Shown here: positions 1 through 64,000 of the stretch, piece by piece
How positions within the stretch are numbered: position 1 is the stretch's first letter
Layout: every line of letters begins with the position of its first letter
Assembly: GCA_009103225.1 (NCBI GenBank)
Contig: RHPI01000638.1
Span: 434,001-498,000, forward strand
Length of the DNA: 64,000 nucleotides
Origin: Chlorokybus atmophyticus
Taxonomy: Eukaryota; Plantae; Mesostigma and Chlorokybus algae
Direction of reading: 5' to 3'
Made by a program: the position numbers and the translations under genes
Notes under the pieces: generated by a model
What the model was told of the DNA's origin: nothing
Databases searched by the model: none
Seen by the model: only the letters and a program-made list of their open reading frames with translations

Positions 1-1350
1 GGCGGCATTTCCATCAAATCGAAACCGATTGGCCAACAGAAGGTAAGCGCCTGTGGCGCCTGCAAACACCACGTGCTCCGCTGCTACAGCCTGCGCACAA
101 GTGCCTAGTTGCGCCAACTTGGCGGCAGTAACACAAGCTGGCCCAGAGTTACACTGGACACTGATGCTTGAAACGGTGGATATGTGTTTGTTGGCCACTT
201 TTCGTGTACCACATGGAGACAACTTAGCACAAACCCATGCATGGCTGCAGGCCATTGCATGCTGCTCACAGTTGGATCCGTATCAAAGCTCGAGGCAGTG
301 TGTACCAACACAGATTTCTGTGTAACAGCTGGTTGTGGCAAAGCCACACTGCCCTAATCGCCCGATAGCAAGGTGGCATTTTAATTTGCAGCGTACCTGG
401 AAAAGGAGAGGCAACGACACTGTGGCACCCGCAAGTGCAATCTGAAGAATCCATTTGAAAATGCCGGTCTGCATTGACGCGCAGAAATTAACAGATAGCA
501 CGCAGCACTGTACTCCACCGGGAACATGACACGTGTCCATCAGTCCCACCACTAGTTAATTGTGTACATATACATTTTGGTATCAGGGAGACACGCATGC
601 ACGGTCACGCACGCATGCATTGATAAGTGTTAAAGCGTATACATGGCCACAGCACATTCATGCACACCAAGGAGGCGTGCATGAAGCAACTGCAGCGCGC
701 TGTGACAAAGCTGCTACTTTGTCACATGATGCCAAGGTCTTGACTACATGCACGCCAGCTTGGAAGCAAGTAAGAAAGGGTGAGCACGTTGAGGCAGCAT
801 GCATAGTTGTTGAGAGGCAGTCTCACGCAGCTACTTTGGGGACCGAGTTCTGCAGCTGGCAATGACTGTGTGCGATTGTAGAATGACACGCCGAGTAATG
901 TACTTAAGAAGGCAAGCATACCTGTGGCAGTGCGGCCATGCCACCACGTGTAGTCGAGCTGGTGCTTGCCTCCTCGGCACTGGCTGGAGAGGAGGAGGAG
1001 GAGGAGGAGGAAGAAGAAGACGAGGAGGAGGAGGCAGAAGAAGATGCTACTACACAGCGTTTTCGCAGTTTTGGCCGAGGCCTTTGCCTGCCTACGAACG
1101 CGGGACGGGCAATGCCAGCTGCTCCTGCTTCAGCACCAGGCCGTCTGCAAGAATAACAGGCAGCACCAGCACCAGCACCAGCAGCACCTGCACCTGCAGC
1201 AGCTGGGCCCCGCAGTGCGGCGGCGGTGCTGCAAGACGGCGCAAGGAGCAGCACCGGCGCCGGCCGAGCACCAACCATGTCCACGGCAACTGAACGCTTT
1301 AACAAGCACGCGTTTGTCCACGACGACGACAGCGCTGCTGCCGCCGCCAA
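1..1350 (-). CDS. Putative plastid-targeted protein of unknown function, spliced, runs off the window start
   Basis: ORF 904..1350 begins MAAAAALSSSW..., an Ala/Ser/Arg-rich transit-peptide-like segment, and ends at a CAG|GTATGC donor at 922/921. Further exon-like blocks occur at ~400-470 and ~260-352. Downstream exon structure is unresolved. Confidence 0.5.
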
Positions 1351-1465
1351 CCACCTCGGCTACCCTAAGGAATCCATTGATGCTGCAGCAGGCAAAGCAG
1401 CGATAAATCACGAAACGGAAGAAAGAGCAAAAAGTGAGTGGGAAGCAAGCTTAGAGCGAGGCAGC

Positions 1466-3366
1466 ATGGCGACCATGGGGGCGGCAGCGTCGATGGCGTC
1501 GTTGCCGCCGGAGTGCCTGGCTGCGGTGCTTGTGCGACTGGACGCCGTGTCGCTGCTGCGCCTCGAAGCCACCTGCAAGTGGCTCCGTCAGCAGGCGAGT
1601 TTTAGATTGGTTCCTTGTTTGCTTCCACCCTTTCGTCCCTTGCTTGCTTGCTTGTCAAGAAGCAGCTGTTGCTGAGCGTTAGCAAGTGGGTCTCTGGTGT
1701 TGATCACCAAGGCTGACAGTTCGCGTGCAGCTTGCGAGCGTGTGTTTTGTGCCAGGCGCTGCGGAAGTGTTGACTCGCCTAAGCTTGTTGCCAGGTGCAA
1801 GACAGTTCGCTATGGCGTACGCTGGCTGTGCACCACTTTGGCACAGCTGTGTTGGAAGGCAGGTACGACGCATTCTCAGCTGCATGTTCACAACTACAAC
1901 AATCGCAGATGAACTGGCATGCATGGCATCAATGTCGTTGGAGTTCTGTGCACAAGTCGTCTATAGTGGTAGAAGGCTTTGAAGTATGCTCAGCAAGCTT
2001 ACTGGCCTTGTTGTACGCATCCTATTTGCCGTGAAATGTAGAACTGCAAGCTGAGAGTGAACTACGCAACCAACATCGCCACATTTACTGCAACTGTGTT
2101 AGCTTGTCGTGTATGAAGCATTACATGACACGCTGGCAATAAAAGTACTTGTGCGTCGTATCATCTGAGTATAGTTGTCGCCTTTCAGCGCTTACTTGCT
2201 TGCCAGCATGAGTTTGTGACCGTGCACTGGTTTGCAAGAAGTTGTACTGCCATTCACAGCTACTGGTGCATACAACCTTGCGCAGCAGTTGCATACCACA
2301 CTCACATGTGGGCTTGTGCTTTTGAGCAGTGCAGGAAACTGCAAGACGTTGCACACCTGTGCGTCACGCACAAGTCAAAGCAACATTGAGTGCAGTTGGC
2401 GGCAGTTCTATCTTCATAGAGTCTCACATTGTACAGCCTTGCGAACAACATCACCACTGGACTTGATACAGGAGCACTACACTGATCCGTAAGTACCAAA
2501 AAAGGCGTCTCATGACGCTTGATTAATGAACATATTCTTGACGACTGGGTACCATTTTCACGCTGGTGTTGTTCTTGACAACAGGTGGCAGCACATAGCA
2601 TGCTGCCTGCTCTGCTCACGTACCAGCGGTGGCCAAGGAGTGGGAGATGTCATCACGCACATTCTAGAGGCGCATCCCAATGCTACGGCAGGTATTGGCA
2701 ATGCTCGCTTTGCTTGCACGCATACCGCCTGCTTGTACTCACTTGCTAGCCACTTGCTTGTATGCACAACACATTATGTGTATGCACAGTCATACACGCA
2801 AGCAGGGCTTGATCTGCATCATGTGCTGATTGTGCAGTGTCACACAGTCCTTCAAGCGGATGTAGACACTTTGCGTGGGACTTTGGACATGCTGGGCTTG
2901 CAAGATGTGCGCATGAAAGCTTTGCAAGCCATGTCGCACTCTTTTCTGCATGACGACTGGACCGACCCCACCCAGTTTCATGGGTGCGTGCTGGTGCACA
3001 TGTTTTCACAATGGTACGCATGTGATGAGTTGCCTAACAGGTGCGGCGCTTTCATCAGTGAGAGCTGGAGGATATTTTGCTGTGGCGATACTCGCAGCAT
3101 AACAAATCCAACACTGGCAAAGGTTTGAGCTGCACCTTGATTTATTCATGACACAAGTGGTCTACTGTCTGTTTCTCACTATTTTTCTGTATGCACAGTA
3201 TTGCCGGTGGCTCCATCACAAAAAGCAAAGGCCTGATGTCTGCTTAGCAAGCACGAAGGCAGCAACCTCACATGCAGTCAGGAAGAGGCCGCCTGTGACT
3301 CGCAGCAAAGGCACTGCACCAGTGAGACGAAGCCAACGGTTGCGCAGCTGTTGCTTGCAGTCATGA
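1466..3366 (+). CDS. F-box domain fused to an MBD4-like (HhH-GPD) DNA glycosylase domain
   Basis: Exons 1466-1594, 1795-1862, 2396-2488, 2585-2691, ~2848-2982, ~3041-3122 and ~3197-3366 splice in frame. Product: MATMGAAASMASLPPECLAAVLVRLDAVSLLRLEATCKWLRQQVQDSSLWR (F-box) ...SPLDLIQEHYTDPWQHIACCLLCSRTSGG...HPNATAVLQADVDTLRGTLDMLGLQDVRMKAL...FHGCGAFISESWRIFCCGDTRSITNPTLAKYCRWL. This is colinear with the MBD4 catalytic domain (SPFNLVQE..DPWKLL...NRTSG...LGL...LHGIGKYGNDSYRIFC...KYHDWL). Confidence 0.85.
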
Positions 3367-3481
3367 CTTTGCACAATTATTGTACCCATAGCAGCAATTT
3401 TAATAGTTCGATGTGCTAGACAGGAGTAACTGTAATGTACAATAAATAGGGCTAAGAAAGTTACTGTAGTTTTGGGGGTTA

Positions 3482-4793
3482 TTATGGTGAAGAAAGGGGA
3501 GATGTTAGCGGCTTCATGGGTGACACATATGGCCGAGTGGGGATTGCGCGGTCTGATGATAACCGCATCTTCAGCCGATCTGTGCGCAGCTGGAAGTCGT
3601 CCAGATATCGGAAAAAGTCCTCATCTTTGTGTCCTCGAGCAGGTTCGCTGTAGGTGGACCTGCTATCTGAATAGACACATGATGGTTTAGAACAAGCACA
3701 ACGCGCATGTTGCATGTATGCAACAATGAGAGCCTTGCAAAGCGCGCCCACAGTGCTAACGAGCCAACCCACAGTATCAGCTTTGACAACTGCCATGCCA
3801 CTATTTCTTCTCTATGACAAAACCACATGGCAGCACACACGCCTCTCGTGTGAACATTTCTTGCAGTCAACATGTACCTAATGTGGATCTTCGCGCTGTT
3901 GGTGAGCGCGGACTCGCTGTGACGGGCGATGCCCCGCCGCTGATGCTCGAGCCCGCCGCCGATCCTGGCCTTGGCGACCACGCTGATAAAGACGATGCAC
4001 GCGGCGTGGAGGACAGTGCTGCGCGTGGGGACACAAGCGGCCGAGGGCGTGACGCCAGTCTTTGCACCAAGTCCTGAAGGTATCATGCAAGAAAGGTGGT
4101 GTTTAATGGTTGTAAACTGTTGACACACCTGTGCTTCCTTAACATGTGCTCATTGTCATGCACGAAATACCAATGTGTTTTCTGATGCTCTTACGTCAAG
4201 CTCTTTGCGGTAATGTCGGCCGCTCGTGTCGCCGCTGGCAGTTTCACCTAAAGAGTCTCCCTGCTTGTGTGACAGCGATACCAGTTCAACGACCAATTGG
4301 TAGTCCGCTTAGAAACAGGGATAAAGGTGAGTTCAAAGTACATACGCTTCCAGAGAGAGCGAGAGAGAACAAGCAGTATCTTTACAACCAGCACACTGAT
4401 ATAATGACTAGCAAATTTTGTGTATACCTGCCTTGTGCAGAGATAGTGATAGTATTTAGGTTGCGAAGTTTGTCTTTCACATAATTTCACAAACAGCGTA
4501 CGCACCTGAGCGGCCGCCAGCTGTTTCTCCAGCCTACCCCTCTCAGCCTGGCTGTGCTTCAGCTGGCGCTCCAAGTCCGCCACCTTATCTTTCAGGAGCG
4601 CCACCTCGCATTCCAACTCCAATACTCTGACAGAGGAAGCATGGGTCTTGCCACCCTCTCCTCCTCCTCCCGCCACCGCCGCCGTGGCTGTAGCCGAGTG
4701 CGGCGGCGGCGACAGGCTGCTGAACCTGTACTCGCCTCCCCCAACGCCACTGCCACTGCCACTGCCGCCGCCAGCCCCAGACCTTAGCCCCAT
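3482..4793 (-). CDS. Small coiled-coil protein of unknown function (3 exons)
   Basis: Starts MGLRSG and continues ...RVLELECEVALLKDKVADLERQLKHSQAERGRLEKQLAAAQ, then a Ser/Pro-rich exon at ~3870-4075 and a last exon ...DEDFFRYLDDFQLRTDRLK...SP*. Splice junctions are GT-AG. Confidence 0.65.
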
Positions 4794-4825
4794 ATGAGCC
4801 ACCGACCACCCCTGCATCGCACGGC

Positions 4826-4886
4826 CCGGCCTGGTCGCAGGCCAGGCCAGGCCAGGCCAGGGGCCGGCCCAGGCACGACCAGGCCA
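4826..4886. repeat. CCAGG pentamer array inside a GGCCTGGTCG/CGACCAGGCC inverted repeat
   Basis: Read directly from the sequence, in the divergent promoter between 4793 and 5152. Confidence 0.8.
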
Positions 4887-5151
4887 GAACGCGCCTTAAA
4901 CTTCCGGACCAAAACAATGGCGCAATCTGGATCCGTAACAGCCAAGTTTATTAAACCGGATTCGTTGCGGACCCGTCTGATCAGGCTCAGAAGTGCACAA
5001 CGACTTCAAAAATTCTTACCGCCAAAAGGCTCGTGAGCAGGCATTGCTGTCGCTGCCGCCGGTGCCGCCGCTGTGGCGGACCACGGGGACTTGGATGTGG
5101 GGATTAGAGAGCATGTTGTCGTAGGGGACTACTCGTTGGCGCCCTGACACG

Positions 5152-8100
5152 ATGGCTACTGCGACGGCGAGCCATGCCGACCCCTGGGCCTTCTTGGTAA
5201 GGCTCTGTTCCTGCAGCTTGCTTGCTTGATGGTGCTCGTTTGGGTGTGCATGTGTATGTGCAGCTTGCAAAGCCTGGCTGATTACTTGGGTGGTTGGATT
5301 CAATGGATTGGTGGGTGTTTCAGGAAGATATTGAGGCGCCGAGGTGGGCGGATCTGCTAGCTGAGGCGGGGGAGCAGGTGGCTGAGGGGTGAGTGTTGGC
5401 CTGGTCCGCAAGTTCATTCTGCTGCTTGGACGTTAGCAATCAACTCTGCATGAGTCTCTTGGAGTCTGTTAAACAGTCTCATTTGGGTTTCCAAAAGCAT
5501 GCAAAGAGATCCATCCTAACTCTAGCTCATGCATGTGCTCGCAGGCACGATCCTTGGTTCGACGTCAGCCATCCGTAAGCTGAACCATGGCATTGACTGT
5601 GCACATTGTGTGCTACAGTGGTCAGTGCAATGGTTGACAGCAGCTGAAAGCGCCAAGCTAACTGAATGGTTTTGCAGAGTTCATCAGACGCCTCTGTTTG
5701 AGGAGGAGGCCAGCGGGAGCGGTCGAGGCAGGGGCAAAACCGGTCAGCAGGGAGGGTCCAAGACCCACAACAAGCTGGGCGCCTTCACCAACCTTCGCAG
5801 TCGTGCACTGCGCGTGCAGCGTGAAGTGTAAGCTTCTAGACATTTCACAGCAGCGTGCATTGTAATTACTGCCAATATTACAATGCCAAAGCCATAGCTG
5901 CAGCTTTCTTCGAGTCCTAAGTAAGAACGCCTCTGTGATGGCTATCCTGCAAGCTATCATTCCAGGTTTCAACTATAGTGGGTATCTAGCGATGTCCTGT
6001 CTGTCAAGCACATAGGTGGCACTACCAGAGTGATGGATGTGCGGTTCCAACTTCTTGTTGATGTTTTGCCGCATGGTGTTTACGTTCTTCAAGCAAAGTG
6101 TAGCATAGGTTGAAACTTGGTGTGTCGTGCACCTTTGCACGGTGTTGAACTGGAGCAGTTTTGCATGGTTTGCTTAGCAGAAGAGGTTTCTGACAATGAC
6201 TGCATGTAGCATGCCACTGTGTCCTGAACAGTCTGCTCGTGATGTCCGGCATGCTGTGTCAAGCTCATAGAGTAACCGCGACAGCAACGCTACCTTGCTC
6301 TTGTATGAGAAGTTTTCCCTACTTGCGCAGGTTACCGCCGCCAGCTGAGCTGATCCAGGATGAGCATGGTGACCGCTCATCCTGGGAAGGCATGCATGGC
6401 CTGGAACATACGAGCCCCAACCTCAAGTCCGGGGCATGCACTCCCAGCCCTGAACACAGCCGTACCAGGATACATAGTCCCGGAATTACTGCAGAAAAGG
6501 TGCGAATGTTGTCAGCAACTAGTGTGCAATGCATAAATTCTCTAAAGTGTACGTGCAGATTGTGTGACACACACATACACGCATACTTACGTCTAAGGTA
6601 AGTTTGCTTGTGCTGTGCAGCCAGTGTCAATCGCAAAAGCAACCATACATCAAGGTGGTAGCCGGCATCGCGTTGTAAAGTTTGCTGGAGAGGGCGTTGA
6701 TGAGAATAAGGGACACCATGGCAGTGCATGGGATGCAGATGGCTTGGTGTCGCCGCTGGCCCCTTTGCGGTCACCACTGCAGACTCTCCACCCACCAGGT
6801 TGCGCACAGTGTTGTGTGAGGTTCAAAAGCACTCAAGCACTCAAGCACTCAAGCTTTTCTGTGGATTCGTCCTAATGAAGCTGTGTGCCAGGCTCTCAGC
6901 GCAAGTCTGCACCTTCCGTACGTGTTGGCAGCGGAGCGTTTGATGTGGCAAGGAGGGCCCGCAGTAGTCTGGGTGCTGCTCTTCGTATACAACAGTGAGC
7001 GGCATGATACTTGATGGCATGGTTCCTTTGGCCATACGTACAGCGAGTCAATACACGTTGCTCCTTTGCAGTGAACACGAAGATGCATCCCCGCTCCACA
7101 CCATGCCAAAGGAGCCCCGTGTTGATGAGGAAAGCGAAGAACAAAGCGACTCAGCTGTGGCTGAGGACAGCATAGAAGTTACAACAGTTGACACCAGGCC
7201 TGAGCCCAGTCCAGCTGTCTCCAGGCTGATCAGCCAGTTGAAGGACAGATTGGAGCTTGACGATGATCCCGCTGTGCAGTCCAAACCAGGACCTTCTTTA
7301 ACAATGCCTGAGGACTATGCGCGCACGGCACAGTGGGCTGGCACGTCCAAAACCAAGTGCTCAGCCAGCCACACCATGGCACCGAGTCGCACACAGCCTG
7401 CGGTAAGTTTCGAGCGTGCACACATGTTTACGACAAACAATGCCTCTCATTTGTAACGGTTCTACATGTGTAACGCTGCAGGGCTTAAAACTGGAGCGCT
7501 TCCAGCCTTATGGAAAGCCCGCGGTAACCAGACCCTGTCCCCAGCAAGCAGGGGGACCCCAGAGCCAGAAGAAGGGTGCCACAACAGCGCCTGCTAGAGT
7601 GGGAGGAAAGGCGGCCAAAGAGTTGGCAACAAAGGCGGCTGTCAGCCGATCAATAGAACCGCAGCGACCGAGGCCAGAGCGATCAAAGTTAGAAAGCTCC
7701 AAACCCAGTGCTAGTGTGAGTTTGATAATATGTACGCGCTTGCCTGCATTCCGGCATCAGACTTTGACATCTGTTGTTGCACAGACTGTGCCCAAAGCTA
7801 TTGTGTCTGCCATGCCAAAGCCTGCTGCACCCGCCGTGCACAAACCAGTGGTGTCCAAATCGGCAAACGCCTCTGCACCAACACTGCCAAAGGTCGCCGC
7901 CACAAAGGGCCAGCAAAGCAGGCCCATCATCAGCAGGTCAGTTGAGCCTCAACGACCGAGACCCAAACGCGTGACGGCGCAGCAGGCACCCCCACTTCCT
8001 GAGGCAGACGTAGCTGTCCTGTTGACGGAGGTATGTAGCACATGTACTGTCAGAGGTGTTGCTCATGGACAGCACTCAAAAAAAGGCTGCAAACTTTCTG

Positions 8101-8755
8101 CAATTTACCTCTTGTGTTGTCATGATTCATGTGACCTATGGTGTGACTAGAGTGTCTCTTTCCAGCTCGCAGCCCTGCCAGCGCCCAGCATGCACGTGCT
8201 GGCTCACGCCGGAAAACCATCAGGACGGGGCACTGAGCCGGAGCGCACAAGGCCAGAACGCTCAAAGCCTGGGTTGGCCAAGTGCGACTCAGAGCTCACT
8301 GCCCTTCTTGCAGAGGTGAGATGGGGCAAAGCCCATCAGTCGCGTTTAGTTAAAAGCACACACAAGTTTCACGCCTGCTTGTTCAACCTTTACTCCACAA
8401 ATAATACAAAAGATTAAACAAAGATCAAGCTAGTTACGTGACGATTGTGCTGCAAGGGATGCTTACTGTGCCGTTGTTGTGCATGCAGCACAACCGCAAG
8501 TTTCAGCAAGCGCCGCAGTACCAACCGCGACTACACTCAACCAAAGACGTGAAAGCGGTATGCACACTGCAATTGTTGCTGATGACATTTGTAGCACGTG
8601 TGAACTGGTGACTGAGCAGCATGCTGTGTGGCCTTCAGTGGGAAGACATGAGCGGCCTGAGATACTACAAGCTAGATATGGCAGACCGCGAGCGTGCCAA
8701 CAGGCAGATTGGCAATATCAAAAGAGAGGCTATACTGGCCGGATTGCACGAGTAG
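5152..8755 (+). CDS. Low-complexity basic protein with a TPX2-like N-terminal motif (putative microtubule-associated), ~11 exons
   Basis: Spliced N-terminus MATATASHADPWAFL|EDIEAPRWADLLAEAGEQVAEG|HDPWFDVSHP|VHQTPLF. Middle exons are Pro/Ser/Lys-rich. Last exon is WEDMSGLRYYKLDMADRERANRQIGNIKREAILAGLHE*. The xAPxWxDx motif resembles the TPX2 Aurora-binding region. Confidence 0.6.
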
Positions 8756-8984
8756 ATTAGACTTGCTGTGCGTGTAGAGTATGTATGCGAAATAGCTCAG
8801 CAAAGCCAAAACTCCCACTCCATGGTAAATAACATGCGCCCTACTGTGTTGATCGCATACAGGCAGTGTACAGGTGTTTCAAACGCACAAGGACCAGAAT
8901 TTATGTACTGATGCTGTCGAAGGGTAACTTGCGACCAGCTCAACCTGAACGCACGATGACAGACGGGTCTGGAATGTTCGCTGG

Positions 8985-11900
8985 CTATATGTTGGTGATG
9001 AGGTGGACATTGTCATTTAAGTCGTAGTTCGCTGCGACAACCGTAAGAGGTGAGTATTGGTAATGGAGTTCTGATGATGTTCTAAACTGCCATACCGGTT
9101 AGCTCGCATTCGCAATTGGAAACAAGTTCAATCATCACTCTTTATGTGGAGTGAAACAACTCACCAGCGAGGTAGTTCATGGCCATCAAATAGGTGTGCG
9201 CGAAGTATGTAGACACATCTCATGTAGAGCTGTCGCGGCCTTTCACCTGCCAGAACCGCTTAATTCTTCCGCAGTAGGGCTTCCTGAGGCATTTCGGGTC
9301 TTGATAATTCAAGCTGCTATCACCCGTACTGTATCGCACCTACACAGTGATCACACACGTCGCGTGTCAATAGGATCACATTTGTATGTGCACTGTGCAC
9401 AATCCAACATGCCCCCCATACACACTTGGAACGCAATAGGTTGTGAGGCGTTTGCAGAAAAAATGTAGCGTATGCGGGTTTCTTGTCTGGTGTGATGGGG
9501 AGGATCGTGTTGGGCACGTTGCCATCAAGCTCAAACAGGTACTTGTGCCTACTGGTAGAGTTGGCAAATTTTTGGTGAAACCACCGCGTGGGATGGGTGT
9601 AACCGCAGCAACGCCGCATGGCATTGATCTGATGGTTACACCCATTGTCATGTGAAGCACATATTAAAATAATTGATGATGATAAACCCACATTGCTTCA
9701 GGCCTAACCTGTCGCACAGTGATTGGTCCGGACTTGTCAACAATGTACCTGTAGTCTGACGATATCTCCTCACCGGAGGTGATGAAGCTGCCAAAATAGT
9801 TTTTCGGGCCGGCTTGGCAACAACACAACAAGCGCCATCAGACGACAGAGTCCATCCCAAAGGGCACGCTGGAGCATAGCAACACACCACAACATGCTCA
9901 CCCTCAACGTCAAGCGTTTCATTCTCAGGAAACCGCAATGCCGTTGTGATCCCAAACAACCGCGGGACGTATATCAGTGGCGTCTCCGTGTTTACCCACC
10001 GCCTCTTCCAGCTCCCCCTTTCACCATACATCTACACATTGCAACCAGGTGACTGCTTCAACATGTGATATTACCACACACACACGAGTACATCACGTCT
10101 GTACACGCACCTGCCAGGAGCCGGCAAGCTGCATGACATTTCTAGAAACTGCTGGCGCCTGCAACAGCCTCCTGCGTGCAGACGCAAATACTCAACAAAC
10201 ATTGTGTTGTGTGTGTGAGTGGCAGTTACTATCAGCGAAGGTGTTCTTTGTGTTCGTGTGTCGATATACCTGCTTTGCTCGCTGGAGAGGCCACCTGGTG
10301 CATTGGACACGAAGTCATGTACTTGGTGTCATTATTGGTAACAACACAGTTGTGTGCATCACGCACACGCAGATATGCGCACACTTGCCTGATAATCGGA
10401 TGCAATGTCCGCATCACTTAACGCGCCTTGGAATACTTGTGCACGCGCTGCAGCAAACCCCTATTGCGGTATAAGGAACAGCGGTTAGCAGTAGTAGCAT
10501 CAATGAGTACTGTACCACTTTGTCATGGACATATCCACTTGCTTGTAAGGCTTGCCGGGATCGCCCCACCACTTGTGACCCCACTGGCCAACAGTCCAGT
10601 TGCCACAGTACAACACATCTGCACCTGCAAGACATTCCCATTGAACTGCAGTCTCTGTTTTTCATAGGCATGCACGGGCTCTCAAGCATGTGCACAAAAA
10701 CATGCCGCCAGCGGTACTCTTGTCCACACCTGCTGTATCTTGCACGGTGCTCGCAAGAAGGCCGTTACGGTATATGCGGTATGCGAATCCGACGTAGATG
10801 CCAACCAGGTGCACCCACCTGCCTGTGCTTGTGTTGTGTTCATGCGCCGTCAACATTCAGTAAACAAGTGACAACTTACCTGGATCGGTGGGGTCCGCAT
10901 CCACTGCCACAGAGTGTTCGGTTCCATCCTGCAGGACAGAACCAAACGTGTACTGAAACCCGCCGGAGGATGGGTTTGGAGCCACCTGTCAGATAGTGTT
11001 AGTTCCAGCTAAGCATTGCACGACAACATGTACACCTGCACTAAGTCAACATACACATATACATGCACGAGTGTGCATCCGCATACGTGTGCGTGCACCC
11101 GCCACACATGCATCCGCATCCGTGTTCACATGCACTTGTATGTCAACATTCTACCCCCCACCCCCCCACCACACCCCACCCTTGCTGCACACAGTTAGTG
11201 CGCACACACCTTGCACAGTTGTATGTATACAAGGTGGCTGTGTGTGTACAAGGTGGGTTGGCTCACCTACTCAACTTGAACACTTGTTCATTGAACGGTT
11301 GTTTTGTCTGCGCTGACATCATCACCACTACCATCACCATGTCACCTGAAGGAAGACGCCATCATGGTACGAAGAGATGATATCACCGGGGCCAGCCATA
11401 GTGGGGTCGAAGTTAACCCACGCAGCGAGCGACACGCTGCCGGAGAAGGTCAGTATCTCCAGCGTGCCAATATCAACGAAGTTGCGTGCGCCATCAAAGA
11501 GATAGCCGTTGCCGGTCGTCATGACCTTTGGGTCGGACGACCTCTGCAGGCATGGGAGTTGATGATATCAGTTTTCTGCCTTGTATCAACAAGTTGAACT
11601 CTGCAGTGTATGCTTGTTGCTTATCAGTAAGCCAATGTTGCGGTATCCGCTGCTGTATGGCATATTCATAGTCGTAAACAGTGTCGGTGAGAAGGTATTG
11701 AGCAACAAGCCAAGCTGTGAAAAAAGTAATACTGCATTGGTACATGCGCATGCGCATGCATACAATCTATGTGCGTGCATGCGTGCACGCGCTCCAATGT
11801 GCTGTGCGTGAGCGCTATATGCTACGCGCTGCATGTGCATGTGCATGTGAGTGTGTGCTGCGTGTGTGCGTGTGTGCATGTGTATCTCCGTGTGTGTATC

Positions 11901-12855
11901 TGTTACCATGTCTGCTCGTGCGCGCATGTGTGCGTGTGGGTGTGCGTGTGCGTGCATCGGTTCGTACCTGCGCTGCAGTCTGCAATGTCAAAGGTGAGAG
12001 TCTCGTAGGACAGTCCCGATGGTGCGATATCCAATTTGTCATCGACATACAGCAAGTGAAAATCCACAGAACCTCCAGGCGCTCTCGCATACGGTGCGTT
12101 GCCCCCGGGGCTGGGGTCAAACACCCACCCTGCTGTTATTGACGCCCCCGACACCGATATCAAACGTGAGCGGCGGTTGATGACCCTGACTGTCGATCGG
12201 TTCTTTGATATCTCCGTTACGGGTATTGAGATGCGGCTGAAGGTGAGGACATCCAGATACAGCACCTGCGATGCACGCATGTGTTGCAGATACCTAACAG
12301 TCGTGCATGTGTTACCTTACCCCACTTGCATGCTAGATGTACACACTGCAACCAGTGTAGGCATACACATGCTTAGTCACAGTACACATGTGCATGCATG
12401 CCAACAATGCGTCACGTCATTGTTGGCATTAATGTGTTGTCAACGACTAACCATTGCGGACATGCAGTGACGACGACTCACGACCGTGTGTGTTGGTGGG
12501 TGGGTGTGCACGTGTGCGCGTGCACGTCTTAGAGTATGGAAGCGTATAGGCGTCCATGCATGGGTCTATGTGCGTGTGCGTACACACGCACACCCATATG
12601 CACATACTGTTATCACTACAATTGCATCACCACAACTCAATCACTCACCTGGTCCGTGGCGTATATCGCGGCAGGGCAGGCCGAGTCCAGGTCCGCAATC
12701 GTTGCCGGGGAGACACCGGCGACGCAGCAGGGGCAGCCGTTGACGGGCGATATGAAGCTGTCCTTGTTGTGAGGCTCGTATGTGGGGATGTCGCAACTCG
12801 CGAGGTTGAGGCAAAGACATAGTGCCGCAATGATGCACACCTGGACCCTCGCCAT
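8985..12855 (-). CDS. Secreted protein with a LamG/concanavalin-A-like domain (~12 exons)
   Basis: Signal peptide MARVQVCIIAALCLCLNLASC. LamG hallmarks are YLFDGARNFVDIG...FSGSVSLAAWVNF, RWVHLVGIYVGFAYRIYRNG and VFQGALSDADIASDY. Last exon ends ...NDNVHLITNI*. Some internal junctions are uncertain. Confidence 0.7.
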
Positions 12856-13213
12856 GGCTGGTGTTGCAAACTGCCTCTTTGTATGCACATGCATTGCAAG
12901 GCGATGAGGACAGTGCAAACAACACACGGCAGACCAGACCAGACCATATGCATGCGTATGCGGCCATACCACCATAGACAGAGCAACATACTGACAAACC
13001 TCGTCACCATCAGTGCATCACCATCATCACCACCAGCACCATGACCATGGCCATGACCACCGCTCTACTACAAGTAACGACAGTGCACGGCACACTGTGC
13101 TTGCTCTTGTTGGGTGCGGTTATAACGACAGGGCGCGGTGTCTCACATTACCACGCTCATCCCTCTCACCTCAATTTGCAGGCTGGGTTGGGATGGCCGC
13201 AGCTTTGGTATCC

Positions 13214-13236
13214 GCGGCCTGGCCTGGCCTGGCCTG
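13214..13236. repeat. (GGCCT)n / CCTGG pentamer array
   Basis: gcggcctggcctggcctggcctgc, upstream of the LamG gene. Confidence 0.75.
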
Positions 13237-15230
13237 CTCTGTTCAAAGGGGTCTGTTCATAGAGTCTGGTGCAGACCGTTTGTGCAGGCCCGCCGTCACT
13301 CACCATAGGCCTACACCTCGTAGGCTACAAGACAGGCAGTGGCCGGTCCAGCGCTGTTGCGTGAGCGCGACTCCCTAGGACCTAGGCGACGCTTGTTGCC
13401 ACGTCTGGAGTATAGGCATGGCAACCAACCTTCAAGTTACATACATGAAGGTGTTACTGCAGCACAACTTCCCCCCTTTTCCTGTGACCATTTCGCACAG
13501 CACATGCAATCTGCATGTGCGTGTTTGTCTTTTGCGTTGGCGTCAATGGTAGGGACACCATGTTGCGGTGAAAATGCACTTCTTGACACCAGGTGTGCTG
13601 AAGTTGAAAAGCCAATCATAGGCGCTCAGCACCAGACCGATTCTCATGACTACCGACTGTGCATGGTGAAGGGGCGCTGCACGCAAGCCTCCTGACCGGC
13701 AATGTGGGCTGCAGACGTCGGCCGCTGCGCGTCATCGACGGCCTAGGATAGGTCGGTCATTGAGCTTTCGAATTTAACGAATCTTCATCGACCACGCGGA
13801 TGGGTTTAGCCATGATGGGGCGGCTTCCGTGCATCGGTCGCTCTACACGTCAGCGGCATCCCTGTCAGAAGCAGTCCCTTTCGCAGCCTGCAAGTCCGCC
13901 CAATCTGCGGCTGATAGTGAATGACTAACAAGCAGCGGCGCGCATCATCGCAGATTCCAACAATCGTTGCGTCACGCTTCATGGAGGGAGGCTAAAAACG
14001 GGAGATTTCTTGTCGAACTTACAAACCCCTCGGGATCCCCTTACCTATGCATACATGCTCTTGCCACAATGTAGGGTTTCTAGATCGTTGCAACACCGGT
14101 AGGCTCACGGCATGCAATCTGGCAAGTAAACCATACGAAATGTGTAACACAGCGCATGTAGGTAAAACAATTCATGGACTGTGAAATGATAAACACGAAC
14201 AATGCCAAGCACACACGCACACTTGGTTGTATTAGCAGCAAGTGAACAGGGGATAAGTGAGCGGTAGTAATGGCAATAGCAAGCAACAACGGCGAAAGCA
14301 ACAATGATGTAGGCCATTCAGCACATTTGCATACGCATAATTAACTAATCGACTCATATCAGCAAGGCACACCAACTTAAAATATGGTAATATGAGTAAG
14401 TAGGACGTGTGAAGCAAACGTTGAGGGTGGGCGGAGGGTGGGCGGGTTATTGTTAGCGTGCAGGCATGCAGCAAGCATGGTAAGGTCGATCAGCAGGTTA
14501 GCCAGCAGATTAGCATGATATCCGTTGCAATTGCATGTTGAACACAGCACTTCACATGTCTTTCACATCATCCATTAACAACGTGCTACATGCATAGACA
14601 ACACCACTCACTCTTACGCAACACATTTTCTATAACAGTATTCAGCATGATTAACTTTAAAAACAAAAGCTCCAACTTGAAGTTGATAAGCTAACCTTGA
14701 AAAGCAAACTTTTTTGCAAATTACCCGCGCATCCCTCGCACCGCCTAGAGCACATAGTGCATGTAGTGCTCATAGTTAGTAAAGCCCCTGTAATAAAGTA
14801 TTGCTGTTGCATGTATGTGTACAGGATATAGTTTGGTTGCTGTTTGTGGGGCTCCTAATTGTGCATCTGGACTGCTTCTTGACCTATGACTAATACCTTG
14901 TGCACACTATACCTAGTGCACTACGCAACTCCCTCAGCAGCAAATAGCTCGTTACTCTTGAGAGACTACCTGCTGCACCTTGCCTTCCAAACAGCCTAGT
15001 CATGAGTCCAAGCGCACAGTAAACCCTCCAGACCAGCGGTGTTGCCAAACCACCTGCACGCATCAGAGGGCATGCATAAGAAGCCATGTGCGCAGTACAG
15101 CAGGCAGGTGACTACACAAGCTGCATACAAGCTAAACACACGAAGTGCACTCACCGGCGGGCAACCATTGGAAGACAAGTTTGCCTAAACTGTGCCACGT
15201 GTTATGGTATGAAAACAGCCAACATGCGCC

Positions 15231-18200
15231 TCAACTGGTGGCTTCCGTAATATACAAACTGGCATCAAACACGATGTCGCGCTTGATCTTCTCAGATGCT
15301 GCGCGCATCTTTTCAACAAGCGGCTCGTTGCCTATAAGCTGTGCAGCCTGTGCAAACTCCCTACACGTCTCATCCAAGCGCATGATGGTACGCACAATGG
15401 AGCCCTCTGATACATTCGTGAGCTCGCAGATGTCCGCAAAAGGCACACCTTGTGCCCAAGCATACACAACCTCCACAAGTCCAAACTTCAGAACACCTCC
15501 TGCATAGTCCTCCGGATGCAAGTCAAGCCCATATTGTTGTTGCACGTCGCCAAGATGCAAAGCAGTGCTCCAAAGCCGTTCGCAAGCATCGGACAACCGA
15601 TCCGACAAGCGCGGTTGCGAGGCATCTTTTTCCTGAAACACGAATGTGGACAGCAAAGCTACGGCTTCCTCCGCTGTCAGCTCGCCCAATTGATTGTCAA
15701 GCAACATCTCTGTGCACAATAACTCGTCTCCCGTGTTCATTTCACAGGCCACACGCCCTTTGAGGAGAACCGCACGGTCAGGATCAATGTAGCCAAGCGC
15801 TTCCAACACCCTTTCTCTTCTTTGGAAGTCTGGTAGATGGTACAGGTCGTTACCATCGATTGCTCGGTTCAGTAAAGCCACCTCATCGCGCAAGCTAGCC
15901 TGTTAAGCACACAGTCAGATCAGTCAGAATGAGCCAGTCTGCGCGGCGATGCATATAAAGCACTGACAACAGACTTCACTAAGCATACACATGCAGACAA
16001 GCTTGACAAGCCTTCTCCATCAATGTGCGGACACCAACCAATAGCACACACCGCAACATGCTTGTAAACAACGAACCTGATGTCCAGCTTCAGCTAGATG
16101 TTCGGGCAAATGTGGGCATGTATGACATCCGCTTGCAGCCATGGCCGCCAGGGCATCATTCAATCGATGATACGCCTCCACCGTCTCGATGTCATTGATC
16201 TTCATGTCCTTGACAGGATCCAACGCAGGCGGGAAGCCTGCCGGGAACTCTTGCAGCACAGCGTGCAGTTGCTGTACTCCTGTTGCTACTGGACTCGGCT
16301 TTATCCTTGCTTGGCATATATACACAATATCCATGGTGGCAACGTCCAACACCGAATACGACACCCCTGCAGCCTCACCGCTGCGCGGGACTGGCAAGTT
16401 GTCCTCTGCATCATCGGCGCGCTTGCTCTTACTCACCACGTAATCATCGTCCAAGTCATCCTTCTTGTTCATCACAACAAACCCATTGCTATTATCGGCA
16501 ATTGTCGCAGCAGGCATGCGGGCGGGTAAGTCAACCACACCGAGCACAAGCGCGCGATAGATTCCTTTTAGAGCCTTCAAAACAACTGCAAGTGTTGTCA
16601 CGTGTGCGCTGGACTTGAGAACAAACACGCGTCCGGGGACCAACGCCTTGGACCCTCTTGCCACGAGCACGGTATCGTGCAAACTTGCAGTTAGAGCGTC
16701 TGCTTGCTTCGTTTTCTGGTAGTAGCTCATGATAGAAGCGCTGTCCCCACACGCGCATGTTATCGGCTGCAGCTTCTGCGCCTCCACTGCTAACACCTCC
16801 AGTTTTTTCTGCTGTTCGGGAAGCGCGCGACGTGAGTGAACCTCCAAGAAGCTCCTCTTCAGCATGTCTTCTACGGTGAGCTCTTCTTTCTTGAACAGAT
16901 TCAGTATGGTGTTGTAGGTAAGGCGGAAGCGCGACTCGAGTCGCGTGGCTTTGCCCATCAACAGATTCTTGATGTCGGCCTCTGATACGAGGTCATCCCA
17001 ACACATCACCACAACCATTCCCACCGTGTCAATACCTCGCCTACCCGCCCTGCCCGCCATCTGCGTGTACTCGCCTGGCAACAGAGATCTGAACTCGTGG
17101 CCGTCGTGCTTTTGTAAGCCATGGAACACGACCGTCCTCGCCGGGGCGTTCACTCCCATGGCAAAGGTCTCTGTCGCGAACAACACGCGCAGAAGGCCCT
17201 CGCAGAACAACATTTCAACCACCTCCTTCACAATGGGAAGCAGCCCGGCATGGTGCACGCCTACACCTCGCTTTAGCAGCTCACGCACCCGTAGGATCTG
17301 TCAAAATTAATGTAAGCACTACAAGTAAAAACATTTCCAGTCATTCACAATCATGGTTCAACTTCATGTGGAGAAGCGACAGCAACACGCGAGGCACATA
17401 CATTGCATATTATTGAGACTATATAACAGTCTCACCTGCGGAAGCCGCTGGTCAGAACCCTTTAACCGCCCAAACGCTCGCTCACAAAACATATGAATCG
17501 CCTTCTTCTCTTCTGTTGACGTATAGTCTTGCCCTGACAGCCCATCTGCCGAGGCATCCACCCGCTTCTTGGAAAAAGCAAAGACCACAGCAGGAAGAAG
17601 GGAGTCTCTCTGCAGGTCCACACAGGGTCAGTACAAGCTGATAGCACAGCTGCTCAGGACTTGACAGAACACAACAGTGCAAACACACTTAAAACCCACC
17701 TGAAGTCGTTCCATCAGTTGAACCCATGCCGTGCGCTCTGCGCGCAACGGGTCCGGTGCCTGAGCATTGCGAAACTTGTCCTGTCTCTGCGCTGCAGTTT
17801 TAACGATTGGTTGCTTATTGCTGCCGCCGCGTCCCGCGCCAGCCAAATTGCCTCTGCCCGCAGCAACTATGAAGTTGCCTCTGCCGGCTGCTGCGGGCCC
17901 CTGTTGTTGTTGGGTGGACGGCTTGGCACCCGACTTGCGAGCTAGCTTCTCCTTGTGCGCCTGCTTGGCGAGAGCGTACCCGGCAGGCAGGTATGTATCG
18001 CCCTCGCAGATCTTGTAGATCTCGCCAGAGTAGAACAAATGATGCTCTAGTGGCACAGGTCGCTTCTTAGTACCTGTTGATAACCGTATATGTGCGTGAA
18101 TATAGTGTCAATATATACGCACAAAACTAAAGCATGTGATCAACGCACACTAGTCACATGCTGTCAAACTGTTAACTGGGAAGACATGGAGTGCTGATGG

Positions 18201-19934
18201 ATAGCACCAAACCTTTGCATGCAACAGCTTGTCTACAACATGACAAAATGGCACACCCTCGTCGCAACTTGCTAATCCTCATCCCAACTTACTAATTACG
18301 TGCATGGGCCTTCCTTTGGTTCTTCCTACCCAATCAGCAAACTCGAGGACGTTGGGGACTGTTGCCGACAGCAGCACCAGGTTGACATGGGGGGGCAACA
18401 TGATGATGCACTCCTCCCAGACCACCCCTCGCTCCATATCATTCACATAATGGACCTGTGACACACTGCGATGAATAACCATGAAGGCCACAGAGCTATG
18501 CAGCCCCCCACCCCCCACGCCACTTGAGAAACACAAATGTATCTTAACTTCTAACGATACTACTCACCTCATCAAAGATTACCCACTCCAGTTCCCGAAT
18601 GATATCAGCACCCTTGTACAGCATGGAGCGCAAAATCTCGGTCGTCATGATCAAGCAGGGTGCTTCGGGCTTGATGCTGACATCACCTGTGATAATGCCT
18701 ACCTGCAAGAGGCAGCAACGCCACAGTCAACCAACAAGGCCAGTCAACAAGCAGACTACACAGCTCGGAGAGAGCAATCAAACACTACTAGAGTAAAGTA
18801 TTTTTGCTGATGCAGGGCGTACTCACATCAAAGCCTGTGCGTGAGAAGTCGCGAAACTTCTGGTTGGAGATAGTCTTGATGGGTGCCGTGTAAACTGCCC
18901 TAGTCTCATGCCTCGTGGCTAGCGCCAACGCATACTCGGCGACAACAGTTTTGCCTGCAGACGTATGTGCAGCTACGAACACAGAGTTGCCCTGTGCACA
19001 GCCAAGTGAGGCTCTAGGCACAAAAACAACATCACGTAAACTGCACAACTTTTCACTTCATAGCACTGACACTACAAGTAACGCACTCACTTCATGCACG
19101 TAGGCTGGCAACAAGCAGAATAGAAACCAGAGACACGAATGCAGCACATGGGCAATAGGCATGCCGGGTGTACGCCAATTGCACAGATGTGCACGCAGTT
19201 GCGAGCTTCATGCGCAATCATGGGCATGGGTACAGCGAATAGCATGCCCCGAGGGGGNNNNNNNNNNNNNNNNNNNNNNNNNNNNNNNNNNNNNNNNNNN
19301 NNNNNNNNNNNNNNNNNNNNNNNNNNNNNNNNNNNNNNNNNNNNNNNNNNNNNNNNNNNNNNNNNNNNNNNNNNNNNNNNNNNNNNNNNNNNNNNNNNNN
19401 NNNNNNNNNNNNNNNNNGGGGGGGGGGGGGGGGGGACAGATATTGCCAAACAACATAGCAAGCACGTCCACCAACTGTGCTCCTGCAAGTTGCCACACCT
19501 AACACCTACATGCAACATCGCCATTGGCTGCAAGGCTACGCGGTGCTTGCGAGCATAACCACAGCCGTCCTTGCAGACTTACGATTGGCAACTGTTACGC
19601 CTTTGAACGCGAAAAGAAGAATTAATATGAAAGGCCTTGCTTAAGCATGTTCAAAAGGTAGACAAAACAGAACTAAACTTCAGTCGCAAGTGAGAAGAGG
19701 ACCGGACCAGCTGAGACAGACTGACATGCTCTGCGGCGACACGGAATGCAAAAGCGCAACACGACACTAGTACTGCAAGCCGTAACTTACGTTTTCCATA
19801 TGCACAACGGCCTCCTTCTGGAACCCATCCAGCTCAAAGGGGTACTCTCTTGCCAGCCGTTCCTCATCTTCCAGCTCAGCAAACGCCGCATGCACGTCCT
19901 TTATCTCACCCCTAACGGCCCACTGCCCCTCCAT
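15231..19934 (-). CDS. SKI2: SKI2 DExH RNA helicase (cytoplasmic exosome cofactor)
   Basis: Motifs: [104 protein letters not shown], and C-terminal [12 protein letters not shown]. 9 exons. Confidence 0.95.
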
Positions 19935-20044
19935 GACGACGACGCACAACCTTCCACCTCACCAACACACACACAGCACCACCGCCGCCGCCGCCGCCGC
20001 CATACCCATCCACGTCACAGCGGCCCTGATTTAGAGAATTTAGA

Positions 20045-20054
20045 AAACCCTAAA
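20045..20054 (+). promoter_or_regulatory. Telo-box (AAACCCTAAA) in the SKI2 promoter
   Basis: Exact motif ~110 bp upstream of the SKI2 ATG. The telo-box is a known plant cis-element of translation and RNA-processing genes. Confidence 0.45.
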
Positions 20055-20138
20055 TGCATACAAGCATAAACCGACAGCTGACAGAATACACATTGGGGTG
20101 TCGATGGTCGATGGTGATCAGCAGTGCAAAGGTGTGTG

Positions 20139-20192
20139 GCCTGATCAGGCCAGGCCAGGCCAGGTACAGGCACAGGTACAGGCCAGGTACAG
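20139..20192. repeat. CCAGG/ACAGG pentamer-type array
   Basis: ggcctgatcaggccaggccaggccaggtacaggcacaggtacaggccaggtacagg, in the SKI2 / coiled-coil divergent promoter. Confidence 0.75.
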
Positions 20193-20230
20193 GCGGCGGT
20201 GGTGATCAATCTACAGCAGGCGGTGGGGCG

Positions 20231-23210
20231 ATGCAGGCGCTGGAAAAATATGGAGGCGGTGCCTTGCAGCCTGGAGCGGCCGCTGCGCCGCTGCAATGTG
20301 CACACTGCGAGGAGCTGCGGGAGGAGATCGCTGCCAGACAGGTGTTGGTTCATGAGAATTGTCGTGACTTCTCTTTGAAGCGGCATTTCTGATGGCCTCT
20401 GACTGCATTTGTGGAGCTTCACTATCACAGGCTGATTGGCAATGCGCTTGCTGTTGACGCCTTGCGTGCGTGACAGCAACCATTGTGAATCACCATACGA
20501 CAGCTGTTGTTGCTGTTGTACCGCTCTAGTCTCTGTAACGCTACTTTGTACTGAGCATCCTAGTTTGGAGAACCGGTTTACCAATTGCTACTGTCAGCCT
20601 CATCTCTTATTGGGACCGTTTGAAACAACTTGAGAATCTCTTGTTCTGCGCACGCACGCTCTTCCTGTGTTACAAGCTGACCATACGGTTCAAGTCAGTT
20701 CAAGCAATGAGCACTTGTCCTCGTGCACACGCACACACATTGGTTTTGATGTCATGCTCGTGGAACCATGCACGCGCGCACGCACATGTGCGCGCACCCG
20801 CACACATTTCAGTACACATACAGGCAAAGGCTTGCGATCACGCGTGCGCACTCACTCACTGACTGACGAACACGCACGCACGCACGCACGCACGCACCCA
20901 CGCGCGCATGTGCGCACCTTGCATGGTGTATGGCGATCACCACTACATGAATGAATGTAACCTAACACCTGCGCAACACCCTCAACTCCACTCCAACTCG
21001 TAACTCCGCCAACCGCGCAGGCTTCGTACATGCGTCGCGAGGAGGCGTACGTCGCGGAGATCAGCGATCTGCGCGAAAAGCTGGAGGCCCGACGCGGACA
21101 GTACGCAGACGCGTCGTGCTACCGATCGCTACGCGCACTCCACGTCCGCATACAGGTTCGGTGTCACTGTGCGTGCGCGTGGGGGTGCGCGTGGGTGCGC
21201 GTGGGGGTTGCACGTGGGTGTACGTGGGTGTACGTGGGCGCGTGTGGGTGTCTGCATGCATGTGCGTGTGAGTGGGTGTGGGTGCATATGGGTGTACGCA
21301 TGCGCATGCCTGGGTGTGCTGGTGCGTGAGTGTACACGTGCGCGTGTGCGTGTGCGTTGGAGCGATTCTGCATGATTGCATGTGCATGAGCGCGCACACA
21401 CACACATGCGCGTGCATGCGTGTATGTGCTCGCCTGAGTGCTTGTGCCACCCACTCACTCACTCCCTCACTCTTCCCAGGACTGCATGGACGCCTGGTCC
21501 GCCGTGCCCGAGTCCGCCCAAGCCGACCGCGAGTCTCTCCTTGCCCTGCAGCGCCGTCTCCACGAGGTCGAGGGCGAGGTGGCCTCGGAGCTCAGCGGCC
21601 GCATCAGCGACGCTGGCGACGCCCACCATAACAACAACGGCAACCATGATGGGAGTGGAGGGGAAGCGGCGCTGTATGAACAGATCGATCGGCTGCAAGC
21701 GGAGCTGAACGCCACACAGGTACAGACATAAAACAGGAACTGGCTGCGTTAGCTCGGAATCGAGTCCAGATTGGTTGTGCTTATGCGTAGTTATGTTTGT
21801 GTGTGTCCACGTGCGCATATGTGTTTGTACATGCGAGTGTGTGTCTGCATGCGCGTGTGTTCATGCGTGCGTGCGTGCGCGCGTGCGTGCGTGCCTGCGT
21901 GGTAGGTAAGCGTGTTTTGGTTTGATATGTGTATGCACACATGTGTATGTGCGTGCATGCATGCGTGCGCACTCACGCCAGTCTGTGTCTATGCAGGATG
22001 CGGCGGCGAGGATGGACCGGTTCGCCAAGGCCAACGCGCAGGATCTGAGCAGGTTGAAAGCTGAGGTGAAGCTGCAGCACGATGAGAAGAACCTGCTGGT
22101 GAAGCAGGTGAGAAAGAAAGAGCAGCTTCCTGTTTGCTTTTGGCACGACTCATGCTGGACGCGCGCGGGTTGTGATCGGACCTGCTCAACCAGGTTGTGA
22201 GTTTGAGGAAGGAGAACGTCCAGATGAGAGAGATTGTGGCAATGCAAGAGCAGCGCGCGTACTACTTCGAGTATGATCGGGACAGAGTTCTGTCCCACAG
22301 AGAGCATGACACAGCTCATGCTGCTGGTAAGTGTACGGGCCAACACCAATGTGGACTGGAGACTACAACGCATGAGCCAACACAAGTGCCTTACCTCACC
22401 TCACCTTTCAGCTGTAGAGGAATCACCTCCAACGTCGGCACAAGCAGCCGGCATGGAAGGCGAAGACAAGCCTGCTGACACGATATCGCGCTTGCGGCAT
22501 GCGCTGGAAACAGGTGCACTCATGTGTGTGTGTATGCATATGTGCGTGCATTCGCGTGCATGCACATGCATGTGCGCGTGTGTGAGTGTGTCTGTATGCT
22601 TGTGTGTTATATTGTGTCAGTGTTTGCTGGAGTGAGGGGCAGCAGGAACCAACACTTACATCTGCTCTCTGTAGAGAGGAGGCGCGCCAAGGCAGCGCAA
22701 GTGTCCTTAGCATCAGAGCTGGAGAGCCGCTCGGAGTTGCATAAGCTACTGGCAGAGGCGTTGAAAGAGGCGAAACACGCGCGCTGGACACTGGAGAAAG
22801 GCGCATCGTCGAAGGTGGAGGAGATGACCACTGCTGAAAAAGACCACATGTTGCACACGCTGCTGTCGAAAGAGAAGGTGTTGGCCCTGCTGTACGAGGC
22901 GGCATTCCCCGAGAAGAGTACCAACAGTGGGAGTGGGAATGGCTTTGGCGGTCAAGTGACGAACAGTACCACATTGCGGCCTCAACGACCCGGGTCAGCA
23001 ATGCCGAAATCGCAGCCGAGGCCGATGTCTGCGGCCACACCGCCAACAAGGCCGAAATCGGCATCAGTGCACAGCAACACCAAGTCCAGCCCTGAAGCAA
23101 TCGCCATTGCGGGGAAGAAACCGGTGACACCTTACACGCTGCAGCAGTGGCAGAGTCAGGTTGACCATAGGATGCGGACCTTCTTGAATGGGTCGTTCAG
23201 GCACGCATAG
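20231..23210 (+). CDS. Coiled-coil protein of unknown function (7 exons)
   Basis: MQALEKYGG...CEELREEIAARQ| followed by heptad-rich exons at ~21021, ~21480, ~21996, ~22194 and ~22413, and a last exon ...KDHMLHTLLSKEKVLALLYEAAFP...RHA*. Splice sites are GT-AG. Confidence 0.7.
21165..21975. repeat. Alternating purine-pyrimidine (GT/GC/CA) intronic tracts; similar tracts at ~11740-11960, ~38520-38770 and ~42120-42310
   Basis: Long gtgtgcgtgc-type runs fill the introns and generate spurious Cys/Val/His/Thr-rich ORFs. Confidence 0.85.
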
Positions 23211-23787
23211 GCCAGATCTATATGTGTGAATAAAAATCTGTATCGCACGTAGTTGTATAGCATTGACAACGCTGCAGGCACCATACAAGGCAGGGTGTAG
23301 ATGATAGCATACAGCACAAGCTGACAGCAATCCACTTGGTGGACACATGATTATAGTTATGTAAGGAGACTACTTCACCTGTATCATGAGTAAATTTTGT
23401 GCAGCTTGCAATAGCCAGTAGGTGCCTGATGGTGTTGGGACAACCAGTACTGCACATGTGCCATTGTTGTTGCTGCCTACTGTGCGCTTGTCTGTATGCA
23501 GGAAGGGATGCAACACATGCCTTTGCAACCTATCACCAGGCACTACTGGCTCTACGGTGTCCACAGCAAGCAGGTGCCACACAGGTCAAAACGCTGTTCA
23601 TGCAAGGGCTAAGCAGCAAGAGAATTGCATTGCTCAAAATTACAACAACAAATAATGATCACGTATATACAATGTTCGCCTGTGGCGAAACTGCGTGCGA
23701 AAGGCAACTGGTGCATCATCTAAAGATCATAATGCCATGGCTGACAGACCTCAGCGCGGGAAGCTTGAGTGGAGGTAGTGTGCATAC

Positions 23788-24575
23788 CTACGCCGTACAG
23801 CACTGCTGATCCAGCCACTGGCCGATGGAGCCAGTAAAGCAACAGTTTGGTGGGCGCTTCTGGCGTGGAACATAGATGTCCACATGCTCCTCATCATACG
23901 ACTCAATTGGTGGCAGCTGGCTGAGACGCGGCGTGTGCACACCTGCCTCAAAGTATACGCCTGCTGTTATCCTTCCCCCGTATAGGCGTGCTAGCGCCTC
24001 CCCTTCCCTAGTGTGCGGCTGTAACTCTGTCACTTCTACGTTTGCGCGCGTGTAGTAGTTGTAATGCACGCCCTCCTTCTCGTCAAGCGCAGCCAGTGCA
24101 GTCTTGTCTACTGCATAAACCTCCCCTGGTATCCTATGACCTGTCCAAGGGGAGAAGTGAAATGAGCTACTGTAAATGCAACATGCTTAGCGCTGATTTG
24201 CATGCGCAAGTATGTTTACTTGCACATGCAATGAGTGTACTCATATGGCTTACCTTGGTTGGGGACGTTTAGGAGAAAGGGTACGTGAAATGGTCCAGGT
24301 AGAACCATGGGGTACGCATGTTTTGTAAATGCTGTGCCTATGAAAACTGCGCCTCCTCGTGCCATCTGCCGCTGCAGCACATAATGGTTGAAGAACCCTC
24401 GCTTCAGCGTCCCGTACACAAAAACCAGCTCGGCCCCTGGACTTCGCTTCAGCGGAACCCTAGCGGCGGCAGGCTGCGACGTGGAAGCGTCTGTGGGAGG
24501 CTGGGGCACCAGATTGAATGGAGCAGGAGCGGTGACTGGAATGATAGGGGTTGATGATGCCACCACAGTCGCCAT
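23788..24575 (-). CDS. Gamma-glutamylcyclotransferase/AIG2-like (GGACT family)
   Basis: LVFVYGTLKRGFFNH signature. Second exon reads HRIPGEVYAVDKTALAALDEKEG...YTR and ...YVPRQKR. Confidence 0.85.
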
Positions 24576-27114
24576 GAACTCTGCGCATTCACAAGGGGGT
24601 CAACATAGGTACGTGCGTGCTCAAGTCAGATGGCTGCATGGGAAACGAAGTTCGACTGACTAACAGCACTTATCAAATGCGTTGACAATGAATGGCAAGA
24701 CCGTAGGTTGCACATCGTCGGCGCAGGCATGCCAAAGCGCTGCACGACATTACTGTCATGCAAACACTTGGTAAATCGTATGAACTTCACATGCAATTGC
24801 ACGGTCACAGCTGTGTCAAACGCGCCCTCGGCGCAGCCTGCTGGAGGTTGAGCATCAACCAGTAAAGATGACACATGAAAGGCTGACGCCTGACTGCTTG
24901 CACTACGAACTACCCAGCATGTAAGCCTCGTACAAAGCTGGCCCTCACTTGATTGACTCCCTTAGCTTGATTGTGACAAACCTGCCGACCAACACCATGG
25001 ATCAAACCGCTCACCTCCTCGCGGGCGCCTATACCAGACGAGCGTGGTCAACCTCTTCCCGACGAGCCCCCGAAGCGCCCAGCCGGCCACACGAATTTGC
25101 ACCGCCGTGGAGAGCAGGAGTAAGGGCGCCAAAGCAGGTGAGATATGAACGACGAGGAGGAGCAGGTCAGCGGCGGCGACAACGCCAACAGCCACACCCA
25201 CGCCCACAGCCGCGCCTACCGCCACACGAGCTAGCAGACACGGCAACACTGTTTTGCCACTCCGCCGCCACCACACAGCTGGCACGTGGTTACACTAACC
25301 AGAGCGGCGCTCACTACACTGACTAACACTGGTCACCACAGCCTTGTGTGAACTAAATTCTCGACGGCGGTCTCAAGCTAGGAAGAGGCGAACACAGGTT
25401 AAACATGCCCGGGCCGTTAACGACGACCTGAGCCAATGCGCGAGAGCGCGGGAGATCGACCCTTGTGTCCGCGAGATCGGTGGATCCGATGGCGGCGGTG
25501 TGCCGAGCCCATCCCGCGCCGTTTCGTTGACTGAAGTGGCAAGTGACTTGCCGCAAGTCGGTTAAACGCGCGGCTGACCGCACAGTAGATAGCTTACCGT
25601 AGACTGCATTCCATGTGTCGCATAAAGTGCCCGTGGCGGTAGTACTGTGGCGCGAGCTGTGACTCGCGCGGACGCGCGGTGCTCAATAGGCGGCGACGCG
25701 CGCGGGCGGGCAGCGGGCAACCGAGCAAAAGCGCAAGCCGCGGCATTTGTCCGGCAATCATCATGCGATGGGTCTTATCCAAAACTTCAATCAGGATACA
25801 TTGCCACTAGATTCCAACAGATCAAGACGAGAACATGAATCCATCTACGCCCTGCCACATTCATCTAAAATCCTCGATGCACCTGGAACTTACGGCAGGT
25901 CCGCTAATTAGTTCTGCGTAACTGTTTGGGACCTGCTCCATGCTGGGGGTTGTCATTTGCTGGCAAGGGACACCAATCGGATATGCAAGGGTAAGAGAGA
26001 GGGTAAAAGAGAGGGTCCCCCAGTAACTCACACAAGCACGTTACATGTGCAGGTATGCGTGCGTGTACGCATTCCCTCTTGCATCTTTTGTACATTGTTA
26101 AAATCTTTGTCGTCGCACTCCCTCCCTGCGCCTACAAGTAGACTTGGGAGCTTTCCCAGCCAGCACCAACCCCGTACACCTTGCACAGCATGTAACCCAG
26201 CCCCTTAGCCCAAGTTCGTAGCTAGTTGTGCTATGACTTGAGCCTTGGCTACTGCTCTATGGCTTTACTGCTTGGTTGACTTACAGGTTATAACGTGCTG
26301 TGTTGGTTCCAGTTGTATACCGTACATCATAGCATCACGCGCAATGCGCGGTTTATAATACAAACCCTAGCGCTTTGGTGGCTAGCTAAGTGTATGCCAA
26401 CAAGTTGGGAGAGGTCCTGACAGCATACGCAATAGCTGTACCTGCGGAGTATGGCGTAAACACAGAGGGAGAGGGAGAGGGAGAGGTCGGGCCCTAACTC
26501 GAACTGGCTATAACTACAACACAACCAGTCCCTCGCTGGCATGGCGTTGCATGCGAAACTTGAACACCTTGCTCAAATCAGTGGACAATGCAACTTATCA
26601 ATGCTTTTACTTGTTGTGATGAAGCACGTGCACCTGCTGCTGGACATTCAAACATTTTGTGTATCATTTATTAGGACCTCACCCGGACTCCAAATATCTC
26701 ACCTAGCAGTATGTCATCATGAACGAAGTCAAAGGTTTATATATAGTATAGATAGTCATTAAGTTATGACTATGCTACATTATGCGAACAATATAGAATG
26801 CCACATTACTTTTGGTTGGATAGCTTGAAATCAGCCAGCCTCTTACGCCTTTGCATTTGCTCTCTTAACTTGCTGCACTACTGGCAACTATGCAAGAGTG
26901 TGCGCATGCTCGTTTACATGCACAAATACAAGATATGCACGTTGTAGTGTACAAAAGATGGAGTGCTGATAAGACCGTGTGTATCCTTGATGGGTGCCAT
27001 GCATGGAGAGCATAGTGCAACCTTGTGTACTGATTGGCCGCAGAGTGCGACACCCTGACAACCCTATACATGGAAGTCATGCCAAATGCAACTGGCGTAC
27101 GCCAGTGGAAGTCC

Positions 27115-28680
27115 TTAGCCCTTGTCTGTCTGCTTCTTCTTCAGCACTATTTGTATGACGTCCTCGTCCTCCAGTTCATGCGCAAACCCGCACCGCTGCG
27201 GCTGGTGCTTTGCTGACGAACCCCACACCAAAGCATACTTGAAGTTCTTCATGATGTCCCTATGAATCTGCACGTGCACATTGACCAATCAGTCAAAATC
27301 AACAGCAACAACTGCCGCAGCTTGCGCAGTGTTTTTGTGAATTTGTGATCATGACACACACCTGCTCACAAGCGCTCTCAACGGTGGTACCATTGCGCTC
27401 CCTGCTGAGCACAAGAGGGTCGCTGAAGTCGGGAGGGCTGCCGGGCTTCTTGGTGTAGACGCGTACCAGCGCCATCTCCCTCCATATAGCAGCAAGCAGG
27501 TTGTCAACGTTGAGGCCCATGCTGCCTGAGACGACAACCGTGTGCGGCCGGCGTGCCAACGCATCCACCTCCTCAATGGTCACAGTGTCAATCTTGTTGT
27601 ACACGTACAGGCAATGGATGTACTTCCTGTTGTCCTCAATGACATCAATAAAATCGTCTGCAACAGCAATCACACAATCAGATTACGATGTGCGGCAGGC
27701 CTGAGACGAACTCAATAATGTAGGACTTCAACAGATCCAAGATTGCAACACAGTGTTTCTTACCAACAGTTGCGTCTTCACGAAAAAGCACTTCAGCGTT
27801 GTGAATCTTGTACGTATGGAGGACCTGATAGGCCAGCTTCTCATTGACGTTGGTGAGCGGGACCGTGCTGTTGAAGGAGATGCCGCCAGCCTTCTTGCGC
27901 TTGAGGTAGATCTGCGGCCGGGCACTGTTGAGCCTCAATCCAACGGCCTCAAGCTCCTTCTCCAGCACGCGGCGGCCCTGATCACCCTTGCCGGCATCCA
28001 GCACCATCAGCACCAGATCAGAGGACTTGGCAACAGCAATGACCTGCCGGCCTCGGCCTTTGCCCTGGGATGCTCCTTCAATAATCCCTGGCAAGTCCAG
28101 CAACTGGATCTTTGCGTCGTTGTAGTGGACCACGCCCGGGATGCACGTGAGCGTGGTGAACTCGTATGCAGCGGCCTCTGAATGCGTCCCCGTCAGCGTG
28201 GTGAGCAGCGTGGACTTGCCGACTGATGGAAACCCAATCAATGCCACCCGAGCGTGACCATACCGTACAACCTAAGTGAAAAGCAAAGTCACCACCAGCA
28301 CCAGACGATCGTTTTCACGTGCATGCATGCTTACACAGAGCTGATCAAACAATCTGCCCAGTTTACTGCAAACGAGACAAAGTGGTGTGCAAACATACAT
28401 ACTGTGACCAACACTGCTTAGCCACCAATGGGGTGTTAATATGCAGCTGCGTGCTGTATTGATGGTTGGTGACTGGTCTCAAGCTTTCTATGAATGCACC
28501 CCTCTTTCTCACCTCAAAGCCGTCTCCTTCGCCTTTACCCCCCTTGGCAGGTTCAAGGAGCTGCGTGCGATACTTGGCGAGCTTGGCTTTGAGCTGCCCG
28601 AGATGGTACTCGGTGGCCTTGTTTTTCTGCGTGCGGGCCATTTCCTCCTCAATCTCGCGGATCTTCTCCGTGATCCCCAT
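27115..28680 (-). CDS. DRG2: Developmentally regulated GTP-binding protein, DRG2 subgroup
   Basis: [33 protein letters not shown]; GFPSVGKST (G1); DLPGIIEGA (G3); NKID (G4); TGS domain ending [13 protein letters not shown]...[12 protein letters not shown]. Confidence 0.95.
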
Positions 28681-29170
28681 CTTGGCTGCTACTGCTAGTG
28701 CTAACGCCGACGACGGCTTCTGTTTACCCTAAGCTTCCTGTCGCCCAACACAATGACTGCTGCTTGCTTTGTCTATCAGGGGCCGTAATAGTTGAAAAGC
28801 AGCTCAACAATCAGTTGTCTCAACCTAATACTGCTTGTGACTAACCCCAACCTCAGCTGCCTGCAGCAACCAGCATCAAACATCAAACATGGGCACAATC
28901 AGTGAAGCGGTTGTAGGTAGAGCATAGGCAAGATGGCTGCAAATTGTGTGCCTGAGTAAAATTGCGAACTACGCTTGACAGCACACCTTGATGGCAATCA
29001 GCATGAGGAAGTTCTGGCAAATCCAACGTGTTTCAACATAACGCACTCACCACTGCGCATGAAGCCGCTGGCCACTGGTTTGCAAACCTCCTGGAGGCAG
29101 TGGACCAAGACGCAGGCAAGGCGGAGAAGGAGAAGAGGAAGAAGATATGCACACTAGCATACGCTACCTT

Positions 29171-29171
<1 letters not shown>

Positions 29172-29209
<38 letters not shown>
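29172..29209. repeat. (GCC)n tract immediately before the DExH1 ATG
   Basis: Read directly from the sequence. Confidence 0.9.
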
Positions 29210-29210
<1 letters not shown>

Positions 29211-32200
29211 TGCCCAGCTACCTGCTTAGGGTTGGGCTGAGCGACATGCGGGCTATCGCTTGCAAGGCGGCGGCGGCGGCAGCAGCGACGAGGGAGCGCG
29301 CGGTGGTGGCCGGCACCATGCGCCGGGGAGGAGGCGGGCCCAACCGCGGAGGTGGCCGAGGACGAGGCGGAGGACGGGGCGGAGGCCGAGGGGGAGGAGG
29401 CGGAGGCGGAGGCGGAGAACAGCGATGGTATGGTGCTTGCTGTTACTTGCTTACAATCGTGTGTCTCGTTGCAACAACCTGGTTGCTCAGTTCCCTTGAA
29501 TTGCCTTCGTTTCTGCTGTAAGCTAGGTGCCAGCGTAATCATCAGCGCAATCAGAATGAATGCTGTTCTGCTTGCAGGTTGTTGATGTTGTAGAGATAGA
29601 TATGTATAGTTTCATTTGCAACTCTATGCATGCGACTGCACAATTGGTACTCTCCAGTCACATGGCGCAACCAGCGACGCTTCGTCTTGACAGCTGCAGC
29701 TATCACGCCGCATGCAGTGCTATACTGCATGTGGCTGTACTGCAGCTAGCGGAATATGCGCACACCTTCGTGTATGCACATGCCTACAGTTATGCCTGTG
29801 TGCGTACGGGTTGTACGGTATCACAATAAATTACAGTGGCAAAACATGTACTTGTGGCTTGCGCCNNNNNNNNNNNNNNNNNNNNNNNNNNNNNNNNNNN
29901 NNNNNNNNNNNNNNNNNNNNNNNNNNNNNNNNNNNNNNNNNNNNNNNNNNNNNNNNNNNNNNNNNNNNNNNNNNNNNNNNNNNNNNNNNNNNNNNNNNNN
30001 GCAGCAGGCGTCCATGGCCAGCAGCAGCAGCGGCAGTGGTGCCGCCCCTGCCTCCGCCTCCGCGTCCGCTTCCTCCTCCGCCTCCGCCTCCGCCTCCGCC
30101 TCCGCAGCGGTCTTGGCGGGCGGTGCGGCCCGCTCCCATTCCTGAGTAGTAACACACAACCCTTGTTAGTTGGTGGGATTGTTGTATGGGCATTGTATTC
30201 TATTGTTCTCAGAAGAGCTGTATACTCCGCGCATGTGCACTTACGTGTTGCGATTGAAGACAGTTGCAATGAACTGTACCACATTACCGGATGAGTATAC
30301 TTCAAGAAGTTGCTGATATACACAATATACACAACCGGCTCACTTCAGGTGGGACCCACAATGGCGGCAAGCTCGACTGGCGCAGATGGCTGCCGAGAGA
30401 GGCCCAAGCCTGGAGTTTGATGCAAACGCCTTTGCTGGGAAAGTGCGCTCGCTGCAGGCTGACCCGTCGAGGCACGAGATTGTTGTTCGTGAGAACTATG
30501 GCCGGGAAGGAACAGAACAGATCGAAGACATCGCTGCCAACATGGGCCTCCACAGGTATGTGTATTTTGTTTCCGCCATATATTTGGGTTGTGTTGAGGT
30601 TAACCTTGGGTTTCTTGTTACTCAGCAAGCAGTATGGCAAGGGCACACGAACAGTGGTTGTGGTTAGCAAGGTGGCGCTGCCCAACTACAGGCCTGACCT
30701 GGATGACCGAAGCACGCAGCAGACTCAAGTGTCAATGGCACCGGCGCTGAGATCAGACATTGAGACATCACTCTCGCGCCTCCAACAACAGCAGCAAACA
30801 CAACCACAACAGTTACAGCCACAACAGCCATCACAGGCATCAATGGCATTATCACAGCAGCCAGCCAGTGACAGCTGGGAGGACGGTGATTGGGAGGTCA
30901 GGGACGGCGCAGATAACAACATCACGGAGAGCGCGGGCCCGCCGTGCAATACCGAAGAAAGTGAGCGGCTTAAACGGAGACAAGCCTCGCAGCAGGCTGG
31001 CCGCGCTTATCAAAACATGCTTGCGTTCAGAAAGAAGCTGCCCGGTTACCAGATGAGGGAGGAGTTGCTCAAAGCTGTCAACAGCGCACAGGCAAGCGCA
31101 TGCATGCTTGCATCTTTGACAGAGGTTGTAGAAAACTGACTTTGTTCGGATGGCAGGTCTGTGTTGTGTCTGGTGAGACGGGCTGTGGCAAAACAACACA
31201 GCTGCCGCATTTGGTGCTGGAAGAGGAGATTGCGGCGGGGCGGGGCGCGCAGAGCTCGATCATTGTCACTCAACCCCGCAGAATATCCGCAGTGTCTGTT
31301 GCGCAACGTGTGGCTGTGGAGCGTGGCGAAGAGCTTGGCGAAACAGTGAGCCTGCAACTTTGAGAGTATTGCCAGGCATTGTTTGCACTATGCTGATTGC
31401 ATTGTTGCGTGGCTGCAGGTTGGGTATCAGATTCGTATGGAGTCGCGGAAAAGCCCGGACACACGACTGTTGTTTTGCACAACGGGAGTGCTTCTCAGGC
31501 GCTTGGTGAGTTGGCTTGTGCCTTATTAAACTTATTGGTATGAAGTATATGTTTGTCTGCATAGTTCTATCTAAGTTGGTATCAAGTTCATGTGCGTGTG
31601 CTGATGGAGCTCCTGCAGGTTGCAGATCCCCTCCTGCGTGGCATTTCGCACGTAATGGTCGATGAGATCCACGAGCGTGGCATGAACGAAGGTCTAGATT
31701 TGTTTCACAGCTGCCATGCTGCTGTGAGTTTGCTTTATGTGTTCTTTGACTCTGTTGCACTCATGCATGCATGCCTGATTGCCATCCTTGCTGCCCTGTG
31801 CAGATTTCCTGCTGATCATCCTCCGAGACCTACTCCCAAGACGGCCTGATCTCAAAATTGTCCTCATGAGCGCCACAATCAATGCTGCGCAGTTTGCAGA
31901 GTACTTCGGTGGTTGTCCCACAGCGCACATACCAGTATGAGTGCTGTTCCAAGCTTACGTGCTTGCGTTAGTGGTTGCTGATCAGGGATGAAACATTCTA
32001 AATGTATTGGCAGGGTTTTACACACCCTGTCAAGGAGATCTATCTAGAAGACATCCTGGAAAGGATACAATATCAAATGCCTCCTCCCGATCGCAGCAGC
32101 CGCACTGGTGACAGACAAAACCAGGTGCCACCTGGTGAAGGCACACCTTTCGCAGGTAAGCCCCTTGGTATACTCATCAGGAAGGCTGGTTCTGAGGTTA

Positions 32201-34651
32201 TAGAGCCGCTGGTGATTGACCATTACCATCTGTTGACAGGCCTCATGTTGCCACCACACTTTGATGCGTATCGGGAGTACTCACAGTTCAGCCCTGTCAC
32301 TCGGCGTTCATTGGCCAACTGGACAGGGGAGCAGATTGACTTGGGCTTGGTGGAGGCCCTGCTGGAGGAGCTCGTGCGCAATGGCGAGGAGGTATGCGTG
32401 GACATGAAACAGCTGATGCATGACTTACGCAACTGATGTCTCCGTGTGTGCTGTGGTGATGCTAGGGTGCCGTGCTCGTCTTTCAGACGGGATGGGATGA
32501 GATCTCAAAGGTGTATGATGCTTGTCAATCAAACAGATTGATTGGTGACAGGTCACGCTGTAAGGTCTGTAACAACCAATCTCAGTCAGCATCACACGAG
32601 CATGTCCAGACTTGCATAACCACTGCTCAAAATCTGATGCCTGTGGGTCTGTCTCACAGGTGCTGGCAGTGCATGGGTCCATGCCAACAGCAACCCAGCG
32701 TGAGATTTTCGAACGGCCTCCCCCAGGTGTCCGGAAAATTGTCTTGGCTACCAACATCGCGGAAACAAGCATCACCATTGATGATGTCGTTCATGTCATT
32801 GATGGCGGCAAGGCCAAGGAGACCTCCTACGATGCTATCAACAAGCTCGCTTGCCTCCTTCCCTCATGGATCTCACAGGTGAGAGTTTAACTCGTTCATG
32901 ACGTCCCTCATGTTCCCAGGAATGTGAGGTCATAAACAGACAGCATGTCATCGTGTAGGCCTCAGCAAGGCAACGCAAGGGTAGGGCGGGCCGCGTGCAG
33001 CCAGGCTTGTGCTATCATCTCTTCACAAAAGCCGTTGCGGAAGCTCTCCCAGCCTATCAAGTACCTGAGCTTCTCCGCACACCGCTGGAAGAGCTGTCTT
33101 TGCAAATTAAGAGCCTCAAACTTGGCGCCATTGCTCAGGTACATCGTCATGTGGTGTTGCAGATAGGAGATGTGACTTAAGTCAGTGCCATTTATTGTGT
33201 GCAGTTTTTGAGCAAAGCAATGCAGCCGCCGGACCCGTTAGCCGTGCAGAATGCGGTGCAGCTGCTGCACACAATCGGGGCATTGGACCCAGAGGAGAAC
33301 CTCACGCCGCTCGGGTCCCACCTCGCGGCGCTGCCAGTGCGCCCCGCCATCGGCAAGATGCTGCTCATGGGCGCGGTGTTCCAGTGTCTCGCGCCCGTGC
33401 TCACCATCGCCGCCGGCCTCGCCCACAGAGACCCCTTCATGCTACCTCTTGAGAAGAAACAGGAGGCCGACGAGTGCAAGCGCCGGCTTGCGGGCGGGTC
33501 CCAATCCGACCACTTTGCTCTGCTCCACGCCTTCAATGGCTGGATGGTAAGCACAGCCTTTGAAAACCAATTGATGTTGGCTTGCATTGGGATGAAGTTG
33601 CCGTGCGTGCGTTTGTACGAATGAGTGCCTGACAATGTGTGGTGTTCAGGCAGCGAAGCAGTCCCGCAATGAAAGGGACTACTGCTGGGAGAACTTCTTG
33701 TCGCCTCAGGCGTTGCGGGTGATGGACGACATACGGCGGCAGTTCTACGATCTGCTCTGCGACGCAGGTTTCGCTGACCGGGACTCGCACCCGGACAACC
33801 CGCGTGCGTCGCATAACCGCTACGCCCACGACCTCGACCTGGTCCGGGCCGTCCTGGTGGCGGGGCTCTTCCCTCAGGTGGCCACGGTGAGAAGACAGGG
33901 CAAGCGGGCTGGCTTCCGCACGCTGGAGGACGGGAAGGTGGACATCCACCCCGCATCGGTCAATGCGCGGGAGAGCCAATTTGCATACCCGTGGCTCGTG
34001 TACGGTTCGAAGGTGCGCACGGCGGCCATCTATGTGCGGGACTCCACATCTGTCTCGGACTATGCACTCCTTTTGTTTGGTGGGGAGCTCGCGGCTACCG
34101 GCCCCTCCTCTTTCTCCATGTGCAACGGCTACTTCACCTTCCATGCGCACCCTGACACCGCAACTGTCGTCCAGGAGCTCCGCGCCCAACTCCACCAACT
34201 TTTACAAATGAAGGTGGGTATTGTGGATGTGTGTACCTGGTGATAATTGAAATGGACTTGGTTACCATCTCATGTGTACACTTCAGTTGCTTGTGTGTTG
34301 TGAGGTTGGTCACCATTCCAGTTCGCATGCATTTCTTGATGCATCTGTACTGCATTAGTATAATGTACTAACTCTATGGAGTCATGAGTGTCTTATGAAG
34401 TTTTCTCTGTTCAGATTGAGGATCCCAGGTTGGATCTAAGGGCCAAAGGCGCTGGTTTGGTGGACGCTGCCATAAAGCTTCTTCACAGCTCGGCGCACAT
34501 GAGCGGCGTCACGCCTCGCCCGGTCGACGACAACCGCTTGGACGGCATGCGTAGCTTCAGGTCGGATGATGGGGGCGGGATGGGGCGCGAGGAGCCGCAG
34601 AGGCCGAGTTACTCTGGGTGGCGGGGGCGAGGGGGTGGGAGGGGAAGATAG
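29210..34651 (+). CDS. DEAH-box RNA helicase, plant DExH1 / DHX36-like
   Basis: RGG-rich N-terminus ...GGEQRW|WDPQWR as in plant DExH1. Motifs [55 protein letters not shown], plus HA2 and OB-fold regions ([16 protein letters not shown]). Alternative start at 29318. Confidence 0.92.
30001..30129 (+). repeat. 129-bp exact copy of 37120-37248 in DExH1 intron 1, abutting an N gap
   Basis: Base-by-base identity with part of the small ORF. Confidence 0.85.
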
Positions 34652-34997
34652 CAGAGTTCAAGCGCGCTGGTTAATTGACTTTGGTGTCGTTGGGCTCAAT
34701 GTTTGACCTGGTCAAGTGAGAGTTGCCTTGTTGTATGTAGTGCCGTAGTGCGCTTATGTGAGGCAACAGTTGGTGGTGCATTGCATCAATTATCCTGCTT
34801 AGCGCTTTGTGAGTGGTTTCACCGCCTACAGCAGACCCATGCGTACAACACATGGCTGCGCCCGACACATTGGGGCTGTTCTTGAGCACTGTCCTGGCAC
34901 AAAGTCTTCTGTATCATGCACACCAGTGTTGGACTGAATCTGCCCTCAGTATGAAAGCATGCTGTGCTCGCTGTGAACAACAATGCCTGCAGTCATT

Positions 34998-35744
34998 CTA
35001 CTTGACCTGCTTGACCAGCCACTCCATACCCTCCTGCAACCCTTCACCCGATTTGGCTGCCATGCATAAAACACAGGTGAGTAAAAGAGGCCAAAGCTAG
35101 GTGCATGTTGCTCTCATATGTGTGCATAACCGAATCATGTTGTCCCCACTGACCTGAGCATGGCTGTATTTGCCACTTGCGGTCGCGCAGCGTGTGTAGG
35201 TTGAGGCTCTCCGCGATATCCGTATGTTTTGCCGCTTGCAGTAAATCCTGCTTGTTGGCAAACACGAGTAGCGGTACGGCAGCTAGCTTCTCCTCTTCCA
35301 GAAGAGCAGCAAGCTCGAACCCCGTCTCCTCCATGCGTCGACGGTCCGACGAGTCCACCACGTACACCAACGCATCCGTCGCCTCGAAGTAATTGCGCCA
35401 ATACGGCCTTATCGCCTTCTGGCCGCCAATGTCCCACACGTTGAGTTTAAAACCGTCGTGGAGGAGGGACTTGATGTTGAAGCCCTGAGTGGGGGTGACG
35501 GTGGTGATACTTGAGGAGGTGGTTGTGTTGTCTTTGGACTCGGTTTCGGACTCGGACAAGCGCTTGAGGATGGTGGTCTTGCCGGCGTTGTCGAGGCCCA
35601 ACACGAGGATGCGAGCCTCGCCTTCGCGCTTCTTCAGACGACGCAGAAGAGACAGCAGACCCTGTGTTTGTTACAATCATGATGAGCATGAGTTGAGAAA
35701 CAAGAAAAGCAGTTCGGCAAGTGCAGGCGGACCGTATATTTCAC

Positions 35745-35800
<56 letters not shown>

Positions 35801-35822
35801 NNNNNNNNNNNNNNNNNNNNNN

Positions 35823-35872
<50 letters not shown>

Positions 35873-36395
35873 GCACAGTACACTGTCTGACCAGAAAATG
35901 AACAAACTCGTGTCCGTGTAGCTGTTGTGCGTATATCGACTTTGCGAAAGATTTTGCACTCTGCCTTACACAGGGCACTGTATGTACGTATTTGCTACAA
36001 GTGCTTTGATGTGTTGGATTCCCAACGACAAAAGTATGTGTGGTTCTGTTGCATCCATAGTCTGCCACAAATACCAGCCCATCTGGCCATGTGTATGGAT
36101 CAGAGAGTGCATCATTACTCACCCTAGAGCAATGCTACGGTTCAACAAATGTTTAAATGTTTAAAACCCTTGCTGTGTGATCAATCACTGTCGCAAATGC
36201 GCTGCACTGGATCATTAGAATTCTTCGAAGTGTGGTTGGGAATGGCCGCAAACTGGTAATCACACCATACACCAGCAATTTCTTGGTAGAGTTCTGACGT
36301 ATCTTCTTGTTTGCGACACACGATGCATGCAACCACCGTCGAACAGTCCTCGTAAACTGTGGCCAACAGCAAGAGACAGAGACTGCACGCACCAT
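34998..36395 (-). CDS. ARL3: ARF-like GTPase ARL3 (ciliary lipidated-cargo release)
   Basis: ATG-only first coding exon (ATG|gtgcgt, 36395-36393), then [11 protein letters not shown]...[45 protein letters not shown] and last exon [19 protein letters not shown]. Confidence 0.92.
35748..35870. repeat. (AG)n microsatellite with an assembly gap, in ARL3 intron 1
   Basis: Read directly from the sequence. Confidence 0.95.
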
Positions 36396-36613
36396 GATGA
36401 GAGTGAGCGATTGCCAGGGTCAGATGGGGCTTCTTATCACAGGTAGGTTGGATGGATCGCCCTGGCGTGTAGAGAGTGTCTCTAGCCAGGGGCGGGGGAG
36501 GGTTCTCCTCCTCCTAACCGTGTGTGCCCCACCGCCGCCGCGCTGAGCACTGCACTACCCGCCGCCCTGGTCTCCTAGAGTGTCTCGCTTCAACGACAAC
36601 CAGACTAGGTGAT

Positions 36614-36670
36614 ACCAGGCTGGGCCCGACCAGGCTGGGTGGCCGGCCCAGGCCAGACCAGCCTGGCTGG
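36614..36670. repeat. CCAGG/CCTGG-rich inverted-repeat cluster
   Basis: ccaggctgg...ccaggctgg...ccaggccagaccagcctggctgg, between ARL3 and the small ORF. Confidence 0.7.
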
Positions 36671-37093
36671 TTGTTGAATCCAAGTCACGTGACAAAAGAG
36701 AGTAGTAGTTGCACACAACGGCAAACGGCGAACGGTGGCGTCGCAGTTGGTCGTCCTACTGGGGGGGTTTGACCAGCAGCCATCAGATATTCCCCTCCGG
36801 TTCATGACCGCGCACGTTTTCGCAACGACGCGTCTCTCTCTCTCGCTCGTCTCGTCTCGTCTCGTCAATGACGCCAGTCGTCTTGTCAGCGGTAGGGCAC
36901 ACCTATAGACCAAGCGACTGACCGCGGGGCGGCGGCGGCGTCAGCGGCATTGCCATTGCCCGTGTGTCAGGGTCGCCCTGCAGCGTCACTGCCCCTGGCT
37001 GTTGCGTTGAGCTACGGTAGCAGGGTGGAGCGGCAGGACAGAGGTGGCCTGGTCGCGGCGACAGCGTCCCCGTGGTTGTCACTCGTCGTCGGC

Positions 37094-37417
37094 ATGGAGG
37101 TGGTCCACCAGCAGCAGCAGCAGCAGGCGTCCATGGCCAGCAGCAGCAGCGGCAGTGGTGCCGCCCCTGCCTCCGCCTCCGCGTCCGCTTCCTCCTCCGC
37201 CTCCGCCTCCGCCTCCGCCTCCGCAGCGGTCTTGGCGGGCGGTGCGGCGGGCGGCCTGAGGGGCATCAGCCCCGAGAAGCTGGAGCGCATGAGGCGGATG
37301 TGGCAGAAGGTGCGCCCGGCCGCCATCCTCATGGCAGCGGGGGCGGAGGGAGCAACAAGACGCAGCAATGTCGACGTGGCGGTACCGGCAGCAGCAGTCG
37401 CCGCCGCCCAGCAATGA
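37094..37417 (+). CDS. Small single-exon ORF (107 aa), Q/A/S-rich with a basic amphipathic core
   Basis: ATG in a good context, GC-rich codons, divergent from ARL3. Core sequence is GISPEKLERMRRMWQKVRPAAILM. No recognised family. Confidence 0.4.
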   Translation: MEVVHQQQQQQASMASSSSGSGAAPASASASASSSASASASASAAVLAGGAAGGLRGISPEKLERMRRMWQKVRPAAILMAAGAEGATRRSNVDVAVPAAAVAAAQQ

Positions 37418-38211
37418 CGATGAATGCACGTGTCTCGTCCATACATCAACTAAACTGTGAGAGTTGGTGGGACCAAAGCACCAGGAGAGCGGTGGACACA
37501 CACACACACACTAAGAATGCTGAGAGGTGTGCAAGCGATGATGCTGCGACCAGTTGGCAGAGTGTGAGGTTGGCAACACACACACACACACACAGAGAGG
37601 GGGGTGTGCTTGTGATGAGTATGTTGTGGACTGGACTTGGCTTGAAGCTTTATAGAGTTCCCCGGGTAGAGACGGGGACGGGGTGGGGTTTGTACTCATA
37701 TTATATAATCAACAACTGCACTGTTGTTTTCTTGTCTTGTGTTCTGCTGTCACACATGGCGCACATGCATGCTTTTGCGTGCACACATCTCTTCATGTGT
37801 GCGCGCGTGTGTGAGTGCATTCCAGCGTGTGCGTGCGTGTTTGTGCTGCCAGCTTTGATGATGCGCTGTGATGCGTCAGAACAGGCTTGTGCACTTCCTG
37901 ACGTTGGCTATTTCCCTGCAATGCCCCTCAATCAGTATTGTGTAATACTGTGTCGGTCAACACGAGCAGTCGGTACCGAAGGCGATTGACATCCCCTCAC
38001 ATGCCCAGACACGACACACGCAAAACAGAGCAACGCCTTTACACATATAACCAATACGTCACGAACACACCAAGCTTGGGTGAGATGCATGACTCAGCCA
38101 ATGCACATAAAACACAAAACGTATCTACAGCTGATGTACACAACGCTGCCAATGCTGCCATATGCACAGCCGGCATTGCACGCAATGCAAACATGTCTGC
38201 AAGCACGATCA

Positions 38212-39598
38212 TCACAGACGAGAAGGCGCGGCGCCATCCCCGTTGACCACAACGAGCGCCTTTCCCAGCACTCGCCTTGTCATCACCGCTTCATACGCCC
38301 TATGCGCCTGCCCAAGAAAATGCATCAGTCATACAAACCTGCCACTGCGCACACTTGGAATACATGTCCTCCCACCTGGTCGAGTGGGAACTTGTGCGAG
38401 ACGTGTACGTTGATGCGGCCGTCGGCCAACATGGCGAGCAGGTCCTCCACGCCGCGACGAAGCACTTCGGGCTTGTGCTGCATGTAGCTGCCCCAGTAGA
38501 TGCCGTGACACGTCACGTTCTGCTCACACACCGCACATGTGTATGTATGTGTGCGCGTGCGCTTGTGAGACACACGCATGCACGCCCACCTTGACTTGTG
38601 TATGTGTGCACATGGTTGTGTGTGCATGCGTGCGCGTCGCTCGCGCATGTGCATGTTTGTGTCTCTTTTTGCGTTTGCACATGTGTGCATGTGCACGTGC
38701 GTGCGAGCAAGTGCGCGCGTGTGCGTGCAAGGAGGGTGGGTGGGTGCGTGCGCGCGCGCGTGTGTAGCTCAGCAGGTGAAGTGGGCTTGTGACACACGAC
38801 CATGCCCACCTTGACGAGGGCCATGTTGGCGGGTATGGTGGGTATGTCCCCACTGGCGAAGCCGACGAGGAGAGCGTGCGCGCCCCAAGCGAGTGACCGC
38901 CACGCCTCCTTGAACTGCGCCCCGCCCACGTTGTCGAACAACACGTTTACGCCGGCGCGCCGCTCGCGCTTCAACCATGCTTTGATCTGTGCCACATGAA
39001 TGACGATTACCAGTACAAAGTGTAGTTAAAAGTACATGATGCTCTGCCCTGATCGCACCCGCGGCAGAATGCTCGGGTCCTTTTGCGTGTCGATCACACA
39101 GTCTGCACCCACACGCTCCAACAATGCCACCTAAACAATGACGATATAAATTTCAAAACCAATTGCAGATAAATTGTAGTTGTCATGACTCCGCCACGAC
39201 GTCGCTCACCTTCTCCGCGCCGCGCGCAACTGCTACAACATTCGCCCCACGCGCCTTGGCAAGCTGCGAACGGAATGCGCGTAACGATGTGTGGCAACCA
39301 AGCGTAGCGCAAACACACATCATCAACACGTGTCACACCTGCACGGCGGCGAGACCAACGCCGCCAGCGGCCCCGAGCACCAGCACGCACTGGCCCTGCT
39401 GCAGCCGTGCACGCTCGAGTAACGCCAGATGCGCCGTGCCTGTCAAGCAGATAGGAGGCATTCCTCATGCTGTTGTGACGACGAACCACAGCAGCCATGC
39501 GTTGTGATGCACTTGCCGAACGCTATGGGCAGGCCTGCGGCGGTGATCAGGTCGCACCCTGGCGGCAGTTTGAACCTGCTCGTGCAAAGCATGTCAAC

Positions 39599-39641
<43 letters not shown>

Positions 39642-40400
39642 TACGGCCACAACAGCAACGCCTCCTCCTCTTACGCTCGGCTTGTTGGGACGACCAGGGT
39701 GTCTGCCATCCCTCCCCCGCTCCCCACCGCCGCCACGCGGTCCCCCTTCCGCAGCTCCTCGGACGCTGCGCTCCCCACGGCGAGCACGACGCCGCTCACT
39801 TCGGATCCCGGGACGAAAGGTAAGGGAGGACGCTCCTGGTAGCGACCCTGGCACTGGAGGACGTCCGCGAAGTTGACGCTGCAGGCGGAAACCTGGAGAG
39901 GAGAGGGGAGGGGAGGGATTGTCATGTTTGGGGTGCATGTGTCTGTTCATCTATTGGTTGTGTGGCTGTTCATCGTGTTCCATGGTTCAGGTTCATACTG
40001 TGCTAGTGTAGTCGTGTGGGGCGTTTGTATACCTACACTCTGTGTTTCAGCATGTCCCCAAACCTCCTGCATGCGCGTGCCGCACTACTCATACTGCATG
40101 ACGTGTACTGGAAATCGGGAGGGACGGAACTCTCGCCACCATACACAGTCATTGTCATGATAACGACAAGATCCTGTCCATAACGGCGACCTTGATAAGG
40201 ACATCGTTGGAGTCTGGGTCCAGCCTGGGCTCCGGCCAGTCGTTCCTGAACCTCAGCGCTCCATCGCCGCCGTCCTTGGAGGGATCACCGAGCCGCTCGC
40301 ACACCACCGCCCTCATGCTGAAACCCTCCCTCTCCTCCCCCTCCTCGTCCGCCTCCTCCTCCTCCTCCTTTGCCTCCTCGTCGGCGCCAAGCACCTCCAT
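38212..40400 (-). CDS. NADPH:quinone oxidoreductase (zeta-crystallin-like MDR) with a PTS1 signal
   Basis: SVNFADVLQCQGRYQERPPLPFVPGSEVSG, LVLGAAGGVGLAAVQ, FDNVGG, VGFASGDIP and C-terminal ...GKALVVVNGDGAAPSRL*. Start could be 40400 or the later MRAVVC. Confidence 0.9.
39598..39640. repeat. (GAT)n microsatellite in an oxidoreductase intron
   Basis: Read directly from the sequence. Confidence 0.9.
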
Positions 40401-40639
40401 CTGCACCGACGGTCGGCACTTGACCCAACGTCGACGAGGAGGATACAGCAGAACAGTGTCGATGGTCGGCGGACCTAAAGTGGTCGAGTGGTAGCGCACG
40501 TGACAGCTCCGTAGCCTGGCGCAGCCTCCTCCTCGGCGGCGGCGGCAGAAGGAGGTCGTCGCTGGGCTGATGATGCTGTTGATGGTTACTGGATGAAGGT
40601 GGGGGTGGTGGTCGGAGTCAGCGGGTGGTGAGGTCGTGG

Positions 40640-43600
40640 ATGATGGATGGGAGGTCGGCGGCGAGCCTACGCAGCCCGACCAGGCGGCAGCGGCGAGTGA
40701 GCGGTGTGGATGATGCCTCTGGCTCTACGGTGTCCACATCCACCTCGCCGCCTCAGCTGGTAATTGTCACTCTTGCAAGCTCACTGAATGTGTTTCAACG
40801 AGGTTGAGCCTGATAGCCAAGTCAAAGAGTTGCATCGCAAACACACAACGACGATGCGTCGGGCGCTGGAACCAGGGATCAGCAACATAAGCAGGCGTTG
40901 GATCTGATCTGAATTTGTCGTTATGCGTCCATTTTGTCGTCGTTGCGAGAAGGACATGTGCACTACCCCTACTCTTGCACTACTAGCAAAACTTTCCTAG
41001 TACAGCTACAACCGTTACCAAGTACTAGTAAGTCCATCCCACAGCTCCATTTTTTGAGAATCACTTTGTGTGCGGATGTCTCAATCTGGCTGGTCATACA
41101 CGTGGATGGCGGCATGCGCCTGTGCATGAGCCCGGATACAAGTTCTCAGCACACAATAGCGACGTTAGTGCACTAACCACTATGTGCGCCATTTCCATTT
41201 CGGGGGTAAAGTGCAAAACATCAAACGTCACTCTGCCAACCTATCACATCAAGTGGTTTCTCCCTTTCAACTTCTAACAGCGTAGCACACCGCGCCAAGC
41301 GGTAACACTACACCGAGAATGAACCCAATCCTTGCAATGATCATCACAAGCATGCATGCAAGGGCAGGTCACCCCAAGCACAGAGCATTCGGCACACGCC
41401 CACACCCACATGTTGCATTCCCACAGCAGAGTCCGCGGCGCGTGAGGCCGTCTCAGGTTGACTCCGCGTCATCACTCGGCCAGGAGGGCTCACACGCTCT
41501 CGGCGTTGGCGCGGCAGCCCGTCTCCTCCCTCGCGTGGCCACTGCCGCCGCAGCCACCCGAGAACGCACATACACGCGCGAAACCTCACTCATCAGGTAT
41601 CATGTAGTGCATCACACGACGAACATGACCGTGATAGTCACGAACAACAACGGCATACCACATTGCCGTGTTGCAGTCCGCGCGCTGAGGGCAACCGTGG
41701 CGGCGAGGCTTCCTCCTCCTCCTCCGCGTCGTCCTCCGCGGCGACCTCCCCGACATCGCCGGTGGCGGTGTCTCACCGTACAGCGAGCATTGTGTCGCGG
41801 GCACGCAACGAGGTGGGCGGGGCGGGGGCGGCGGCGTTGACGTCGATGTCGTCGGCAGGCGCGCCCACAAGCAGAGCCAGCGCGGGTATGCGGGGAGAAG
41901 GTGTGGGCGCACCCGTGCGTTCACGGCCGGCCACGCGTGGCGGCTGCGGGGACAACCCACTTCTCGGGCGATCACACCCGGGTGCAGTTGGGGGAGGGGG
42001 AGGAGGCGGAGGGAGGAGCAACACGTGGCTGCTGCGCGACACATCAACGCCACCGGTCAGGTAGGTTGAGACTGGCGACAACGCGAGTGCACAGTGTATG
42101 TGATCACACACGCGCCCGTCAATGCGGGCATCAGTCCATCCAGGCATGCATGTCTGTGTGTGCGCGCTCGTCTGTTCATATGTCTGTTTGTTTGTCCATC
42201 CGCGCAAGCGTGTATGTGGACATACTCGTGCATGCATGCATGCGCACATGTGCCCTGTCTGTAGTTTGTGGGTCCGTAGGATGTGTGTATGCATGTGCGC
42301 AAGAGTACATCCCCATGCATGTGCTGGCGGGGGGGGGCGGCGAGGGGGGCTGTGTAATGCAGCATCCGCTGCACACATTTACACGCACAAGCGTGTCCTC
42401 ACACAACCCAAGCAACCCTGCTATCACCACCATAACCTTTGAGAGTCTCAGGTGGGATAGGAAAGAGATGGAGGCGAGGGCGCAGCGTGCATTGGCTGCA
42501 GCGCGCGCTATTGTGCTGCCGCCAATAGCAAGCGCTGGCACTGGCAGCGGCAGCACAAGTCCACCCAGCAACATCATCAACAACGCCAGTACAACGATGA
42601 CAAATCCCAACGGCGCCGGCAGTGTGGCGGCCTCGTCCTTAATGAGGGTTGGAGGCGAGGACACAAGAGAGGACGAGAGTGGACTTGTAAGGTCGAGCAT
42701 GCCGGAGGTCGTGGCCAATGCGAGGTGGATGAGGAGGCTCCCCGTGGGCGTGCGCCAGACCGTGTGCGCGTGCTTCACACCGCAGGTGATTGTGAATGTG
42801 ATGTATTTGTGACTTAGCGGATACGTCGCATCATACTGAATTGTGGCTCGCTCAGGATGCTGTGGCCGGGGAGGTGCTCGTGCGGGCAGGTGGGAGGAGC
42901 GGCTGCATGTACACAATCGAGTCGGGGACTTTTGTTGCCACCCGCCCCGCAGCCTCAGTCATGACGTGCGTAATAACGTGCGTGGATACATACATCAGCA
43001 TTATACGCTGCATACATACTCGCTGTTTAATTCAATGCCGATCATGCATACAGCACGCCACGGACTGCGCACGAGAGCTCCAGCAGCGGCCCGAGCAGCC
43101 CCACATCACCCGAGAGCCCCACGAGCGTGTTGTTGCGCGAAGGAGGAGGCGAGAGTGTGAGCGGTGCTGTGACGCTGTCGACGTTGGGTCCTGGGGACTT
43201 CTTCGGCGAGCTGTCCTTGCTTCACGGTTGCGCTCACGCTGCCACGGTGGAAGCAACATATGGCGGCGGCCGCGTGTGGGCTTTGAGCTTAGAGGACTTC
43301 ACCTTGCACGGTGCTGCTGCGGCCTTCCGCCAAAGAGAGGACTACATTGGCTTTCTCCGCGCGGGCGTGCCTCTACTAGAGGGCTTGCCTGACTACATTG
43401 TCATGCGCATCGCGGACGAGGTGGAGAAGGAGATCCACCATGACGGCGCCGTCATACTGAGACAGGGCTCCCGGAGGAGTAATACGTTGGCGCTAAGGTT
43501 TCTCCTCGACGGGAAGGCCGCCGTGTCGCAGGTGCTCAAGCCGGGGGATGCGCCTGTGGAGGTGTGGCGGCTGCGGAGCGGGGAGCACTTTGGGGACGTG

Positions 43601-45479
43601 GCGCTCGTGTCGGAGGACGGCGCGCACACGGCCACAGTCACGGCGGAGGGAGTCGTGGCGTGTTTGGCGTTGCCGGAAAGAGCCTTCAGGACGCTACTCT
43701 TCCCGTACGTGCGCGCGCGCCTACACGAAGCACTCGCCACATACGCCTACGCATCCAATGCCGCAGTTGTCGACGCCACCGGTACAAAGCACAACCACAT
43801 GCACCAACGCAGCATTGAGGACAAGGAGAAACAAGACCAGAGAAGTCTCAGTGTTAGTAGTGCTGCTGATGCATGCGTGGCAAGGGACGATAGTATCACT
43901 GCAAGTAGTAGTGTTGGTAGTGGGGATGCGGCGGCGATGATGGCGAAGGTGACGGCGATGCGGTCCGCAAAGCTCGATGCAGCTTCTTTCCGGCTGTTGG
44001 GCGATTTGGGTCAGGGTGCCAACGGTCGCGTGCGCGTGGCGCGTTACGAGCGCACGGGGGAGCTGTTCGCTGTCAAGGTGATGGACAAGACCCACATCGA
44101 GGGCTACGACAACGGCATGGAGCACCTCCGCGCCGAGAAGGCTCTCACCATGTCCCTCGCGCACCCCTTCCTTGTCAACGTGTATGGCTCGTTCCAGGAC
44201 AGAGACCGCGTGTACATCGTGATGGAGATTGTCGAGGGAGGCACGTTACAGGACGCCATACGTGCACACCTCTCAGCGACGGGAGGCAAGGCTGTTGGAG
44301 GACTCAACGAGGATGCCGCGCGCCTGCTCGCCGCCGAGCTCGTCCTTGGACTCCAGTACATACATGGACAGCACATGGTGCACAGAGACCTCAAGCCCGC
44401 CAACGTCCTGCTGGCCGTCACTCACGACGAGCACGGCAACGTCACCGGCCAACACGCCAAGATCGCAGGTGAGTGAGTGGTTCTATGCTGACCTGCTCAC
44501 AGATGTTGGCTCTGTCTCTCATGTGTACGTGCCGGCACTGTGTGCAGACTTTGGGTACGCGAAGCGGGTGTGGGGTGACGACCGCGCGTGGTCTCTCTGC
44601 GGCACCACCGAGTACATCGCGCCCGAGGTCCTGCAGAACCGCGGCCATGGCTATGCCGCGGATATCTGGTCTCTGGGAGTCATCGTGTATCAGATGCTCA
44701 CGGGCATGCCGCCCTTCCACGACATGCCGCTGCGCAGACACAACGTCATCTTCGAGAAGGTTCTCTCTGAACCACTCACCTTTCCGCCGCACGTCCGCAG
44801 CAACGCACGAAACTTCGTCTCTCAGCTGCTCGAAAGAGACGTCTCCAAAAGGTGCGCTGCACACTTTCACCTTCTTTACGCAATGCCCACGACGTAAATA
44901 CAGGGTAGCACAGCTACACATGCTTACATATAGTTGCATATGCACTCAATTGCGTCATGCTTAAAGATCGCACGCATGCATGCATGCATGCATGCATTCA
45001 CTCACGCAGGCCATCAGCACTTGCTGATACACTACCTTACTTACCGCCAGGCTGCGTGGTAATCCTATCTTCACTTATGCTAACATGCACGGCCACCAAG
45101 CAACAGGCATGGTCACATCACCTGTACACACGGGGTGTGCGTGTGTTACATCTTTCGTGAACCCAACAGGTTGGGAAACGGGGAGGGCAGCTTTGCGGAG
45201 ATAAGAGGTCATCCCTGGTTTAGGAAGATCAACTGGGATAGATTGGCAAGACAGGAGTACAGGATTCAGTGCTTACCTGCGGGGGATGCACGAATAGGGA
45301 AGGCTCACGATCAGTTGAACACGAGCGGAGAGGGCGTGCATCCCGCCGCTGCGGGTGCCAACAGCAGGCAGCAGAGGCAGAGCCTGCATGCGGATGGGGG
45401 CTCGCGCATAGGCACCGAGCAGAGCGATTCTGGAGACATGCATCGAGCTGCCGACAATTTTGGTGATTGGGACTACTGA
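40640..45479 (+). CDS. PKG/PKA-like AGC kinase with two cyclic-nucleotide-binding-like domains
   Basis: Two CNB domains (GPGDFFGELSLL..AATV and GEHFGDVALV..TATV) precede a kinase domain: LGQGANGRV, FAVK, HRDLKPANVLL, DFGYAK, SLCGTTEYIAPE, DIWSLGV, and RLG...HPWFRKINW. 7 exons; the start is inferred from in-phase upstream exons. Confidence 0.88.
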
Positions 45480-45755
45480 GTCGACAGAATGTGTTTATGC
45501 ACCCAGCACTGGTTGGTCAATACAGGCTGCACTTTGCAGATACTTGCACAAGTTTTGTGTGACGTTCCTAATCACAGAGACACACAACTGCCCCCAGCAC
45601 AATAGTGAAAGTGTATATTGAGGTAGCATGCGCAATATGTGCAGAACACAAGCAGTGGGCAACTGTACATACAAACAGGCAGATCCCGTGATCCCAAGCG
45701 AAAGACCATGATAACTGTTGAGCTACTACTAGGAGCTGTGCCGGCCAAGCTGCTG

Positions 45756-48700
45756 CTAAGCTCTCCTTCGCGTCCGGTAGTATAGCACGAGATCGTCCGG
45801 CCGCTTCCAGACATACGTACGAACAGTTGCTAAACTCATATCGGGCGGCAAGACCTGTACGAAAAGATGTTGGCAATCCATATCAGTCATAACAAGTAGC
45901 TGACGTCTGCGAAGTAGCAACTGTCACAACAAATGCGTCATTGGTTCTAGTGTACAGCATGTTGGCGTACCTGTTCATTGCAAACAACCTCAATTGGAAG
46001 CTCCTCAGCCTCCTCTTCCTCGCCCTCGGCTGTGCTCGCGCCATTGGCGGTGCCATCATTTGAGTCGAATGACTGTTGTGAGAGTGTTTCCTGCCTTCGG
46101 TTGGGTCGCCCTGTGCTCGTGGGTGGGCCCAGCTGCAGCCGCTGCATGACATAGTTGATGACCTGCCAACAGCAGCCGACCATGAGCTAGCAGGCCACCA
46201 TTGCACCTGTGCAAGTATGTATGCGTGTATAGCGCACCTTCTGTATCCTAAGAATGCGCGGAGCGCTCAGCTTGCCCTGCGTCAAAGGCTCCAGCTCGCT
46301 TCCTTCATAAGGCGCCAAGTAGAACCCGTACCTGCCAGCATAGCATGGGGTTGAAGCTAAGGCACTGCTTCAACACATACCACCAACATCTGATTGTCTG
46401 TCCTAACTCACTTGGAAGGTTCTCTGTGTGGCAAGCGGCGATGCAGCAAGCAGTCCAGCAGCCACGCAGGGAGCTCGCGCTCGTCCTCGGCACCCGTGAG
46501 CTCGTCCGCAGGTCGGCGCCAGGGCTGGTTGGCAGAGCCCTCCGTGATGACGGAGGGCCACACGACAAACTTAAACGGCGGCACGATGGCCGCATTGTTG
46601 TCGCCCCCCTCGTCATCCTGCTCCGATGCTGCAGGCCCGTAGCGCTCCTTTCGGCGGTCGAGATACACCTTGAACAGGCCTCGTAGGGTCTGTTCTCCGA
46701 GGTTGACTTTCAAGTCATCCGTTGCGTTCTCAATACCAAGGTCGGTAGCATACATTTCCGCAGTGAAACACTGCGGAGGCTCCAAGTGCACGGCAATGCT
46801 TCCGAGCTTTGTGTCGGACTGGAACCAACTTGGCACACTCATCTGTCAACACGACATCCCAACTGTCAATACCGCTGCTACAAGTATCCCATGCAAGCTC
46901 ACAGTCTCACATCAACTCGGCAAAGCATGCACCTGCTCAAACAGCTCCTTCAGCTTGTCCTCAAAGGTAACCTGCAGCGTCAGATGCTTCAGCAAAACAG
47001 CAATGCATCATGAAACCCTCAATCTCCAACCGACCAACAACACTAGCGTTGTACCTGCCCATACTTGGCCAGCACTTGCCCAGTTGTGACGCTCCAAAGA
47101 GCCACATCACCCGCGGCGTCCTGCATTGCATGATTACAATTGAGCACAGTTGGACAGGTGTAACACCCCGCAAAACCCGAGTGGCTTTCGCTCATCAGTA
47201 CACCTTGGACAATATGCGACAGCGGTCATTGAGCACAGCATGCTGAACAATCCCTGGCGACCCTTTGATCGTGACTGCAGGAGCTTGCTGAAGGGGAACC
47301 TGCCATCACCCACGCTTCAGTTGCAAGACCCAACAGTCAATCCTCCTTATCATGCACATAACCTCACCATAGGGGTTGGCTCCTCCTTGCTGGCTCGTAC
47401 ACGTGCAAATGGTGAGGAGCCCGCCACGAACGCGGTGGCGGCCGTGCGCGAGGGCAGACGCATACGGGGGTGATCCCCCTCATCTGTCTTGGGGACCGCA
47501 AACCACTTCCGCAATGACGAATCTGTGGAGGACACCCAAAGGCCGTTGTGCGTGTCGGGAGCCACGCGCAGCACGGGGGCGCTCTCGGCGAACAGCAGCA
47601 TGCTCTCGCGCGTGGCAAGGTTGGTGCAGTACACATTGCGGTCACGCCCTCCGCTGTACACGTTGGAGAAGCTGGAGTCCGCCGCAAGCGCCCACACAGA
47701 CTCCGTGTGCACCGCGAGCACTTGTATGCAGCGCTGCTGACCCAGGTCCCACAACCTGCATGGCCATGAGACATTACTGTGCGCACATTTGTCGTTCGAG
47801 GTGCCGAGCATGCTTGAAGTGTTTGTGCAAAACACAATCGCTTCAAGCATGTGCAGGACTCTGGGTCAGCAAAATACACACTACATCATGTTGATCGCAA
47901 CACATGCGCAATCCACTCGAGTACCTGATGGTTGCATCTGATGAACCAGAGAGACACAGCCTGCCAATCACAACAGCATGGCTTCAGAAGATAGGGCAAG
48001 GAACGGGTCTGATACTGTTTCAACCTTGGTGGATGAATGGAGACCACCTTACCTGCCAGTGGCGTCCAAGATAAGGGCGCGTACATTATCTGAGTGGCCC
48101 TTGAGCTTCATCTGCTTCTGGCCAGTGCGCGGATCCCACACGCGTATGGCCTTCTCTGTGGACCCCGACACTACGACGCTGCCGTTGGCGCTCATCGCGA
48201 GCGCGTACACGGAGTCTTTATGGCCGCGCGCGGGAAGCGGTGCGTAGCTGCTTCCGCTAGGGGACGTCGATGCGGGGCCTTCGCCGTCGTCCGCACGCAT
48301 CAATGGCCGCATGGCTGCCTCCATGTCCCACAGGAATACCTCAGAGCCCAAGCCGCCCGAGGCCACCAGGTTGCTCTGCAGGTGTCATTTACATGATTGA
48401 GTATGTCCGTAATCGACATGTATTGCATTTGAACCGTACCTGCGGGGCTGAAGCCAGTGCGAGCACATAGTCAGAGTGTGCACGCAGGGTGCGGACGCAC
48501 TCCCCATCCTCAAGACGCCATACCTGCACAACAACAACGATGACACTTGAAACCATGCACGAGGTTGCAAGAACCTTGAGGTGTAAGCGAGATCTGAGCA
48601 GCAGCAAGCAACTGAGTTGAGTGTAAACACATCAGTGTACATAACGTACTCAATACGTATACAACACATGTAAATAACACAGCTCGTGTACACAGCATGT

Positions 48701-49526
48701 ATCATGCACAAAAGTGTGCACACATTCACAATGCGGGCGTAGCATTGCGCAAGACTTGCCTTGAGTGTGGTATCGGATGAGCCTGAGACGAGCGCGCTAC
48801 CATCATCACCCAAGAGGGCCACATCGTTAACCTGCATAGAACAAAGTACGCGGGGTTGTTGACTAAGATACTATCAATAACGTTGCCTATCACACCATGC
48901 GTCAACACCTCAAGACAGTGGAATGAAATTAGCCCGCAGTGTGGTGTTGGTGATGATATATTGCCAAAGCTTTTGATGCCAATGTGGCACAACGTGCCCT
49001 TAATGTCATGAAGAGCGGATGTGCCACACAGCAAGACGATTGGTTATGGGCGCATAATGACACCATGCAAGGCAAAACGCATGTACGGTGTGCACCAATG
49101 CAACTGCACGTTGGTTATGTCTGCATTTCATGTACAATTATGTTATCTGTGTCAAACGCAAGTACATGCGCTGCAATCCTCCCTTGCTGTTGGACTTGCA
49201 ACATAGTACCAATGCAACGCTGAGTTGAAGAAGTGGATACTGCTAACAATGCAGTATAGACTGTATACCCAATCAGTGTGTGATTGTAGGGTTGAGGTGC
49301 AGGAGGGTGAGGGGCCGGCAAGGTCCCAGCGCTTGATGGTGGCGTCGCGGGAGGCCGACAGCAGAGAGGCGCCCCCATCCGCGACCACCACGGCGTTGAC
49401 CCCAGCCCTGTGCCCGCCCTGCCCCCTTGCGTCCCCCAGCACGTACGACACCCTCTTCTCCTTGCCCCGCCTGGCTGTGGCCGCGGCGTTGGAGGCGGAG
49501 GCGGCAGCTCCTCCTCCGATCTGCAT
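45756..49526 (-). CDS. WDR48: WD repeat-containing protein 48 (UAF1 / plant LRS1), deubiquitinase cofactor
   Basis: ...KEKRVSYVL..., [59 protein letters not shown] and C-terminal [12 protein letters not shown]...[13 protein letters not shown]. Confidence 0.93.
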
Positions 49527-50794
49527 GCCTAGACTAATCCACAATGCAGCCGGCCATTGCTGGCGCTGCTCCCAAGAGGATAGGAGGGACGCTCTCAGGG
49601 ACGGCAGCCAGCGCCTGGGGCGGCCTGACCCCCTCCTGGACCAGGCGGGCGGCGTCGTCGTCGACCAACCAGCACTTGCTCACAGCGACCAGCTGCGGCC
49701 TGCTTGCATGTGCGTGCGAGCCCAAGGACTGCGGACAGGGGGGAGCTCAAGCGTACGCTGGCGAGGCGCCGTCGGCGGCGGGGGGGCGGACAGCGTCGTC
49801 GTTGTCGTTGCGGTGGTGGAGCATCTAGCTGCTAACAATACTGCCAAAAAGAGTGAGGGGTTAGGTCGCATGAAGGGTCCCTTCTGCTTGTGGATGGATA
49901 GGGTGGATCGTCAATTCCTGTAGGACCTGGCAGCGCGTCGACGACTGCCAGTCGACTGCTGGCCTAACAGTGGCAACATGGGCCTTGTTGCATCACTAAC
50001 CCATGCACGGTGCATTGCACACACAATAATGTGTGCACTGGTCATGATCCTGTATTCTAGGGGGAGGTGTCCTTTGCACCCAGGTTGTGTAGCAGCAAGC
50101 CTGCTTTTTGGCAGCTCAAACGCCGCTTGATGGGCTAATTTAACTACTACTCTGTCAGCTGCTTTTTAGGTTAACTTTATGAATTACATTGTTTGTACAA
50201 AGTGAAACTATCATGAATCAACGTGCATTACGCTATTACGTGCAAATGTCACATGCTAATGTTACATGAGTTATCAACAAGGATGTGAAATCATCATAGT
50301 ATATTTTATAGTATACTTTAAACAATTATTGATTATCATTTGATAGTGGACAATGCTTATTATCATAAGCAGCAGCCAATGTCACCGCACACGAGCATTA
50401 TAGCAAGCACGCAAGAACAAACCACTGTTGCATGCAGTAACATACGGAGCTTATATTACATAGTACAACTTTTATGTCAAGGTGATAAAACTACCAAATA
50501 ACAGAAGACCTCTTATAATCGATGAAGGACGAACTTACACGTTGGTAATGATTTTAGTACAAAAATAGGCTCTCGTACATTATGCAACATGTGCAATTCA
50601 CTCATTTCGCCACTTATAATAATGACGCATCATATATATATTGAGTATCTGAAGTGTATCCAATAAACTTGTAATGTTACAATTACACTTACCGTCATAG
50701 CTCAACCAGTTGAAATGTACTTTTTAAATGCATACCGTAAGTTTGTGCGCGCGCGGAGGGGGGGAGGGGGGAAGGAAGTATTCTATATAATTAA

Positions 50795-50872
50795 TACACA
50801 TGCAATACGCATTATGGATAGCAAACGTGTGTTACTTGATACACGTGTGCTTTCATAATGCGTATTTCTGTA
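50795..50872. ncRNA. Candidate hairpin RNA (pre-miRNA-like) or MITE-derived inverted repeat
   Basis: aatacgcattatggatagcaaacgtgtgt-tacttg-atacacgtgtgctttcataatgcgtatt (50804-50866) forms a ~28-bp imperfect stem. A TATATAA lies at 50784-50790. Confidence 0.3.
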
Positions 50873-51706
50873 GCAACTACGCACGGTTGACACATACTTT
50901 ATCAAACTCTCCTACTCATTAAAGCCGTTCAAGAAAAATTCACAATTGTGGTATTTTGTAATCCAAGACAGCAATAACTAAAACTTCATGGGGAAAACCT
51001 TGCAAATAAAAACACTTGATTCATATACTCAAATCATAATTTATACGTTATGCACCATAGGGGGCCTTTGCCTTATCATGATAAAGGCTCATGTGATTTG
51101 TTGGTGTGCATCCTTCAAATTCCTACTTGCTCATTATACCCACCGTGTGACATAGAAATCATCTCACCTCATTTACAATGCATTCGTGTATGCCCTGATA
51201 GTTCTCATGCACACAAACTTCACAATGTGATACACAACCTCTATCCCCCGCCCAAGTTGTGTTCACTTCTTAGCATGATGTTGCTACCTTTTATGAAACA
51301 CAACCTTGACAGATATGCTTGCCGGCCCCTAGCCTCAGCTCCATCAATGCGGAACCACTAAATATGGGCAGCTGTGCTACGAGATAACACAGTGAAGTTT
51401 GCAATGGCTTACGCACATGATAATGCTTACATATGCAATGCTAGTGCAAGACAGATCTTGGCATTGTAGTGCACAACAAAGGGAGAAACGCCACCCACAT
51501 GTCATACAAATCTTAATATGCTATCCCCTGCTACAGCCATGCAGCGCTGGACTAGGCAAAAGGGCAATCATTGGTTTGGCAATTAACATTGTTCTAAGAT
51601 AGCAGCAACATAGTAATTAGCACTAGCGGCGACAAAACTTCTCTAGGCACCTTCCCTCGCTGATGTGGCGACAAGAGCGCGACAACAGAACAGGGTATTT
51701 GCTGTC

Positions 51707-52585
51707 TCAGCTGACAGTAGCAAGAATGTCCTCAGCCTTCACCATCACATATTGCGCGTCATCATCCAGCGCAACCTGCACAGACCAGCAGTGAGAACCT
51801 CAGCATGAACCCCTTTACAGAACGCTACTGATGTGCAAAAGATCATGCGGCACAGCCAGAAGATTGAGCATACCTCTGAAGCGTGCAGTTGCGGCACCAG
51901 AATCTGCCATTGCACAGACAACAGGCAAGGTCAGTACAGCCAACAGATGATGTTCGTCAGACCAGCGGAGTTGACATATGGCAATGCATAAGCACCCGGA
52001 CAACAGGATATGACGCATCACGTACGACGTGTGTTTACGGTTGCTTACCTTTGAGCCGGGCTGAAACTCAGTGGTCTTGACGTCTTCGGCAATGGCCACG
52101 ACCTGCGTCATGCCAACGGCGACATCAACAGCCGGCAATGGCGGACTAAGTTGCTGATGGTGTGTCGACAAACGTGCGCGCGTCCCCTCCGTTGAAGCAA
52201 ACAGCAGTGCAATGCTCTAATGAGACTAACAAACCAGTCCGTGTATTAGTCATCCTCAAATTGTGGGGAGGGCGAGACGCACACACCAACGCACCTCGCC
52301 GAGCATGAAGCGCTGCATCTTGTTAATGGAGTCGCTGGGTAGAAGGACGCCGCCGGCGGTGGCGGCGGGCTGCTCGTCGATGCGCACCAGCACCCGCTGC
52401 GCGTTGGGCTTCACCTGCCCAGGAGACGCCTTTACCGACGGCGGCACAGCCGCCGTCACGGTCGTCCTCGCGGTGACGCGCGGTCTCCTGGCCACGGCAT
52501 GATGCATGACAGGCCTGCCGGAGAAGGAGGCAGAGAACGCCAAGGACACACCCGCCGCCGCCGCCGCCGCCGCCACCGACGCCAT
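51707..52585 (-). CDS. CPN10: Plastid single-domain co-chaperonin Cpn10 (GroES family)
   Basis: Ala/Ser/Arg-rich transit peptide, then VKPNAQRVLVRIDEQPAATAGGVLLP...GE|VVAIAEDV...FQPGSK|ILVPQLHASE|VALDDDAQYVMVKAEDILATVS*. Confidence 0.88.
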
Positions 52586-52726
52586 TGCCGCAGACTGCCC
52601 GCGTGTCGATGTTTCGCGAGTGACAGTCGCATTCACGAATCATGCACGGCAGCCTCGGAACCCGAAAACTGCCGGTACCCCGCCGCCCCAACCAGATTCA
52701 TAAACCTCCGGGTTTGGGATTGGGAT

Positions 52727-52734
52727 TAGGGTTT
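52727..52734 (-). promoter_or_regulatory. Telo-box (TAGGGTTT) in the CPN10/BBS2 divergent promoter
   Basis: Exact motif midway between the two ATGs. Confidence 0.4.
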
Positions 52735-52823
52735 GCTCGCACCTTGGCAGGAGTGTAGAGCAGCTGCTCGCCGCGATGGGTAGGTGCTGGAGCTGGTAGC
52801 GGGGGGGGGGGAGCGGCGGGTGT

Positions 52824-55800
52824 ATGGGGACGCTGCGGGGGGGCGCTGCCCCCTCCTTCCAGCTGCACTTGGGCGCAGCCATCGACAGGTGTGTTTGCTT
52901 CCCTCGCTGTCGTTGGCTGTGTTCACGCCCCGTTCCATTGTAACAACCGTTGCATTCGCATGCATTCTGGCTGCAATACAGCACCATGGTGTTTTGGTGC
53001 TAGCATTGGCTGCCTTCACCTCATATGTCAGCTGCTCACGGCTTAGTGTTGCCCAGTCGCAATTCTCACACAGACCCGCTGCACCGCACAGCCTGCACAG
53101 ATGACCAGCAGATAGCTCAGTCTTGCACGCAATGCACCCGCATGTCTTGTCTTTCATCGCACATAATCCTTAGCAGCTGTATGAAACACTTATAAATATA
53201 AATCATGAGTCAGCACTGCACATAAGGCGCAGTGCTGACTCAAGGTGCTGCTTACTGTGCGTTTGGGCCAATATAGCACCAGCCAGCGGCAATAGTGTGA
53301 GCTCGGGTACATGCCTAGCTTGTGCCGGGCAATCATAATAACTCCACTGCACAACAGCGGCAAGCTGATAACATCTACTTAATGTTGTCAGCAGCTGCCA
53401 TACAGCTGCTGAGCATCGCAGCTAATCACAACACGCACGCACGCAGATAGTTACATGGCAATGTGTATGCATTGCCATGTAGCTATCTGCGTCTGGTCGT
53501 GCGCTGGCAACCAGTCTCCAACTCCAACAAGTGGCACATTCTCTGCAGGGGCTCAGTGTGCGTGGGACTCTTCGATGGCGTGCGCCCGTCCCTGGCGGCG
53601 GCGACCACAGGAGGGCGGGTGCTCGTGCACTCCCCTCACCGCGCCGGCACTGGCACAGATGAAGACGGGGCCACCGGGGGCGCGGCCCTGCCGGACGGGA
53701 TATCATACCTCAACATGCAGAGGCCCGTGACAGCTCTCGCGGCCGGCGCAATGACGTCTACCACCACCGACGTAGGAGGCGGGAAGAAGGAGCTGCTTCT
53801 TGTTGGGGCCGCACAGGGCCTGCTCGCGTACGACGTGGTGCGCAACACCGACGCCTTCTACGTGGAGGTCCCCGACGGCGTGCGCGCGCTTGTGCACGGG
53901 CGCCCGGAAGGCAGCAAGCGGCCGCTGGCCATTGCGGGCGGGCGCTGCACCATCGCAGGCTTCGACGGGGGCGGGACCGAGCGCCTGTGGACGGTCACGG
54001 GAGACGATGTCACCTGCATGGCGCTGGCCGATGTGGACGGCAGTGGCTCTGGCGAGGAGCAGCTGCTGGTGGGGTCTGCCGACCGCGACATCCGCGCCTT
54101 CCGTGGCGAAGAGGTTGTCGCGGAGGTCGCCGAGGCCGCCCCAGCCACTGCGCTCTGTGGGATTCGCGGTGTTGGGGCGCCGAGGTGGGCTTACGCGCTG
54201 GAAGATGGCGCGGTTGGCCTGTATGAGGGCACCAACCGCGCCTGGCGAGTGCGTCGCGGCCGCCACACAGCCGCAGCCATCACCACGTTTGACGCGGACG
54301 GGGACGGCGTGCCCGAGGTCATTGTGGCATGGACGGGTGGGAGGCTAGAGGCGCGTTCGCAGCGCGATGGCACACTCGTCGCCCACATGGCCGATGACTT
54401 TGCGGACGCTGCCGCCCTCCTGCGTGCGGACTACCGCCTGGAGGGCCGCGAGTCCCTGCTCTGCTGTTCCACCCGAGGGGAGTTGCGTGCATATCCACCC
54501 GCTGCTCCGAACCGGGCTGTTGTTGCTGCCAGTACCTCTGCTGTTGAAGATCGAGAGGCCGCTTTTGCTGAGCTTGCCCAGAGGAAGCAGGTGGGTAGGC
54601 ATGCATAGTGCTGTCTACTGTTTGTAAGTGCCTGATGTTAGCACATTGAAACCTTGCATGCCTTCGCTTATATGCTAACCTGTCCAGTCGCCTGGCAGGA
54701 GTTGCTATATGAGCTGCAAAGCTTTGAGAACTCGGCACGCACAGGTGTCCCAGAGGCTCTGGCACCAGTGCAGGCGCAGGTTTGTGTTCTGTTGTGTGGT
54801 GTTGTAGTGGTTTCTGATTGAACAACATGCGTAGTACGATGTACATCGATGCATTGCTCTGCACCCACATCAGCCATTGCATACTGCAGGTGACTGTAAG
54901 CTTATCACGCACGGCCGGCTGCGAGCTTGTCGTGCAGGCTGGCGGCGCTGGTGCGAGTATTCGAGGCGCTATTGTTACCGCTGAAGGGCTGTTTGAAAAA
55001 GGCAACTGCATGTCGTTCCCTCGCTCGTCAGGTCCAGAGCTGCGCATCCCGCTTAACCCGCCTGCAGACATCTCCGCTGAGCTTCAAATTCAGGTATTGC
55101 TGGGGCTATCACTCTCAGTTGTGCAGTACTGCCAAATGCAAAAAGTGTGCCATAGCCTGCGGGCAGCTGACCGGTTGTGGTGTTGTATAGGTGTTTGTTG
55201 GTGCGGACTCGGGGTCTGTGTACGAGGTGATGGATCTGCAACTGAAGTTGCCAAAGTTTGCAATGTACAGCCCATTGAAGGTAGGGTGTGTATGTGTGCG
55301 TGCAACAGGCTGTGGTCAGCGCGTATGCTCTGCACTACCAAACCTTTGCAACAATGCCAACACGAAAATATGCATGGCAGGATGGCCAAGCACCGCAGTC
55401 CCCTGGTGTGACACTGCTTTGCCGAGAGCGAGCATCACGTGTGGCTGCGTGGGTAGCAACGGCTTTTGGTGTCCCAGAACCACAGGTAAGTCTCAAAGAA
55501 TTGTTGTTGCAAGTGTGGACTTGGATGTTGGTGGTGACACCACCGACAGGCGCAACCAGGAGAGCGTGTGGTGGCATCGTTCATGTCGCTGCGCGACAAG
55601 CGGCTCGTCACGGTATCGTCCACCCCCGACAGCATTGCCATCCAGACGGCGGACATTGCCCTGGCGGGCGATCTGGTGCAGGACCTTGCGGCGTATGCGG
55701 CCCGGGCGGGCTCCACATGGGCGGCATCATCAGCAATGTCCTCAGCGGTGGAGGTGCGCGCGGAGTTCCCGCAGGTGGCAGCCCACCTGTGCGCGGCAGC

Positions 55801-56182
55801 ATCGCGGGCAGAGGAGGCTCGCATGGGGCGGCTGGCGCAGCAGGCGGAACAGGCGGCGAGGGCGGCGGCACTCAAGTCACTGCTGCTGCGCGCGGAGGAT
55901 GCGAGGCAGCTTGTGGACGTGCCGCTCTTGCGCGGGGCGTGCGCGCACGTGGCCGGGCTCCACCGCGACGGCCTCCTCGGCCATGCCAAGGCGGATGTGC
56001 TGCACCGAGAGCTCATCGACGCCCTCAAGGAGCTCAACCAGCTCATCCAGCGGGCGGCGCGCCTGCGCGTGGGCGAGGCGCAAATCAAGATTGTGGCGGC
56101 CTGCCGCAATGCCGTGAAAGCCAACAACCTGCAGGCGTTGGCACGACTGGCGCAGCTCGGGGATGTGGCTTCTGCCAGATGA
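52824..56182 (+). CDS. BBS2: Bardet-Biedl syndrome 2 protein (BBSome subunit)
   Basis: PSFQLHLG|..VGLFDGVRPSLAAATTGGRVLVHSPH, LWTVTGDDV, LLVGSADRDIR, FDADGDGVPEVI, LRADYR, LPKFAMY and C-terminal LKELNQLIQRAARLRVG...CRNAVKANN. Confidence 0.93.
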
Positions 56183-57036
56183 CCGGCAGTGTACAACAGT
56201 TTGTATATACACCACTTACAACGCACTATTATGTTGTTCACGTGAAATGTATAGTTGGTATACTGTGAACTATCGAACCGGTGCAGGTCACTGTGTGGCC
56301 CTTGCTGTGTTCCCAACATACTTTGTTGCCGAGTGGCATGCCACTTGCTGTTGGTGCGATGAAGTATTCTGCAACACTTGGAGCGTAGTAATGGACCACC
56401 TGATATGCATTGAGTGTACCTCTGTTTGGCTGGTCGCATTAGCACACATGCTACGTAGGTAGGCAAGTAAGCACGCAGGCCAGTGCCCTCACGCAGGCCT
56501 TGCATGTCCGTGTACCAAGCAGTGATGTGTGAGCACCAGAACACGGCTTGTGTGTACAGCGCTTATCTGTACATGGCTTGTGACACTCGCATAGCATCTG
56601 AGCCATCTTATGCGTGATCTGGCAATGCATTTATCTAATGGCTGTGCATGGTGTACGTAGGGTGAGCCGCACGCTAACATACCAGGCGCGTGTTTGCGAA
56701 CATGTCTCTGTGACCAGTGACACAAGGGTGACAGCAATGGTGCATCTCGAAGCAGCCTCGCTTGATTGACTGATGTCCGGCCACCAGTGCTGGTTGCAGT
56801 GGCGCACAATGACAACAGGAAACAGAGTGCGCATCCAACATCAATTATGCACTGCAAAGACTTTGGGAACTTCTCAGCACAGCAACATGCACCATGTTCC
56901 CGCAGACAAGTGTAGTGCTGGCGAGGGTATATCTGTATGTACAACGCACACTTAACATCACTGTTTATAACTTATTGCTGCACTCTAATCACCGCATCTG
57001 TATGTACATGACAACGCTGGTGTGCTGTAGCAAGGG

Positions 57037-57483
57037 TCAGCGCAGCATGCGTGGTCCGCTGGCCTGCTGTGGTCCGTCGCCTATGCGCGGGTGGCGTGCG
57101 TTGCGCAGTGCGGCCTTCCACTCGGCGGATAGGTCTGCGCGGGCCTTGAGCACCTGCTCTGGCGTGCATGCCGCCAGAAGTCCCGGCTTGGCCTTGCGCA
57201 GCAGGTGGAGCACCTCCCGCCGCCTTGCCTCTCTGGACGCCATCTCACTCCTCTCCTCGCTGCTGCTGTCGCCTTCCTGAGAGCGAGGTAGGCGCGTGAG
57301 GACGAGGAGGTTGGCCCGCTCGCGCCACAGCGCCGTCACCTCAGCCAGCGTCGCTGCGCACTCTTCGCCGGCACTGGCCTGAGCAGGAGTAGTAGCTGTC
57401 CCCACTACCAGCAGCAGGGATAGCAATAAGACGACCCAAGCTTGCCGCCCCAAGGCTGCATGCGGCCGCACGCTCGGCGCCAT
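57037..57483 (-). CDS. Small secreted orphan protein (148 aa, single exon)
   Basis: Signal-peptide-like MAPSVRPHAALGRQAWVVLLLSLLLVVGTATTPAQASA followed by a helical body with two Cys. GC-rich codon usage. Confidence 0.6.
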   Translation of the reverse strand: MAPSVRPHAALGRQAWVVLLLSLLLVVGTATTPAQASAGEECAATLAEVTALWRERANLLVLTRLPRSQEGDSSSEERSEMASREARRREVLHLLRKAKPGLLAACTPEQVLKARADLSAEWKAALRNARHPRIGDGPQQASGPRMLR

Positions 57484-58910
57484 GTCTGTCTTGTCGTCGT
57501 CAACCACAACGCTGGCGCATGCACGCGCCGACGCCCTCGCCCTTGCCGTCCGCCTCATCCACCGCTTGGATCGCCTTAGAATTCATTCATGACGGCATGG
57601 ACGCTTCCAGGTCGCATTCAACCATTTTGCCAAATTAGGCATAGGGGAACTTGGAGCAGACGGCTGGCGGAACTGCACGTGATGACGCGACTGATCACGC
57701 CGCTGTCCTCAGTCAACCAATAGGAATTGGCCACGCACATGCTTGGCGGCAGCAGGTACCTACCCAACCAAAGCAAATACATACAGGTTGCGTTAGATGG
57801 CTTCGATGGCTTGAACAGATTGGGTTGTCGGGGGGGGGCCTTTATACGCACAGCTCTTTGATTTGTTTTGTTATTTACAATGTTAAATGAAAATCCTAAT
57901 ATACCAATCATTACACTTCAGGAATGTTGATTCGCTGAAGCATCTAAAAAGGAGGCATGAATCTACATAACTATATCAGCGCACATTTGTGCACACGCGC
58001 GCGCATATGTGTGTACGTGTACGGTGACGAGAAAACCTGCTCGCAAAATCACCCCACATCATAAGCTCGTTTTGCCAATAAAAGGTTCCAATGGGCTTTA
58101 GCCCATCATGTAAAGGGGGGGGGGGGGGGGGNNNNNNNNNNNNNNNNNNNNNNNNNNNNNNNNNNNNNNNNNNNNNNNNNNNNNNNNNNNNNNNNNNNNN
58201 NNNNNNNNNNNNNNNNNNNNNNNNNNNNNNNNNNNNNNNNNNNNNNNNNNNNNNNNNNNNNNNNNNNNNNNNNNNNNNNNNNNNNNNNNNNNNNNNNNNN
58301 NNNNNNNNNNNNNNNNNNNNNNNNNNNNNNNNNNNNNNNNNNNNNNNNNNNNNNNNNNNNNNNNNNNNNNNNNNNNNNNNNNNNNNNNNNNNNNNNNNNN
58401 NNNNNNNNNNNNNNNNNNNNNNNNNNNNNNNNNNNNNNNNNNNNNNNNNNNNNNNNNNNNNNNNNNNNNNNNNNNNNNNNNNNNNNNNNNNNNNNNNNNN
58501 NNNNNNNNNNNNNNNNNNNNNNNNNNNNNNNNNNNNNNNNNNNNNNNNNNNNNNNNNNNNNNNNNNNNNNNNNNNNNNNNNNGGAGGGGGGGGGGATATA
58601 TACAAGCTTGGCAAGCTTGTATGTCACAGACCCTATGCTGCAACCACACCACCACACGCCATACATGTGCATAGCGTGTGGTAGCGTTGTGTACACTCGA
58701 CACACTCAACGGTTGGGGCGAGCCGCATCGCAATGGCACATCGCTTCGTCGCAAAATGTTTCCCCTGCCGGCCGATTAAATGTTGGCAACGGCCGTGCAC
58801 CTGAAGATACTTATGTAGCCTGTCGTGGTTCAGTCCACTCGTAATCTCGATACAGGGACCCGACTATACCTTCCGTTACTTTAAGGCCCTTCGCGTTACG
58901 ATTCAGTCTT

Positions 58911-59150
58911 TAACAGTTGATTATGCTTAATTAACAGGCACCTGTCAATTACTTATCAAGCCATAACAGGTGACTATACCTAATTAACGGGCACCTGTGA
59001 GTTACACACTAGGCCTTAACAGGTGACTATACATAATTGACAGGCACTTGCGAGTTACACATCACTCTAACTTCATTGACTCAGCCTATGTGACAGGCAC
59101 CTGCAGAGTACACACCAGTCCAGCGCAGGCAATTGAGCCTAATTCACAAA
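58911..59150. repeat. Degenerate ~53-bp tandem array of hairpin units (4 clear copies plus 1 decayed)
   Basis: Units start at 58911, 58964, 59017 and 59068. Consensus is TAACAGGTGACTATACCTAATTAACAGGCACCTGTGAGTTACAC plus a variable ~9-11 nt linker, with an internal ACAGGTG/CACCTGT inverted repeat. Confidence 0.85.
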
Positions 59151-60067
59151 CACCAACTAGGTAATTGTCGACAAGATAAGGCATTCTTCAAGCAACTGAA
59201 GGTGACTGATGCCTATTTGTCGTTGTATATGTATTTGCATAGCATGACGACACACGACTGTCACTGACTGCTAGCATTGTGTGCATGTGCTGTGTACAGG
59301 TACTTGAGGTGTGTACAATGTCTCTCAGTTACTTGCCAAGGCTTGTAGTTCGATGATTATGTGACTTGAACGCCTGCAGCTCTGTTGTATATCGTAGGGA
59401 TGCAAGTTTTAGGGTTAAGGTTACGGTTAGTTCTCACAGTTGAGCAAGAAGCAATGTGCACAGTGTATCCAGGACGCATGAATTTAGTTATTGTGCCAGT
59501 CATGAAAGAAGTAAGCATCAAAGTTTGATGTTGAGGTATAAGCATGTGCACCGTGCATCAAAAACGCATGCATTCTAGCTTGCCCTTGCGACTGCGGTGT
59601 CAGGTGGAGTTGTGATGGGCTGGGCGTTAGCACGGGGTTTTGCTGCAATTAGTTGGCAAAGAGTGGCTGCTGCGGGTTGGCGATGGTTGTCTGGTTGAAC
59701 ATCGGGGGCAATGTGGACTTGGGGCGCCGACCTCCACGACGAGGTGCACCTACAGATGGACCACGAGGCATCTCTCCAATTGATAGTCGGGTGCCACTTG
59801 CTTAGCTGATGGTGGCGCTGCCGTATCCGACGCTGCCGCCGTCAGCTGGCCCGCCCAAATGTACGAGGCGCAAAAACGAAAATGAGGCAGTTTTGAACGT
59901 CTGTGTCCCGCACTGAAGTCGCACTTGTAGTGCGTTCTCTCTCATGGTTGATAGTATGACTTATGCATTTGTACCATCTATGCTTTATACAACCAAGGGT
60001 AATGGCTTGGGCGTAACATATATCGTACAACAGAGGCATTTCTTGTCCAACCTCAGCCATTGGCGTA

Positions 60068-60109
60068 CAATGGCTCTGTCGTACTATCGATGGTACGACA
60101 GAGGCATTG
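60068..60109. repeat. 42-bp near-perfect palindrome, with a decayed copy 68 bp upstream
   Basis: caatggctctgtcgtactatcgatggtacgacagaggcattg has 2 mismatches against its reverse complement. The copy at 60002 shares atggct...cgta...gtacaacagaggcatt. Confidence 0.85.
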
Positions 60110-60350
60110 CTCGACCAGCTCAAATGGGAGTTAGCGTGCACTCACCCAAACAACTTCATTGATGGCCAGATGATGGCACGCCAGGGCATCAGGTCCATGA
60201 CGGGTCGAATGTCAGGCATAGTGGACCTTGGTTTGACTAGGCGACGGCGGCGGCGGCGGCGGCGGCGGCGTGGCACATCTTGCGAGAAGTAGTGGTCGTA
60301 AGAGAGTTCAAGCAGCAAGCCAGCCAATATGCGGCGCCACGTTTTAGATC

Positions 60351-62675
60351 ATGGCAGGCGTCAGCAATGGGGCTGTCCAACATGCATCACTAATATTGGA
60401 CAAACTGGCAGGCAAGCCATCAAGGACCATCATCACACAGAGAGCTGCTTGGTGGCTCGCTATCTGCAACAAGGAGTAGATCGGGAGCTGCAGTCCTTGT
60501 AGCCCCTTGTCAAAACCATGCGGGACCAATTGCGACTGTGGGAACAAGCACAAAGGAATGCAGAGGTACGCTCAACAGTCACATGCATTTTTTGCAAGAG
60601 CAATGCTTTTTTGGGCACAGTCCATGTGATACATGTAGCGTGGCTGCAGGCCTCCACCATTCACCCATACCCACCCCACAGTCAAGCCGACATTTCGAAA
60701 GCCAGAGCAGATAGACAGAGCTGGGCGGCGGTATACTGTTGTCAATCTCGCTGTGCACATAACTGCATGCACCTCCAATGCATGCCTACCTTCAAGGTTT
60801 GCATGCTAGGATGTGCGTGAGCGTGCAAAGTCGCGCGCGCGTGCCAAACGAAGTAGGCTGGGTTTGAGCACAGGAGCGCGTGGCCATTCGTCCGCATTCA
60901 ACCAGTAGTGCATCAATCAGCAATAACGCAGTCCATGCAATCATGTGTGCATCAACCAGCAATGCCGCAGGTGACTGTTCGAAGCAACTAACTGATAACG
61001 GTGTGACGCAGTTAACGATTGCAATTGCAGAGTCGCAAGCATGCAGCTAACCCATATGTGATTGGTAGACAGCACCACAATGCACCAAGTCCTGTTAGAG
61101 CTCATATGCAAGCCTGGATTTAATCCTATCAACTAGTCCTTCAATCTCAATTGCTAATGGGCGCGGCGGCAATGCGGCATCAGTTTAACATGTTGGCCTT
61201 TCTAATCCCGACATGTCTATTGGGGCAGTGGCGCATCCTATGCCAATAGCTCACGAGCTCCGTGACGAGTCTGCGATTGAAGGTGGCGGGGAGAGTGCAC
61301 CCAATAACACCTTGTCTGCCCCCATGGCTTCCCCCGCTCCAAGCAGCCCACGGGCAATTGAGGTACGTCGCTGTCTTTTATAATTGTGCCTTGGTAACAA
61401 TGCGTCAGCACATGCATAAGCTTATATTCGTCTTTGCAACATTGTGAGCCATCTTATCCTAAGTCCTTTATATAGCCCCCCTTTCTGCACGCACAAGTGG
61501 TCTCACTTGCCGCACCTGCTCCCCTCGCAGCCAGTGCATCCACCTTCAGCGGCACCAGTTTTCATGCATTGCCGTCTCCTCCACGAGCAGCACCGATGAT
61601 TGTGGGGCAACAATTCTTCTTGCCGCAACCGGCGAGCCCATAGCACAATGCAACAACTGATGTGGCTTGTGCACCTACCTTACCCCACGCGCTGCAAGTC
61701 GCAGCCGGCAATCTGCCCCAAGCTCAGGTACTTTTATCAGTCATTGTGACTTTTGCCGTCGACAGTTGAACACACCATTTGAGTGCTGTATGCGCATGTA
61801 GGGGTCACCACCTGCCAGCGAGTCATCAGAGGAGCTGGCCGCAACCCGCGTACAGCCATCAGTCATGCTAGGTGGCCAGCTCGCCTCATGGGACCACTTC
61901 AGTGCTCTTACGGATGGTAATTGCTTCTACCATTCTGTGTTTTGCGCCAGGCCATCTGTAGCGCAAAGTGTCTTGGATGATCACAAGCATTCCAGCTCGT
62001 GCGGGTTTTAAGCCATGCTGGACACTATGAACGACGACGGCAGGGGGGACACTCTCCGCCAAATCATCGCCCGCTGTCGATACAGATGTGGCGAGCAGAA
62101 TCCTAGACTTCTGCAAAGCCCCTGGTGTCGCGGGAGAGATGGCGTAGTATTACGCCAAACTGCTTGCAACCATGTTGGCTGTTGTTAATTGCAACATTGA
62201 CATAGCCATGGCTAAGGTGCAACAAATTGTGCGGAGAAAAGCAGTATACGTGGAGCACCTGCAAATGACCATGTTTTTCAACAAGCTGGGCTTGTTGATT
62301 GGCTGCGGAACCGTTTAGCGTGAGCATGGGGAGTGGGTGCTACGGCCCGTCAGCGCAGTTTGGGTTGGAAATAATGAAGCCCCCAACTCAGTCCTCGTGG
62401 TGGGCACTGCTTCTGATGAGCTAGAAGCACACCTTTGGCTGCTCAAGCCTGCAAGCACCGAACAATGGTCGTGGCCTATGCATGAAGCGCCACCGAAGGT
62501 AATAGACTTAATCAGAGAGTATCAAAATGGCGTTGCCAATCCCCCTCTACCACCGGCTGCTCCCCAAGATGCTGCGCCAACGCCTCAGGCCTCGCCTTCG
62601 TGTGCTAGACAAGAAGTAGCCGACTGTTTTGCACCATCCTACCTCCCCTCAACCACAGCCACATGCTTGCAATAA
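60351..62675 (+). pseudogene. Intron-containing pseudogene with an OTU-like cysteine protease motif
   Basis: Exon-like blocks with GT/AG borders. ALTDGNCFYHSV at ~61904-61939 and LEAHLWLL downstream. In-frame TAG at 61641 and 62145, plus frameshifts. Confidence 0.5.
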
Positions 62676-62759
62676 CAATTCAGCACCCTCCCTTCCTGCC
62701 GCGGAGACTCACTTGCCACCGTACTCTGACCATCAGGAGGCATCTCCATTAAGAAGCAA

Positions 62760-64000
62760 TAGTAGCTCGCCCTCTCCCTCTAAGCTTGCCACATTGATCT
62801 CAGCCTGTCTTGTCGGTAAAGAGATTGATTGAGGTGTCCTAAAAGCTGCGCTGAAAGACAAAAGTTGCATGCTCGACCTCATGAAGCAACATGAGGTCGT
62901 GGAGGAACATGAGGCAACGAACAAGCGCAAGGCTGTGGAGCAAGAAGACAACGCCTTACCTCCTCTGAGTAACAGTGTCACGGAGAGCGTCTGCCATGAT
63001 GTGCAGGTTGTTCGAATAAAAAAGATGAAGGTTGTTGGAACAAGGGACGCTGACAGGATCAAAAAAGCAAAGGTGAGGCATCGTTATTATGTAGTTAGAA
63101 GAAGCACGGCGCCTTGAAGCCTCACTGGAGCTGACTGTGTTTTTAGAGTAGGCACAAGTGGGTTTACAGCATTATGTGGCTGCTCAGCATCGTCCGAAGA
63201 GACAGCCGGTACGGCACGAGCTTCTTAAGCTTAAAGCACCGATGCGCAGACGCTTTAGGGGGCTCGTAGTGCAAAGGAGTTGATCGCCCTACAATACGCT
63301 CAAGATGCGCTGCATCACCGCATGCGGCATGCCTCGAGGTGGGTGACAAGAGTATGCAATAAGTGGGAGCAAACGCGGAGAGTGCGGTCTAAACAGACCC
63401 CTAGGATTGGCCATGGTTGGAACCCAAACACGATATGGACATCCGTGGTACGTTGTTGCCCCTCGCCGTCCTCGTTATAATGGTGTAGTTGCTGCCGCAG
63501 CAACCCGGCAATGTGCAAAAGCTCTGCCCGCGGAGTAGAACTTCGACCTGCTGCAACAGATGTACATGTTGATGTCGATTAATGCGGGTCGAGATGTGTG
63601 CCACTACCAAAGCAAATATACTAAGTGGCAAGTAAAACCATTCAAGCTGTACTTGGCATGTTTTAGCTAGCAGTGGATGTATGTTATACGGCACGTCGAG
63701 CTGATTCTATGAAACCTCGACAAAGATCACGATGCAAGCGATTACACCAATCACAACAGCCATGTCGAGGGCCTGATTAAACGCATGCTGAACGAGACCA
63801 CAAGAATCAGCAGGTGGTGTATGGCGGCAGATGGGCGTCAGGTGATCGAGCAGGCAGTGGAGCATTATGCTGCGCCATTTGAGTGGGAGTCGCTGCGCCT
63901 GTAACGCGATTACAAAGTTTGGTGGCAGAGGCAGCTTGCACATCCGCGTGCACCGTGCGTGCTGAATTGTTGCATTGAAGAGCCACCTCCCCCAGTGATT
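62760..64000 (+). pseudogene. Disrupted reading frames, possible transposase remnant
   Basis: Protein-like frame broken by stops: NFDLLQQMYMLMSINAGRDVCHYQSKYTKWQVKPFKLYLACFS*...TNHNSHVEGLIKRML...HYAAPFEWESLRL*RDYKVWWQ. Family not identified. Confidence 0.3.

Follow-up and report, generated by a model that had tools for sequence, protein, structure and literature searches.

The Chlorokybus atmophyticus window analyzed here, 64,000 nt of contig RHPI01000638.1, contains a plus-strand gene in which an F-box, an MBD4-type helix-hairpin-helix (HhH) glycosylase domain and a basic tail are encoded on one mRNA. This fusion is a widespread, conserved and uncharacterised eukaryotic family. On balance, we favor the reading that the family would place an SCF ubiquitin ligase at lesions in chromatin and that the Chlorokybus copy is a lesion reader.

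Results

F-box and glycosylase exons share one mRNA

A preliminary description of the locus had proposed seven in-phase exons on the plus strand that together code for a single protein, with an F-box at its N-terminus and an MBD4-like domain at its C-terminus. Translation and RNA both agree with this proposal, and its exon set translates to exactly 260 aa including the F-box string that it quoted. Two runs of different studies (X1, 2013; X2, 2021) provided RNA contigs in which the F-box exons and the glycosylase exons belong to a single transcript. Record 6 of X2 is a single contig that extends from 1541 to 3668 and crosses all six junctions; therefore, the F-box and glycosylase exons share one mRNA. 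Two separate genes, a mis-assembly or a pseudogene were also considered, and each is opposed by the RNA contigs and by the conservation described below. The features of the gene are listed in Table 1.

Table 1. Features of the F-box/MBD4-type gene, numbered from the first nucleotide of the window
Feature	Position	Strand	Remarks
Six RNA junctions	1594/1795, 1862/2330, 2488/2585, 2691/2848, 2983/3041, 3122/3199	+	X1 and X2 contigs
Possible N-terminal extension or 5′ leader	1277..1465	+	In frame with the CDS; ATG 1277 is the JGI start; frame 2 open from 1157
Exon 1 (from ATG 1466)	1466..1594	+	F-box starts at 1499 (SLPPECL...); RNA contig 1446-1595
Intron 1	1595..1794	+	200 nt, non-canonical GC-AG; joint in X1 and X2
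Exon 2	1795..1862	+	F-box end (VQDSSLW) and conserved helix equivalent to W..A..KWG..V
Exon 3	2330..2488	+	22-residue variable linker, WRQFYLHR, start of glycosylase domain (SPLDLIQE, Gln449 equivalent)
Exon 4	2585..2691	+	DPW...CSRTSG, arginine finger equivalent to Arg468
Exon 5	2848..2983	+	Central helices (MLGLQDVR...FLHDDW)
Exon 6	3041..3122	+	Helix-hairpin-helix (GCGAF, Phe at the Tyr540 position) and catalytic position (ITNPTL)
Asn codon AAT at catalytic Asp position (human D560, mouse D534)	3105..3107	+	Alignment column
Exon 7	3199..3366	+	Last helix (YCRWL) and basic disordered tail; stop codon 3364-3366
HMGN/Dsup-like motif PVRRSQRLRS	3319..3348	+	13 residues from the C-terminus
3′ UTR	3367..3668	+	Overlaps a convergent gene on the minus strand at its 3′ end

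The first junction was given by the alignment as 1591/1792 with four ambiguous bases, and its sole splice-like placement is the GC..AG intron at 1595-1794. Removal of this intron creates the join RQQ/VQD, which is gap-free in the family alignment. At the next junction, the RNA departs from the preliminary description, which had joined 1862 to 2396: this junction is absent from the RNA contigs, and 1862/2330 is found in its place. The acceptor used (2329/2330) lies 66 nt upstream of 2396, is likewise phase 2 and adds 22 in-frame residues (SAGNCKTLHTCASRTSQSNIEC) within a linker whose length varies in the family. As RNA contigs drop rare variants, a minor 2396 isoform may exist alongside the 2330 form.

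The RNA-supported protein has 282 aa if translation starts at the ATG at 1466, and 345 aa if it starts at the ATG at 1277, which lies upstream in the same frame. We favor the former start because the F-box begins at most 20 residues from Met1 in most homologues. Over the 5′ part, RNA contigs cover 1054-1358 and 1446-1595, and none covers 1359-1445. The gene corresponds to JGI Chlat1 model 2512 (P0001), which is wrong at three places when compared with the RNA; among these, the GT at 1610 was taken as the donor of intron 1, adding ASFRL, and exon 7 is missing, so that the model ends at LAKV. Downstream of the gene, the RNA contigs continue from 3668 at about 3881, skipping a GT-AG intron that belongs to the minus strand.

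The N-terminal region carries an F-box

Queries to Pfam, the PDB, structure prediction and the large searches were P0001 with its three errors, the stop-free 2523-3125 stretch read through introns 4 and 5, or P0002, the nearest relative, from Botryococcus; local analyses used the RNA-supported spliced sequence. In Pfam, exon 1 alone matched the F-box-like entry PF12937 (E = 1.4e-5) with 25.2 bits, a score that barely exceeds the cut-off of 24.3. Among 40 relatives, 22 likewise matched the F-box-like entry (lowest E 1.4e-13) and 20 matched PF00646.

The structure models are those of P0002 and not of the Chlorokybus protein. Residues 1-90 of P0002 were modeled by AlphaFold (pLDDT 84) as a three-helix F-box fold as found in SKP1 complexes. 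The best 50 PDB matches of this model are nearly all SKP1-bound F-box proteins, such as FBXO31, FBXO3, Fbw7, Skp2 and SLY1, and the KDM2B/PRC1.1 structure 5jh5 is among the matches. Their rmsd is 1-3 Å over 40-77 residues with E-values of 0.02-3, such weak values being expected for about 45 residues. The F-box identification in the preliminary description is supported by Pfam, and by the fold in the nearest relative. In the adjoining helix, the Trp of KWG, which is invariant in the family, is Phe in the Chlorokybus protein. We infer that this protein binds SKP1 and assembles into an SCF complex. F-boxes are also able to act outside SCF complexes.

The glycosylase domain retains recognition residues and lacks the catalytic aspartate

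The downstream exons match MBD4 structures colinearly. Over about 132 aa, the spliced Chlorokybus protein shares 30-36% identity with frog MBD4, fish MBD4, quinoa MBD4L and the Chlorokybus protein P0099, and P0002 matches human MBD4 across the whole domain with an E-value of 1.5e-21. The predicted structure of P0002 (pLDDT 87, pTM 0.81) has TM scores of 0.85-0.89 to MBD4 crystal structures; its pTM suggests that the F-box and the glycosylase domain are rigidly coupled via conserved helices. Sequence and fold hence agree on an MBD4-type HhH domain. A methyl-CpG-binding domain was not found in the Chlorokybus gene.

In MBD4, Gln449 and the Arg468 finger have described roles in recognition, in which they read the flipped T or U and the orphan G (PMC12073362). 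The equivalents of both residues are invariant in all 46 members of the F-box clade, including Chlorokybus. The Tyr540 position is occupied by Phe in Chlorokybus and in 41 of the 46 clade members; of the 63 canonical sequences, 53 have Tyr there. Since Tyr540 contacts the thymine O2, base specificity may differ from that of MBD4. Of the 34 columns with a conservation of 80% or more, the Chlorokybus domain keeps 29; its five departures compare with a family median of two and a family maximum of nine.

To locate the catalytic column, we used the Tyr514/Asp534/Lys536/Leu537 numbering of mouse MBD4 (PMC3458566). The Asp of GNDSY, which is replaced by Glu in the ISESW of Chlorokybus, was considered as the catalytic residue and ruled out by this numbering, in which Asp534 is Tyr514+20. 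The catalytic Asp is that of PED-HKL, which aligns with ITN-PTL in Chlorokybus. Asp occupies this position in 45 of the 46 members of the clade and in 61 of the 63 canonical sequences, and Chlorokybus alone in the clade has Asn. In the RNA contigs of the two runs, exon 6, including the Asn codon, is identical to the genomic sequence. The D534N mutant of MBD4 shows no activity on any of its substrates; it nevertheless binds G:T, G:U and G:5hmU with KD <30 nM and keeps the base in the flipped state (PMC3458566). Because its catalytic Asp is Asn, the Chlorokybus protein has probably lost T/U excision and is probably a lesion binder rather than a glycosylase. The MBD4-like domain, which the preliminary description had called complete, is therefore complete in fold and recognition residues but not in its chemistry.

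The basic tail contains an HMGN-like motif

The motif in the C-terminal tail (Table 1) shares the core P-x-R-R-S-x-R-L with HMGN proteins and with Dsup of tardigrades. The arginines of this core serve as anchors in the acidic patch of H2A-H2B, and HMGN RRSARLSA and Dsup PPRRSSRLT bind the patch on the nucleosome (PMC12487698). According to a 2025 paper, Dsup is the sole non-vertebrate protein so far shown to bind nucleosomes via this motif, and a 2026 paper described an HMGN-like motif in yeast Dot5. The strict RRSxRL motif, short as it is, was counted in 8 of 42 tails of the F-box clade against 0.2 expected from shuffles; three N-truncated members of the clade also have it, and no canonical sequence does. 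The strict form characterises roughly a quarter of the family's tails. This short motif is the sole likeness to HMGN and Dsup, and nucleosome binding by the Chlorokybus tail is predicted from it.

The fusion defines a conserved eukaryotic family

Word-indexed homology searches returned few relatives, and the family emerged with an exhaustive HMMER search, which gave 473 matches and about 48 representatives with the F-box and the MBD4-type domain in the same order. In the ESM Atlas, a feature search yielded weak F-box and HhH leads only, and a fold search yielded nothing further than HhH-GPD clusters. The F-box/MBD4-type proteins occur in green algae (Botryococcus, Coccomyxa, Chlorella, Enallax, Monoraphidium), in Amoebozoa (Planoprotostelium, Luapelamoeba, Vermistella), in the sponge Corticium and in metagenomes, and include complete ORFs derived from transcriptomes. 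In a tree of the glycosylase domain, one branch with support 98/90 separates the F-box-bearing proteins from canonical MBD4/MBD4L. The terminal branch of Chlorokybus measures 0.83 and that of its nearest relative 0.33. Beside P0001, Chlorokybus also encodes the canonical MBD4-type gene P0099, and Monoraphidium has two paralogues, P0171 and P0187.

No description of the F-box and glycosylase pairing was found in the literature, F-boxes go unmentioned in a 2022 review devoted to the non-catalytic domains of DNA glycosylases, and no protein in reviewed UniProt spans both domains. The preliminary description had not recognized the architecture as described before. This view stands insofar as no paper on the pairing was found, but the fusion is not peculiar to this gene, as the HMMER search places it in a conserved family.

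Discussion

For the three parts of the protein, we propose the following mechanism. The F-box would dock on SKP1-CUL1, and the HhH domain would flip T or U opposite G and hold it by the conserved Gln and Arg finger, as residue conservation and the MBD4 structures imply. The tail, judging from its motif, would dock on the H2A-H2B acidic patch. Together, they would bring an SCF ubiquitin ligase to chromatin sites where a base is mispaired or deaminated. Most members keep the catalytic Asp and therefore should also excise the base. The Chlorokybus copy would most likely be an SCF adaptor that only reads lesions, with excision left to P0099. We advance more tentatively a further-reaching version, in which the family is an unrecognised class of SCF receptors whose glycosylase domain and acidic-patch anchor would target lesion-bearing nucleosomes; the Chlorokybus protein would then be a natural Asp-to-Asn substrate trap, and the canonical paralogue would perform the excision.

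The family shares its HhH fold, Gln (LIQE) and Arg finger (RTSG) with MBD4 (human O95243, mouse Q9Z2D7) and MBD4L (Arabidopsis Q0IGK1). Unlike these proteins, the Chlorokybus protein has neither an MBD nor a long N-terminal region, and the F-box directly precedes the glycosylase domain. The F-box clade is further distinguished by its own signatures CCLLCSRTSG and GCGKF, the latter with Phe for Tyr540, and by the basic tail with its HMGN-like motif, and Chlorokybus by Asn for the catalytic Asp. The identical Asp-to-Asn change at the identical position has been engineered in MBD4 D560N/D534N (PDB 4OFA, 4EVV, 4EW0), and these mutants lost excision and kept binding to G:T, G:U and G:5hmU. In Chlorokybus, by contrast, the change is natural and lies in another subfamily context, where Phe takes the Tyr540 position; loss of excision with retained binding is predicted for it by analogy. 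An F-box and a DNA- or chromatin-directed module are combined in one chain in the F-box DNA helicase FBH1 and in KDM2A/B (FBXL11/10). These proteins provide a precedent for SCF/SKP1 at chromatin, whereas the DNA module of the Chlorokybus protein is a base-flipping glycosylase domain, which our literature search did not find among described F-box proteins.

Alternatively, the F-box may be a turnover handle, through which SCF auto-ubiquitination controls the abundance of the glycosylase itself or its removal from DNA, rather than an adaptor for other substrates. F-box proteins are commonly auto-ubiquitinated, and the catalytic Asp in all but one of the 46 members makes the family appear enzymatically active. 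In addition, a removal mechanism would be useful to an enzyme such as MBD4, which holds its product tightly after the reaction and has single-turnover kinetics (PMC3458566). However, self-directed turnover offers no obvious role for the dead Chlorokybus copy, though this is expressed, correctly spliced and conserved at most of the family's conserved positions, and the modeled rigid coupling between F-box and glycosylase domain, together with the nucleosome-type motif, would suit a substrate receptor at least equally. We regard the turnover explanation as rather unlikely. It is also conceivable that the Chlorokybus copy is a decaying relic, which has drifted since the loss of the Asp and has no lesion-reading function. 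The catalytic position is the sole 100%-conserved column at which Chlorokybus deviates, its departures from conserved columns exceed the family median, its terminal branch is long and a canonical paralogue is present. Decay is nevertheless improbable in our view: the ORF is intact across seven exons, all six introns are spliced in the RNA of two studies, the Gln, Arg finger, HhH glycines, F-box core and tail motif are all kept, and other members depart at up to nine columns.

The Asn protein might instead still be an active glycosylase with a rewired site, for example with the Glu at the Asp543 position as the carboxylate. This Glu replaces Asp543 on the HhH helix, apparently one turn from the Tyr540 position and beside the active-site Tyr/Phe. 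However, mouse D534N is inactive despite the native Asp at that other position (PMC3458566), and Glu is also found in Asp-bearing members such as P0034, so that the two changes are uncoupled; we give residual activity of this kind little chance. Hardly credible, lastly, is the idea that the fusion is a gene-model artefact joining two adjacent genes. The errors of the JGI model and the gap in RNA coverage at 1359-1445 might invite it, but single RNA contigs in two independent runs extend from F-box exon 1 to the 3′ UTR, and about 48 relatives of other lineages have the identical domain order.

DNA glycosylases are regulated by ubiquitin and SUMO in trans, and F-box proteins choose their substrates through WD40, LRR and other domains. 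If the favored reading of an SCF adaptor placed at lesions is true, the family would represent both a new class of accessory domain for glycosylases and a new class of recognition module for SCF ligases, with the apparent nucleosome anchor as a third element. It would offer a direct and testable path by which damage to one base could lead to ubiquitination nearby. As the proteins are small (about 260-350 aa) and occur in culturable green algae and amoebae, the family should be biochemically tractable. If the tail motif acts as its sequence predicts, HMGN-like binding of nucleosomes would also occur in algae, amoebae and sponges, and the natural Asp-to-Asn copy of Chlorokybus provides a test of whether binding and catalysis are separable in evolution.

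Gene structure and transcripts

We compared the RNA contigs of three runs with positions 1000-3700 and found the spliced transcript in two runs of different studies. The contigs defined six junctions of the fusion gene (Table). The first has a four-base ambiguity, in which the sole splice-like placement is a GC-AG intron. This intron produces the RQQ/VQD join of the preliminary description, whose seven exons translated into exactly 260 aa with the quoted F-box string. A single contig (record 6 of X2, a 2021 run) spans 1541 (F-box exon) to 3668 (3′UTR); therefore the F-box and glycosylase exons do not belong to separate mRNAs. The junction 1862/2396, earlier regarded as an exact fit, has to be corrected: the RNA uses the acceptor 2329/2330, 66 nt upstream, with the phase unchanged and 22 extra residues in a linker whose length varies among relatives. 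The 1862/2396 joint was absent from the assembled RNA contigs of the gene, which can miss a rare isoform.

The RNA-supported protein has 282 or 345 aa depending on the start codon, the upstream one being in frame with the fusion CDS. No RNA contig lies over 1359-1445 and one starts at 1446; the F-box starts at most about 20 residues from Met1 in most relatives, which favours the downstream start codon. The RNA-covered upstream region, which also holds low-complexity repeats and ATGs nearby (Table), may be an extended 5′ leader containing upstream ORFs, or may belong to a separate or divergent transcript. Two introns, 4 (156 nt) and 5 (57 nt), are divisible by three and stop-free in the coding frame, and their retention would yield in-frame insertions; none was seen in the RNA contigs of the gene. 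An alternatively spliced exitron is reported for plant MBD4L in work cited in PMC9266487.

The search with a stop-free stretch of the locus yielded one near-identical protein, P0001, the public JGI model (Chlat1 2512; 315 aa, Pfam F-box-like), which assigns the window to the streptophyte alga Chlorokybus. This model disagrees with the RNA in three places. It uses the GT donor at 1610 rather than the GC donor at 1595, inserting ASFRL within the F-box, keeps intron 5, adding 19 residues within the HhH motif, and runs into intron 6, losing exon 7, which encodes the final helix and the complete tail. Downstream, contigs of the fusion gene continue beyond 3668 and join ~3881 across a minus-strand GT-AG intron, so either the 3′ ends of the fusion gene and the convergent gene overlap or the unstranded assembly merged both. 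A C/A difference in the 3′UTR is probably a strain polymorphism.

Table. Features of the fusion gene and its surroundings (window positions)
Feature	Position	Strand	Remark
GAG/GAA run	985-1045		
Upstream ATGs	1044, 1112		
RNA-covered upstream region	1054-1358		
CAGCAC-type repeat	~1150-1200		
Upstream start codon	1277	+	345 aa
Downstream start codon	1466	+	282 aa
Junction 1	1594/1795	+	GC-AG intron 1595-1794
Junction 2	1862/2330	+	
Junction 3	2488/2585	+	
Junction 4	2691/2848	+	intron 4, 2692-2847
Junction 5	2983/3041	+	intron 5, 2984-3040
Junction 6	3122/3199	+	
P0001 discrepancies	1595-1610, 2984-3040, 3123-3198	+	
Catalytic-column codon	3105-3107	+	AAT
PVRRSQRLRS	3319-3348	+	13 residues from C-terminus
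3′UTR difference	3402		C in X2; A in genome and X1 (2013 run)
Convergent gene	3500-4900	-	

F-box/MBD4-type proteins form a family

An exhaustive HMMER search of 1.84 billion representatives returned 473 hits, many of whose alignments span the F-box through the glycosylase domain. By local profiles, an N-terminal F-box region was present in 48 of the 109 representatives having a near-complete glycosylase domain. Thus the domain pair of the preliminary description recurs in other proteomes, as a family and not a one-off peculiar to this gene. Named members occur in trebouxiophyte and chlorophycean green algae (Botryococcus, Coccomyxa, Chlorella, Elliptochloris, Enallax, Flechtneria, Hariotina, Scenedesmus and Monoraphidium), in Amoebozoa (Planoprotostelium, Luapelamoeba and Vermistella) and in the sponge Corticium candelabrum (contig of 5.7 Mb). 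P0003 (XP_075264804.1), filed under the acoel Convolutriloba macropyga on a 31-kb contig, falls among green-algal sequences on the tree and may come from an algal symbiont instead of the acoel.

The maximum-likelihood tree of the glycosylase domain contains one branch (ultrafast bootstrap 98, SH-aLRT 90) that parts 31 F-box-bearing from 25 canonical sequences, the latter including plant MBD4L, vertebrate MBD4 and P0099, the second MBD4-type protein of Chlorokybus. A larger quick tree was concordant; the small number of rows on its F-box side that lack an F-box are mostly N-terminally truncated. Chlorokybus and Monoraphidium each have one gene of each type; therefore the two types are old paralogues, presumably with different jobs. 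P0099 (JGI Chlat1 834; 509 aa) has a canonical glycosylase domain with the catalytic Asp intact and a weak zf-4CXXC_R1 match (21.6 bits versus a cut-off of 22.7); a relative, P0127, also pairs a zinc finger, clearly matched (2.6e-8), with the glycosylase.

Exon 1 alone exceeds the Pfam F-box-like gathering score, and among 40 relatives Pfam assigned F-box-like to 22 (best E 1.4e-13), F-box to 20 and HhH-GPD to 15. A model of residues 1-90 of the Botryococcus relative (P0002, the nearest) had almost no matches other than F-box proteins solved in complex with SKP1; the E-values were weak, in keeping with the small size of the domain. In translation, the exons align colinearly with structures of the MBD4 glycosylase domain. 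Across ~132 residues the correctly spliced Chlorokybus protein shares 30-36% identity with vertebrate MBD4, quinoa MBD4L and the second Chlorokybus protein; with P0002 the identity is 39% across 272 residues, F-box and tail included. For P0002 itself, the match to human MBD4 covers the entire domain (E 1.5e-21); the AlphaFold model of this relative, built with the family alignment, is a confident single body (pLDDT 87, pTM 0.81) whose C-terminal part superimposes on MBD4 crystal structures (TM 0.85-0.89).

The Chlorokybus protein carries Asn at the catalytic position

The mouse MBD4 structure paper names Tyr514, Asp534, Lys536 and Leu537 (PMC3458566), and by this numbering the catalytic Asp is that of PED-HKL. 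Asp occupies this column in 45/46 clade members and 61/63 canonical sequences; the Chlorokybus fusion protein is the only clade member with Asn (ITNPTL), and the RNA contigs of both runs are identical to the genome in this exon. All 46 clade members have the Gln that reads the flipped pyrimidine as well as the Arg finger, and Phe at the Tyr540 position (41/46) is a clade signature. D534N mouse MBD4 (human D560N) has no activity on any substrate (PMC3458566; PMC12073362), and the D534N protein binds G:T, G:U and G:5hmU duplexes with KD < 30 nM, holding the intact flipped nucleotide (PMC3458566). Of 34 well-conserved columns, the Chlorokybus domain differs from the clade consensus at 5 (clade median 2, maximum 9), and the catalytic position is the sole invariant column broken. 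We read this domain as constrained, with chemistry probably lost and binding kept, by analogy with the mutant. This natural Asp-to-Asn copy adds to the preliminary description, as does an HMGN-like tail.

The tail contains an HMGN-like motif

Family proteins have a basic, disordered tail past the last helix, in many cases with RRSxRL-like sequences near its end. Of 42 F-box-clade tails, 8 contain the strict RRSxRL pattern, where shuffled tails would give 0.2; three N-truncated members of this clade have it too, and none was found in the canonical clade. At the motif level it resembles the HMGN core RRSARLSA and PPRRSSRLT of Dsup, whose arginines anchor in the nucleosome acidic patch by cryo-EM (PMC12487698).

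Discussion

The best-supported reading is a compact protein resembling an SCF substrate receptor. Its F-box would bind SKP1, the HhH domain, rigidly coupled to it, would grip T or U opposite G, and the tail would dock onto the nucleosome. In most species the same domain would excise the base as well; in Chlorokybus it would only bind, and excision would fall to P0099.

The chief alternative is a role of the F-box in controlling how the protein itself is turned over or taken off the product site. This suits the Asp-bearing majority of the family, but gives no clear role to the presumably dead Chlorokybus copy. Less likely are decay of the Chlorokybus copy, rewiring of its active site, or a gene-model artefact as the source of the fusion.

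We found no paper pairing an F-box with MBD4, HhH-GPD or a DNA glycosylase in open-access full text, although mention elsewhere is possible; this agrees with the earlier remark that the architecture was not recognised as described. A 2022 review on non-catalytic domains of DNA glycosylases does not mention F-boxes, and reviewed UniProt entries (human MBD4, mouse MBD4 and Arabidopsis MBD4L) match the glycosylase part only. The fusion is not categorically new and combines known kinds: the F-box is a new accessory domain for a glycosylase, and the glycosylase domain is a new recognition module for an F-box protein.

Follow-up and report, generated by a model that had tools for sequence, protein, structure and literature searches.

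Gene structure and transcript support

The window, which is the whole 64,000-nucleotide stretch of DNA analysed here, carries a transcribed gene of seven exons on its plus strand at positions 1277-3366, from Chlorokybus (C. melkonianii lineage). The spliced open reading frame is intact and encodes 345 amino acids, which are arranged from the N-terminus to the C-terminus as an F-box-like motif, a helical linker, an MBD4-type HhH glycosylase-fold domain and a basic tail. The first intron has GC-AG ends, and all other introns have GT-AG ends. Logan contigs from four public runs were compared with window positions 1200-3500, and the contigs designated X1, X2 and X5 are used below.

1277-1594, plus strand: exon 1, N-terminal extension and F-box-like motif (LPPECLAAVLVRLDAVSLLRLEATCKWLRQQ); RNA contigs over 1200-1358 and 1446-1595
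1595-1794, plus strand: intron 1, GC-AG; junction spanned by X1 and X2 contigs
1795-1862, plus strand: exon 2, VQDSSLWRTLAVHHFGTAVLEG; last part of the F-box, then the first part of the linker
2330-2488, plus strand: exon 3, linker and then the start of the glycosylase-like domain, SPLDLIQEHYTDP; its Gln is human Q449
2585-2691, plus strand: exon 4, WQHIACCLLCSRTSGG...; its Arg is the human R468 finger
2848-2983, plus strand: exon 5, ...DMLGLQDVRMKA...TQFHG; Leu wedge L506 and start of the HhH hairpin
3041-3122, plus strand: exon 6, (G)CGAFISESWRIFCCGDTRSITNPTLAK; Phe at the Tyr540 column and Asn at the catalytic Asp column
3105-3107, plus strand: AAT codon, Asn for the catalytic Asp (human D560, mouse D534); 0 differences over 3040-3120 in X1 and X2
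3123-3198, plus strand: intron 6, GT-AG; inside the interval 3041-3215 that a preliminary description of this DNA had singled out
3199-3366, plus strand: exon 7, YCRWLHHKKQ..., basic tail to RRSQRLRSCCLQS and then the stop; absent from the JGI model

The start codon in exon 1 is uncertain and is either the ATG at 1277 or one of the in-frame ATGs near 1463-1490. Among database entries, the window is matched best by the JGI Chlorokybus model Chlat1/2512 (P0001), which has the same exons as the window and contains three errors: a wrong donor that adds ASFRL, the retention of intron 2984-3040 and the absence of the last exon.

The transcript-type contigs X1 (2013) and X2 (2021) come from two runs, one per study, that share an organism label; both contigs span all of the junctions and show no differences from the window in the covered coding exons. 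The peptide that the preliminary description had quoted as continuing into YCRWL is indeed encoded here, with exon 3041-3122 spliced to 3199-3366 in the transcripts. The junction 3122|3199 is also carried by the X5 contig, which bears the same organism label, is about 7-9 % divergent with identical junctions, and contains 7 differences from the window within exon 3040-3120. By a crude comparison, the domain exons of X5 differ by ~4-9 %, and the retained intron differs by at least 13 % and contains indels in addition. C. melkonianii is the species to which both the genome strain CCAC 0220 and the 2013 1KP run have been assigned, and the 2021 study covered a second isolate along with other cryptic species (PMC8611356).

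Asn replaces the catalytic Asp

A family profile of seven sequences, comprising Chlorokybus and six chlorophyte orthologues (including Myrmecia, Botryococcus, Elliptochloris, Coccomyxa and Monoraphidium), was used for a sequence search of the PDB. The human and mouse MBD4 chains were the sole strong matches (E 1.8e-29), and the profile aligned with human MBD4 without a gap from RIFC to the C-terminal helix, with the family Asp falling on D560. The intron-containing window ORF alone matched only MBD4 glycosylase domains in the PDB (E 0.0025), with the matches split by introns. The sole Pfam match of that intron-containing ORF, a weak zinc-finger match, was judged spurious.

At the catalytic position, the six orthologues read V-(E/V/A)-D-x-x-L-x-x-Y, and Chlorokybus reads I-T-N-P-T-L-A-K-Y at the same place. 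Apart from the intron retained in P0001, the orthologue alignment of the glycosylase region contains gaps only in the pre-catalytic loop. The ungapped profile alignment to D560, the family alignment and the AAT codon in the RNA contigs all agree with the original proposal that Asn occupies the position of the MBD4 catalytic Asp, and this observation is real and robust. The Chlorokybus domain lacks the catalytic hallmark of MBD4, namely the Asp that forms the D of GPD and corresponds to human D560.

How rare is this substitution? When 1.84 billion cluster representatives were searched exhaustively with the profile, 2661 of them matched, and the best 154 were aligned to the family HMM, with relatives counted as 50 % cluster representatives. 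Among these best 154 of 2661, the catalytic column is absent in 19 fragments and contains Asp in 130 of the 135 informative relatives. Besides the Asn of Chlorokybus, the non-Asp states are Gln in one short metagenomic protein, Glu in one metagenomic cluster (the same residue in 12 members), and His and Gly in two proteins whose C-termini are apparently mis-modelled. Asn is found in Chlorokybus alone among the 135 informative relatives from the best 154 matches, and it is confirmed for one species label. Because the column is so strongly dominated by Asp, the Asn is not a chance feature.

The same pattern holds within the F-box clade to which the Chlorokybus protein belongs (see below), where, with Chlorokybus set aside, 30 of the 31 informative members have Asp and none has Asn. 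Conservation of the Asn in orthologues had been suggested as a check, and the chlorophyte orthologues do not share it. In this clade, where the Tyr540 position is already occupied by Phe, Asp is nearly invariant. This argues that function in the clade requires the carboxylate, and that losing the Asp was a real functional change in Chlorokybus.

DNA-contact and other active-site residues

Chlorokybus retains 18 of the 21 columns that are conserved at a level of at least 85 % across the family, including Q449, L506 and the HhH glycines, and also retains the Arg finger R468. The corresponding motifs in the alignment are LIQE (pocket Gln), CSRTSG (Arg finger), MLGL (wedge) and FHGCGAF (hairpin); the aligned columns agree with the preliminary description in its view that LIQE (Gln449) and SRTSG (Arg468) are kept. 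Three columns deviate. One is the D-to-N change, another is the Pro ahead of the wedge, where MLGL stands for PLGL and DNA interrogation might be weakened as a result, and the third is a Pro for which human MBD4 also has Ala.

Two further peculiarities had been pointed out for this domain, and both are present without being distinctive. Phe does occupy the Tyr540 column, but it is no special sign of Chlorokybus, as it is the majority state (102 of 145 relatives) and is found throughout the F-box clade. The loop from RIFC to the catalytic column is shorter, at 8 residues versus the family mode of 10, but this length is unremarkable within the family range of 8-17 and is common to three other proteins. 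The Lys562 column contains Thr in Chlorokybus and Thr or Asn in most of the F-box clade.

The Asp of the GDT motif had been named as an alternative occupant of the catalytic position. It is located in a loop, six residues before the helix cap, and its column is variable, being acidic in 42 of 133 relatives and otherwise Q/R/K/H/A, with D, H, E, Q, A and others within the clade. Because the column is not conserved, the GDT Asp would not have a family-wide catalytic role, and column conservation makes it an unlikely stand-in for the catalytic Asp.

Predicted structures

AlphaFold models were analysed for the Botryococcus orthologue P0003 (pLDDT 89.3) and for Chlorokybus P0001:66-315 (pLDDT 83.9), the latter representing the flawed model with one retained intron and without the last helix. 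In Foldseek searches, MBD4 structures were the only strong fold matches for both models. The P0003 model superimposes on MBD4 with TM scores of 0.83-0.89 and rmsd values of 1.6-2.0 Å, and the model of the public Chlorokybus protein gives TM scores of 0.74-0.82, with rmsd values of 1.6-2.1 Å across both models. D212 of P0003 directly precedes the final helix (213-224), and the Asn of the Chlorokybus model (residue 244) directly precedes helix 245-249. The AlphaFold comparison that had been proposed as a check thus yields a matching fold, with Asn or Asp just before the final helix in the P0001 and P0003 models. In published MBD4 structures, the catalytic Asp begins the C-terminal helix, which helps form the pocket, and the predicted pre-helix placement of Asp and Asn matches this arrangement. 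Asn is a good helix N-cap, and the D-to-N change should therefore not harm the fold.

An F-box clade distinct from canonical MBD4L

In the maximum-likelihood tree of the domain, where most cluster representatives are metagenome or Logan proteins, Chlorokybus is located within a clade of 35 algal sequences (98 % SH-aLRT). This F-box clade lies apart from the one that holds the canonical MBD4L of Viridiplantae (Tetraselmis, Sanguina, Dionaea). Chlorokybus is the sole identified streptophyte in the F-box clade, and its terminal branch measures 0.84 versus a median of 0.45. Both types of protein occur in chlorophytes, as observed in Monoraphidium (P0006 and P0183) and in Coccomyxa species (P0005 and P0184).

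The Pfam F-box-like family PF12937 matches the flawed model P0001 with 25.0 bits (cut-off 24.3) and four orthologues of the same clade, P0002 from Myrmecia bisecta, P0003 from Botryococcus braunii, P0005 from Coccomyxa sp. Obi and P0006 from Monoraphidium minutum, with 27-43 bits. The family profile also matches F-box proteins in the PDB (FBXO31, E 3.3e-05). These green-algal F-box-MBD4-like proteins share the layout of F-box-like motif, linker, MBD4-like domain and basic tail with an R-x-L-R-S end, and the Chlorokybus domain is up to 55 % identical to theirs. Unlike Chlorokybus, P0002, P0003, P0005 and P0006 retain the catalytic Asp. Literature searches found no description of an F-box fused to HhH-GPD or MBD4.

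The Pfam matches comprise the F-box-like family and a weak HhH-GPD only, and the methyl-CpG-binding domain PF01429 was not found in this Pfam analysis. The earlier treatment of the protein as MBD4 thus does not hold, as it has no methyl-CpG-binding domain and represents an F-box paralogue distinct from canonical MBD4L. Because both the catalytic hallmark and the methyl-CpG-binding domain are missing, the domain should not be filed as an MBD4/DNA glycosylase enzyme.

Canonical MBD4L proteins, such as P0154 from Dionaea, P0113 from Tetraselmis and P0184 from Coccomyxa, have a homologous glycosylase domain. Unlike the Chlorokybus protein, they form a separate clade, contain Tyr540, Asp560 and LLNKTSG (Lys in place of the Arg finger), and have no F-box. 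A search with the Riccia domain identified streptophyte MBD4L in Klebsormidium, Chara, Closterium and Spirogloea, and no Chlorokybus protein was named as canonical MBD4L among the matches listed in the profile search, which scored 8000 candidates, and in the Riccia-domain search. The Logan matches that were inspected belonged to other runs. Some streptophyte-algal MBD4L proteins carry a zf-4CXXC_R1 finger.

Comparison with MBD4 and inactive glycosylase homologues

Mammalian MBD4 (PDB 3IHO, 4EVV, 4OFA and 6VJW) adopts the same HhH fold, and its structures are ~28 % identical in sequence to the Chlorokybus model and 31-34 % identical to the orthologue. Both proteins contain SP(L/F)xL(I/V)QE, RTSG, the (P/M)LGL wedge, the GxG hairpin and the RIFC helix, and the catalytic position is the residue preceding the last helix. 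Unlike mammalian MBD4, the Chlorokybus protein has Asn for the catalytic Asp, Phe for Tyr540 and Thr for Lys562, and its domain is preceded by an F-box-like motif and a helical linker in the absence of a methyl-CpG-binding domain.

The chemical change in Chlorokybus is identical to that in the engineered D560N and D534N trap mutants and affects the homologous residue. Mouse D534N has no activity on G:U, G:T or G:5hmU but binds them as the wild type does, the wild-type KD being below 30 nM; Y514F leaves almost no activity, and K536A causes a 5- to 10-fold decrease (PMC3458566). The hydroxyl group of Tyr540 (mouse Y514) hydrogen-bonds thymine O2 (PMC3458566). In human MBD4, the D560N mutant does not catalyse excision and has the thymine completely inside the pocket (PMC12073362), and D560A reduces the excision rate by >50-fold (PMC3479182). 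Unlike these engineered traps, the Asn of Chlorokybus is natural and resides in a background with Phe at Tyr540, and inactivity and lesion binding are predicted for the algal protein.

A natural parallel is provided by Schizosaccharomyces pombe Mag2, an HhH glycosylase homologue that does not excise bases, binds DNA and abasic sites, and coexists with an active paralogue (PMC4433238). The Mag2 structure PDB 4B21 is among the distant fold matches. Unlike the Chlorokybus protein, Mag2 belongs to the AlkA/Mag HhH subfamily and has no F-box. The D560N/D534N traps and Mag2 are the nearest functional precedents.

Proposed function of the Chlorokybus protein

What would be the consequence of Asn at this position? 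The Asn is truly at the catalytic position, and by analogy with MBD4, base excision is probably absent or strongly reduced. Mouse D534N retains its binding to G:T, G:U and G:5hmU despite being inactive, and on this basis the Chlorokybus protein is best read as a lesion binder that does not excise or is severely crippled. In the Chlorokybus lineage, the catalytic Asp would have become Asn through a single G-to-A transition (GAT to AAT); the Asn would still cap the last helix, and the carboxylate for water activation or oxocarbenium stabilisation would be gone. With the Arg finger, Leu wedge, HhH hairpin and Gln pocket intact, the protein could still bind DNA and flip the G-paired pyrimidine. 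The flipped base, of the T, U or 5hmU type, would be held without excision or excised orders of magnitude more slowly, which would make the protein a natural version of the D560N/D534N trap mutants. The F-box could in turn tether Skp1/SCF at the bound sites. Given the F-box-like motif, a lesion- or mismatch-binding adaptor without excision would be the simplest model; we infer the loss of catalysis, the retained lesion binding and the recruitment of SCF alike.

This model concerns a protein whose family may itself depart from mammalian MBD4. Because the F-box clade has Phe at Tyr540 and Thr or Asn at K562, its chemistry or substrate, and hence the effect of the D-to-N change, may differ from those of the mammalian enzyme. 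If the Chlorokybus protein does bind without cutting, it would be a natural counterpart of D560N and a rare case of a glycosylase fold that has become a non-catalytic reader, here joined to a ubiquitin-ligase adaptor motif. The broader novelty is the conserved F-box-glycosylase architecture, and Chlorokybus and its Asp-bearing chlorophyte orthologues form a natural pair for probing the role of the F-box-MBD4 family.

The preliminary description went further and proposed a pseudo-glycosylase that serves as a sensor. This proposal is supported in part, in that the Asn is found in an expressed and spliced gene that keeps the flipping and recognition residues, but an evolved sensor is not supported, given that Asn is absent from the other informative members of the clade and confirmed for one species label. 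The interpretation is weakened because the substitution has so far been found in one species and is absent from the informative orthologues; it is a reasonable chemical hypothesis, and the biology is unproven. With the substitution in one species, its biological weight is uncertain.

As to the evolutionary meaning, the substitution could be a recent and effectively neutral or slightly deleterious loss in one Chlorokybus lineage, with no new sensor role and the gene perhaps beginning to decay. Such a loss would be tolerated through G:U and G:T repair by canonical MBD4L and UDG-type enzymes, and we regard it as a tentative but serious possibility that is compatible with the chemical reading. Because the Asn is confirmed in one species only, it could be recent and nearly neutral or mildly deleterious rather than a functional state. 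This explanation fits the lack of Asn in any other informative clade member, its confirmation for one organism label and the sufficiency of a single transition, as well as the canonical MBD4L that chlorophytes have beside the F-box paralogue (P0183/P0006 in Monoraphidium, P0184/P0005 in Coccomyxa) and the above-median terminal branch. However, a long branch is expected of a lone streptophyte in a chlorophyte clade, and the gene is transcribed, undergoes correct splicing and has an intact reading frame of 345 residues. Moreover, every DNA-interrogating residue is kept, as are 18 of the 21 highly conserved columns, and X5 preserves the junctions and, in the crude comparison above, diverges less in the exons than in the retained intron.

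A selected "frozen" mismatch reader, which would flip and hold a G-paired T, U or modified pyrimidine and bring the SCF ubiquitin ligase through its F-box, is unlikely on the present evidence, and a recent tolerated loss is more likely than such an adaptive role. The signs of selection are thin and consist of the intact, expressed and spliced reading frame, the kept interrogation residues and the lower divergence of the X5 exons relative to the retained intron. A selected sensor role is thus speculation; if true, lesion or modification detection would be coupled directly to the ubiquitylation of nearby chromatin or repair proteins.

It is less probable still that the protein is an active glycosylase that uses another group, such as the GDT Asp or a water network, or acts on a labile substrate that needs no carboxylate. 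Some HhH enzymes, such as E. coli TAG, have no catalytic Asp and still excise labile cationic bases, and Chlorokybus has an acidic residue six positions upstream of the Asn. The F-box clade, which keeps Asp without Tyr540 and Lys562, also suggests a modified active site. However, the unconserved GDT column, the abolition of mouse and human MBD4 activity by the D-to-N change and the near-invariance of Asp in the clade, which suggests that the carboxylate matters, argue against this explanation. An origin of the Asn in faulty assembly, sequencing or gene modelling is essentially refuted, because the 2013 and 2021 transcript data match the window exactly over the exon and junctions, and the errors at three places in the public model P0001 leave the AAT codon untouched.

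Active-site residues across MBD4-like proteins

Natural replacement of the catalytic Asp (D560 in human MBD4) also occurs in MBD4-like proteins outside Chlorokybus. Among the profile-search matches, a metagenomic cluster of 12 members (P0081) carries Glu at this position (KEKALKDY), and a metagenomic protein of 128 amino acids (P0132) carries Gln (KQYKLKKY). A second active-site column also varies. Phe occupies the position of human Tyr540 in 102 of the 145 MBD4-like relatives in the family alignment, and the equivalent Y514F mutation in mouse MBD4 nearly abolishes activity (PMC3458566). Among the named examples seen, the proteins that bear Tyr540 belong to the canonical MBD4/MBD4L of animals and plants. 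Other clades may have an active site that operates differently. Some canonical MBD4L proteins of streptophyte algae, such as P0205 from Spirogloea and P0206 / L002, contain a zf-4CXXC_R1 finger (PF10497).

Phylogenetic placement and the C-terminal tail

What is the position of the Chlorokybus protein within its family? In the maximum-likelihood tree of the MBD4-like domain, the streptophyte Chlorokybus is nested among the trebouxiophytes Myrmecia, Botryococcus and Elliptochloris and is not sister to all chlorophyte members. The support for this placement is weak (83-84), and the grouping could therefore reflect either a poorly resolved tree or transfer of the gene.

Within the F-box-MBD4 clade, the basic tails at the C-terminus share a short end motif, R-x-(L/I)-R-S, which occurs in Chlorokybus, Myrmecia bisecta (P0002), Botryococcus braunii (P0003), Coccomyxa sp. 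Obi (P0005) and P0018 and, as a sequence pattern, may represent a conserved linear motif. Individual tail ends read as follows:

Chlorokybus, within window 3300-3366 (+): RRSQRLRS
P0018: RRSQRIRS
P0003 and P0005: RVLRS

Gene structure and splicing

The public JGI model of the Chlorokybus gene (P0001, Chlat1/2512) differs from the window gene (1277-3366, +) by three errors:

After 1594 (+): wrong donor, which adds the extra residues ASFRL
2984-3040 (+): intron kept in the model (VLVHMFSQWYACDELPNR)
3199-3366 (+): last exon absent from the model

P0001 ends in ...LAKV because this last exon was missed. Intron 1 (window 1595-1794) uses a GC-AG splice pair, and every other intron of the gene is of the GT-AG type. 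In the divergent Chlorokybus transcript contig X5, both ends of intron 2 (window 1863-2329) are matched with the middle part replaced, and all other introns are spliced out. The X5 lineage could either retain intron 2 or use this sequence as an alternative exon. Just upstream of the gene, a GAG/GAA triplet repeat spans window 975-1045; translated from the plus strand, it would give a run of Glu residues (poly-Glu).
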